Source: the human T2T-CHM13v2.0 reference genome, Homo sapiens | Direction: 5' to 3' (one strand) | NCBI RefSeq assembly: GCF_009914755.1 | Contig: NC_060927.1 | DNA: 64,000 nucleotides | Position numbers and translations under genes: made by a program | Notes under the pieces: generated by a model | The model's input: only the letters and a program-made list of their open reading frames with translations | Told to the model about the DNA's origin: nothing | Database searches by the model: none | Part shown: piece after piece, positions 1-64,000 of the stretch | How the letters are laid out: each line of letters opens with the position of its first letter | How positions within the stretch are numbered: the first letter of the stretch is position 1

Positions 1-99
1 ATTTATTGACAAGATAAGAAACAGAATGATATCTGAAACAATACCGCTTGCGTAAATTAAAATGTACTCAAATCAGTGTACAATTTCCTAAGCTAATTA

Positions 100-870
100 T
101 AAACTAAAATACCAGAGGACTTTCTGTACATTGAAATACCAAAGACTGTCAATACCTAAGACAGTCCAGAAGAAGAACAAAATTTGAGGATTTATGCTGT
201 CACACTAACAAAACTTTAGAAACTAAACCTACAGTAATTCAACCAAAGAGGTATGAATGCAAGGCTGTACAATTTCAATAGAACAGGTTCCACAAACAGG
301 CCCACACTTTATGGTCACCTGATTTATCACAAGTTGCTATAGTGAAAAAAATGGCAGTTTAGACTATCAATTAATGATGATGTATTAACTTAAAGCTTAC
401 ATGGAAGAAAATAAACCGTGGCCTAAAAGTTGGCCCATGAGATACTTAAAACTCAATTCCAGATGGATTGCAGACCTAAACGAAAGAAAAAACAATAAAG
501 TTTCTAGAAGAAAACATTGCAGAATATCATTATGACCTTGGAATAGCAAATATTTCTTGAGGAGGACATGGACTGTAATAACAATAAAGGAAAGAGAAAT
601 TTACTAAAATGAGGAACTTTTATTCATCAAAAGACAGCAGTAACAGAATAAAAAGGGAAGCTGAAGAATGGGAGAAGATATTTGCATCACATATATTTGA
701 AAAAGAAAGAATATCCCGAATGTATTAAAACTCCTAAAAATAAGTAAGAAAAAGACATATACTTCAGTTTTTAAAATGAGGAAAACGATCAGGCACTTTT
801 CAAGTGGCTGATATCCAAATGGCCACTTGCCATTATCCAAATGGCATATCCAAATGGCCAACAGTTTGAT
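100..870 (+). mobile_element. Old L1M fragment (3' part of ORF2), highly degenerate
   Basis: A-rich sequence with degenerate L1 ORF2 landmarks (aagaagaacaaa, ggtcacctgattt, agatggattgcagacctaaa, gaatgggagaagatatttgca). Confidence 0.75.
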
Positions 871-1995
871 CATTTACTTCTTGTACACCTCTTCCCTCCT
901 CAGTCTTTTATCTAAGTTAGTAAATGACATCATCATCTACTCTATTGCTCATAGTAAAATAATTTAATAAATTATAGTGAGAATGATATGATTAGTATCA
1001 AGATAAGTAATTGAGATTAGCAGAAATAGCACCCAAGATGCCAAAATAATTAAAAGGAAATATGAATAGGTAACTCAAGAAAAGTTTTGAAGGCATTACT
1101 TAGAAGATTTTCTTTTCTTTTATTCTGCTTCTCTATATTTCAATAATGCTGGAGAAATCTTTAGCAATTCATAAGTTTTACTTGTCAACTTAAGGAAGAA
1201 GATGCCATCTAGGAATTTCATAGCTAGAGAAGTCAGTGCCTGGCTTCAAATCTTCAAAGGACAGACTGATTCTCATTAGGAGCTAATGTAGCTGGTGACT
1301 TTAAGTTGAGGCTAATGCTCATTTGTCATTCCAAAAATCCTAGGGCCCTTAAGAAGTATGCTAAATCTTTTCTGCCTGTACTCTATAAATGGAACAACAA
1401 AGCCTAGATGTAGTACATCTGTTTACAGTATGGTTTACTGAATATTTTAAGCCCACTGTTGAGACCTAGTGCTCAGAATAAAAGATTCCTTTCAAAATAT
1501 TACTGCTCATTCATTGACAGTATACCTTGTTACCCAAGAGCTCTGATGGAGATATGCAAGGATATTAATGCAGTTCTCATGCCTGCTAACACAACATCTA
1601 TTCTGTAGCCCATAGATGAGGTGTAATTTCAACTTTCAAGTCTTATTATTGAAGAAATATATTTTGTAAAGCTATAGCTGCCATAGATAGTGATTTCTTT
1701 GATGGACCTGGATGAATTAAGTTGAAAACACTCTGGAAAAATTTTGGCATTCTAGATGCCATTAAGAATATGTGTGATTCCTGGGAGGAGGTCCAAATAT
1801 CAACATTAACAGGAGTTTGGAAGAAGTTGACTTTAATCCTCATGGATGACTGAGGGGTTCCAAACTTAAATGAAGGAAGTCAGTGCAGATCTGGTGGAGA
1901 TAGCAAAAGAATTAGAATTAGAAGTGGAGCCTGAAGATGTGACTGAATTGCTGCAATTTTATGATAAAACTTTAACATATAAGAAGTTGCTTCTT

Positions 1996-2294
1996 TATTT
2001 TATTTTATTTATTTATTTATTGAGATAGGGCCTCACTCTGTTGCACAGGCTGGAGTGCGGTGGCATGATCACAGCTCATTGGAGCCTTGACCTCCTGGGC
2101 CCAAGAGATCCTCCAACCTCAGCCTCCCATGCACGGGCATGCACCACCACACCCGGCTAATTCTTTTTTATATTTGTAGAGATGAGGTCTCGCTATATTG
2201 CTTAGGCTGGTCTCAAACTCCTGGGCTCAAGCAATCCTCCTGCCTCAGCCTCCCAAAGTGTTGGGATTACAGGTGTTAGCCACCATACCCAGCC
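1996..2294 (-). mobile_element. AluJ-type element inside Tigger1
   Basis: Antisense Alu dimer with (TTTA)n tail and J-type diagnostics; TSD agaagttgcttctt (1982-1995) / aggagttgcttctt (2295-2308). Confidence 0.92.
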
Positions 2295-2716
2295 AGGAGT
2301 TGCTTCTTATGAATGAGTGAAGTGGTTTCTTGAGATGGAATCTACTCATGGTGAAGATGTTGTGAACATTGTTGAAATGACAACAAAGGATTTAGAATAT
2401 TACATGAACTTAGTTTATAAAGCAGTGGCAGGGTTTGAAAGGCTTGACTCCAATTTCAAAAGAAGTTCTACTGTGGGTAAAATGCTATCAAACTGTACCG
2501 TATGGTACAAAGAAATCACTCATGAAAGGAATAGTCCAATTGATGTCACAAACTTCATTGTTGTTTTATTTTCAGAAATTGCTGCAGCCACCCCAGCCTT
2601 CAGCAGCCACCACCCTGATTAGTCAGCAGCCATCAACATCAAAGCAAAACCCTTCACCAACAAAGAGATTATAACATACTGCAGACTCAGATGATTGTTA
2701 ACATTTTGTAGCAATA

Positions 2717-2718
<2 letters not shown>

Positions 2719-2753
<35 letters not shown>

Positions 2754-3029
2754 TGAAGTCTCGCTCTTGCCGCCCAGGCTGGAGTGCAATGACACGATCT
2801 CAGCTTACTGAGATCCATCTCCCTGGTTCAAGCGATTCTCCTGCCTCAGCCTCCCGAGTAGCTGGGATTACAGGCATGTGCCACCCTGCCTGGCTAATTT
2901 TGTATTTTTAGTAGAGATGGGGTTTCTCCATGTTGGTCAGGCTGGTCTCGAACTCCCTACCTCAGGTGATCTGCCTGCCTCAGCTTCCCAAAGTACTGGG
3001 ATTACAGGCGTGAGCCACTGCGCCCGGCC
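2719..3029 (-). mobile_element. AluSp-like element inside Tigger1
   Basis: T32 tail then a full antisense Alu with Sp-type motifs (gagtgcaat, tttctccatgttggtcagg); Tigger1 resumes at 3030. Confidence 0.92.
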
Positions 3030-3369
3030 AATAAAATATTTTTAATTAAGATATGTATGTTGTTTTTAGACATACATAAGTCTATTAATGCACACTTAAT
3101 AGACTACAGTATAATGTAAACATGACTTTTATATCCACTGGAAAACAAAAATTTCATATGACTCACTTTACTGAGATAGTAACTTTATTGTAGTGGTTTG
3201 GAAGTGGTCTGAGGTATGCCTGTATCATAACTCAGTTTCAGGGGATTCATTGACCCTTTCAATATCGTATAGAGAGTCCATAAAATTCCAATTAAAAATA
3301 TACATGTTAAAATATCCTGAGGGAAATATAGTGGCCCTTGTCTCCTTTCGCAGATTCATGTATAAGTAG

Positions 3370-3410
3370 ACACACACACACACACACACACACACATGTG
3401 CACACACACA
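3370..3410. repeat. (CA)n microsatellite, interrupted
   Basis: Read directly from the sequence. Confidence 0.95.
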
Positions 3411-3759
3411 AATATATAACCAAGCAACCTGCAAAGAAGGCATGGGATAAACATCATTAACAGCTGCCATTTCTGATTGCTTTCTCTGTGATAGACACTG
3501 TGTATGCATTATCTGGTGAAATCTTTGACAGTCATGCAACTTGGGTACAGTTATATTCACCAGCTGTACAAAGTATGTGTTTCCTTTGTCAGGAATAAGC
3601 TGAACTCTAATGTATGAGTCAACTTGCCTTCAGTAGCCCATGGGGGCAGGGAAGAATGTGTTTGTGGGAGCACGGGGGGCATGGTGGGAGTAGGAGCTGA
3701 AACATACCTACCTGACCATGACAAATGAGATTCAATATAGTGATTCTCCCTGCCTCCAC

Positions 3760-4358
3760 TTGTATCCTCTTATGACCTCAAGGCTACAGGAGTAATCTTT
3801 GTAAAATATAAATCAAACTGTCTCATTTTGCTGCTTGAAATAGATCCCCATGGGCTGGTAGTAACATCCAGACTTTTTATCATAACTTTCAAGGTTCTAA
3901 GCCTTCCTTTCCCAGCCTGCCTTTCAAAGTCATCTGATGCCATCTTGCCTCCAGCATTACACTCCAGCAAACTGGCCTGCTTTCCCTTCCTTAGGGAGGC
4001 AGGCTCCACCCACCTCACTCCCTCCCTCCCCTCCTCCCCACCTCTGCTGCCTCAGGGCCTTTGCATTTGATCTTCTTTCTTCCTGTTGTGCTACTCCTCT
4101 GCCCTTACCTGACAGTCTGCTCTGGAGTTTGCCCTCTCCCAGTTATCCTCTGTTATATCACCTTGTTTGTCTTTTTTCATGGCATTTAGCAGGATCTAAT
4201 ATTATTTTAATTTGTATATTTTCTTGCTCATGATTAGTTTCTCCTACCAAAACCTATTTTATGAAACCTTTGTCTTGTTCTATACTATAGCCCCAGTGCC
4301 TAGGTCAGAGCCTAATGCAGAGTCAACATTTAATATATATTCAATGAATGAATGAACA
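3760..4358 (+). mobile_element. L2 LINE 3' fragment
   Basis: cagggcctttgca and ccccagtgcctag motifs; terminal (TGAA)n. Confidence 0.75.
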
Positions 4359-5452
4359 AATGTCAATAAGTTTACTTTGGTGCCTGGAACTAATGTTAAG
4401 TTTTAAGAAAATGAAGAAAGTCCTGAAGACAGCGGCCTCTATGGCCAGTAAGTAGAGTCTAAAATGAGAAGCAAAAAACAATTTAGGATTATATCTGTTA
4501 GACATAGCAAAGCCAAAAAAAGTATCAATACTAGGATTTGAAAGAACAAATTGAAAGAACGGCTAAATTGAATAACAACATTTTTCACTTCCCCTAAGTT
4601 CAGGAAAAGAGATTTTCAAAAGCAACATGAGGAATTTAAGCTGAATAATAGGGGAAAAATAAAGATTGCAATCTGAGTAATATTTCTCCAGGTGGTTTGA
4701 TATAGTAAGTAGGGTTAAAATAAAAGATCTGCCTTCAAATCTCAGCTAATGTGCCCATTTTCTACATCTAATTTCCATGAACTATTGAGTTACGTCTACT
4801 TGAACCTCTTGGCACTGGGCAATTTCTTGTGTAATTAAGCTGTGCTATATCCATGAGATTCGACTTCATGATTCCTTCCTTAGATAAAAACAAGCCTGAC
4901 TAGATCTTTCGAATGAAGTTTTTGATTTGCAAACATCTCTTGATGCCTATGTGACTATATTACGATTTAATTCAATTCAAGAATGTACTGAAAAGGGAGC
5001 TATTCCAAGAAGAGACTTATTTTAAATTTAGTCCCCATTTCAGTCTGAAATAAAATTGGGCTGCTTAGAAGCAATTTTCTTGAAAATGATTTATTGAATA
5101 TTAATAATTTTTTAAATCATATCTGACAGCCCAGATACTTAATTCTTCAAAAGTAGCCTGTGTGTAGGTGTGCATCTGCTAGCCGAGTCCTGCATAATAA
5201 CAGAACATAATTAATTCTTCACTTTTCTGAGATAATTGTTCTTAGAAAATTGCATACTAAAGGACTCACATGTCATTTTACCATGTCAGCTTTCCTTGTT
5301 ATCTCAGGCCCAACAAGTGTTTTGTCAGTTGTGTACTTTAAAATACTCTCCCTCAGGAAGCAAAAACACTTCCATGAAATATCTTGCAGTGAACTGTTTT
5401 ACACTTTTATGCTGCTTAAGAAAATGTTAGATAGGAAAAGCTCATTAAATAA

Positions 5453-5680
<228 letters not shown>

Positions 5681-6224
5681 TGAAACTTTCCTCCTACTGA
5701 TGTCTTTCAGTAGATTCAGAAGTGATTGTGGCAAACATAGTATCTTGAAGGAAGAGATCGTGTTTTGATTAGCATCTCCCGAGCCTAGTTTTGTGTTTAT
5801 GTTCATGGTATTGAGGAAATAAAGATCAATTTGGACTTCTTGCACCTGTTAATACATCCTAGTTCCTGACTGCAGCAAAATGACTCTCAGTGCCCCTTCT
5901 CTTCTTAGTGATTGCCTAAGATGACAGCTTCATTCCCTTTATTATTATCCACCTTCTTCCCATCTTCATTGTTTTCTCAGTGAGGACTGGACTCTACTGG
6001 ACTCCACTGGAGTCCAAGGTCATGTTCCCTTGTAACCCTGAAGTTCTAGACTCCTACCTCAGAAAAATGAAAGCTTGATACTCCATAAATCAAAGGAAAG
6101 TAGTTACTTTCACCCTTTCTCAAATTATATTTAATTTTTTTTTAATTCTTATTTTAGGATAGAACTAGTGTGGGACATTGCAAAAGGGCCATCCTGGGAA
6201 TCCTGTTAAGTTTGGAGGTAATTC

Positions 6225-6680
6225 AGAATGAGGACATTGATTGTAAACAATAGACATTCAACTCAAATATAGCATTAAAAGAAGGGGAGATTTAATGTAA
6301 GAATTCCAAGTATCTAATGGGATCAAATAAAACACATGCACACATACCACAAGTACCCGCTGGATCTCAGGAACTCTTACAGTCAGGCTCTCAAACTCTA
6401 AACATTATCTCTCTGTTTCTTACTTTTCCTTTTCTCTGCATTTCCTCTTCATTCTTCTCTCCTTCAGTAGACTTGCCATCTTATTTCCTGCATCCAAATG
6501 GCAGAAATATGGTCTCAGACATCAGCTCTTCAATTTAAATAGGAGCAGAGTAAGGTGGACTTTCTTAGTTGATTCTAGATTCTTGTGTAAAGACTCTGAG
6601 TGGTTCAGATTTAAGTCACATGCCCATCCAGCTTTCACTAATTATTGTGAATGGCAGAGTGATCGGGGGCTTCAAGGATG
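6225..6680 (-). mobile_element. Ancient MLT1-type MaLR LTR remnant
   Basis: Degenerate motifs (ttgtaaacaatagacattcaactcaa; tctgagtggttcagatttaagtcacatgccc). Confidence 0.5.
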
Positions 6681-7599
6681 AAGAGAGATCACCCTGTAGT
6701 AGCATGGTGGTTTCCATGGAATCCCTGAGGGCTGAAGAGTTGAGATAAGAGACAAGAACGAGAAAGAGGGTGGGTAGGCAGAGGTAGCTGCTGGACACAT
6801 AAAGCAAAGATAGAAATTGTATGAATTGTGGGTCTCCTTTGTGCTGTGGCATTATAGTTTGTCTCCATGCAATCATATCTCAGCAACATTTTCACAGAAA
6901 CCCAATCCCTTATAAAAAATATATTAAAATAAAAACATATTAAATAGGGAGCACATAAAAAGCTTTAAAATATGCTGCAGTGGCTCATGCTTCATCTTTT
7001 CTGGGTTCTCTCCTGTGTGGCCTCTTGTTAGTCAAAGAGCACGACATATACCCTGCAAAGAGATCAACCACATTTTTAGTGGCATCTGGATATTTCAACT
7101 TACGTTTGCAAGTTGAACAGTAAGCAGTTAGATTTTTAAGTTTGTTTATGGGGAAGGGGAGTTTAGTTGGGCTGGGAAAGGGAGAGAAAGAAAAGGCCAC
7201 CTGCCATACCATGAACAAGACAAAAAAGTTTTTCTTTCTTTTCTTCCTTGGTTGCTTCCATCCTGAAGAGAACAGCAGATGTTCAGCCTTAAATAAAGTG
7301 TTAAATTTGCATATGCACACACATACCCACAAACAGGCATGGCTCCATTTACATGTATTCCTTGAGAATGAAAAACAACCTACTGCTATATCCACCAGGA
7401 ATCCGCATACCTGCTCTACGGTTACTTGGCAGGAAGAGGGGGATGTGGAGCAAGGGTCGTCCATTCCATGCTACATTCTGGATAGTTGTTTAGGCCTATG
7501 AAGTGCAGTGTTTGCCCTCTGTAGAGTTCTTCTGCAGGCTGGGTTAACAAAGCCACACACTCACGACAAAGGCTCCATGAAAAGAGGATGATGTACATA

Positions 7600-7831
7600 C
7601 TGTTGATAGTATAGTAGCTCCTAGGAGCCAAGCTGCATGCTAAGCACTTTACAAACATTAACTTATTCTCACAACAACTTTAGAAATAAGTTGTATAAGT
7701 TTATGCTCTAGATAAGGAGACTAATTAAGGATGAAAGAGGAAAGAAAAACTGGTCCAGAATCCTTTAGCAAGTAAGCAAGGGAGATCAATTACTGGAATT
7801 TAAGTCCCAAACCACCTGACTTCAAAACCCA
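7600..7831 (-). mobile_element. MIR SINE
   Basis: tgctaagcactttaca...ttattctcacaacaac...agataaggagact...ctgacttcaaaaccc. Confidence 0.7.
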
Positions 7832-8262
7832 GTTGAAACTTAGTATAAGTTTATCCATCAAAACAAAGTTATTGATTCATGGTCAGTTGCCTAATCCTGT
7901 GATTACTGAATGCCAGCTAAGTTAATGGAGCATTCATAGGAAACATGTTTCCATGGGAGAATCAGCTTCATGAGCCAAATACGTAAGTAAAAAATGAAGC
8001 ACAGCACTTTTTGATAATTTATTAAGCTGTACACTTTTGACTTATGCACTTTTTTCTGTATGCTATACTTCAATTAGAAAGTTTTTTAAAAATGAATTAT
8101 AAGAATTCTACCAAGTTACAAGTGAATAATTCAGTTGTGCACATATGATTTCCTTGAGAACAGTTACTGTATTTTAATTCATTTTTGCAATTCTTTTTTT
8201 AATGGGATTGCTGGTACAAAGTATGTGCTTGATGAAAGCTTATTGGAATTTAATCACTTCAT

Positions 8263-8264
<2 letters not shown>

Positions 8265-8310
<46 letters not shown>
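8265..8310. repeat. (GT)23 perfect microsatellite
   Basis: Read directly from the sequence. Confidence 0.97.
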
Positions 8311-8312
<2 letters not shown>

Positions 8313-8384
8313 ATGTCCACAGAATAACAGAATGTTAGAACACAAAGGCACTTTATATACCATCCAGTAAAGCTTTTTCTTTGG

Positions 8385-8742
8385 TGATATGGTCTGGCTC
8401 TGTGTCTCCACCCAAATCTCATCTTGTAGTTCTCATAATTCCCACTGTTGTGGGAGGGACCAAGTGGGAGATAATGAATCATGTGGGCAGGTCTTTCCTG
8501 TGCTGTTCTTATGATAGTGAATTAGTCTCATGAGACCTGATTGTTTTATAAGGAGTTTCCTGCACAAGCTCTTTTTACCTGCTGCCATCCATGTAAGATG
8601 TGACTTGCTCCTCCTTGCCTTCCACCATGATTGTGAGGCCTCCCCAGCCATGTGGGACTGTAAGTCCGTTAAACCTCTTTCTTTTGTAAGTTGCCCAGTC
8701 TCAGGTATGTCTTTTTCAGCAGCATGAAAATGGACTAATACA
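8385..8742 (+). mobile_element. THE1A-like MaLR solo LTR
   Basis: TGATATGG...GACTAATACA termini; imperfect 5-bp TSD tttgg/attgg. Confidence 0.93.
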
Positions 8743-11700
8743 ATTGGATAACAAGTGGCATAAAAATTCAGTCACTGATTAGATATATAATATAAGTGAA
8801 TTACATACCTACGTTAATCAGAATATCTCCTTTGCAGAGAGGACATTCACATTTGGGTAAATCTCCCATGGGCATCAAGCATGTGTTTCAAATAAGATTT
8901 AGTCAAATAAACAAAATACATCTCATCTTTTTTTACTTTCTATTGTCAACTGAATATTTAGTAGCATACCTACTTGCTACATAGAGGTAAGAATGTCAAT
9001 GTTATTAAGTATTATGAGCAAGGTAATTTGTTTATATTACCTTATTTAATTTAACTTTTAATCCTTGCATTGTTTCTGGGAGTTCGGATTATTTTTTGGC
9101 TTCCCAAACAAGGGAACTGAATATCCAAGTAGTTTACTGCCTGAGATTACAAAATTAGTGAAAGAATCAAACAGAATAAAATCAAGTCAAACTCATGGTC
9201 TTCTGCATACAAGCCTAATACATTTGTCCACTAACATAATCTGCCACAAATCAGAGAGAAATGGGTTAGTCTTCTTCTGATTTATAGCATAAGCTATACT
9301 GAATTTCTGGAATAACATTCAGTTTAATTTTCTTTAACTTAATTCTATTGCTTGTCATATCTCATCAGAAACCGACTGGAACTAAACATTTTAGGAAAGA
9401 CATCTGATTAACAAGAGGACAAGTAAGGTGACAAAATATCCATACCTTGGCCATTTGACTTGCCTGCTCCCCTTGTATTTGTGCTCTTATTTGCTTGTAA
9501 ATCCATCCATTTATTAAATAACCCTATGGTCACAGACTGGCTCTGGGAGAATTTCTTCCAACTCAAGTATATGTTTTTCAGTCTGCTATTTACATTATTG
9601 TTCTTCATCCTTCCCTTGCTCCATCTTTAAGAGTAAATTTGTGAAATCACCACTCCACTATCATTTCAAATGTAAAAAACAGTATTTTACTTTCTTCCCA
9701 GACTGTTTCATTCTTGTAAGAAGATGCAGGTCTTCTTATTAGTGGAAATAAATGAAAATCTCTTTGGAGTGTGAATGTATCATATTTGCCAACCAGTAAC
9801 ACATTCTGAGAACTTCTTGTATACACACACAAACTGATGCACACACATACATTTATGTAGAGGGATTGAGAACATAAGTGAAAGAAGCAATGTCTTTAAT
9901 TTAGATTTTCATTCACATTTTTCCGTCAACCTGCAAATATTTTACCTGTGGATATGGATATGTTAGGACTTTTTAAAACGTAATTCTATTATGCTTTCTG
10001 TCCAAGAATTATGCTTTTTGTCCAGGATTTTAAGAATAATCCTGAAGGTTTTATCATGGTAAATATTTCACTGTTTGAGGCTGTGCCAGGATAATAACAT
10101 TTCACAGGTCATCCTTAGGCATGTGGGGCATTTCTTCTGTTGGCCCTCTAAATCCCAAACCAGTTATCCCTTTAATCCCAGTTCTCAAACTCAACTGTTA
10201 GATTTAGTGCATGGTATGATTAAAACTGTCTACATGAGCTAAGTTGATGGAAATTAAATTTAAATTTAAAACAAATTGCAAAATCCCAGGATAAACATAT
10301 TTAATAGTGCTTTTCCCACAAAATTCCCCAAAAGGGTGTAGACAGCAGAGAGGATGACATATGGTGGAGGCAGTCTGCTTACAGCGCAGCACAGACTGTG
10401 CTCAGCAGGCAGATCTGGAGGCCTCCAGTTTGATCAGATTCAAGGCATCTATTTGCTCACCATTTAAACCCAGCATGCCAGGATGCCAAAAGAGCGGCAG
10501 CTTTGAGTGGAGGAAACAGCAGCCAAGTCATTAGAAATACAAAGCAAGCTAAATTTCAAATTAAGGGGAAAACTGAAGTACCTCGAAATTATGAATGTGA
10601 AGGCCAGCATGTGGTGATGACAACTCTGTAAGGGTCAGGGGACCCAGGAAGATGCATTTCTGTCAAATGAATTGGGATTCAAAGGGTTTGGTTTCCAGGT
10701 CATTGAAGAAAATAATTAAGGAAAATTCTGATATGAATGTATACAACATACTAAACATTTAATGATGTAATTCCACTTGTATTTTCCACTGTTAAGATTA
10801 ATGTCTTTGAAAGCGGAACATATGATGACTGATTCGTGTGACTGCATTTTGCCAGCATTCATAAACAGTCCCGAGTCTGATTATTGCTAATGAAGCATAT
10901 TTATATCCTAGGTTATACAGTTTACATTTTCCTTTGAGGCTAATATTCAGTCTTCCATCTTGATAGTACAAAATGTTAGCATCATATATAGAGAACAACG
11001 AAATAGGATTCTATCAAAAAGAGCAATGAAGAGGATCCAGAAATCCTGACTATTAGACTCAATACACATACAACTAAGGCCAGAATTGTTCCTCCAAAGA
11101 ATCTAAAGCTTTGAGTTTCCTGCAACCCCCAAAGAAACAACTAAACAAGCACAGTTTGATCCAAAAGATTGGAAGCTTAAAGGGCCAGAATTGCACAAAT
11201 TTTTGTAAATATTCATTGAGGCATCATCCTTCCAATGGGGTCACTTGTCTATATTTTGCTAAATGAAAATAATAGTCTTAAGGGAGAGAAAAGCTTGTCC
11301 TGAAAAGAGGCTTCATGTGTATAACTGAATGATGACTTTGTACAGAATCTATAAATAACTAAATTAAGTAGTTCTGTCTATTCAGAAGTTATGCCCATTC
11401 TAAGTGAATTTGCCTTGTTCACTGTTCACGTTTTTACAAAGAGAAGCTCCTCATATCCCTGTGATTTTTCCCAAATTTGGAAATGCTGACTTTGTAACCA
11501 GGTTGCCATGTGATAACTCTAAATGCTTGTCCAAATAGTACAATTTCAGGAAAAGAACCATTGATTCACCCTTCTTCCCACAAATCTTGTCCCTAATTTC
11601 CTCACTGTTTATTTCAAAAGGTTAAGAAAATGTCTATCCTATGATGAAAGCTCAGGCTCAAAATATAAACTCACTTTAAAAATTAATATAAAATACACGA

Positions 11701-13834
11701 GACTGTGTAAATAACTGGAGAATAATTTCTCCCCCATGGAAAACATGCTCCACAAGGAAACATTCTTGAGAAAGAGACCGAGGGAAGGAAACTAGAGATT
11801 TATCAGGCATATTTTATTTATGACATAATTCTTGTTCTGGGAAATTCCTTCTTTAGGAGAACTATTATTGAGGGAGCAAAAATGTCAAATCAGATGTGTT
11901 TCATTCTAAATTTCAGTGGCTTGTAATCCCATTACGAATTCTCTCAAAGACTTGTTTTTAGTCAATATATAACTAGCCAGTAACATCTTCCTTCTGATGC
12001 TCCACGCACCAATTTTGAGTACAATACTGTAGTATAAGAAGATTGGCCATACGTCTACTACCTGTGAGAATATCTTCCTCACCTGAAAATGACTATTTGG
12101 TAAAAGTGCTAATTCTATGATGAATAATTCTTCAATCTTAAGTTTCGAAGATTTCTTTAAGTAAAACAATTATGCATTTAGTCATGTGGAGGATGCATAT
12201 CACCCCACTATCATGACCCTCTATTAGCCCTCTTCTTCTTTTGTGGCTAATTGAGCTTAACCGAGGCAATATATTTCAAATCAGCAAAGTAGTTTATTTC
12301 AGTTTGCTGGTTCAAACACTATCTTCAACAGACAAGGAGGTTCAACTTTTTTGTTGCAGTGTATAATTGACAATGGGCTTCCTAGGCAGCAAATTAGGCA
12401 TTTCGCATTAACGCTAAAGTGCCACAGGGAGTTGTGATGCGCAAACTTCTTGCACTAAAGTGAGCATCTTTCTTAACCGACCTGGTTTGAAACCTAAATA
12501 CTCGGTGGGTATCCTGAAAATCTTATGAAACCGTCTATTGTGTTTCTTTACAATTACACAGTAGCTGACTTTACAAGCTAAGTAGGAGCCATTGTACCCT
12601 AATCAGAAGCGGGTCACTGGGGGGCATGGGATCTCAGCTTAATATAATGAATTTAAACAGTGTAAATTCTTTTCACACAGATTACCCTGCTGAATTCCCA
12701 AATCATTGATTTGGGGCATAGCTTCTTAAGCTTGAAATCTTTAAAACTCTTACATCATTGCTGAGAGATTTGTAGTCAGTTTTCTTCACATAATAGTGTG
12801 TATTTTTCTCCTTTTTCCTTCTAGAATGATATGAGCCACGTATTAGTAAATAACCCTCTTTCCCTCAAAATCATCCTGCATTTTCCAAGCTTTTAAATAG
12901 GTATCAAGAAACTTCTTTGGATTTTCTTTCAATTTCAAAGCCTTGTAGTTTAGGTAATTGCATCCAAAGATAACCATTCTTGAGTTGATTTGTATATATT
13001 GTCAATGTCTTATTGACTGTATTCACACCCATGAACAGTTTTACTTTATTTAAGTAAAGCATATGAAGGGACTGAGAAAGAAAAATATGGAATGCCTGGC
13101 CATTTCTTTATATAAAGTATTCTTCCTAGTGTTGTGCAAAGAAAAGTGTGTTTTGTGGCATGGCATGATAGCCCTTTTGCTGGGAGAAGAATTTTAGGAA
13201 AACTGTTATTTAAGTATATGGCCTATTTATTAAGACATTGTACATATTTATTGAGCAAGTGGGACGGACCCATGCATGTGAATGTTGAGATAATCATCAC
13301 CCAGCTAAATGACTGATGTAAAATATCATAATGCTCCATTCCCAACATGAATTCAATTCAAAGAAAACTTTTATTCATAATCAATATATCAATAAAGTAT
13401 AATTAATATTTATAAACAAGAATTACTCTTGATGCCAGACATTGGACCGAGAACTTAACAATGAATGTGAGGATTTTTTTGGTTTTCTTTTTTTTTTTTT
13501 AACTGTAATTTCTATGTGAGAATTCCGTGTGGAAGGGGACCCTGAAGTTGAAGGGATATGAGGCTTACACTGCCCAACAGGCTCCAAATGCTTTCTCTCT
13601 GGAGAAATGAGAGACCTGGAAGGCATGACACTATCACCTCTAGCATGACACTAAGACCTCTAACAGGAATGCTTGGAATTATGGCCAGGTGGAAGCAACA
13701 AACAAGGAATCCAGAAAGAGTTTCAGTGAGAGAATTAAGAGAGATGCATGATTATTATTGCTAATAAAATTAAAAAGGAAGGTTAATCTTAAGATGTCTT
13801 ACTATGAGTTATCAAATACATCTTCTTCTTTAAA

Positions 13835-14575
13835 TCTATTTATTTATTATTTACATTTAGGAAATACAAGTACAGATTCCTTACATTCATATATTGCATA
13901 GTGGTGAATTCTGGGCTATTCGTGTAGCCATCACCTGAACAGTGAACATTGTACTCAATAAGTAATTTTTCAACCCTGACCCCCTGGCACCCTTTTTTCA
14001 TCTCCAATATCTATTATTCCACTCTGTATGTCCATGTATACCCATTGTTTAGCTCCCAAGTGAGAACATGCAAGTATTTGACTTTCTGTTTCTGAGTCAC
14101 TTCAGTTAGGATAATGGCCTCCAGTTACACCCATGTTACTGCAGAAAACATAATTTTATTTTTTATGGCCTAGTAGTATTCCATGGTTTATATACACAGT
14201 TTAGGATTCATAGGCCCATTTTCTTCATCTGATCCTCCACTGATGGGCCTATGAATTCTAGATTGATTCCATATCTTTGCTATTGTGACTAGTGCTGCAA
14301 TAAACTTATGAATGCAGGTATCATTTTGATGTAATGATTTCCTGCCCTCTCGGTGTATACCCAGTAGTGGGATTGCTGGATTGAATGGTGGTACTATTTT
14401 TAGTTTTTGAGAAATCTCCATACTCTTTTTCATAAAGCTTGTACTAGTTTACCCACCAACAATGTATAAGCATTCCTTTTTCTCCACATCCTCAACAACA
14501 TCTGTTGTTCTTTGACTTTTAATAATAGCCATTCTCACTAATGTAAGATGGTATCTCATTGTGGTTTTAATTTGA
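13835..14575 (-). mobile_element. L1PB-type 3' end fragment
   Basis: Antisense L1 3'UTR and ORF2 C-terminus (ORF 14188..14433: PFNPAIPLLGI...FIAALVTIAKIWNQ). Confidence 0.88.
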
Positions 14576-14789
14576 AATGCACCCCTTTTAAGGGTCTTGA
14601 AAGACACACACAAACAAAAATTAGAATTACATTTTAATTACATTTGGTTTCTATACTGCATTTCTCTTAAATGTAACACAAGCCAAATGTGGCCAACTGG
14701 ATCTCCATTCAGTTTTCACATATATATCTCATTTAATTCTCGAAACAACTCCAGTTATTGCCATCACTTTTGAGAAGAGGAAATGAACG

Positions 14790-15106
14790 TTCCCAAAATT
14801 TGACTGTAAGACTAGTTCTAGCCACTAAAATGTAAATAGAAGTCATGTGTCACCCTAGGCTGGGGTAGTCATGTGCCCAGTATGCCTTCCCCATACTGTC
14901 TCCTGAGCTACCTATTGGATAATACCAGAAAAATCCTGAGACCACAAAACAGAAGCAGCCTAGGTCCCTGAATCACCTAGGGATTATGTTAGCGGAGAAC
15001 TGCTGGACATATAACACTGTAAATGACTGAGAAATAAAGTTCTTTTGTGTAAAATTTAGAACATTATTGTTAACCCAGCATTACCTCCTCTATCAGAATT
15101 AATATG
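14790..15106 (+). mobile_element. MLT1I/J-like MaLR LTR nested in a MIR (MIR parts ~14710-14790 and ~15106-15150)
   Basis: agaagtcatgtgtcac, gaagcagcctaggtccctgaatcac and tgagaaataaa motifs; MIR core resumes with aaggttacatagctaata. Confidence 0.65.
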
Positions 15107-17226
15107 TTTCTTAAGGTTACATAGCTAATAATTGGCAGGACTAGGAAAATATTAATCACTATGCTACCCAACCTCCTAAGTGGGTTCCATCCCCTGGCGC
15201 ACAGACCTTTTACTCTAACATACAGCAATGGAGAGTTTGCGGGGTGCCTCCTACAATATGAACTCAGTAGCTGATTCTCCGGCTCTCGTCCAGAAACTCT
15301 AAATTCAGAGCTCAATTACTTAACTTGTACTTCTGTATCAGAAGTGATACCATTTACCTAGTGGAAAAGAATTATCCTCTAAGTCTTAATAGTTAGTCTT
15401 GATCTCAAAACTCAGGATGAAATTGGAAAATGTTAAAATATCATCAGTTCTTTCATTAAAAATGTCATTTCTAAGTTACACAACAAGCAAAGGAAATATA
15501 GTAGAGACTCTGTTACTCATTTAGGGTTTCAGGCCATCCTCAAAAAATCTCTTCTTTAGATTAGATGGTGGTGAAATGTCAGATTTGTTTACTTAAACAT
15601 TAGTGCTCCCTTATTCAAAGCCTATCCTTTCTCCAGAGGTTTCCATTTACTGTTCCCATTACCACCTGCCATGGGTGTTATTTACTATTTATGGGCACCT
15701 CCAGATGAGTCTACAAGAGGAAGAAACAGATCAGAAATGAGAAAGAGACCTGCTGATTTGCTGTGTCTCTATTATATGATACTTATTATGATTTTGCAGG
15801 AGTAGACATTTTAACTATGAGAGTCGTGGGTTTATTTGTGAGTACGCTTCATTCATATTCTCTTTATCCCAAACAGTCACCAATACTGGTTATGTTGCTG
15901 TCCAGTGAATAAGATAAAATATGGAATGATCTCTTTCTCTGAATGGGAACACATGTTCCTCCAATCTGCTTTGTGACTTAATCAGTGTCATTATGATTGA
16001 GGCAGAAGATACCATGAATCAGTCAGAAAGAAGAGTCTTATAATACACGTCTCACTTCCCAATTGAGCATTCAGCTGTAGATAATGTTCCTGCTGGAGCA
16101 TTTAGTGTCTTATGAGATTCCTTATTGAGAGGACATTCTCAGACTCAAACACGGGCTTGTAAATTCTGACCTATGCACCACGTAAACAATGCAAATAGAT
16201 TTCCTATCTTCCCTGGGCCACTGTTGTACTAGATTACAGTTTAGGTTTCATAGGTCCAGGCTGTGGGTTCTGCGATGTTTGCTTCTTTCCTGCTTCGCAG
16301 TAGTCAACTCCCTGGTGGTTCAGCCTCTTGAAAGAAGCTTGAGAGTAAGCTTCCTTCTGCCTCAACAGGACTGAAAAACCACTCAAAATCCTTCCAAAGG
16401 TGAAGCATTAGCATCCCATAAAAGGCTGGGTCCCAAACATTGTTACTATAGTATCTTCTGTCAGGATTCAGAGGCATTTAATGAGTTAGAGAAATAGATG
16501 AAATAAATCAAAGGACTACCTTCCCAACTACAATAATTAGTGGAAATTCTAATATTAGGAACTTTTACCATTGAGGAATTTAAGAATTTAAGGCAATTAT
16601 AGGTTGAATAGCCAAAGTCAGGTATGAGCCTATGAGAGCTCTTATAGAAATGTCTTCATTCAGTAGAATAAAGACAACATTAGAGAATACAATAGCACTT
16701 TTCACTTCTAAAATTGCTATCCATGTGCCTGGTATGCTTGCTTTCATTTGCAATTCAAGCTCAATAGTAGAATGTTGAGGCCTTCTCTCCACAGTTTGAG
16801 AAAAAAAGAGTTGTGAATTTGTTTTGCTTTTTTTGTTACAGATAGTATGAGTACTAAGAAACTATATTTTCTCTGTCTGGTTCTTCATGCCAAAAAAACA
16901 ATTATCTTTCCAGTTTAAGAGTCCTCCCTCTCAGTTCCCACTGTATTCACAAAGTGATAGAGCAATTTAGGTGGTTAGGATTGGGAGAGAAAGGAGAAGA
17001 AAAGCTATGGGGAAACTTCTTAAATCAACTGACTGTGGCTGAGATTATCTTTCTTTCCCACTCTATAAGGTTATAAAGCCTTCCTGCTGTTCAAAATAAC
17101 ATTGTGCCAAGACAAATCTTTCTTTCCCATGTTTGGCTTCTTCCATCCTAATAGATGGAAGGGCACAATTCTAAGGTCTCAGTAGGCTAGCCCTCAATCT
17201 TCTTTATCTCTCTCAAGACTTCATTG

Positions 17227-17371
17227 ATTTTGTTGTTTATTTATATAAATTTATGGGGTAGAAGTTTAATTTTGTTACATAGATATACTGACTAGGGGGA
17301 ATCACTGCTTTTAATGTATTTATCACCTAAATAATATATATTATACTCATAAGTAATATCTTATCCTCCCC
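17227..17371 (-). mobile_element. Short L1PB/L1MA 3' end fragment
   Basis: Antisense L1 3' terminus flanked by near-identical aagacttcattg / aaggcttcattg (TSD). Confidence 0.75.
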
Positions 17372-17972
17372 AAAGGCTTCATTGCAATGAGCTCCATTTC
17401 TCTCTTTTGTCTAATTTACTTCCTTTTTGTTTCTCCAACCTCCAAAAGTCTAGTCTTTTTTTTAAAAAAGTTATCCCCAGTAGAGATTAGAGATGACTAG
17501 AAGTTCTTCATGTTGTGTAAAGGATATAAAAATTTTATGTAGAAGGGACTCAAAATTGGATAAGACTGCCCTCTTCAAAACATTTAAAACTTCTGAGTCC
17601 TCTTCTAGATGTTAGAACAAGAAAATTGGGGTCAATAAAGGTTTTCTGTTCAAAGTTTCATGCATTTTTTTCTTAAGGAGAGAATGTCTGTAATGTATCA
17701 CATTTCCAGAAAAATCTATGACACAGAAAAGGTTAAAGCAGTGCTTGAGCAACCTTGCATCATGAGCTATTTGGGTCGGCTTTATGGGAATCATCAAAAC
17801 CCTGTGCTGGATTAAATTCTACAGTACATCAGGCATTTATTCTTTCAGCTCAAGTAACAGCATTAACTGCTGGAGAAAGTACCTGAGAAAACTTATGGTT
17901 GGGTAAGGAACACTGAGAGTCAGGATGCATGGCCTGTGACAGACATTCTGTTCTTAACTTGATGGATGAAGT

Positions 17973-18447
17973 TGCAGCAGGATGAGCCACAGACTAGAAC
18001 CCCTCAGACAACAATTTGTAGAAGGAAAGGGCTTTATTCACCTGGGAGCATCGGCAGACTCACGTCTCCAAAAACCGAGCTCCCCGAGTGAGCAATTCTT
18101 GTCCCTTTTAAAGGCTTACAACTCTAAGGGTGTCCATGTGAGAGGGTCGTGATCGATTGAGCAAGCAAGCAGGCAGTACGTGACTGGGGGCTGCATGCAC
18201 CTGCACCGGTAATTAGAATGGAAGAGAACAGGACAGGGATTTCCACAGTGCTTTTCCATACAATGTCTATAATCTATAGATAACGTAACCCATTAGGTCA
18301 GGGGTCAGTCTTTAACTACCAGGCCCCAGGGTGTGGCGCCGGGCTGTCTGCCTGTGGATTTCATTTCTGCCTTTTAGTTTTTACTTATTCTTTCTTTGGA
18401 GGCAGAAATTGGGCATAAGACAATATGAGGGGTGGTCTCCCTCTTTA
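17973..18447 (-). repeat. HERV-E 3' LTR (LTR2 family)
   Basis: Direct repeat of 26295-26766; AATAAA on the - strand at 18033-18038; preceded on the - strand by polypurine tract AAAGGGAGGGGAA (18448-18460). Confidence 0.95.
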
Positions 18448-18474
18448 TTCCCCTCCCTTTGAGAACCTCACTCA

Positions 18475-20530
18475 TTAGTGGGAGTTTTCACTTTTATTTT
18501 TACTACCTATGTCTTTTTGCAAGACAGATCGATAGTAATTCATACAGTACACTTGTGCCAAAGCATTTTTGTGAACTAAGGTAGCAGTGAAGCTTTTTAT
18601 CATTTGAAGAAGTACAGGTAGTAAACAAGGAAGCAATAAGCAGGTTCTTATTACTATTATAACTCTTATTATAAAAGTTTTAAATTCTCCTAGCGCTGGG
18701 AGCCATTTTTTAAACATGGCCTTAGGATTAAATCCATGCCACACTTGCACAGGCACATGTGTCAGTTTTGTCATATTTTTAACTATGTCTTCAACTACTT
18801 GTCCTTGATCATCTATGTGTAGACAGCAATTAGTAAGGTTAAATTTCCTACAGACCCCTCCTTCAGCTGCTAGCAAGTAGTAGAGAGCTAATCTATTTTG
18901 ATAGATAGTATTTCTCATCTGAGTTTCTTGCCAGAGCAGAATAGTCAAGGCTCTGCCGGTTTTATTAGTGATTATTTCTAAGACAGCTTGTAACCGTATG
19001 ATTTGATTGATCCTGTAAATGGGAGTCTGGTATCCCCACGAGCTGTCTTGTGTCTAAGTAGCAGGCCTATGATATTGTATGATTTTTTTTCAGGGGGCTA
19101 TTTTTTTTTTAATTTTTTATAACTATGCTTCTCTTTTTGTGGGAAGCATAGACAGGGAAGCTAGGAGTTTGCCTGTTTTTATGGGCAGTAGGAAGAAAGA
19201 TGGTTTAAGAGTGCCAATAACACAACTACCTGCCCACTGGTCAGGTAATTTCGCATAAGCTCTATGCCCACATATCCAGTATAATCCAGTGGGGGCTGTC
19301 CAGTCCTGGTGGGACTCCAGGTAGGTCCACACGGTTTGCAACTTTGGGAATTTACTAAATGGATTCCTTTTTGTGTGATTTGAACTCCACCCAGTGACTG
19401 TTTTCGTGTTACCACTATACAGTTTCTGTCCTAGACAACTAAGTCATCCTACAGGGTGAGTGGATTTTTTTTTTCTAGCTATGCAATACTGTCCAATAAT
19501 TGAGGCTTTTAGGACTAGAAATTGTCAGGGTGATTTTTCTGAGCCGGGAATTCATCAGGAACTGGGTCTGTAGGTACTAATTTTCATGCTTCCTATGGCT
19601 GTTGATCTCCTGTTACAGTTTCTCCACATACATAACATGAAGTGACATTGAGAAACTGGGCTACATGCTCGGCTAATTGCAAAAACAAATTTCTTGGGTT
19701 TTTTTTGGAATTTCTGGTACTGGCACATTTAGTTCATCATAGAAAGTTTAAAACACTGGCTCAGGAGAGCGTTTGTAAACTTTTCCTGAAACTAAGATAT
19801 TTACTCAAGGATCCAGTCTGGCCCCATCGATTCCTAAGGTCACACGTTCCCCTTTTTTTCACTGAGGATCAAGGGGATTGGTTATTACTAGCTCTAAGGA
19901 GTTACATTGTCCCTTAGTACAGGAAGGGCCATTTTTTTCTTTTTTGAAGGTGGACTGGATCATTTTTATTTTTTATTCAAATGGCCTAAATGACACAAGA
20001 CCAGTATTTACATTTATATTTATATAGTCCTAATTTATGACAAATTTACTTACTTTTGGTCATATAGTCTTTTTTTTAATTAAGAGAGTCACATTTCCTT
20101 TCTAACTTATTGCTATTAATGACAGCACAGGCATCAAATTTCAAGATTATGCATTTGGGCACCCCCTTTCTTTTGTTCTGGCTAATACTTTACTTGTATT
20201 ATTTATGAGTCCTCACCAGTCTTTAGTTCTTAATCTTATTTTAAAAACTGTGGACATGGGAGGCCCAGAGGGGTCATAACACACATCTGGCTGGTCGTTT
20301 CCTGGGCTACATACCTTGTACTGAGTGTCATTATATAAACATGCTCCTTTTAAAGTTTCTAGGCATTCATAGTAACTATAGAACAGAAAGATTGTTTTAC
20401 TTTCTTGTCTTACCTCAGTAACCTGATGTATACACTAAGAGTAGTCTTTCATGCGGGGAAAATCAGTGGAAGTTTTTACTATACAAGTCCAAATTATAAG
20501 GAAAATGAGTTTTACGATGATTCTCCTCAT
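18475..20530 (-). pseudogene. env: HERV-E env, disrupted; TM part open (18475..18948)
   Basis: ATG at 20530 with signal-like MRRIIVKLIFLIIWTC; immunosuppressive motif [17 protein letters not shown], Cys loop [10 protein letters not shown] and hydrophobic anchor; many stops and frameshifts in SU. Confidence 0.9.
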
Positions 20531-20533
20531 GCT

Positions 20534-23500
20534 TCAGCCGTGCGTAGACCAGTCAGCTTCTGGATGTGACTGGAGCAGGGCTTGTCGTCCTCCTCAGAGT
20601 CACTTTGCAGGGCTTGTCCAGGCTCGGTTTTGTCTCCTAGTTTTCAGTGGCTGTAGGTTTCACATGGCTGTTGTGGATCCAGGCTGGGATTCCTTCTACC
20701 TTTACAGCCGTGGGGGTGGTCAGGATGATGGTTTGAGGTCCTTTCCACGGTGGCTGTAAAGGGGCTACGTTCCAGTCCTTGATCCACACGCGATCACCTG
20801 GAAAGAAAGGATGAACTGGGGAGAATAAGCTGATGGGACACCTCTTATTTACCTAAGTTGAGATTGTTTGTGTAATTTTTCTTAAAGCCTGTAGCTGTCA
20901 CTGTAATTCAATTTCACCTAACTCTCGGGGAGTGCCTGGAAGTCTCTGTAGTATAGGAGGAGGCCTATGATACAGTATTTCATAAGGGGAGTATTCTGTT
21001 TTCTTAGAAGGAGTGCATTTAATTTTAAACAATACCATAGGAAGGGCCTGTATCTATTTTAATCCTGTTTTCTGACATACTTTTTTAAAACTATTTTTGA
21101 TAGTCCGATTCATTCACTCCACCTTTCCGGAACTCTGAGGTCGGTAGGCGGCATGTAGCTTCCAAGTGATTCCTAATGCCTTTGCTGTTTTCTGTACCAA
21201 GTCGCTCACAAACCTGTTACCTGAGCCGATTCGTAAGGGCAGTCTAAACCTAGGAATAAGATCTCAGAGAAGCACACGGGTTACTTCATAGGCCTTTTTA
21301 GTTTGTGTTGGATCAGCCTCCACCTACCTAGAGTAAGTACACACAAGAACCAGCAAATACTTGTTACCTCCACATTTTGGCATTTCTGTGAAATTTACCT
21401 GAAGATCCTCAAAAGGAGCTGCTCCATAAGCTTGTGTGCCAGGTGGAACAGTGGGGCTTTGCCTCACATTGTGCTGTTGGCAAGTAACGCACTGTTGTGC
21501 TACTGCTTTGGCAAGGGCTGGCAAATGTGAGATGTAGAAGTACTGGCCTAACAACTTTTTAAGTGACTCTTGACCTTAGATGAGTAGTTTTGTGCACGGC
21601 CAATACGATTGTGGCTCCCAGAAACTGTGGCACAGCTACCTTCCTATCTGGCAGTCTGATCTATCCTCCTTTTATTACTTGCCCCCTTTCTGCATGGAAA
21701 AAGTCTTTTTCTTCCTTAGAATAGGTAGGTACCAGGTCAGGTGTTTGAGGGAGTAATGGGGCTGCTACCGATGCCCAGTAAGGGGTAGATGCTGCTTTTC
21801 GAGCTTCTGAATTAGCTCGAGAGTTTCCTAGGGCCACTGAGGTGGAGGCTCGCTGGTGTCCCCTGTAGTGCATGACTGCCACCTTTTGAGGTTTTTACAC
21901 TGCCTCTAATAATTGTAGAATTTCTTGTTGATATTTTATGTCCTTTCCCCCAGGGTTTAACAGGCCCTTTTTCTTGTATAATGCTCCATGCACTTGAGAA
22001 TTAGAAAGGCATATCGAGAGTCAGTGTAGATGTTTACAGTCTTACTTTTACTGAGTTCTAGAATCTGAGTTAAAGCAATGAGCTCAGCCTTCTGGGCTGA
22101 AGTGCCCTGTGGCAATGGTTTGGCTTCAATGACAGCATCCAAAGTTACCACCACATATCCTGCACATCTTTCATCTTGTGGGTTGATGAAGCTGCTCCCA
22201 TCTACATATAACTCCCAGTCTACTGAGATGCCCATGGCTGGTCCTGAAGGTCAGGTCTGCTAGAATAGACTGAGCCCAACACCTCTACACAGTTATGCTC
22301 AACCAGCCTTTCTGATAATGGGAACAGGGTGGTGGGATTTAGGTTGTTACAGACTTCAATTGTTATCTGGGGATTTTCACAAAGCAAGCTTTGGTACTTG
22401 GTTAATTTAGCATTTGTTAGCCAATGATGTCCTTTGGTATTCATCAAGGTTACCACAGCATGGGGGGCTTTTATATTCAGCTTTTGCCCAAGGGTTAGTT
22501 TATCTGCTTCTTGTGCTAACAGGGCCGTTGCTGCCAGGGCCCTTAGACATGGTGGCCGGCCTTTGGAAACCCCATCTAGTTGTTTTGAGAGATAGGCCAC
22601 TGGTCTTGGCCAGGGCCCCACAGTCGGTTAAAACTGTAACTGCCATTTTTTTTCTTTTTGACACATAGAGTGTAAAGGGCTTTGTCAAATCTGGTAGTCC
22701 TAGGGCACAGGCCAACGTAAGTTTTTCCTTTAACTTACAAAAGACTAGCTCTTGTAGAGGCTCCCATTTAAAAGTTACCGGTCGCCCCCCTTTGTAGCCC
22801 CGTACAAAGGTTGGGCTAGTACTGCAAAGTTTGGAATCCATAATCTGTAAAACCTTACAGCTCGTAGGAATTCCCTTACTTGCCTTCTGGTTTTAGGTTC
22901 CAGTAGGCTGCAGATGACCTGCTTTCTTCCTGACTCCAGGCTGCGCTCCCCTTTCCGAATAGTGAATCCCAGGTAGCATACCTGCTGTCTGCAGATCTGA
23001 GCTTTCTTCTTGGACACTTTCTACCTACAGTCCTCCAGGTGCTGAAGTAGGACATCCGTACTTTTTGCGCACCCGACTGCCAAGGAGTGTCCCAGCAGAA
23101 GGTCGTTCATGTACAAAAGCAAGATGCAGCCTAGGTCTTTAGCAGGAAACTTTTGCAGGTCTTGAGCCAGGGCCTCCCTGAAGATAGTAGGGGAGTTCTT
23201 GAACCCTTGGGGAAGCCGGGTCCAAGTGTACTGAGTAGTCACACCTGACTCCGGATCTTCCTACTGAAAGGCAAACAGCTTCTGGCTCTCAGGAGCTAGT
23301 CTGATGCTAAAGAAGGCATCTTTTAAGTCCAGACAGGTAAACCAACTGTCCTTAGCAGGCAGTAGCCCTAACAATGTGTAACGGTTAGGAACTGTTGGGT
23401 GCAGAGTCACTGTAGCTTGGCTGACCAAGCGCAAGTCCTGCACTGGCCGGTAGTCCTTTGTCCCTGGCTTAGGGACAGGCAGGAGGTAGGTGTTCTATGG

Positions 23501-24142
23501 AGACTGGCAAGGAACTATAGTTCTAAATTATAGGTGCTTTTAAGCGCCTGAGATGAACCTGGATTCCCTCAAGAGCTTCTCTGGGAACCGGATACTGCTT
23601 TTGTCTAATTGGCTGGGCCCCAGGCTTAACTTCTGTGAGTACGGGTGCTTGATTGACTGCCAGTCCCAGAGGATTATCCTCTGCCCATATTTGGGGCCAT
23701 CGCTTAGCTAGACTGGTTTTATCTCTTGGCCTGGCTCGGTTAGAAAAAGTCTCTATTCTTTTTCCTGGGGGACCGTAAGGGCCATGATAACTCCTGTTCC
23801 CAGTAACTTTAGCTGTAAAGAGCCCTGTCTTGTAAAGGAGATGGTGGCTCTCAGCTTGCTAAGCAAGTCTCTTCCCAGCAAAGGCAAGGGACAGTCAGGC
23901 ATGTACAAGAACTGGTGAACTATTTTATGTCCCACCACCCAGCAGGTCCGTGGTAGACAGAAAGCCTGCTTAGTGGAAACTTCTGTTGCTCCGATTATAT
24001 CAATGGTTTTCTCGGGTAAGGGGGTGACCGGGGTGGTCACTACTGAATGTTCAGCACCAGTATTGACCAAAAACTTAATGTCCTTGCCTCCAATTGTAAT
24101 CCTGACGGCAGGCTCCTTGGGGGCGCTTCAGCCCAGTCCCCT
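20534..24142 (-). pseudogene. pol: HERV-E pro-pol (protease, RT, RNase H, integrase), disrupted
   Basis: Protease VNTGA (DTG degraded); RT LPQGFKNSP and YMND (YxDD degraded); RNase H YVDGSS...YTDSRYAF; integrase CVTC and DLQVNFTEMP. Confidence 0.93.
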
Positions 24143-25749
24143 TCAGTCTAATAGCCCTTCAGCCAGATTGAACAAAGCTCTCTCATCTTTATCTAAGGTC
24201 TTTTGTTCTGAATCACCTTGTTTTTCCTTCAGTTGGGGACACTTATTTTTCTAATGTCCTATTTCCTTACAATAGGAGCATTGGTTACATTGAAAGTGTG
24301 GGCGATTAGACTGGGTATTCTTCCCAGAACCCTCCTTTTCTTTCCCTTTTGGGGGAATTCCCTTAATGGCCGCGGCCAGTAAGTTGGCGTTTCCGCCTGG
24401 CCTGGTGTTCGGCTTTCTCAGCGGCTTGTTGCATCTTTGTTCACAAACAAACACTTGATTGGCTATTTCCAGTAATGGCGAGGTATTCATACCCACAAAC
24501 CCTGCCTGTTTTTGCAATTTTTTCCTGTTATCTTCTGTGCTTTGACTAACTAAGGCCATGTTAATCATGTGCTGATTTTCAGGGCTATTTGGATCAAAAG
24601 GAGTGTACATACGGTAAGCCTCACACAGTCTTTCATAGAATTGTGCTGGACTCTCCCCTTTTTCTTGGATGACCTCAGAGACCTTATTTAAATTTGTAAC
24701 CTTTTGAGCCCCTTTCTTTAGACCTTTTATCAATGCCTTAGGATACCATCTTAGCCTCCCTGTGTCTGGTCCCTCGTTCAGGTCCCATTGGGGGTCTGTT
24801 CCTTGCAGCTGAATCCTTATATATTCTTGGGGGTTTTGGTAATCGGCTGGGACATGCTACTCTAGCTACTTAGTTGCCGCCTGGAGCACCCTTTGCCTTT
24901 TATTTGTATTAAAGAGGTACATGAGCAGCTGGTGGCAATCAGCCTAAGTAGGATTATGAGTCTGTATAACGGTTTGGAGCAAGTCAATTAAAGCTTGAGG
25001 CTTTTTGGTATAAGGTGGAGTATTATTTTTCCAATTGAGGAGGTCAGCAGAGGTGAAAGGTTGATACAAAGGCACGCCTTTCCACCATGTGTCCATCCTC
25101 ATTTACCCCAGTAATATTGCTGTTCTCTCAGGGGCATTTGGATTCCAGTCTTAGGCCGTAAGCAAGCTGCCAAGGGAGGAGTTTCTCCTTCAGCTTTACT
25201 TCCTCTTTTGTCTATGCTGGGTGGTCTAGGAGTGTGGCTATCTGGTGGAGGTGGAGGTGCTGTGGGTTCTGGAGTGGGGAGCCCTTCCTCTCAATAAGGA
25301 GGGGGTATTCCTGGTACCAATTCCTGCCATGATTCTTCTGGTGTTGGGACAGACAGGACTTTTGGTGCTGAATTCCCTCGGTGGGTGGAGCGAGAACCTT
25401 CCTTAACTAACTGTCCCTTTGCTACTAGTACTGCTGCTGCCTGTCCTCTTAACCACTGTGAGGGGTCTAAAACTAACTGTAACCAAGAATCTATATGTAT
25501 ATACGGGAATTGATACGGGAATTGATCTGGGTGCCCTGGCTTACAAGTTACCTTGTGCCACACTTTTGAGAGAAGGGACCTGTCCAGGCTTCCTTCTGAT
25601 GGCCAACGTACCTGTAATGCTGGCCAGTCTATCTCACACAAAGTTCTAAGTTTTCTTGGTGTCATAACTCCATAGTCTCCCTTAAATCCTGTTTTGAAAT
25701 TTTTCAACATAGTTCCTAGTGGGATGGGCTCACTTTGTGCCTCACCCAT
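24143..25749 (-). pseudogene. gag: HERV-E gag, disrupted
   Basis: MGEAQSEP matrix start, PPPY late motif, MHR (IQEKGESPAQFYERL), CCHC knuckle CSYCKEIGH*KNKC; TGA at 24143-24145 at the gag/pro boundary. Confidence 0.92.
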
Positions 25750-26271
25750 GTTTCCTCCAGACAAAACACCACACTCACACCACACTCACACCACAAAACA
25801 AAGAACAGGTAAAGAGGGCACACACACACTTTTACAGTTTACACCAAACCAGAAACAACCAAAATCAGAGTATCAAATCCAAGCCAGGTCAAAACCAAAA
25901 CCAAAGTATCAAGCAATCCAAGTCAAGCCAAAAACAAAAACCAAAGTGCCAGTACAGGCACGTCGTGGGTGATCAGGCCATGCTTCCACTCAAATGGAGT
26001 GGGCAAGTTCCAAAGACCAGTCTTACCAAGTTTCAGATGTCCGGACTCCAAGTGCCAGTTCCTTCCCGGTGTTCAGCCACTGCACTGATCATCCACAAGG
26101 GCCTGCTGTCCACCGCTCTGACGAGGCGTTCCACCAGGGCAAATGCCTACCCGAGAGTGCTCTCAGGATCTGCATCGCTCAAGCTGGCCGGAGTCCCCCG
26201 CAGGGATGCTCCACAGGGCAGGCCTAAGCTGACTAAGGGGCTGACTCAACTGTCCGTCCTTAATCACCTGC

Positions 26272-26289
26272 TTCCTGGTCAGGAAACCA
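26272..26289 (-). promoter_or_regulatory. Primer-binding site complementary to tRNA-Glu
   Basis: TGGTTTCCTGACCAGGAA, 16/18 match to the complement of the recalled tRNA-Glu 3' end, 5 nt downstream of the 5' LTR. Confidence 0.88.
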
Positions 26290-26294
26290 CGAAA

Positions 26295-26766
26295 TGTAGC
26301 AGGATGAGCTGCAGACAAGAACCGCTCAGACACCGAATTGTAGAAGGAAAGAGCTTTATTCAACTGGGAGCATCTGCAGACTCACATCTCCAAAAACCGA
26401 GCTCCCCGAGTGAGCAATTACTGTCCCTTTTAAGGGCTTACAACTCTAAGGGTGTCCATGTGAGAGGGTCGGGATTGATTGAGCAAGCAGGGAGTATGTG
26501 ACTGGGGGCTGCATGCACCTGCACGGGTAATCAGAATGGAACAGAACAGGACAGGGATTTTCACAGTGCTTTTCCATACAATGTCTGTAATCTATAGATA
26601 ATATAACCGATTAGGTCAGGGGTCGATCTTTAACTACCAGGCCCCAGGGTGTGGCACCGGGTTGTCTGCCTGTGGATTTCATTTCTGCCTTTCAGTTTTT
26701 ACTTTTTCTTTCTTTGGAGGCAGAAATTGGGCATAAGACAATATGAGGGGTGGTCTCCCCCCCTTA
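26295..26766 (-). repeat. HERV-E 5' LTR (LTR2 family)
   Basis: TAAGGGGG...GCTACA termini on the - strand; about 7% diverged from the 3' LTR by manual count. Confidence 0.95.
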
Positions 26767-28891
26767 AAGTGAGCAAATAATCTCATCTCCCTGGGCAATA
26801 GTGTTTCTAAACACTGTTTCTAAAGTGAGAGAGTTGGACTAATTCAATGGTTTCACATCTAACCTGGAGACTTTTGGAAAACTCTGGATCACTGGGTTCC
26901 ATCCACCACCAGCTATAAGAGACTCACTGTAGTTAGCACAATGGATTTTTTTTAAAGAAAGCTACTCAAGACATTCTGTTCTTTGACAAGTAGAGAAATC
27001 ATTTCAGCAGACAGTCTGTGGTCACTTCTAGCTTTAAAATGCTGAGTTTCCAATAAAAAAAATACTCTGGGCAGAATCTGGATTGGTATGAAGTGTTAAT
27101 CATCTGAATAAATATAGTGCTCTTTTTTAAGCATAAGTGATTAATACTACATGTAAATGAAATTATTCAGATAGCCCATCAGATTGCTGGGAAGTTACTA
27201 ATTATATACATATATATATGTGTGAGTGTGTGTGTGAATGGAGTACACTTGATTATGCCTCACGCTTTTAAAAAAATGTTCAGCCTTTATTTTAGATAGA
27301 TGGGGTACATGGGCAGGTTTATTACATGGGGATATTGCACCAAGGTAGTGAGCATAGTACCCAACAAGTAGATTTTCAACCCAGGCCCCCTTCCCCGCTC
27401 TCTCTAGCAGTCCCCAGTGTTTATTATTCCTATGTTTATGTACATGTGTACTCATTGTTTAGCTACCATTTGTAAATGAGAACATGTGGTATTTAGTTTT
27501 CTGTCCCCCATTAGTTTGCTGAGGATTCTTGCCTCCAGATTCATCCATGTTGCTGTGAAAGACATGATTTCATTCTATTTTATGACTGTATTACTATGGT
27601 AATTTATCACTGTGGTGGATATGTACCACATTTTCTTTATCCAATCCACCACTGACGGTCACCTATGCTGATTCTATGTCTTTGCTATAGTGAGTAGTGC
27701 AGCAATGAACATATGAGTGAGCATTTCTTTTTGATGTAGTGATCTATTTTCCTTTGGGTATGCGCCCAGTAATGGAATTGCTGGGTCAAATAATAGTTCT
27801 TCGTTTTTTGCGAAATCTCCAAACTGCTTTTTGCAGTGGCCGACCTAATTTACATTCCCAGCAACAGCTTTTCCTTTTCTCCACAGCTTTGCCAGCATCT
27901 GTTTTTTGACTTTTTAATAACAGCCATTCTGACTAGTGTGAAATGGTATCTCATTGTGATTTTGATTTGCATTTCTCTGATGATTAGTGATGATAGCTTT
28001 TTTTCATATGTTTGTTGGCCACTTGTGTGTCTTCTTTTGAGAGGAATCTGTTCATGTCTTTTGCTCACTTTTTAATGGAGTTGTTTGGTTTTTGCTTGTA
28101 AATTTGTTTAAGTTTCTTATAGATTCTGGATAATCAGACCTTTTTCAGATGTATAGTTCATAAATATTTTATCCCATTTTGTCAGTTGTCTGTTTACTCT
28201 CTTGATAGTTTCTTTTGTTATGCAGAAGCTCTTTAGTTTAATTAGATCGGACTTGTCATTTTTTGTTTTCACTGCAATTGCTTTTGGGGACTTGGCAAAA
28301 AATTCTTTGCCAACACTAATGTCAAGAAGAGTACTTCCTAGGTTTTCGTCTAAGATATTTATAATTTTAGGTCTTATACTTCTATCTTTCATCCATCTTG
28401 AGTTAATTTTTGTATGTGGTGACAGATAGGAGTCTAGTTTCATTCTTATGCATATGGCTATCCAGTTATCCCAGCACCGTTTATTGAACAGGAAGTCCTT
28501 TCCCATTACTTATGTTTGTCGATCTTATGGAAGGTGAGAGGTTTTAAACATGTGGCTTCATTTCTGAGTTTTCTATTCTGTTCCATTGGTCTGTGTGTCT
28601 GTTTTTGTAACAGTACCATGCTGTTTGGTCATTATAGCCTTATGGTGTAGTTACAAGTCAGGTAGTGTGATGCCTCCAGCTTCATTTTTGTTGTTGTTGT
28701 TGCTTAGAATTGCTTTTGCTGTTTGGGCTCTTTTTTTGGTTCCATATGAATTTTAAAATAGTTTCTTCTCATTTTTTGAAGAATGATATTGGTAGTTCAA
28801 TAGGAGTAGCACTGAATCTGTAAGTTGCTTTGGCCAGCATGGTCATTTTCATGACACTGATTCTTCTAGTCCTTGAGCATGGAATGTTTTT

Positions 28892-28893
<2 letters not shown>

Positions 28894-28936
<43 letters not shown>
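28894..28936. repeat. (GT)n perfect microsatellite within L1
   Basis: Read directly from the sequence. Confidence 0.97.
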
Positions 28937-28937
<1 letters not shown>

Positions 28938-29335
28938 TTTCTGACTTCTTTCACAAGACTTTCGTAATTTTCCATGTAGAGATCCTCCACCTCTTTGATT
29001 AGCTGTTTTTCTAGGTACTTCATTTTCTTTGTGACTATTGTAAATGAGATTGTGTTCTTGATTTGACTTTCAGCCTGGACATTATTGGTGTATAGAAATG
29101 CTATTGATTTTTGTACATTGATTTTTGTATCCTAAAACCTTACTAAAATTGTTTATCAGTTCTAGTAGCCTCTTGGCAGAGTCTTTAGGGGTTTCTAGAT
29201 ATACAATAATATCACAAAGAGAGACAGTTTGGCCTCTTGTCTTCCTATTTGGATGCCTTTTGTTTCTTTCTCTTGCTTAACTTCTGGCTAGGACTTTCAG
29301 TACTATGTTGAACAGGAACGGGGAGAGTGGGCATC

Positions 29336-29702
29336 TTACATGGTTAGGCTTTGTGTCCCCACCCAAATCTCATCTTAAATTGTAATCCCCAGGTGTTCAT
29401 GGGGAGAACTGGTGGGAAGTGATTGGATTATGGGGCAGTTTTCTCCATGCTGCTCTCGTGATAGTGAGTGAATTAGATCTGATTGTTTTATAAATGGCAG
29501 TTTTTCCTGTGCTCTCACACACTTGCTTCTCTCTCATCCCTGCCACCATGCAAGATGTGCCTGCTTCCCCTTCTGCCATGATTGTAGGTTTTCTGAGGCC
29601 TCCCCAGCCAAGCAGAACTGTGAGTCAATTATACCCCTTTTCTTTATAAATTACCCAGTCTTAGGTAGTATCTTTATAGCAGTGAGAAAATTGGCAAATA
29701 CA
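29336..29702 (+). mobile_element. THE1D-like MaLR solo LTR inside the outer L1
   Basis: THE1 body ending aataca; perfect 5-bp TSD GCATC (29331-29335 and 29703-29707). Confidence 0.92.
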
Positions 29703-30284
29703 GCATCTTTCTCTTGTTCCAGTTTTCAAGGGGAAGGGTTTTTTAGCTTTTGCTCATTCCATATGATATTGGCTGTGGCTTTATTATTGATGAGTCTTAT
29801 TATTATTATTATTTTTCCTGCCCTACACAACATTATTCTCCTTATGTCATTTATATTACAAATTACATTAGTACATGATGAACCATTAATATAGATTGTT
29901 TTATTATAACTTTTATTTTAGGTTCAGGGGTACATGTGCAGGTTTGCTATATGCATAAACTGTGTCTCCCACAGTTTTGGTATGTAGATTATTTCATCAG
30001 CCATGTACTAAGCCTAGTATCCAATAGATATTTTTTCTGATGCTTTGCCTACTCTCACTCTTCACCCTCAAGTAGGCCCCAGTGTCTGTTGTTCTCTTTG
30101 TTTTCATTGTTTAGTGCCACTTATAAGTGAGAACATGCAGTATGTGATTTTCTGTTCGTGTGTTAGTTTGCTTAGGATAATTGCCTCCAGCTCCACCCAC
30201 GTTGCTGCAAAGGGCAGGAGCTCATTCTCTTTTGTGGCTGCATAGTATTCCACAGTGTACATGTACCACATTTACTTTATCCAG

Positions 30285-30640
30285 TGATAGGTATCCCCAC
30301 ACAAATCTCGTCTTGTAGCTCCCATAATTCCCATGTGTTGGTGGGAGGGACCCAGTGAGAGATGATTGAATCATGGGAGTGGGCCTTTCCCTTGCTGTTC
30401 TCATGATGGTAAATGGGTCTCATGATGGCCAATGATTTTGAAAACAGGAGTTTCCCTACACAAGCTCTCTCTTTGCCTGCTGTCATCCATATAAGATGTG
30501 ACTTGCTCCTCCTTGCCTTCTGCCATGATTGTGAGTCCTCTTCAGCCATGTGGAACTGTAGGTCCAATAAACCTCTTTCTTTTGTAAATTGCCTAGTCTT
30601 GGGTATATCTTTATCAACAGCATGAAAATGAACTAATACA
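30285..30640 (+). mobile_element. THE1A-like solo LTR inside the L1PA13-like element
   Basis: TGATA...ACTAATACA termini; TSD tccag/ttcag. Confidence 0.92.
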
Positions 30641-32976
30641 TTCAGTCTTCTATTTATGGCCATTTAGGTTGACTCCATGTCTTTGCTATTGTGAACAGTG
30701 CTGCAGTGAACATATGCATCCATGTGTCTTTATGGTAAAATAATGTATATTCCTTTGGCTATATACCTGGTAATGGGATTGCTGGATCAAATGGTAGTTC
30801 TGTTTTTAGGTCTTTGAGGAGTCACCGCACTTCTTTCCATAATAGTTGAACTAATTTATACTCTTACCAACAGTATATAAGTGTTCCTTTTCCCCCGTAA
30901 CCTTGCTAGCATTTATTTTTCAACTTTTAATAATGGCCATTCTGACTGCTGTGAAATACTATTTCATTGTGGATTTGATTTGCATTTCTCTAATGGTTAG
31001 TGATGATGAGCATTTTTTCATATGTTTTCTAGCCACTTGTATGTATTCTTCTGAAAAGTGGCTGTTCCTATCCTTTGCCCACTTTTTTATGGGGTTGTTT
31101 CGTCTTTGCTTGTAAATTTGTGTAAGTTCCTTATAGATTCTGGATATTAGACCTTTGTTGGATGCATAGTTTGCAAATATTTTCTCCCATTCCGTAGGTT
31201 GTCTTTTCACTCTGCTGATAATTTCTTTTGCTATAAGCTCCATACTTTAATTAGTTCCCATTTGTCAATTTTTGCCTTTGTTGCAATTGCTTTTGGCATC
31301 TTTTTCGTGAAATCTTTGCCAGGTCCTATGTCCAGAATGGTATTGCCTAGGTTGTCTTCCAGAGTTTTTATACTTTTGGGTTTCACATTTAAGTCTTGAA
31401 TTCATCTTGAGTTAACTTTTGTTTATGGTATAAGGAAAGGGTCCAGTATCAATCTTCTTCATATGGCTAGCCAGCTATCCCAGCACCATTTACACCACTT
31501 ATTGAGGAGGGAGTCCTTTCCCCATTGCTGGTTTTTGTTGGCTTTGTTGAAGATCAGATAGTTGTAGGTGTGCAGCCTTATTTCTGAGATCTCTATTCTG
31601 TTCCATTGGTCTATATGTCTGGTTTTGTACAAGGACCCTGCTATTTTGGTTACTGTAGCCTTGTAATATAGCTTGAAGTCAGGTAACATGATACCTCAGC
31701 TTTGTCTTTTTGCTTAGGATTGCCTTTGCTATTCAGGCTCTTTTTTAGTTTTGTACAAATTTAAATTTTTTTTTTTTTAAATTGCATGAAGAATGTCACT
31801 GGCAGTTTCATAGGCATAGCATCTGTAAATTACTCTATGCAGTGTGGCCATTTTAATGACATTGATTCTTCCTAATCATGAGCATGGAGTGTTTTTCCAT
31901 GTGTTTGTGTCATCTATGATTTCCTTGAGCGGTGTTTTATAATTCTCATTGTAGAGATCTTTCACCACTCTGGTTAGCTGTATTCCTCAGTATTTTACCC
32001 TTTTTGTGGCAATTGCAAATGAGATTACATTCTTGATTTGGCTCTTAGATTGGATATTGTTCGTATACAGGAAGGCTACTGATTTTCTACATTGATTTTG
32101 TACCTGAAACTTTGCTGAAATTGTTTATCAGATCACAGAGCTTTTGGGCAGAGACTATGGGGTTTTCTAGATATAAAATTATATTGTCTGCACACAGGGA
32201 TATTTTGACTTTCTCTCTTATTTGGATGCCTTTTATTTCTTTCTCTTGCCTTAGTACCCTGGCCAAGACTTCCAGTACTATGTTGAATAGGAGTCATGAT
32301 AGAGGGCATCCCTGTCTTGCTCTGGTTTTCAACAGAATGCTTCTAGCTTTTGCCCATTTAGTATTATGTTGGCTGTGGATTTGTTATAGATGGCTCTTAT
32401 TATTTTAAAGTATATTCCTTCAATGACTAGTTTATTGAAGGTTTTTAACATGAAGCGATGTTGAATTTTATCAAAAGACTTTTCTGCATCTATTGAGATA
32501 ATCATGGGTTTTTTATTTCAGTTCTCTTTACGTGATGAATCATATTTATTTATTTGTGTATGTTGAACCAACTTTGCATCCCAGGGATAAAGCCTACTTG
32601 ATCTTGGTGAATTACCTTTATGATGTGCTGCTGGATTCAGTTTGCTAGTATTTTGTTGAGGATTTTTGTCTGTGTTCATCAAGGATATTGACCTGAAGTT
32701 TTCTTTTTTTGTTGTGTCTCTGCCAGGTTTTGGTATCAGGATGATACTGGCCTCATAAAATGAGTTAGGAAGGAGTCTATCCTCCTCAAATTTTTGAAAT
32801 AGTTTCAATAGGAATGATATCAGCTTTTCTTTATACATCTGGCAGAATTTGGCTGTGAATCCGTCTACTTCTCCACCTGTTTTTGGTTGGTTGGCTTTTT
32901 ATTACTGTTTCAATTTTGGAACTCATTATTGGTCTGTTCAGGGATTTAATTTCCTCCTGGTTCAGTTTTAGGAGGT

Positions 32977-33094
32977 TATATGTGTCCAGGAATTTATCAG
33001 GTTCTTCTAGATTTTCTAGTTTGTGTGCATAGAGGTATATGTGTCCAGGAATTTATCAGTTTCTTCTAGATTTTCTAGTTTGTGTGCATAGAGG
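32977..33094. repeat. 59-bp tandem duplication, 58/59 identical
   Basis: Units 32977-33035 and 33036-33094. Confidence 0.95.
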
Positions 33095-34602
33095 TGTTTG
33101 TAGTAGTCTCTGAGGGTTTTTTATATTCCTGTAGGTCAGTGGTAACATCCCCTTTGTTATTTCTAATTGTGTTTATTTGGCTCTTCTCTCTTCTTTCCTT
33201 TGTTAGTCTAGCTAATGGTCTGTCGTATTAATTTTTTAAAAACCAACTCTTGGATTAATTGATCTTTTGTATGATTTTTCATGTCTTAATATCCTTCAGT
33301 TTAGCTCTAATTTTGGTTATTTCTTATCTCCTGCTATCTTTGGGGTTGGTTTGCTCTTGCTTCTCTAGTTCCTCTAGTTGTGATGTTAGGTTGTTAATCT
33401 GAGATATTTTTAACTTTTTGATGTGGGTGTTTAGTGCCATAAACTTCCTCTTAACACCGCCTTAGCTGTGTCCCAAAGATTCTGGTATGTTGTGTCTTTG
33501 TTCTTATTAGTTTCAAATAACTTTTTGATTTCTGCCTTAGTTTATTTACGTAAAACTCACTCAGGAGCAGGTTGTTTAATTTCCATGTAACTGTATGGTT
33601 TTGAGAGATTTTCTTAATGTTGATTTCTGTTTTTATGCACTGTGGTCCAAGAGTGTGGTTGGTATGATTTCAATTTCTTTGAATTTGCTGAGGGTTATTT
33701 TATGTCTGATTTTGTGGTTGATTTTAGAATATGTGCCATGTGGCAATCAGAAGGATGTATATTCTGTTGTTTTGGGTGGAGAGTTTTGTAGATACTTGAC
33801 AGATCCATTTATTCAAGTATTGAATTCAGGTCTTCAATATCTTCGTTAATTTTCTGCCTGAACAATTTGTCTAATACTCTCAATGGGGTATTGAAGTCTC
33901 CCACTACTATTATGTGGGAATCAAAGTCTCTGTGTAGGTCTCCAAAAACTTCTTTATGAATCTGGGTGCTCCTCCCTTGAAGGCATATATATTTAGGATA
34001 GTTAGGTCTTCTTGTTGAATTAAACTCTTTACCATTATGTAATGTCCTACTCTATCTTTTTTGGTCTTTGTTGGTTTAAAGTCTGTTTTGTCTGAAATTA
34101 TGACAGCAACCACTGCCTTTTCCTGTTTTCCATTTGCTTGGTAGATTTTTCTTTATCCCTCTATTTTGAGCCTGTGATTGTCACTGCTTGTGAGATGCAT
34201 CTCTTGAAGATGGCATACCAGGGTGTATTGCTTCTTTCTCCGTGTTGCCACTCTGTTACTTTTAAATGGAGCATTTAGCGCATTTACATTCCAAGTTAAC
34301 ATTTATATGTGTGGATTTGATCCTTTTATGTTGTTAGCTGGCTATTATATAGATTTCTTTGTATGGCTGCTTTATAGTGTCACTGGTCTGTGTACTTAAG
34401 TGTGTTTTTGTAGTGGCTGGTATGTTTGTTTGTTTGTTTTTCTTTCCATGTTTAGTGCTCCTTGCAGGACCTCTTGTAAGGCAGGCATGGTGGTAATGAA
34501 TTCCCTCAGCGCTGACTTGTCTCAAAAGGATCTTATTTCTCCTCCACTTATGAAGCTTAGTTTGGCTGGATATAAAATTCTTGGTGGAAAATTATTTTCT
34601 TT

Positions 34603-39997
<5,395 letters not shown>

Positions 39998-40028
39998 GAA
40001 AATTACTTTCTTTAAGAATGCTGGGATA

Positions 40029-41520
40029 CTGTACAAAAAGAGACACATAAGTCAATGGAACAGAATTGAGAGTCCAGAAATAAGGCCACACATCTACAAC
40101 CATCTGATCTTCAACAAAGCTGACAAAAACCAGCAATGGGGAAAGGACTCCTTATTCAATAAATAGTTCTGGGATAACTGGCTAGCCATATGCAGAAGAT
40201 TGGAACTGGACCCCTTTCTTTCACCATATATAAAAGTCAACTCAAGATGGATTAAAGACATGTAAAACCCACAAGTGTAAAAACCCTGGAAGACAACCTT
40301 GGCAAATACCATTCTGGACATAGGACCTGGCAAAGATTTCATGACAAAGATGCTGAAAGCAATTGCAACAAAAGCAAAAATTAATGAGTGGGATCTAATT
40401 AAAGTAAAAAGCTTCTGCACAACAAAAGACACTATCAACAAACAGCCTACAGAGTGGTAGAAAATTTTTGCAAACCTTGCATCTAACAAAGGTCTAATAT
40501 TCAGCATCCATAAAGAACTTAAACACATTTACAAGCAAAACACAAACAACTCCACTAAAAAGTGGGTAAAGGCCATGAACAGACACTTTTCAAAAAAAGA
40601 CCTACAAGTGGCCAACAGTCATATGAAAAAAAGCTCAATATCACTGATCATTAGAGAAATGCAAATCAAAACCATGAGATACCATCTCACACCAGTTAGA
40701 ATGTCTATTATTAAAAAGTCAGAAAATAACAGATGCTGGAAAGATTGCAGAGAAAAAGGAAGAATGCACTGTTGGTGGGAGTGTAAATTAGTTCAACTGT
40801 TGTGGAAAGCAGTGTGTCAATTCCTCAAAGAGCTAAAAACAGAACTACCATTCAACTCAACAATCACATTATTGGGTATATACCCAAATGAATATACATT
40901 GTTCTACCATAAAGACACATGCACACATATGTTCATTACAGCACTATTCACAATAGCAAAGACATGGAATCAATCTACAAGCCCACTGATAATAGACTAG
41001 ATAAAAGAAAATGTGAGATATATATATATATATACACATATATATATCTCTCTCACATTCATATAATATATATGTATGTGTATATATATACACTATATAT
41101 ATACACACACAATCTCTATATATGTATATATAGATACACACACACACACACACACCATGGAATACTACACCGCTGTAAAAGAGAATGAGATCATGTTCTC
41201 TAAATGAACATGGATGGAGCTGGAGGCCATTATCCTAAGCAAACTAATGTAGGAACAGAAAACCAAATGCCACATTTTCTCACTTATAAGTGGGAACTAA
41301 ATGATGAAAACACATGGACACCAAGAGGGGAACAACAGATACTGAGACCTACCAGAGGGTGAAGGGTTGGAGGAGGGAGAGGATCAGAAAATATAATAGG
41401 TACTAGGCTTAGTACATGGGGAATGAAATAATCTGTACATCAAACCCCCGTGACACAAGTTTACCTACATAATAAACGTGCACATGTACCCCTGAACTTA
41501 AGATAAAGTTTTTTTTAAAA
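40029..41520 (+). mobile_element. 5'-truncated L1PA12/13-like element, with a (TA)/(CA) low-complexity tract at ~41019-41155
   Basis: ORF2 C-terminus (ORF 40575..41000) and older-type 3'UTR; degenerate TSD aagaatgctgggata (40014-40028) / aagaatgttgatata (41521-41535). Confidence 0.87.
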
Positions 41521-43955
41521 AAGAATGTTGATATAGGCCCACAATTTCTCCTGGCTTGTCGAGTTTCTACTGAAAGGTCTGCTGTTAACCTCATGGGGTT
41601 CCCTTTGTAGGTGACCTATCCCTTCTCTCTAGCTGCCTTTAACATTTTTTCTTACATTTCAACCTTGGAAAATCTGATGATTATGTGTCTTGGGGATGTC
41701 TTTCTCTTTAGTATTTCACTGGAGTTCTCTGCATTTTCTGAACTTGAATGTTGGCCTGTCTAGAGAGGATGGGAAGGTTTGCATGGATGATATTCTGAGA
41801 TATATTTTCCAGGTTGCTTGCTTTCTCCCTAGCTCTTTCAGGGACCCCAGTGATTCATAGATTTTGGTCTGTTTACATAACCTCATATTTCTCAGAGGTT
41901 TTGTTCATTCTTTTTTATTCTTTTTTATGTATTTTCTGTTTTACTGAGTTATTTCAGTGAGCCAGTTTTCGAACTCTGAGATTCTTTCCTCAGCTTGGTT
42001 TATTCTGCTCTTAATAATTGAGGTTGCATTGTAAAATTCTTGTAGTGTGTTTTTCAGCTATTTGCTTCTGTTTTATAATGGCTATTTCATCCATCAGCTC
42101 CTGAATCATTTTATGGTACTCATTAGATTCCTTGTACTGGGTACTGACTTTCTCCTGAATCTCGATTGTCTATGTTCCCATCCATATTCTGAATTCTATT
42201 TCTGGCATTTCAGCGATTTCAACCCAGTTAGGAACCCTTGCTGGGGAACTAGTGTGGTTGTTTGGAGGAAAGAGGCCACTCTGGCTTTTTGAGCTCCCAG
42301 AGTTCTTACGCTGGTTCTTTCTCATCTGTGTGGGCTGGTGTTCCTTTAACTGTGGTGTAATTTGGGTATAATCAGTAGGTTTCATTTCTGGATGTTTTCA
42401 GAGGGCCAAGGCTTTGTGCAGGGCCTTTATTTTTAGCTGAGCTCTTGTCTTTGGTTTCACAGAGGAGTATATTACCAAAAGTATTTTTGCTGTTGAAGTT
42501 TGTGCTGTGATTCAATAGGTGGTGCTTAAGTGAAATGGCCAGTAGGTAGGCACTTGCTTGACCATGTGGCTCCTCTGTATTTCCTCATGATTGCAGCTAT
42601 GCTCCCTCTCAGTGCTCTGACAGTGTGGGCTCCTCTCCCACTTGAGGGCTGGCTGCAGATCTCGGTTTGGCTCTCCTGGGCTGCACACTGCAATTCTGGA
42701 GTGAGCTCAGGCTTTATGTGGCCTCCTTAGCTTGGAGACAGCAAGGCCAGGGACCTTAGCAGTGACTGTGACAGAGGGCCTTTCTCTCGTCTCTGGGGGC
42801 TCCACTCCAGAGAAATGCAGAGTTGCTACCAATCAGTATAATCAGCCAAGGTTGGGGTGGCTGCACTGGGGACCCAAGCTGGGGGCACCCTACCTGATAA
42901 CAAGCAGGGAGGGTACATAGGTCACAGAGTAGACAGACTGGCCTCTTTCCTTAGGGCAACTGCAGCTTCCTAGAAGTGTGGTTAAAGCACTCATGGTCTT
43001 TTTGCCTTCCCCAGTCCGAGGGCAGCAAGAGCAGTACCACTCTGCAGTGGCCATGGGAGTGGGCCTTCAATTGTCTCTGGGACCTCTGCCTCAGAGAAAC
43101 ACAGCGCCCCTGCCACTGGAAATGTTCAGCCAGGGGATGAGACAAACGCACTGCTGGCCTGAGCTGGGGGCCCTGCTTGGTGAAGAATGGAGGTTCAAGA
43201 GCTTACAGGGAGGAGAGACTGAGCTCCTCTCTGTATGGTGGCTGTGGTGTGCTTGGAGCACAGGTGAAGCCCTTAGACTGTTTCTTCCCTATAGCAAGGG
43301 CAGCAGGAGCAGAACCACTGCTGTGGCAATGACGGAGAGGCTGTTGATTGCCTCTGGGAGCCCCCACCAGGGAACCTCAGAGCCAGTATCAGTGGGTGTG
43401 CTCAGCTATGATGAGGAGGCTGATCTGTGGTCCGGAGCCAGAAGCCCTGCCTCATGAAGAGTGGGGGGCCTGGGCTCACAGGGAAGAGGGTCTGGATTCC
43501 TCTCCTTATGGTGTGTAGTGTGCTGAAGGTGCCAGCATAGTGACTAGGCCCTTTGTTCCATCCCCAGCCCCACAGCGATTAGGGCAGTACCATTGCAGCT
43601 GCAATGGCAGAGGGATTGTGGGTTTTCTCTGGGAGTTCCTGCTCAGAGAACTGCAGAGCCACCTCCAACTGACATGTTCAGGTGGGGACAGGGTAGTTGT
43701 GTTGGAGTCCCAGGTCACAAGGGCCTCCCAGTAAGGAGAAACAGGATCGGAGACCTGGGTGGAAAAAGGTCTGGCTGCTTTTTCCACAGGGCAGCTGCAT
43801 TGTGCTGGGGATCTGCACCAGTCCCTTGTCACCACGTACCTTCTGGAAGCCTGAAGGCAACAGGGAGGGGCAAGGGCTGCAAGACAGCAAAAATGGCGGC
43901 TTGCCTCTGTGGGAGCACTGTCCCAGGAAAACACGGAGCTGCTACCTTCCCAAAA

Positions 43956-44303
43956 GATGGCTCTTACTATTTTCGGGTATATTCCTCTGATGACTAATCT
44001 GGGTTATTATCATGAAGGGAAGTTGATTTTATTTGCATCTATTGAGATGATCATTCGGGTTTTGCTTTTAATTCTGTTTATGTGGTGAATCACATTTTTT
44101 GAATTTTGTATGTCAAACCAGCCTTGCATCCCAGGAATAAAGCCTACTTGATCATGCTGTATGAACTTTTTGATGTGCTGCTGGATTCATTTTGCTAGTA
44201 TTTTGTTGAGGATTTTTATGTCTATATTCATCAGGGATATTGGCCTGAAGTTTTCTGTTTTCACTGTGTCTATGCCAGATTTTGGTACTAGGCTTATTCT
44301 GCT
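43956..44303 (-). mobile_element. Outer L1PA15/16-like element, resumed segment
   Basis: ORF2 RT-region sequence colinear with the break at 29804. Confidence 0.87.
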
Positions 44304-44449
44304 TGACTCTTGACCGTCAGTACATTTGGTAAAAGATGAGATAAGGTTACCTTAGGTAATCAAAGGTATCAAAAAGTAGGAGGAAGAAAAATATATTGCA
44401 TGCCAAACACTTAAATATAGTATTGCATTTAACCTTAATAACAGCCAAT

Positions 44450-44655
44450 CTGGTGTTCATTTCTCTGCTTAGTCAGTTATTACTTTGCAGCCATCACCAA
44501 ATCACTTAACTCTAATTTGGTCCTTTTGTTTCCTCTTCTGCAGAATAGAGACTAAAAATACCTATATTATAGGATCACAGTGGGAATTAATGGGCATAAT
44601 GTCTGGGAAACACTTATCAGGGTGCTTATCACATGATGGATAAATAATTGATAGG
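44450..44655 (+). mobile_element. MIR SINE
   Basis: aaatcacttaactct...tttcctcttctgcagaatagag...aatacct core. Confidence 0.7.
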
Positions 44656-44689
44656 AAATAGGATGATAATAACTGTGATGTTGGTCATG

Positions 44690-44858
44690 AGCTCTTACTA
44701 CTCAAAATGTGTCTCCAGGGCCAGCAGCACCAGTATTACCTGGGAGCTAACTAGAAATTAGGAATTTCAGGCCCCACCTCAGACCTCCCATGTCAGAATC
44801 TGCATTTTAATGAGATCCCTAAGTAATTCATGTGCACATACATGTTTGAAAAGCACTA
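44690..44858. mobile_element. MER5A-type hAT-Charlie element
   Basis: ctactcaaaatgtg...caggccccacctcagacct...tcagaatctgcattttaa...tttgaaaagcact. Confidence 0.85.
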
Positions 44859-46413
44859 GTATAGAAAAATGACTCTGGGATTCAGCAACTTGACAGAACT
44901 CATCTAGTGGTAAACCACACAACTAGAAGCATACTCAAATCAGAAGATGCTAAGGCCAGCATCTTTCTCTTATATCTCTAACGGTATCTGTGATTGGAGG
45001 TGTTCAGCCTTCCTGAATCCCATTGTCATGTTCTTCTGTAATCCAAGCTATAAATGAAAGGCTTTTTACAAACATGTTTTCATGTCTACCACAGTAGCAA
45101 GAACACCATAATTTTGTTTTATTTTTCACATTTTTAATTATTCAGCTGTTTTATTTGTCACCATTTAGGGAATTATTACAAAACTTATGTCTAAAATGCA
45201 TCTGGTTAAGGCATATTAAGGCGGCTAAGCAGATGTAGAATCGGTTGACTGCTATCATAAAATTAAACACTGATGAAACATATATTTGCACAGCAATAAT
45301 GATCCTGGCATTTGTATAAATATAACAGATCTATTTCCCTAATCATCTAGGGAAAAAAATGAGGAAAGGGTGACAGAATTACCAAATTTGTCTGGCTTAC
45401 TAGGCAGATCATTTTCAAGTACAAATTTTTTTTCATGTGAATAAAATCATGTTAATTAACAGCATCTATTACCACATTAAAATGAAAGAAGTGTATTTGA
45501 GCAAAAAACAATGTAGATAATATCAGAAGCATGTTTCCAGGACATGTCATAATTTCCAGAGCTTCTTTATAATCATGGTAGGTGCATGTTTTTAAGATAT
45601 TCCTCTATAGTGCCATAGTTTGATTTTATACAAAATGTGTCCTGAGATTCAAGCCTAAGTGAATAAGATATATATTTTTCCCCACATTTTAGTATCTCTG
45701 AAATTTAAATCTGTCTTACAATTGATGGTATATCAACACTGATTGGCAGCAGTTTTTCTTCTTTTTTTGTGATCAGTGGAATATTTGATTCAATTAGGGG
45801 ATTAGGATTCCCAGTAAACTGAAACCTTGTCCACAGGGATTACCACAGTGAGATAGTGGAAAACAAGTGGAACAGAAAGGATAGCTCATGCCTATGAGCG
45901 TTCAGGCAAAAAGAGAAGTGAATAAATAGAAGTAATGAGATTAAATAAGAAATGATTTCATAGATTTCTATTTCCACAGAGCCAGAAAGAAAAATCGAGG
46001 AAGATGAGCAAATTTAGCAAAATAGCAAGAAAGAAGAATAGGGAGATAGAGGAAAAAAAAAAGGAGAGAGAATGAAGCATCAAGATGGAAAATACAGCCA
46101 ATAAGCCCACTATTGTGATCATTATTTTTTAGGTGTGGTATCCTGTGGTAGACATTCAACTTGGTGCTCCTTTTCTCATTACACACACTGATCAGTAGTG
46201 GTCCTAGAGGATAGGATGAGGCAGTTGTTTTTGGCACATTGTAGAAGGTGTTTTCTCTTCTCTGGCCTGCACAGGTAGATCCACACCCCTTCCTGTGCTC
46301 CTTCCCTCCCACAAACTCTGTACATACTTCTCTTTCCTCTGCCTGCTGCATTTCACCCAGTCCCAAACCACCAGGATATGTAAAATGATTAATACTTCTG
46401 TTTGTTCTTTCAG

Positions 46414-46452
46414 GTGATATCAAGACTATCAAACAAATCTATGGTCTCACAG
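46414..46452 (+). CDS. KCNH8: KCNH8 internal coding exon (39 nt, phase 0/0), VISRLSNKSMVSQ; probably exon 12
   Basis: Acceptor tttgttctttcag| and donor |gtatgg; 13 open codons that join in frame to SEPKGNG of the next exon; peptide matches recalled KCNH8 C-terminus. Exon numbering from memory. Confidence 0.9.
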
Positions 46453-47046
46453 GTATGGCTTTTGCTACACAGCAAAATATTTATCTAAAATCTGGAGGAT
46501 TACCAATAAATCTGTCTTGTCTTTCTCTTCAGAATTTCATGTATTTATCTTTTACTTTCCCTACTTGACTTCCCAATAAGAGATGTGGCAACTGACTTGC
46601 TTGAGTTTGAGTATAGAGGAGAATTGAAACTCATAGTTCTATGGGAGCATTTTATAGTTATTGTTATAAAGCAGTTTGTTACCAAAACATGCCAAATGTA
46701 AAGTCCTAAGGTGTTAATCTTAAAAGTACTTTCATTGCATTTAAAATTGGCAGTCAAATTTTTTCTTGTAAGTGTCCATAATGCTAAAAATATGGTTGAG
46801 AGATATTCTGGAACCATGTTTTATGATTCAGTCAGCTCTTAAAACAGTTTCAACTTTTAAGAACTCTCTAATTAATTTCAAGAAAAGTTTCCCGAAAAAA
46901 CTAATTTGTTAAGATTATTAGCTGGACTTTTATTACCAATAATCCTGTGACACAGAGGCACGCAAATAGATTAAATTACATAATGCATTATGAAGACATT
47001 AAGAATTTACTGAAGATGATGGTGGAGAAGGGTCAAATAGGGTTTA

Positions 47047-47320
47047 CTTTTTATTTTAATTATACTTTAAGTTCTGGGTTACATGTGCAGAATGTTCAGT
47101 TTTGTTACATAGGTATACATGTGCCCTGGTGGTTTGCTGCACCCATCAACCTGTCACCTACATTAGGTATTTCTCCTAATGTTATCCCTCCCCTAGCCCC
47201 CCACCCCCCACAGGCACCAGTGTGTGATGTTCCCCTCCCTGTGTCCATGTGTTCTCATTGTTCAACTCGCATGTATGAGTGAGAACATGTGGTGTTTGGT
47301 TTTCTGATTGTGATAGTTTG
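47047..47320 (-). mobile_element. L1PA7-like 3' end fragment
   Basis: ttatactttaagttctgggttacatgtgcagaa..., antisense L1PA 3'UTR. Confidence 0.9.
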
Positions 47321-49020
47321 TAATGTCGGCTGCCCTGATTGTGAGTCAATATCTAAGCAACTTGTCCAAGACACCAAGTCTCCATGACAAAATGGAAGTA
47401 TGAAATTTCCACAAACTTGTAGAAGTACAAATACTTGACAGGTTATTAGAGAATTCAATTAGAGCCAATAGAGGCTTCTTGAAACAAAGGAATGATTAAC
47501 TTGCCAATGCAAATGTAAACAGAATTCTAATTAGAGAATGCGCTCATTGTTTCTCATTTCTTAGATTAAGTTTGCCCTGTTGTGTCTTTAGCTGGGTAAA
47601 CTGATTTTTCTATCCAACGATGCTAGTATACAAATGTTCCCCTGTAATTCCGTGTAGGCCCAATTTTTGTTAAAAACACAGAGTTTTAAACGCTGTGAAA
47701 AACAAACAAGAGTAACATCATGACTATCCCAGCAAAAAAAAAGTATGCCCTCGTCATTAATTAAAATAACCATACGTATTTGGAAAGATGAGTCTAAGAA
47801 TGCCATTTCTTCAAGAAATTTTGAGCCAATAAGATTAAAGTACAAGAACTTCATAAGTAAACTATGCATTTCACTCAGCACCTATGGCCTAAACTGAACG
47901 GGCTATTGCCTATAAGTCACTGCAATGTTAGATCTGTTATTATACCTGTAATATATACACCATATACACCAAAAAATCCGTATACACCAAAATCCATATA
48001 CACCAAAAAAAACAACTATTCATTTAAGTCAATAACCATGACAGCCCAGAGTCTGAATAGTAATCTTAGGGATTTTCAGTTCTTTGCCTTATTTTTATTA
48101 TAAATTATTGATGATCAGATATAAGGGATTCAATTTTCAAAAAAGACAGAAGCACAGAAAAGTGAGCAGAGAAGCCATGTCTGGGGCAAAGCCAGAAGCA
48201 CACACTATTACAGTGACTCTGTTGAGGGCCACTAGTTAGCCTTTGCTGCGTTCACTGCCCTGGCCCTTCCATCATCACCTCAATTGTCTTTTCCCACACT
48301 CTTTCTTTCCTCTTCTTAGTCTACACAGTTGAATGATCCCAGTCAAGAGTCCAGTAGTTACAGGATGGGTTTTGGCAAGACTATTTTTCCTTCCTTTTCC
48401 AAGGCTTTTCAAAGGAAGCAGACCAGGTGGTTTGCTTCTTTTCTTGCTAGTGACTGGAAAGAACAAGGAGAGCAGGAAGTAGAGTAGCTGAGAATACTTC
48501 TGATCTTCTTCCATTCATGTGATCCAAAATAGGAAAGCTTTTTATTCTCAAGAATAATGCAATTTTGCTGGTTAATCTCCATGTAAAGTTCCAGTAAAGA
48601 CCCTGTAATTTTAAATAACAAGGCCTAAGACCCTCCATTAAAATGGAAAATGTCTTTATTTCTAAGAGCATGCCATCATATACTATTACAAATGACAGGC
48701 TGATTAAAATCTAGTTGCAAACCTGGTATAATGCACCTTTCACGTGGCTCCCCATGAAGACAGTTTAAAAGACCAAGAGAAAGGTTAAAATCAGGGGCTA
48801 AAAATCAAGAAAGCATAGAGAGTAAACCTGGAGAAGAGCAGAAGTGGGAAGACCTTTAACACCTGATAAAATAATAACAAAATCTGCAAAGACTTCAGTT
48901 TTAATGAAAAGTAAGTCTCTAAGAGATTTGACTTTGTTCTAATGAGACCTCCAGCATTAATGATATACCTTTTCTGCGGTTTTTGCAGTCTGTACTAATT
49001 TATATTATCCACTGATTTAG

Positions 49021-49377
<357 letters not shown>

Positions 49378-50084
49378 TAAGAGTTCATATCATATAACTT
49401 TCTCACGTGAACGTGGCTGCCTTTTATACAGAGTAGTACCTGCCTTCAGCCTTCTGAGCCTTTCTACTCCACAGATTCCTAGCCTGGAATCCTCAGCTTT
49501 TCTGAGTTTTGTGGGCAATTTTTTGAGTTTATGTGCAAGTGTGTGTGTGCATGCAGGATGGGCAAAATATGTTCTCAAAATACTAAATGTTCAGAAATCC
49601 TTCTTTACTCCTTTTATTCATTTTGCACTACCTATTATGTTAAATGTATATTCCTACCTTGTGATTTTATGATTTATAGTGAAAATAAAAGAAATGGAAC
49701 AAACTCCATCAATGTTATCCCCTCAATGCTTGATCTTACCAAAAGTTTCATAAGCAATGAGTTGAAATTAGGAAGAAAATGAAATGCAGATTTTTATTTT
49801 TCATACTATTCTTGCCTTATTATCAAGGACGGCTAAAACTTAGTTTTATTTCTGGTCTCTTCAATAAGTAACACAGCATGGTTCCATTTTTCATTTCTTA
49901 AAAATCACTTTAGAATCCACTAAAGGTGATTGAAAGCGTGAAAAATCCTGATTCCGAAGATGTTCAGGGGTAGGCCATGGTGTAGAAAAGCAATAGCCAT
50001 CATCAAAATCACATAACAGCTGAATAATAATAAATAAAAGCATGAAAAAAATATGTATTACTTTTTATGTTTCATGTATTTTGC

Positions 50085-50285
50085 GAGATAATTTCACATT
50101 CACAATTGCATTTAATCTTCTCAGAACCCTATAAAGTAGTTTGTGTTATCTCTATTATAAAGTTGCAAGAAGTGAAACTCGAAGGGTAAATATTTTGTCG
50201 AAGATCTCAGAGATATTAAGTATTGAAAGGTGGATTCAAAGTTTGTTTTTCTACTTATAAAGCAAGTGGTCTTTCTCAAATACTA
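50085..50285 (-). mobile_element. MIR SINE
   Basis: catttaatcttctcagaaccctat...gaagtgaaactc...ggattcaaa. Confidence 0.6.
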
Positions 50286-50919
50286 TATTTTTATTATTTA
50301 TTTGAACAACATTCTTATTCATTAAGATAAAATATTAAGGAAAAGATAAAATAGGTTTAGCAAAAAGTAGGCGGATGATATATTTTCAAGAATTCAGTTG
50401 GAGATGGTAATTTGAAAATATTGCTTAACTCTTCTTCCTAAGTTTATACTAAAATTAAACATAATAAATTATAAATAGGAAGAGACTGTATTGGAGCTGA
50501 GAAAGGTTTATATACAACATAATCTTACATTTATAAAAAGAATATATGTTCTTTATAGAGAAAATAATATTTTGAGGACATACATCAAAATCTTGACTAT
50601 AGTAGTAGATTACAGGTGATTTTTATTTTGTTTTTTTGTTACCTTTATGTTTAAATTTTCTACAATAGACTTTTTTTTTTTAAATAATGAGTGGGTTAGA
50701 TACTATTTACCATGAAAAGAAGACTAAATACTGATTTAAATATAATTATTTAACTCTGACATTTAGAGTTTTCTCTAAGTCTAGAGTAGAGGTGTAATCA
50801 AATTTATTTTCTGTGATGCTAAGGGTTAAAACCTGGAGAGTAGTGATTTAACATGAATTTAGGTCAGAGGACTTTTGTACCATACCTTAAAGTTTTGAAT
50901 CTGAGAATAAGTAAAAGAG

Positions 50920-51260
50920 CCTCTGTCTACAACAGTAGTGTGTGATAAAAAATATAATGTGATATAAAATTGTGAGCTACATATATACTTTTAAATTATC
51001 TAACAAACAGCTACATTTTTAAGCGTGATAAAAGTGAAATTAATTTTAATAATATATTTTATTTGACTGAATATGTTCCAAATATTATTTTAAATTTGAA
51101 CAATATAAAAATACTCAGTGAAATAATTTACATTTTTTAACCATATTCTTCAAAATCCAGTGTGTATTTAATTCTTACGGCACATCTCAATTTGCACAAA
51201 CCACATTTCAAGTACTCAATAGCAATATAAGGCTAATGGTTACTATATTGAATAGCTCAG
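50920..51260. mobile_element. MER33-like hAT-Charlie element
   Basis: gtgaaattaattttaataatatattttattt...gcacatctcaattt...ccacatttcaagtactcaatagc...ttgaatagctcag. Confidence 0.8.
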
Positions 51261-51337
51261 CTCTAGAGCATCTAGAATTTAGAAATTTAACATAATATCT
51301 TTTAACTCTTTAAAAATACTGGAATCCATGAATATGA

Positions 51338-51493
<156 letters not shown>

Positions 51494-52699
51494 TAGTCTT
51501 CTCCTAAGGTAAAATATTTCTTATTAACTTGTAATGTTTGTTATGGGCATTTTTTTTTTTTGCTTTCCTGTCCTTAGAATATTCTCCCTGTCATAGAACC
51601 TTACCAATACCATTGAATAATTTGACATGAGTTTATGCCATTTCCAAGTTAAGATGTCATTTGTGATCATTTCTCTGTCCAGATTGGATGAGCTACCATT
51701 TAGCAGCGAAGGTAATTGATATGCCAGGAGACTCAAATTTCTGCTATTCATTAGAGGATGGCCATGTTTTACTATTATAAATTTAGATTAATCCATAAAA
51801 ACATTATCTAGAGGAAATGCCATGTTGATTGTGCACTGAAGGAACATTGGTTATATTTAACCAGTTTATTCAGTGTGAGGTTATATACTTGAAGTTTTCC
51901 AGATGATAAATAACTTCGGAAAGGTATAAGCATGTTGGAAATGACGGAGAACTATGTGATGTGTTAACCTTTAGTGATGGTGAATTAATGTGAAGGTACC
52001 TCCAACTCTAGCCCAAATCCCTCTCTTTACTTTTCAATCTTGAGTTTGTTGCTCGTAAGAATGATTCTGTCAACAAGACAAATAAAATGACAAATAAACT
52101 CTAAAGAAGACACACCTGTATTTGATAAAAAGAGAATAGTGAACATGTGTTGAATAGGCAGAGACAATCCAAAACAATTACCAGCAAACTACCTAATGCA
52201 AGGCCAGCAATCCTCACCCAACCTCCCCTTCCCTTCCCACCAAGTTCTAAAATCCTTGTATTAGAATGTCTTGGTAATTAGCAAATCCCTTTATGAACAA
52301 AGCCAAGCCCAAGAAAGACATTTGAATATACAGTTCTGGAGATGTTTCTCTGGTAGAATACCAGCATTTCATCTGAATCAGTAATTCTTTCCAGCACTCA
52401 TCATCTTCTTGGGAAACTAAGGGATACTTGTGAAATTCCTTGATTGGGAGTGTGAAGTGAGGAAAATGCAAAAGGATAAGGAGTACAGTCTTGATTTATT
52501 GATTTAACTGACTTACATATGTTGATATTACTGTGCTTGGACCAAGGAGCAAAGAAATCATAGTTATCATCAAACTGGTATATTTGCAATAAAAGCCTAT
52601 TGACACCTCAATTGGATGTTTACCTTTTTGGTTCAACTAGAGACAGTGCACAGAAACTCACCATTTCATCCACATATTTCTAGTCCTACCACTCTCTTA

Positions 52700-53300
<601 letters not shown>

Positions 53301-53980
53301 TTACCTCTGCAAGATATATCTGCAAAACAATTTCTTATTACTCTATTTCAGACTGTTTTGAATTACTTTTCTTCCCCCACCAACAAGTTTTCTCCTCATA
53401 ATTGACCAGAATTAGGATGGTCTTATCTGTCAAATCTTTTCCACTCAAGCTGGCACTGACTCACCTGTACTCTTGTCCCTGACAGAAATAAATATATTTG
53501 GAAGAGCAAAGTAGAGAAAAAGTGGAGAAGAAGAACTAAAAACTGGGAGAAATTACCCTTTAGAGTGATGCAGGAAGAGAAAGGCAACCTGCAGTGGATA
53601 TCAGTATCTGATATATATGTGGGAGGAAAATATGCTCATGGGCACATGAATCAATGTTTAGAATGGAACGAGAGAAGAAAAATAATATCCCTTTTCTATG
53701 GCTTGAGCACTGACTATGATACAGTTTTAAACAATGGTCAAAGAAAAGAAAATGTGCCATCTTGGAACGTGGTGGTGACTGTACTCGGGGAAATGGGGTG
53801 TTTGCAATGGACACATCCAGTCACTGTGGGTGCAATCACCACCATGATGTGTGTCCAGAGAGTATATCTGGTGCCATCCAGAGGAATACAAAAAGCTTGC
53901 CTGATCCCTAAAAGACAGTACAGTGCACAGACATCAGAAAAGGTTAAAAGTGATAGCGTGGACTTTCTTTCATATTCTAA

Positions 53981-54151
<171 letters not shown>

Positions 54152-54187
54152 TAAATGGTAAGAGGAGATATAAATCCTAGTTACTCG

Positions 54188-54420
54188 CAGAAGCAGTGTA
54201 ATATAGTAGTTACAAGCATGCATTCCAGAATGAGACCACCATGGGTGAATCTCTGCTCTGCCTCATGTAAGTTGTGTGATCTCTGACAAGTCACTTACCT
54301 TCTCTCAAGCTCCACTTCCCCATGTGTAAGAAGGGAAGAATAATAATGCCTGCCTTATGGCCCCTTGTGAAATTAAATAAAATAATCTAGGTCAATCATT
54401 TAGCATGAAGTGTCTTAGAT
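54188..54420 (+). mobile_element. MIR SINE just downstream of the last exon in the window
   Basis: gcagtgtaatatagtagtta...ctgacaagtcacttacct...catgtgtaagaaggga. Confidence 0.75.
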
Positions 54421-54621
54421 ATATGCATATTTGGTTTAATTGGTACATTTTAAACTTTTTTGTGACCTTCCATTTTTAATGAGCTAAAGCAAGGTCGTAA
54501 GTTCACAGAAGAATGCTGTTTCTCAGTGTAGTCAAATGGCCTGAACTCTGTTCTTTCCTCTGACTTGTATTTGCTTGTGTCACCTTGGGTACTTTACCTC
54601 TCTAAATCTTACTATCTATTC

Positions 54622-54875
54622 ATTTTTAACAGTTTTATTGAGGTATATTTATATATCATAAAATTTGTCCATTTCACCAATACAATCCAGTGAGTTTTAG
54701 TAACTTTATTGAATCCATCATCTATAAATCAGTTTTAGGATATATTTTCTTCCCCCAGTAAGATCTCTTATACTCATTTTACAGTTAATCTCTATTCTTA
54801 TGTCCAGCCTTAGACAACCACTTATCTACTTTTTATTTCTATAAATCTGCCTTTTCTGGCAATTTTATAGAAATA
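54622..54875 (-). mobile_element. L1MB/L1ME 3' end fragment
   Basis: tttttaacagttttattgaggtata...gacaaccacttatctacttt...gccttttctgg. Confidence 0.75.
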
Positions 54876-54905
54876 AATACAAAAATAAGATACTTTCTTG
54901 ATTAC

Positions 54906-55282
54906 TGTCTTAATTGGGGTCTCTCTCATTAAAATAAAATAAAACAAGTTCTGAGACTATATGGGTGCAAAAGTTTATTTGAAAAGTGATACAGGAAGTA
55001 TAATTAAAGAACAGAGAAGTAAGACAGAAAAGGAAGGAAAGCAAAACAGAAGGATATGTTAGTGAGACAGTTAAACTTGTAAACAACTGGGGCTCAATCC
55101 CACTGGAGACCTCTGAGAGACTATGTAGGACAACTCAAAATTATTCAACCAAGGAGCAAGGAAAAGTGGAGTTGAGGCTCTTCAGGCAGGCCTGAAGAAA
55201 AAAAATTGCTCAGGCGAGAATATGCAGCAAAACCTGTGCCTATCTTTGGTGTCCAGGGTAGACCCAGGCAAGGGCATGTGGG
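54906..55282 (-). mobile_element. Ancient ERVL solo LTR (LTR16/LTR33-like)
   Basis: tgtctta...ctgagac...gtgcaaaagtttattt...ggggctcaatcccactggagacctctgagagac...caaca. Confidence 0.55.
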
Positions 55283-56122
55283 CAGGGACAGACAGTGCAA
55301 CAGAATCCTTTTCTAGGAGTAAAGTCTTAGTAATAGTTGATTTGATGACACTTTGGGGAAAATGTAATCACGTGATGGTATTGATGAGATTTATGAAAAA
55401 TGAAGTTCACATAACTTCCAGTTATCTGTAATAAGGGCAGACTGAGTAGCTTGTCATAAACTCTGCAGGTTTCTCTTAAACCTGTGTTTCTTCAGCTTCG
55501 TGGAGATTTATGTTTTACTACCATCTCCCTTCTGCACCTGCCCTCTCTGGAGCTGAGATTGTTGCTAATAAGAAGTAAGAGAGCCGAAGGACCGACTAAC
55601 AAGGCAGAAAAGGAATACTAGATGGTCCACTAACTGGTTTGAAAATACTTAAATCACAAAGACTCAGCCATGCACTGGATCACCCAAATAACCTCTTGTT
55701 AAAACAAAAAAACAAAACAAAAAAAACACCGAAACCCAAAACAAAACTAATGCAACTCCCCGTTGGAGAACTGGATGTTAACCTTCTGTTCAACAGTTTC
55801 TTTTCAGATACTGCTCTTAGCTAAAACCACCCATCAATACCATTTGAATTCTTTCCTCTCATATTTGAGAAGGGCATTTAATAATTTTAAAAACTGACTG
55901 ACCTATATCTTAGTTCAAATATTAGAGTTAGTGATTCTTCTGAGAAAAAATATCTATATGTTCACCTTTAGGAATGTAGATAATTTTTCCAAGTTAGGGC
56001 TGTAAATCCACACAGTTTGTTATTTTCCTTTGACAATGTGAATCGGGTAGATCCATTAACAAAAAAAAAAAATTACCATTTTAAAAACAAAATATCTTCC
56101 CAGTATGATCCTGTATTCACGA

Positions 56123-56286
56123 TTTCTTTTCTTTTTTTTTAAATTATACTTTAAGTTCTGTGGTACATGTGCAGAATGTGCAGGTTTGTTACATAGGTAT
56201 ACACGTGCTATGGTGGTTTGCTGTACCTATCAACCCGTCATCTACATTAGGTATTTCTCCTAATGCTATCCCTCCCCTAGCCCCCC
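56123..56286 (-). mobile_element. L1PA7-like 3' end fragment
   Basis: T-rich tail plus ttatactttaagttctg...ccctcccctagcccccc. Confidence 0.9.
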
Positions 56287-57314
56287 GAGATGACACACAT
56301 CTTTTTATCTTGTCAAACATTTAAATAAAAAGGGAAAGATAAAATATCAAGGTCCAACTATTCTTTCCCAAAGAATTAGGTTTTCCATAAAGGAAAATAT
56401 CTGATTTATTCTTCGTCGAAGATTAAGTAGAAAAATCTGATCCTTCACACATAATTTAATTTATACACAGTTTTGACCCTTTGGATAGTGCATAAAAACC
56501 CACTAAGATGGGCAGAATAAAAATACAAATGGACTTCAAACTGTAAAATTATCCCTCTTCTAACCTATTTTTCTCTTCCTCATCTTTCTGTAAAGAGTTT
56601 ATATAGAAAAAAAACTTTTTAAAAGTCCAAGCCTAATTTTACCATTTTGCCTATTTTCTACTAGTAACATGTGTCATCATTTGATTGCTTTATTCTTTGT
56701 TTTTGCTATTATCTGGTTAATAGCAAGCAAGAGAAGAATTGATAATAAATGTGGGATGCACTGCATGAAAAAAACTCTACCACCAAAAGGACAACCGAAA
56801 ATATGTGTGATACATGCCACACAGACTGTGGGCCTTTGTGTGAGGTGTCAGAGCGCTGCAGAATCTCTATTCTGATATTTGTTTAAAGATTTAAGACATA
56901 AAGAAAGTGTTCATCAGTGTGTACATTTCATAATCATAATCTGCAAGCTAAATACAGAACTAAAATCTGAAAAGTAATAATATTGGTAATTACCTACATT
57001 CACAGAATAGTTAGGAGAGTTTAAAAGATGTGGGGCAGCTGCTAATATTAGAACGCTTTGACCACATTGCCATTGCTTTACAGCATAGTATGAAATAGTG
57101 CGACTCTAAGGAAACTCTTTGAAAATTACAAAAATGTCACAATAGGGCCATGGGCTGTGTAAGTCAAATGCTCCACTTCTGAAAAGGTTTGTAGGTGAAG
57201 GTTAGAGTGCATTCTCATTTCTGAAATCTGGCTGACCCAGAAAGATACAGAGGCAAAGCTTACCAAGGGAGACTGTGTGCTCTGGCACAGCAGGCAGAAG
57301 GCATAAAACACACT

Positions 57315-57530
57315 ATGGAAGAAAGAGAATTCACTTTGGAAAGAGACAAATATTTAGATTCCTATTCTGTGATTTCAACAAGGTGTTTACTTTCCCTAAG
57401 CTTAGATTTGTCCTCTATTAAATGATAATAATAGAACCTGTAATCAAGGATTGTTGTGAGAAGTTAATATCATATGTAAAGCACTGAGCACAGTATCTTC
57501 CCTTAATAAGTGGTCAATAAATGTTGATTC
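57315..57530 (+). mobile_element. MIR SINE
   Basis: aatgataataatagaacct...ggattgttgtgaga...atgtaaagcactgagcacag...tcaataaatgtt. Confidence 0.75.
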
Positions 57531-58255
57531 CATCCTCATACAAGGTTATGCTTTGATTCAACAAACGGTGACTCTCATATAAGCACCCTCCTTCTACCTA
57601 ACAGTGCCCAGTAGAGTAATAAGTGAGAGAGGATCAATGTTTTTAGAATAAAATGAAAATGAATGGACCTAAGAAGAACATATTTGGTTATGAAAATCAC
57701 TATTTTCACCTAAGAGACTTTTTGCTATAAACATACTCCATATGAAATTAGAATAGAAAACAAAATGGCAGATTAATGATATTTCAAAGCATCTTATCTT
57801 AACTAGTTTGATTGTAATTGTGCTACTGTATTATTTTTAAAAAACATTTATTCTGTAAGACTTATGGATTGAGTAGCAAATAGATGCATATACTAGTTTA
57901 ACAATGTTTAACCATTACCTGATATTACAATAAACATATAATTGGCAAAATGATAATAAAAACCAGATGGAAAATAACCTGCCAAGCTTAACAGAAAGGT
58001 AAGCATAACCATATCTGCATTTATAAAGTGAGAGAAAACAGGTAGCTTGTTATTTCATCCTTACTCACCCAAGCGTGCTTTGGTTTAAATACTCTACTTG
58101 CTGTATTTTATCATTTTATTTTGTGTATATGTAAAGGGGTCAGAGTTAATATTAGGTGATTTTAATCCATCTTGAATCTTAAACATACTATGGAGAATAA
58201 AATGTGTAACATGCCTAAACAAAAAAAAAATGAGCTTTGTAGAAACATAGCAACT

Positions 58256-58718
58256 TGTATTAATTGATTATTGAGGCTGAGAGGTCTCATGATCTGCAGT
58301 TGGCAAACTGGAGAACCAGGAGATCTGATGGTGTAGTTCCATTCTAATTCCGAAGTCCTAAAAACCAGGAGAGCCAGTGGTGTCAGTTCCATTTCGAAAG
58401 CCAAAAGGCTTGGGACTCAAAAAGAGCTGACTTTTTTTTTTTCAGTTCAAGTCCAAAGCTAGGGAAAGACCAATGTTTTAGCTCAAACAGTCAGGCAGGA
58501 GGAGTTTCCATTTACCTAGACTTTTTGTTCTATTCAGACCTTCAACTGATTGGATGAGGCCCACCCACATTAGGGAGGGCAGTATGCTATATTCAGTCTA
58601 CTGATTCAAATGCTAATCTCATCCAGAAACACACTCAAAAGACACACCCAGAATAATCTACCAAACATCTGGGCACCCCATGACCCAGTCAAGCTGGCAT
58701 ACAAAATTTACTATCACA
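58256..58718 (-). mobile_element. MLT2B-like ERVL solo LTR
   Basis: gcaaactggagaaccaggaga, ttcaactgattggatgaggcccacccacatt and ...aaaatttactatcaca terminus. Confidence 0.88.
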
Positions 58719-59489
58719 TCCAACAAATGTCTTCTGTTTGTCAGTCCAGTGGCTTCCTCTACAGTTGAAGTCATTGGCCTGTTTCAATGTCTAAACTGCT
58801 TTGATGGGAATAATTATTTTCCCCTTTAGCGATATAATAATTCTTCTTAGGCTCTGATTGGATCTAAAATTTTTTTTAAATTTTCCCATAGCAAAAGATG
58901 TCATGGTTTTCTTTGTGAGATAAATTAAACACTTTCTCAAACTCCAGAATTTAGAAAGTATTTCAGTTTTACCCTTTACAACTTGGTATAGTGTAAGTTA
59001 CACATATATATGTATATGTGTGATAAGAACCAATATTTGAGAGAGCTGAGTTCAATTACTGAGGCTCACTACTTTGCTGGGAATCGGAGTGATATGGGGT
59101 TGTTTCCTATAACACATTAGCACGTTGTTAACTTTAAGTGATATGAGAAGACCATTCGTATCAACTTGGGCTCTAGCATTTTAGAGACCAAGCTCTTATT
59201 GCTATTGAGTCCAAAAGAAAGGCCTCTTTTTTTAGGAATGACTGTGTTTGCATTACATTTCATAATTGGATAATAGGTCAGTCATGTCCTTTAAAAATAG
59301 ATATTACAGAAATGTCCTTATATGCACTATTATCCTAAGGCTTTAGAGAAAATTATTTTATATCATCACTATGACCTAAAAGTTAGATTTCAAATTTAAT
59401 TTTGTAATATCAGGATCTTTTAGCTTTATTTTCTCATTTTCAACTCCTCAAAAAGTCCAGTTACTGTTTCTAACATATTGAAGAGTCCT

Positions 59490-59828
59490 GCCATTATCAG
59501 ATAAGCACTGTTATAAGATAAATTATACTGAGGTAACAAACTCCAAATTGATTAAAATTTATTTCTCGTTCAAGCAAAATGCCTAACACAGGTCAGCAGA
59601 AGGGGCTGCACCATCTGGAATGTCACTGCTTGGCTGTTTTCCATTTGAAGCGTGGAGCACAGTTGTTCGGTTTGAAAGATAAAAACATCATTTCTGTCGG
59701 TATTTTATTAACCAGAACTAATTCCATGGGCACAGTTAATTTCAATTGGAAAAGAAAGTGTAAGCTTTTGTATATCCTAAAAGAAATAGAAAACTGGATA
59801 CTGGCAAACGCTAATAATATCTACCATA
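59490..59828 (-). mobile_element. Ancient MLT1 (K/L-like) LTR remnant
   Basis: gaggtaacaaac, tttatttctcgttca, ccagaactaattccatgg and ctaccata end. Confidence 0.55.
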
Positions 59829-60796
59829 GCACCTAAAAGCTATTAGGAAAATTTTGTTTCTCATTTAATTTTGCTCAAAATTCAATTCCAAATATCCCCC
59901 AATTTAATGTATTATATATTATCAAAGTAAAAAAATACCAGCAATGAAAGGCCTTCCACTGGAAAACAGAGAAAGAATCTGAGTTGTTGTCTAGGTTATA
60001 CTTGACAAAGCTAATAGATTAATGAAATCTCCCTGAGTCAAAGAGATGGAATAATAAGAGAGGCTGTTTTTTATTTAAGAGTTGCTTTACTACTTTTCTA
60101 AATGCCTACAGAAGAAACAGGATACTACTAATATTTCACATAAGGAAACCTGCATGAGTAATATCTTAAGGTAAAGTTGATTCCTTAGTCCTCTGAATTA
60201 GTGTTGCCATTATATCTTTTCATTGACAATTGAGTCAACTGAAACACACTGACAGAATTGTCAGGTCATTCCAAGATTTGTCTATATAGGCTTTTTTCTT
60301 CTTCATCCTGATCATATATAGTTCTTGATCATCAATTTTCAAAGCAAAACATAAACAAAGACTGTACATTCACTTTTTGACCTAGAACGACAAAATTCAA
60401 TTAACTGCTGGCAAAACCAACGGTTTTTCTTTTAATTTTTAGATATGTGTTATTGATGTTAATACTACGTTTTGTGGACATAGGCTTTTAACCTGGAATG
60501 TTTCCAACTAATTTATGTTTTGTAGAACTCCTTTTGGTTATTTTCCAGTTCTTAAGCCTGTATAAATAGGCAGATTTATAACTCTCATGAGAATTTTACT
60601 GACTTTAAAAAATTCTAAACAACAATGTGGATCTCTCAAAAGAAAAAAAAACGTATGTCATTCAGAAAGCTTCTCCTGTGAGGGGTGGATTTAAAATGCA
60701 TGTAACTTTTGGAGACTGGTTGTTTTCGTCCTCTTTGCTTATGATTGCTTATAGATAGGACTCTTCTCATCTTTGAATAGAAGGACTAAATGGATA

Positions 60797-61048
60797 TATC
60801 AGTAAGGGCCCAAGTAAAAACCAATGTTGCATTCCAAATGGGCAATTTTAGCATGTTGAATTAAAAGGTTATTTACAAAGAAGTTAGTAGAGTATAGGCA
60901 AACCACAAGGGGTAGAACCACCCCTCTTGATAATAACAGCAGAAGTTCACCACAACTCCTAGGTCAGAAGGGGCCAGAGTAGAGAGCAGTTACAGAAACA
61001 TGAGTTAGAGAAGGCTGGGTGGAAAAGGTCGGTTGTCAGAAGCTGTGC
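60797..61048 (-). mobile_element. Ancient LTR remnant (LTR78/79-like)
   Basis: tatcagtaaggg...ttatttacaaag...aaaccacaaggg...cctaggtcagaagggg...gcagttacagaa...agaagctgtg. Confidence 0.5.
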
Positions 61049-61060
61049 TCTTTTGTTTTG

Positions 61061-61280
61061 TAGTGACATAGTGACTACAGTTAATAACAATGTATTGTAT
61101 ATCTGAAAATTGCTAAAAGAGTAGATCTTACCACAGAAAAAGTGGTAAGGATGTGAGGTAACAGATATGCTAATAAGCTCAACTTAGTCATTCCACAATG
61201 TATACATATATCAAAACATCAAGTAATATAACATAAATATATATTATTTTTGTCAATTTAAAAAATCAAAATAAAAAAAG
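61061..61280 (+). mobile_element. L1MA-type 3' end
   Basis: gtgactacagttaataacaatgtattgtata...gatgtgaggtaacagatatg...tcattccacaatgtatacatatatcaaaacatc plus A-rich tail. Confidence 0.85.
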
Positions 61281-61309
61281 AAATTTCAAAATATATTGGG
61301 GCTAAGGAT

Positions 61310-61465
61310 CTGTCTGTAGAACATGAACTAGCAGCACTGGCATCAACTTGAGCTTATTAGAAATGCAGAATCTCAGGCCCCGCCCAAGACCTATCGCATC
61401 TGAGTATATTCTTTGTCTAAATCCCCAGATGATTCCTATACACATTAAAGTTTGACAAGCACTGT
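61310..61465. mobile_element. MER5A-type fragment
   Basis: ttagaaatgcagaatctcaggccccgcccaagaccta...acattaaagtttgacaagcactg. Confidence 0.82.
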
Positions 61466-63704
61466 TCTATACAACCAGTATTCTGAGAGCAGACAAACTT
61501 TCATTTGATGTTTACTGATAGCAGTAAAGATCCCTTAGCCAGACAGCAATTTGAATACTAATCAAACTTTGTCACAGAAACCAGGAAAACAGATGACAAA
61601 AGCAGTCAAAGGGTTGATAAATAATAGATTACCATGGTACAGCTGAAGTAATGTCCAAAGGCCTGAGCTTGCAGAAACTCAACGAAGCTATTGAATCACT
61701 TTCAAGACTATAATTGGTCATTTTGTATTGGTAATGCTAGACTTGTAATTCTTCCCTAATTATAATTTAAGAGACGTCGGCTGCACCTGCAAAAGTAAAA
61801 CCCTGGTTAGTAGTCCTGTGTGACCTAGAACAAGCCATTTTACCTTCCAACATTCTAGTCTCTCCAGCTGTAGACAAAGATTTACAACTTTTATTAGTAA
61901 TGGGATTGAGGTCCTCATATGGATGAAATGTATGCAAGTGCTGAGTATGATTATTATTTTAGCTGACAGATAAAAAGACTATCACTTGTTCTGAATGCTT
62001 TGTAAAGCAAAAGACACAAGAATGAAATTATGCCAATCGTCTTTTTTGTTTTGCCTGCTTATGGAGTTTGTTTGAACATGTCTGAATCTTATGATAAATA
62101 TGCAACATAACAAAGGATTAAATGAAAAACCATTTAATTTACCGAATCATAGCTTGTAAAAATGTATATGTATTAGTAGTGGGGCAGGGGAGGATTGGTA
62201 TAATTAGTACCCCTTAGGAAAATTGTGTCTAGCAGGAAAATGTGTACATGTTTGGCAAAAATTGAGTGACAGGTCAAGAACTCTTCAAGCTAAGAAGATT
62301 ATGTCAACAGATGCATTCCCCATCTGCTCACTGAATGCACAAAAATGGAAACCACATTTTTTCTCTGCCTATCAACGGAAGTTCCAGTTATACTCAAAGC
62401 ACAAGAATTTTACACCAATCATGCCAATAGCCAAGATGGAGAAATATAAAACGTATGTAAAATGAAGTAAAGCTATTTTATATGATACTATATGTCATTT
62501 TATGTGAAATGAAAGGTATTGTCAAAGATAATTTTTCTCTGGTCTGCATTAGAAACTCATACTTCTGTTCCCAAAAGGCACAATCTAACCACACACCAGA
62601 ACAGTAAATCTGTGTTTACACCAAAAAACACACAATCTAACTGTGGACACTGACAACGCATGGTGTTATTGGAATAATAGGTCACCAGTATCGCAGATAG
62701 ATTATTTAAGCCATTTAGTAACACAATGTTTTGAAAGCTCCCATTTTGAAGTGCTGGGGACTTCCATGAGACGTGGATATTATATGAAACATTCTTACCT
62801 GCTAGAGATATACTGACACTTCTTTATCTTTCAGTGATATTTAGGGGCAATTGATGAAAGTGAGTTACTTAAGTTCAATTGAAAATAACAAAAAGTCATA
62901 AGAAATTCACCATGCAATTCACTATTCATTGAATGAATCAACAAAGATTTGTAGAGTTCTATTATGTGGCAGGATTTTTACAGGAGCTTGACTACTGTAA
63001 AGAGCAATAAATACATGTAGTAGCTGCCCTACCTGCCCCCCAGCTCCACATTGGTCCTTATTCAATTCTGATCAAAACCAGGCTGCACATCCCTACATTT
63101 TGGCTCACACATCCTTTATAGAGAATTTTTAATCCATCTGAATGCAGCTGCTCAAACTTTGGACTTGAAATACAGGACCTTAATCTACATTTTCCAATGG
63201 CATCAATTATTGCTGTTTCTACTTGCTACTGCGAAGATCCAGGCAAAGCAATACTAAAAATTCGAGACTTTTTCTTCTGATATTAGTTAAGTAAAATTGT
63301 TACTGGGAATGGCTTATCTCTCCATGCTAAGGCAGAAGAATAGTTATAGAGATAACGGTAGTTTCTATTTTCTTTAAGCTAAATACTTTCTGGATTAGGA
63401 TTCCCTGCCTTGCAGAAGTTCTCTACCAAGCTTAGTGCCTGTGTCACAAATCCACTATCAAATTGAGCCACCTGGAATTCTGACAAGATACCAGTTACAT
63501 GGGGACTAAAGTTTTATATCTGTTATATTATTTAATCCTCACAACAAGGCCCTTATGGAAATATGACACAGAGGAGGGTGAGAAGTAGCATTACACCAAT
63601 AAAGCTGATTAAACATGAGAGGAGTAAACCAGATACTCCGGAAATGTAGGGCAACAATAACTATTTCTAAACCAACAGAAGTTCTGAGGAAACCTGGATA
63701 CAGC

Positions 63705-63994
63705 AGAAATAGAAAAGCTGTGGTAGTCAGTGATTCCCTTCTTAGGGGTATGGAAGGATCAGTGTGTGGATTATCATGGCCAGTTGGCAAGTCAGTTGTC
63801 ACATAGGTTTTTATTCATGACAGGGGATGTTGTTTAACAAGAGCAAATGCGTTGCCTGCAAAACATCTAATGATTTGTGTGGTTAATGCATGATGCTGGG
63901 AGAATAGACAAGGGAAGAATCTTTAGGTGCTTCAAAGTTTTTGGATACAAAACTGTACCACTTGGAAGCACAGATGGTGTTTTCATCACTTCTT
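63705..63994 (+). mobile_element. CR1/L3-clade LINE ORF1 fossil (SGNH esterase domain), frameshifted; may extend beyond the window
   Basis: Colinear peptide blocks RKAVVVSDSLLRGMEGSVC, WQVSCHIG..IHD, LMICV..HDA and LEAQMVFSSLL resemble recalled CR1 ORF1 blocks RRVVVVGDSLLRGTE..IC, REVCCLPGA.I.D, LLIHVGTND and GAQVVFSSIL. Confidence 0.75.
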
Positions 63995-64000
63995 TTTTTT

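What the first reader, a model, noticed from the sequence alone, without database searches (positions are those of the whole stretch)
18475..25749. HERV-E provirus shows APOBEC3-type G-to-A hypermutation, heavier towards env
Seen: at least eleven TAG stops on the viral sense strand fall where a conserved Trp (TGG) is expected: 24944 (PT*AD), 24866 (TK*LE), 24251 (GH*K in the CCHC knuckle), 23753, 23495 (SP*NT), 23261 (FQ*ED), 21661, 21324 (YSR*VE, i.e. GGG TGG>AGG TAG), 21054, 20853 and 19054. GA-context changes also hit catalytic motifs: protease DTG>NTG and RT YxDD>YMND. Env around 19081-19140 has collapsed into A runs, while 5' gag keeps its Trp codons. Established: GG>AG is the APOBEC3G signature, GA>AA that of APOBEC3F/H/D/B, and editing rises towards the PPT. 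Inference: this virus or its progenitor was edited by more than one APOBEC3 enzyme, and this copy was probably coding-dead on integration.
Basis: partly seen in the sequence, partly recalled or inferred. Interest (0 to 1): 0.75.

Follow-up and report, generated by a model that had tools for sequence, protein, structure and literature searches.

The report
APOBEC3-edited HERV-E provirus in KCNH8 intron
An ancient retrovirus copy in a human KCNH8 intron carries about a hundred extra G-to-A changes of the kind host APOBEC3 enzymes make, a genuine but already well-described sort of molecular fossil.

Summary
The provirus is full length: window 17973-26766, minus strand, two LTRs, 4-bp target-site duplication.

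I compared it with 16 paralogous copies from the same genome. Outside CpG it has 143 private sense-strand G>A changes against 37 C>T (p 3e-15). The paralogues give ratios of 0.54-2.45.

- **Context:** the excess sits in GA (68/401) and GG (38/335), not GT (5/272). The GRD-versus-control odds ratio is 5.8 (p 5e-15).
- **Gradient:** the edited fraction rises 5' to 3', from 0/56 just after the 5' LTR to 23/78 in env.
- **LTRs:** differences between the two LTRs are strand-symmetric.
- **Claimed stops:** all 11 TAGs lie where 12-17 of 18 paralogues read a Trp triplet. The protease and RT catalytic Asp positions read Asn.
- **Relatives:** no other copy is more than 91% identical, so the edits are private to this integration.

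Best reading: APOBEC3-type deamination of minus-strand cDNA in the last replication cycle, so the copy was coding-dead on arrival about 19-43 My ago.

"More than one enzyme" is unresolved, because GG and GA edits are randomly interspersed.

The phenomenon is well documented in other primate gammaretroviral fossils and in a rhesus HERV-E. This is a clean new example, not a new kind.

The parts
17973..26766 (-). Full-length gammaretrovirus-like (HERV-E-type) provirus, 8794 bp
   Evidence: LTR pair; ends and flanks read; collinear with full-length paralogues.
26295..26766 (-). 5' LTR
   Evidence: Aligned to the 3' LTR: 38 substitutions in 472 positions, K2P 0.086. Private G>A in GR context: 1 of 22.
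17973..18448 (-). 3' LTR, preceded by a purine-rich tract
   Evidence: Private G>A in GR context: 3 of 32, none shared with the 5' LTR.
26767..26770 (-). Target-site duplication, upstream copy (4 bp)
   Evidence: The same 4 bases flank both ends.
17969..17972 (-). Target-site duplication, downstream copy (4 bp)
26272..26289 (-). Primer-binding site region
   Evidence: Conserved 18-nt block just after the 5' LTR in the 18 copies that cover it. The match to tRNA-Glu is recalled, not tested.
24449..25659 (-). gag: MA (25444-25659) and CA p30 (24449-25045)
   Evidence: Pfam Gag_MA E 2e-11 and Gag_p30 E 6e-43. Two of the claimed TAGs lie in CA.
23840..24118 (-). Protease; the catalytic Asp position reads Asn (codon 24062-24064)
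   Evidence: Pfam RVP E 3.5e-13; XMRV protease 3nr6 E 2.4e-23; 17 of 18 paralogues encode Asp.
22349..23530 (-). Reverse transcriptase; YxDD reads YMND (codon 23105-23107)
   Evidence: MLV/XMRV RT 4mh8_A E 3e-113 with residue-by-residue alignment; 18 of 18 paralogues encode Asp.
20652..22214 (-). RNase H and integrase (zinc finger, core, MLV-type C-terminal domain)
   Evidence: Pfam RNase_H, zf-H2C2, rve and MLVIN_C.
18478..19053 (-). env TM remnant (192-aa open frame)
   Evidence: PDB matches to syncytin-2 (E 1e-6), an MLV-related Env TM (E 0.0055) and other class I fusion subunits. Pfam gave no env family.
19563..20362 (-). Most heavily edited 800-nt bin
   Evidence: 23 of 78 GR-context G sites changed to A (29.5%).
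19081..19140 (-). Purine tract in env reduced to A runs
   Evidence: 37 A in 60 nt; 6 private G>A.

Best explanation
A HERV-E-type gammaretroviral genome was deaminated on its minus-strand cDNA by host APOBEC3-type cytidine deaminases. This happened during the reverse transcription that preceded this one germ-line integration. The C>U changes were fixed as roughly 105-125 sense-strand G>A changes. They fall in GG and GA contexts and become denser where the minus strand stays single-stranded longest, towards the polypurine tract. The provirus therefore arrived with many Trp-to-stop changes and with altered protease and RT catalytic residues. It left no progeny and has since decayed neutrally. 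Shown: the strand asymmetry, the context, the gradient and the privacy of the changes. Inferred: the enzyme family, the timing before integration, and death on arrival.
For: Polarised counts against 16 paralogues: X has 167 private G>A among 350 private changes in 7400 polarisable columns. Outside CpG there are 143 G>A against 37 C>T (p 2.8e-15). All 16 paralogues give ratios of 0.54-2.45. Pairwise counts that need no polarisation: against each of 18 paralogues, sites with G in the paralogue and A in X outnumber the reverse by 42-149 (p 2e-3 to 3.5e-20). C/T differences were near-symmetric in 16 of the 18 comparisons; two leaned, in opposite directions (L015 +29, p 0.01; L026 -35, p 0.0009). 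The largest net purine imbalance among 120 paralogue-paralogue pairs is 32. Context: GG 38/335 (11.3%), GA 68/401 (17.0%), GC 13/253 (5.1%), GT 5/272 (1.8%). The mirror C>T classes run at 2.0-2.9%. GR versus GY gives OR 4.7, p 8e-12, and no paralogue falls below p 0.03. GRD 91/536 against control 20/587 gives OR 5.8, p 5e-15. Extended motifs: GAA 25.8%, GAT 19.4%, GGG 24.2%, TGG 19.0% against AGG 7.4%. C at +2 is disfavoured (GAC 2.8%, GGC 3.4%). This matches the APOBEC3G motifs in the abstract of PMC3909203 (listing). Gradient in GR context per 800-nt bin, 5' to 3': 1.7, 4.3, 14.9, 10.4, 12.1, 12.1, 14.9, 17.1, 29.5, 21.5, 16.3%. Spearman p 3e-7, while C>T and other changes stay flat. The 3' 1.9 kb has 42/160 against 14/180 in the 5' 1.9 kb, p 4e-6. 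LTR-LTR differences are strand-symmetric (G/A 6 against 7, C/T 5 against 5), so post-integration decay shows no such bias. No closer relative exists. The same three features (GG and GA bias, a 5'-3' gradient in some proviruses, Trp-to-stop) are reported for other primate endogenous gammaretroviruses (PMC2564838, passages).
Against: No orthologous locus could be examined, so timing before integration is inferred, not shown. LTR sparing is only a trend with exact LTR boundaries: 4/54 against 102/682, p 0.16. The earlier p 0.023 used approximate boundaries. The drop across the 3' LTR junction is not significant: 8/45 against 3/32, p 0.34. The rise is stepwise rather than smooth: low for the first ~1.4 kb, a plateau of 10-15%, then 20-30%. 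This could also reflect recombination between an edited and an unedited genome. Polarisation covers 7400 of about 8790 columns and rests on near-unanimity of the other copies. With 21 comparison copies the counts fall to 86 against 28, still p 2e-11. The deaminase itself cannot be identified from sequence.
Confidence: 0.9

Rival explanations
1. One ancestral deaminase with a dual GG/GA preference made all the edits, rather than two or more APOBEC3 paralogues.
For: GG-type and GA-type edits are randomly interspersed along the genome: 36 GG and 66 GA edits form 50 runs against 47.6 +/- 4.6 expected, p 0.73. Both show the same 5'-3' gradient (MWU p 0.005 and 1.5e-5).
Against: The extended motifs split into the two patterns known from separate modern enzymes: GGG/TGG and GAA/GAT. 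PMC2564838 attributes mixed GG+GA footprints in rhesus gammaretroviruses to two APOBEC3 proteins (passage). Interspersion is also expected if two enzymes ride in the same virion.
Confidence: 0.3
2. The low 5' end reflects recombination during reverse transcription between a co-packaged unedited and an edited genome, not only a single-strand-exposure gradient.
For: The edited fraction steps from 0/56 and 4/58 in the first 1.2 kb after the 5' LTR to 10-15% thereafter. PMC2564838 raises the same possibility for RhERV (passage).
Against: The fraction keeps rising further 3', from 12% to 29.5%, which a single crossover does not explain. Editing acts on cDNA, so a recombinant would need two different cDNAs.
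Confidence: 0.12
3. Hypermutation by reverse-transcriptase misincorporation under a dCTP/dTTP pool imbalance, with no deaminase involved.
For: It would also give sense-strand G>A, and by recall it was historically linked to GpA contexts.
Against: It does not predict the strong GGG/TGG component, the disfavoured C at +2, or a density that tracks single-strand exposure time.
Confidence: 0.03
4. Post-integration strand-biased mutation of this locus, whether transcription-coupled, replication-linked or nuclear deaminase damage.
For: The provirus lies in a KCNH8 intron and overlaps a predicted lncRNA exon on its own strand (annotation supplied with the finding).
Against: The two LTRs, which record only post-integration change, differ symmetrically. 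Non-G>A private changes are similar in the LTRs (21 of 699 columns) and the interior (162 of 6701). The context and the gradient do not fit. None of the 16 paralogues shows the bias.
Confidence: 0.03

Closest known systems
Hypermutated endogenous gammaretroviruses of chimpanzee and rhesus macaque (CERV1/2, RhERV1/2; Perez-Caballero, Soll and Bieniasz 2008, PMC2564838; passages read)
   Same: Class I/gamma-type proviruses with a plus-strand G>A excess outside CpG, GG and GA dinucleotide bias, a 5'-3' gradient in some proviruses, and Trp codons turned into stops.
   Different: A different and older ERV family in the human genome. Here a single copy out of 17 closely compared carries the footprint. 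The evidence comes from private changes against paralogues, not from a family consensus.
Hyperedited HERVE element in rhesus macaque (Knisbacher and Levanon 2016, PMC4866542, supplementary alignment table, row 9)
   Same: Same named ERV subfamily. G>A makes up 108 of 133 mismatches against its presumed source copy.
   Different: Another species and locus, and a 2.8-kb fragment. Whether the human chr3 copy is in their lists is unknown: supplementary file 1 could not be searched.
Genome-wide G>A strand bias of human ERVs (Ito, Gifford and Sato 2020, PMC6955324; passages)
   Same: Reports GG>AG and GA>AA preference in human ERV subfamilies, and individual ERV copies with a hypermutation signature.
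   Different: A statistical survey against RepeatMasker consensus alignments. A search of its 9 held supplementary files for HERVE or HERV-E found nothing.
APOBEC3G/F-hypermutated HIV-1 and HERV-K(HML-2) proviruses (Yu 2004, Suspene 2006, Lee 2008, Armitage 2008; seen only as references, otherwise recalled)
   Same: Minus-strand deamination with a gradient set by single-strand exposure. The tests are Hypermut-type context tests.
   Different: Lentiviruses show twin gradients because of a central polypurine tract (title of Suspene 2006 as cited). Here there is a single overall rise, as expected for a simple retrovirus.

Membership tests
APOBEC3-hypermutated provirus | Sense-strand G>A far exceeds C>T once CpG sites are excluded | tested here: met
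   143 against 37, p 2.8e-15; 16 paralogues give 0.54-2.45. Pairwise net excess is 42-149 against each of 18 copies.
APOBEC3-hypermutated provirus | Enrichment in GG/GA (GRD) over GY/GRC contexts (Hypermut-type Fisher test) | tested here: met
   GRD 91/536 against control 20/587, OR 5.8, p 5e-15. GR against GY gives OR 4.7, p 8e-12.
APOBEC3-hypermutated provirus | Density rises 5' to 3' towards the polypurine tract | tested here: met
   Spearman p 3e-7; 42/160 against 14/180, p 4e-6.
APOBEC3-hypermutated provirus | LTRs little edited compared with the interior | tested here: inconclusive
   4/54 against 102/682, p 0.16 with exact boundaries; p 0.023 with approximate boundaries.
APOBEC3-hypermutated provirus | Changes present at integration, that is, shared by all orthologues | not testable with these tools
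   Only the window's own assembly is held. Indirect support comes from symmetric LTR-LTR differences.
APOBEC3G-type footprint | GG>AG with TGG/GGG favoured and C at +1/+2 disfavoured (abstract of PMC3909203) | tested here: met
   GGG 16/66, TGG 23/121 against AGG 10/135, GGC 2/59, GGT 1/50. The enzyme identity itself cannot be tested.
APOBEC3F/D/H-type footprint | GA>AA preference (PMC2564838 passage) | tested here: met
   GA 68/401; GAA 39/151, GAT 13/67, GAC 2/72. Which paralogue acted, or whether it was a separate enzyme at all, is not resolved.
HERV-E (class I, gammaretrovirus-like ERV) | Gamma-type gag-pro-pol-env: Gag p30, MLV-like RT, MLV-type integrase C-terminal domain, class I TM | tested here: met
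   Pfam hits; MLV/XMRV RT E 3e-113; TM matches.
HERV-E (class I, gammaretrovirus-like ERV) | Primer-binding site complementary to tRNA-Glu | not tested
   The PBS block is conserved across the 18 copies that cover it. No tRNA-Glu sequence was obtained from a tool, so the match is recalled only.
HERV-E (class I, gammaretrovirus-like ERV) | Belongs to a multi-copy family carrying that name in repeat libraries | not testable with these tools

The most novel reading that the evidence does not exclude
This single provirus, about 19-43 My old, preserves a CCC-type (A3G-like) and a TTC-type (A3F/D/H-like) footprint, evenly interspersed on one cDNA molecule. If ape and monkey orthologues confirm that the edits predate integration and fix its age, the copy would be a dated fossil. 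It would show that both specificities already existed and were co-packaged into gammaretroviral particles in an early catarrhine germ line. That gives a minimum age for the functional split of the APOBEC3 paralogues.
Probability: 0.35. Interest if true: 0.4.

Novelty: new member of a known kind. Interest (0 to 1): 0.25.

Why it matters
The copy is a clean, internally controlled example of innate-immune editing caught in a germ-line fossil. It is one hypermutated copy among otherwise unbiased paralogues. It carries two context signatures and a single 5'-3' gradient. It is a useful teaching or benchmark locus for hypermutation detectors on T2T assemblies. With orthologue dating it could give a calibration point for when GG- and GA-specific APOBEC3 activities were in place. 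It does not change what is known about APOBEC3 or HERV-E.

Tried and rejected
- **Context table:** the GC column was wrong because one key served two classes. One search replaces it.
- **LTR sparing:** it looked significant with approximate boundaries (p 0.023) but not with exact ones (p 0.16). I do not use it as support.
- **Drop at the 3' LTR junction:** not significant (p 0.34).
- **Separating two enzymes by tract structure:** the runs test gave nothing (p 0.73).
- **Wider survey for pure-GG or pure-GA copies:** Five were obtained. None of them settles the question. The two most divergent, L033 and L035, have high 'private' counts in all classes.
- **Pfam on env:** no family in any frame, even at E up to 1. 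The TM was identified through PDB sequences instead.
- **Literature on this locus:** no paper holds both 'HERV-E' and 'KCNH8'. Searches for HERV-E with APOBEC3 and hypermutation terms returned no study of HERV-E editing in humans. Anwar et al. 2013 (PMC3700199) is not held. The Ito 2020 supplements have no HERVE entry. Supplementary file 1 of Knisbacher 2016 could not be searched. Prior listing of this copy therefore cannot be excluded.
- **tRNA-Glu test of the primer-binding site:** left undone, because no tRNA sequence came from a tool.
Full report
**What is there**

Window 17973-26766, minus strand, holds a full-length provirus of 8794 bp.
- Two LTRs were found as direct repeats. I delimited them at 26295-26766 (5') and 17973-18448 (3').
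- The same four bases flank both ends, as expected for a single retroviral integration.
- Reading the three sense frames with X at every stop gives Pfam matches to Gag_MA, Gag_p30, RVP, RVT_1, RNase_H, zf-H2C2, rve and the MLV-type integrase C-terminal domain.
- The pol segment matches MLV/XMRV reverse transcriptase structures at E 3e-113 and XMRV protease at E 2.4e-23.
- Pfam found no env family. The 192-aa open frame at 18478-19053 matches syncytin-2 and other class I fusion subunits in the PDB.
- The element is gamma-type. The tRNA-Glu primer-binding site that defines the name was not tested (one search shows only that the block is conserved).
- The coding capacity is gone. The longest sense-strand open frame between stops is 201 aa.

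**Checking the observation**

At each, 12-17 of 18 paralogous copies read a Trp triplet.
- In the alignment to MLV RT, two of the stops face Trp and the YMND motif faces YVDD.
- The protease NTG and RT YMND positions are Asp in 17 of 18 and 18 of 18 paralogues.
- The env stretch 19081-19140 has 37 A in 60 nt. It holds 6 private G>A within what is a mixed G/A purine tract in the other copies.
- The 5' quarter keeps 31 of 35 near-unanimous TGG triplets. The 3' quarter keeps 15 of 31.

**Comparison set**

The window's own assembly can be searched. A 1-kb pol query found 42 matches, the best non-self at 91%. A 1.4-kb env query found 41, the best non-self at 89%.

I fetched 20 copies and aligned them with MAFFT in a script.
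- I dropped L011 from the counts because it is 99.8% identical to L012.
- I kept L027 and L029 (82-84% identical, a distant subgroup) out of the polarised counts but in the pairwise ones.
- X is 87.5-90.4% identical to the 16 close copies. Most pairs among those copies are 90-93% identical.

**The hypermutation test**

I counted private changes: columns where X differs from the state shared by all but at most one of at least 8 other copies.
- X has 350 private changes in 7400 polarisable columns, and 167 of them are G>A.
- Outside CpG there are 143 G>A against 37 C>T (binomial p 2.8e-15). The same count for each of the 16 paralogues gives ratios of 0.54-2.45.
- A count that needs no polarisation agrees. 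Against each of 18 paralogues, sites with G in the paralogue and A in X exceed the reverse by 42-149 (p 2e-3 to 3.5e-20).
- C/T differences in those comparisons are near-symmetric: the net difference ranges from -35 to +29.
- Among the 120 paralogue-paralogue pairs the largest net purine imbalance is 32.

**Context**

- By +1 base: GG 38/335, GA 68/401, GC 13/253, GT 5/272. The mirror C>T classes run at 2.0-2.9%.
- GR against GY gives OR 4.7, p 8e-12, and no paralogue falls below p 0.03.
- The Hypermut-type contrast is GRD 91/536 against control 20/587, OR 5.8, p 5e-15.
- By trinucleotide: GAA 39/151, GAT 13/67, GAG 8/70, GAC 2/72; GGG 16/66, GGA 14/132, GGC 2/59, GGT 1/50.
- With the -1 base: TGG 23/121 against AGG 10/135.
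- These are the motifs given for APOBEC3G in the abstract of PMC3909203: TGG and GGG favoured, C at +1/+2 disfavoured. The GA>AA preference is attributed to APOBEC3F, B and H in PMC2564838.

**Distribution along the genome**

- In GR context the edited fraction per 800-nt bin, 5' to 3', is 1.7, 4.3, 14.9, 10.4, 12.1, 12.1, 14.9, 17.1, 29.5, 21.5 and 16.3%.
- C>T and other changes stay flat across the same bins. Spearman p is 3e-7.
- The first 600 nt after the 5' LTR have 0/56.
- The 3' 1.9 kb of the interior has 42/160 against 14/180 for the 5' 1.9 kb, p 4e-6.
- GG and GA edits show the same trend separately.
- With exact boundaries the LTRs carry 4/54 against 102/682 inside, p 0.16. LTR sparing is therefore a trend only. 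The p 0.023 depended on approximate boundaries.
- The drop across the 3' LTR junction is not significant (p 0.34).

**Timing**

- The two LTRs differ at 38 of 472 aligned positions (K2P 0.086).
- Those differences are strand-symmetric: G/A 6 against 7, C/T 5 against 5.
- With assumed neutral rates of 1.0-2.3e-9 per site per year (my assumption), the integration is about 19-43 My old. PMC9706992 states that HERV-E entered after the catarrhine-platyrrhine split (passage).
- Private changes other than G>A are similar in the LTRs (21 of 699 columns) and the interior (162 of 6701). Ordinary decay is therefore uniform, and the G>A surplus of about 105 is an extra layer.
- No other copy shares the edits.
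- Of 124 near-unanimous TGG triplets, 26 now read TAG, TGA or TAA.
- In the homology-supported segments, 6 of 20 in-frame stops carry a private G>A. Several of the rest arise from a local frameshift in RT.
- The inference is that this cDNA was edited in the cycle that produced the integration, and that the copy arrived unable to code.

**One enzyme or several**

Both contexts are hit, at roughly 1:2 after subtracting background. The 36 GG and 66 GA interior edits are randomly interspersed: 50 runs against 47.6 +/- 4.6 expected, p 0.73.

Adding five more copies revealed no copy with a pure footprint. In that 22-copy analysis X still stands out (86 against 28, OR 6.0). L035 also shows a skew (109 against 62), but with all contexts raised, and it is a divergent copy. 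The multi-enzyme inference stays open.

**What is known**

- PMC2564838 describes the same triad (GG and GA bias outside CpG, 5'-3' gradients, Trp-to-stop) in chimpanzee and rhesus endogenous gammaretroviruses (passages).
- The supplement of PMC4866542 lists a hyperedited HERVE element in rhesus, with 108 G>A of 133 mismatches.
- PMC6955324 reports GG/GA-biased strand asymmetry and hypermutated copies across human ERVs (passages).
- I found no mention of this locus. Key lists could not be seen.

**Verdict**

This is a well-marked new example of a known phenomenon.

Noticed in passing
window 20414-23029 (-): The supplied annotation places the first exon of the predicted lncRNA LOC105376982 wholly inside pol-env of this edited provirus, on the viral sense strand. 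PMC4866542 reports that edited elements are enriched among exonised and TSS-bearing elements in human (passage).
   Followed up: no
L035 (G000:C1:210931745-210940928): A divergent, partly deleted HERV-E copy with 109 non-CpG private G>A against 62 C>T (p 3.5e-6) and GR against GY OR 1.9. All contexts are raised, so it may be subfamily divergence rather than editing.
   Followed up: partly
L024 (G000:C12:100600877-100610451): Borderline G>A skew: 27 against 11, GR against GY OR 2.7, p 0.03. Not significant after allowing for 16 tests, and weaker with more copies.
   Followed up: partly
window provirus, GCA context: G>A in GCA is 8/80 (10%) against 0/61 for GCC and 4/73 for GCT. This is a small unexplained excess outside the GR contexts.
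   Followed up: no
window 18442 and 18444 (-): Two private GR-context G>A changes lie in the first 7 nt of the 3' LTR, next to the polypurine tract. They are absent from the 5' LTR. They could be late edits or post-integration changes.
   Followed up: no
window 26272-26289 and the same block in L011-L028: None of the 18 sequences that cover the primer-binding site keeps the CpG inside it. All read TG, CA or TA there, which is ordinary CpG decay.
   Followed up: no
L011 (C24:62393524-62403108) and L012 (C23:154196538-154206122): Two copies near the ends of contigs 23 and 24 are 99.8% identical over the whole provirus. They look like one locus in a shared sex-chromosome region. L011 was therefore dropped from the counts.
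   Followed up: no

What the first reader, a model, noticed from the sequence alone, without database searches (positions are those of the whole stretch)
63660..64000. Readable CR1/L3 ORF1 esterase fossil in a primate intron
Seen: with about four frameshifts the + strand gives RNRKAVVVSDSLLRGMEGSVC (63705-), MASWQVSCHIG, IHD, HLMICVV, MHDAGRIDKGRIFRCFKVFGYK and LYHLEAQMVFSSLL (-63994). Established: CR1-clade ORF1p contains an SGNH/GDSL esterase with blocks VVVGDSLLRG, VCCLPGA, HVGTND and AQVVFSSIL in this order. Mammalian CR1/L3 relics are very old and mostly 3' ORF2 fragments. Inference: a rare near-full-length insertion whose ORF1 is still recognisable, possibly unannotated and possibly constrained as non-coding DNA. 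The frameshifts argue against protein function.
Basis: partly seen in the sequence, partly recalled or inferred. Interest (0 to 1): 0.7.

Follow-up and report, generated by a model that had tools for sequence, protein, structure and literature searches.

The report
Decayed CR1 LINE ORF1 esterase fragment
An intron of the human KCNH8 gene holds a 500-base, broken piece of an ancient jumping gene's esterase; at least 26 other places in the genome hold similar pieces, so it is an ordinary and likely inert fossil.

Summary
DNA profiles of other human copies, built without this locus, match it (E 4e-32; upstream half alone E 1e-6). A protein profile of such copies hits one PDB chain only: the ORF1 esterase of zebrafish LINE ZfL2-1 (4C1B, E 3e-5). 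So it is an esterase-type ORF1 of a CR1-group LINE, most likely CR1/L3.

The inferences mostly fail. Not rare: capped searches found 26 other human loci, and 16 of 25 scored match more bases. Not near-full-length: it ends before the catalytic D-x-x-H block, and no ORF2 trace was found in 18 kb downstream. Not coding: four shifts and three consecutive stops. Three orthologue-like proteins from unnamed sources (56-73% identical) show an old shared insertion; without species names they cannot show constraint. RepeatMasker/Dfam status and conservation scores could not be checked. Verdict: real, ordinary repeat fossil.

The parts
63618..64000 (+). Whole relic as far as the window goes: 3' part of a CR1-group LINE ORF1 (linker plus most of the esterase domain). 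It continues beyond the window to window-equivalent 64121, where a purine-rich low-complexity tract (about 64122-64190) follows and family similarity stops.
   Evidence: Profiles of other human copies without this locus: 63618-63954 E 9.7e-7 and 63728-64121 E 3.9e-32; leave-one-out 63636-64117 E 1.5e-38. The 5' end is approximate. Tract; also present in orthologue-like P0001, which aligns to 64180.
63705..63773 (+). SGNH block I region; Asp-Ser at 63732-63737, the Ser being the inferred equivalent of ZfL2-1 S143
   Evidence: Translation; aligns to blocks of paralogues from 63732; residue roles from PMC3905857 passages, mapping inferred from motif position
63776..63811 (+). Block II region; Gly at 63806 is the inferred equivalent of G165
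   Evidence: Frame change at about 63775 recovered by frameshift-aware profile alignment
63813..63939 (+). Degraded block III region across a frame change near 63885; the His and Asn positions appear replaced (Cys at 63876, His at 63889)
   Evidence: inferred by comparison with copy L049, which reads HVGMNDA, and with 4C1B HVGTND. Not recovered by the protein profile alignment.
63941..64000 (+). Start of the C-terminal half of the esterase, the best-preserved part; it runs on outside the window to 64121, with three stops in a row at 64064-64072, and ends before the catalytic D-x-x-H block
   Evidence: profile A2 to 4C1B residues 99-155, E 0.0093

Best explanation
This is a broken 500-base fragment of the esterase-type ORF1 of an ancient CR1-group LINE, likely CR1/L3, one of at least 27 such fragments in the human genome, and it is likely inert. 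Shown: homology to a dispersed human repeat whose protein profile matches the ZfL2-1 ORF1 esterase; four frame changes, three consecutive stops, no catalytic D-x-x-H block, no detectable ORF2 downstream. Inferred: a long copy was reverse-transcribed into what is now KCNH8 intron 15, in sense orientation, in an early mammalian ancestor; the ORF2 part was later deleted or decayed beyond detection; the rest has drifted since. In the living element ORF1p would have been a coiled-coil plus SGNH esterase that binds membranes (PMC3905857); this copy cannot make that enzyme.
For: Profile A4 (12 other human loci, this one excluded) has 4C1B as its only PDB hit, E 3.1e-5, residues 14-167 of 171; A2 (20 rows, this locus included) E 0.0093. 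Independent DNA profiles hit the locus. 26 of 26 aligned copies pass leave-one-out at E<1e-3, 0 of 26 reversed controls, and 1 of 12 further candidates matches. Copies are about 57-73% identical pairwise over the core. 9 of 9 chosen copies and 4 of 16 others share a further segment behind ORF1, as expected of a longer element. Vertebrate CR1s carry or descend from esterase ORF1, whereas the L2 subclade holding mammalian sequences lacks ORF1 (PMC13343379 passages). The human genome has 60,731 annotated CR1 fragments (PMC3428314 Table 1).
Against: No intact amniote CR1 ORF1 protein could be retrieved (searches gave none; nothing usable), so the CR1-versus-L2 call rests on papers and on recalled motifs; the structural hit is itself an L2-type element. 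No RT was found behind any of 10 paralogues scanned (crude motif scan). The putative ORF2 start of other copies did not hit an endonuclease in Pfam or PDB. Inertness is not shown: there is about one exapted conserved element per three annotated CR1 fragments (19,644 for 60,731).
Confidence: 0.85

Rival explanations
1. Same origin, but this copy was co-opted as a constrained non-coding element (enhancer or splicing element) of KCNH8, which would explain why it is still readable.
For: Orthologue-like proteins of 73%, 56% and 62% identity (64/88, 73/130, 33/53), about 86, 77 and 80% DNA identity if neutral. CR1 fragments are often exapted. Block I is well kept.
Against: It scores mid-field among copies: 11 of 25 have higher best-hit bits and 16 of 25 more matched bases; agreement with the family majority is 0.57 in a range of 0.54-0.66 (includes unaligned flanks). 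RefSeq lists no functional element (hub annotation). The identities fit neutral placental distances if the sources are non-rodent mammals or distant primates (recalled rates).
Confidence: 0.2
2. The copies come from a non-autonomous, ORF1-carrying CR1 derivative (like HAL1 for L1) rather than from full-length elements.
For: Similarity among copies ends about 600 bases after the anchor; no collinear match further on among 11 loci of 10 kb other than Alu/L1-like repeats and only isolated pairs barely above control; no RT motif above reversed controls in a consistent place in 10 loci.
Against: Copies were selected on ORF1; pairwise detection is near its limit at this divergence; ends are ragged, with no shared 3' tail; several copies seem to continue into the ORF2 endonuclease start (by eye).
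Confidence: 0.08
3. Processed pseudogene of a cellular SGNH/GDSL hydrolase gene.
For: The SGNH fold is shared with host enzymes such as PAF-AH.
Against: The family profile hits no other PDB chain at E<=10; eight own-genome protein searches returned only dispersed short matches, none resembling an intact parent gene (candidates capped).
Confidence: 0.02
4. Chance motif matches in random intron sequence.
For: Single pieces miss Pfam and PDB; blocks I-III are weak alone.
Against: E 3.9e-32 with an independent profile; no reversed-sequence hits.
Confidence: 0.01

Closest known systems
ZfL2-1 ORF1p esterase (zebrafish LINE, CR1 clade; PDB 4C1B; PMC3905857)
   Same: Only PDB hit of the family profile, over 154 of 171 residues; same block order.
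   Different: 4C1B is an active enzyme of an L2-type element; this copy is frameshifted, has stops and lacks the D-x-x-H block.
Mammalian CR1 relics: L3, CR1L, CR1_Mam, CR1_HS, X_LINE families (Repbase list, PMC5753468)
   Same: Old dispersed CR1-group fragments in the human genome, many copies, heavily diverged.
   Different: Most CR1 insertions are 5'-truncated (PMC4316615); this piece comes from the 5' part. Subfamily not assigned: no consensus library here. From recall only, the RepeatMasker L3 model is about 4.1 kb and would cover this part.
Type IVB ORF1 of vertebrate CR1 subgroup 7 (PMC4120745)
   Same: Esterase domain of about 174 aa in ORF1.
   Different: The upstream zinc finger/leucine zipper was not detected here; family similarity fades about 330-400 bases upstream of the anchor.
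HAL1 (ORF1-only non-autonomous L1 derivative; PMC5753468)
   Same: Model for the rival reading of ORF1-bearing copies without RT.
   Different: HAL1 is L1-derived; no shared 3' tail was found for these CR1 copies.

Membership tests
Esterase-type (SGNH) LINE ORF1 | Sequence homology to a LINE ORF1 esterase across the domain | tested here: met
   Family profile to 4C1B E 3.1e-5; locus to family E 3.9e-32. The link is two-step; single pieces of the locus do not hit directly.
Esterase-type (SGNH) LINE ORF1 | Blocks I, II, III, V in order with catalytic S, G, N, D/H | tested here: inconclusive
   Order I-II-III kept; Ser and Gly present, Asn apparently replaced, block V missing at this locus (mapping inferred). 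Other copies keep block III (L049) or a DG-x-H block (L027, L059).
Active SGNH esterase gene | Open reading frame with complete triad | tested here: not met
   6, 13 and 12 stops in the three + frames over 63600-64150, longest open stretch 65 codons.
CR1 LINE (L3 group) | Dispersed multi-copy repeat | tested here: met
   26 other loci on many contigs.
CR1 LINE (L3 group) | ORF2 with APE endonuclease and RT downstream of ORF1 | tested here: inconclusive
   Not detected at this locus. 13 other copies share a downstream segment that looks like an endonuclease start by recalled motifs but missed Pfam and PDB.
CR1 LINE (L3 group) | RT phylogeny placing it in canonical CR1 rather than L2 | not testable with these tools
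   No RT recovered; no intact CR1 reference retrieved.
CR1 LINE (L3 group) | 3' UTR hairpin and octamer repeat | not tested
   No 3' part of the element was located, so none was examined.
CR1 LINE (L3 group) | Match to a Dfam/Repbase CR1 subfamily model | not testable with these tools
Conserved non-exonic element exapted from a repeat | Substitution rate below neutral across mammals | tested here: inconclusive
   Three orthologue-like proteins of unknown species.

The most novel reading that the evidence does not exclude
The human genome holds a family of ORF1-esterase-bearing CR1 relics that lack the RT half because they derive from an undescribed non-autonomous, HAL1-like CR1 derivative of early mammals, poorly covered by repeat libraries; the KCNH8 copy is one member.
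Probability: 0.08. Interest if true: 0.45.

Novelty: new member of a known kind. Interest (0 to 1): 0.15.

Why it matters
Little for this locus. It shows that the extinct mammalian CR1 carried an esterase-type ORF1 whose traces are still readable in dozens of human loci, in line with what is described for other vertebrate CR1s. The set of copies could serve to place mammalian CR1 ORF1 among amniote lineages and to check how well repeat libraries cover the 5' part. It would matter more if this copy proved to be a KCNH8 regulatory element or if the copies formed an ORF1-only family.

Tried and rejected
Pfam on single-frame pieces of the locus (0 of 5), on six frames of 10 kb around it (0 of 6; long stop-rich frames make this insensitive), on P0001-P0004 (1 sub-threshold hit), on 20 members of A2 (no SGNH family), on P0008-P0011 (0 of 4): no support, uninformative. 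PDB with single sequences and with the five-row block II-III alignment A3: only chance hits or none. Protein database searches for an intact CR1 ORF1: empty; two searches gave only orthologue-like readings of the human relics. Atlas: nothing usable. Viral contigs: none. Alignments A5 and A6 were poor (fragments collapsed or misaligned) and were not used as profiles. A4 contains one row (L062) that later failed the DNA profile; it was kept and dropped. L024 was mis-oriented in my scripts, so its minus-strand hit is a normal match. 11 of 12 weak candidates were not family members. Weak hits at window 1330-1410 (minus strand, E 0.5-0.7) show no motif and were dropped. No structure prediction: frameshifted relics would not give a meaningful model. 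Kapitonov and Jurka 2003 was not available.

Full report
Observation. I fetched the genome beyond the window (L002; L046). The last frame continues through FFNSWDSGRDREILDVNNWLCRW, three stops (64064-64072) and TGLANSFKFQADGFLSMEE into a purine-rich tract. The stretch lies in KCNH8 intron 15, same strand as the gene, between the exon ending at 54124 (hub annotation) and the last exon starting near 69445.

Direct library tests failed. Five single-frame pieces hit no Pfam family and the longest hit no PDB chain. Searches for an intact relative gave none. So I built the case from the genome's own copies.

Other copies. The C-terminal piece found 2 other loci among 3 candidates; one of these found 23 matches among 36 candidates; block II-III pieces added more. 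These searches score only the best candidates, so counts are lower bounds. I chose 25 loci with visible similarity and aligned them with this one: 26 of 26 passed leave-one-out at E<1e-3, 0 of 26 reversed controls did, and 1 of 12 remaining candidates (L024) matched (the left-out row took part in the alignment, which biases scores upward). That makes 26 other loci; L025 has the same match values as L024 and was not profile-tested. Realigned without this locus, the profile hits 63728-64121 at E 3.9e-32, and an upstream profile of 13 copies hits 63618-63954 at E 9.7e-7. Weaker tests of the upstream half were negative or marginal.

Identity of the family. A protein profile of 12 other loci has one PDB hit among 177,635 sequences: 4C1B, the ORF1 esterase of zebrafish LINE ZfL2-1, E 3.1e-5, residues 14-167 of 171. 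A C-terminal profile of 20 rows gives the same top hit, E 0.0093. PMC3905857 (abstract, introduction, passages) names the catalytic residues S143, G165, N195, D279, H282. By motif position (inferred) this copy keeps the Ser (63735) and Gly (63806), has lost the block III His and Asn, and ends before D-x-x-H. Other copies keep those blocks (L049 HVGMND, L027 KDGIH, L059 RDGVH). CR1 rather than L2 is an inference: PMC13343379 (passages) states that vertebrate canonical CR1s carry an esterase ORF1 or cluster with relatives that do, and that the L2 clade holding mammalian sequences lacks ORF1.

Not rare, not the best copy. 16 of 25 other copies match more bases than its 482, and 11 of 25 score higher; 8 of 25 reach upstream to the block I position. 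L050 (C2:162.74 Mb), L015 (C6:126.48 Mb) and L059 (C3:127.08 Mb) are clearly better kept.

Not near-full-length. Nine copies share a further segment about 270-580 bases behind the anchor (leave-one-out E 0.008 or better, 9 of 9) and 4 of 16 others have it too; this locus does not, anywhere in 60000-82000 (best E 6.7). By recalled motifs that segment is the ORF2 endonuclease start, but it missed Pfam and PDB. A crude scan for three recalled RT motifs found nothing convincing against reversed controls in 18 kb downstream or in 10 paralogous 10-kb loci. Collinear similarity between copies fades beyond about +600. This leaves open, at low odds, an ORF1-only derivative.

Age and constraint. The representative library gave three proteins that read as this very locus in other species: P0002's best genome match is here (E 1e-15), it follows the human off-frame text between blocks, and P0001 extends into the purine-rich tract. 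Identities are 64/88, 73/130 and 33/53; a neutral simulation equates these to about 86, 77 and 80% DNA identity. The sources are unnamed; that they are other mammals is my inference. They indicate an old, shared, already broken insertion, and cannot separate drift from constraint.

What is known. CR1 relics are numerous in mammals and CR1 insertions are mostly 5'-truncated (PMC4316615 passages). PMC3428314 Table 1 counts 60,731 human CR1 fragments and 19,644 exapted elements. Repbase lists L3, CR1L, CR1_Mam and X_LINE families (PMC5753468 passages). PMC9004415 (passages) already ran a genome-wide fossil search with RepeatMasker's TE proteins and found only 0.3% new in human; its one held supplement names neither KCNH8 nor CR1, and its fossil tables are external and unseen, so they may list this locus. 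PMC4120745 (passages) places esterase ORF1 in vertebrate CR1 subgroup 7 and L2 subgroup 9. Seven literature searches (listings and abstract starts only unless named above) showed no paper on this locus or on human L3 ORF1 relics as such; Kapitonov and Jurka 2003, the likeliest source, was not held.

Verdict. A real, correctly read fossil of a CR1-group ORF1 esterase; an ordinary member of a known class of ancient human repeats; likely inert, with co-option untested. Interest 0.15.

Noticed in passing
L050/L058 (G000:C2:162741574-162741996 +), L015 (C6:126484823-126485489 -), L059 (C3:127080330 onward +), L023 (C2:54920072 region -): Better-preserved copies of the same family: 840-960 bases matched, covering the esterase and the segment behind it; L015 has a 71-codon stop-free stretch over blocks II-III.
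   Followed up: partly
L036 oriented 2017-2220 (G000:C18, about 52324780-52324985 -): Behind this copy's ORF1 end lies a stretch resembling the start of a LINE APE endonuclease by recalled motifs; no library hit.
   Followed up: partly
L024 (C2:87614968-87615111 -) and L025 (C2:111773505-111773648 +): Two matches with identical scores and a 131-codon open frame, probably one relic within a segmental duplication.
   Followed up: no
P0008-P0011: Protein predictions in the public database that are close readings of three human relic loci (two of them of the L015 locus), i.e. probably spurious ORFs called on host DNA; the same holds for P0001-P0003.
   Followed up: partly
L005/L028 about 1750-2400 (C6:14.434 Mb): An L1 3' end is inserted directly at the end of this copy's ORF1, showing later insertions cutting such relics (L1 identity recalled from its protein text).
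   Followed up: no
window 1330-1410, minus strand: Recurring weak hit to the family profile (E 0.5-0.7) with no recognisable motif; probably chance.
   Followed up: yes
L002 3400-3480 (window-equivalent 65400-65480), 4100-4500 and 6980-7290: Short L1-like pieces and an Alu between the relic and the last KCNH8 exon (family names recalled).
   Followed up: no
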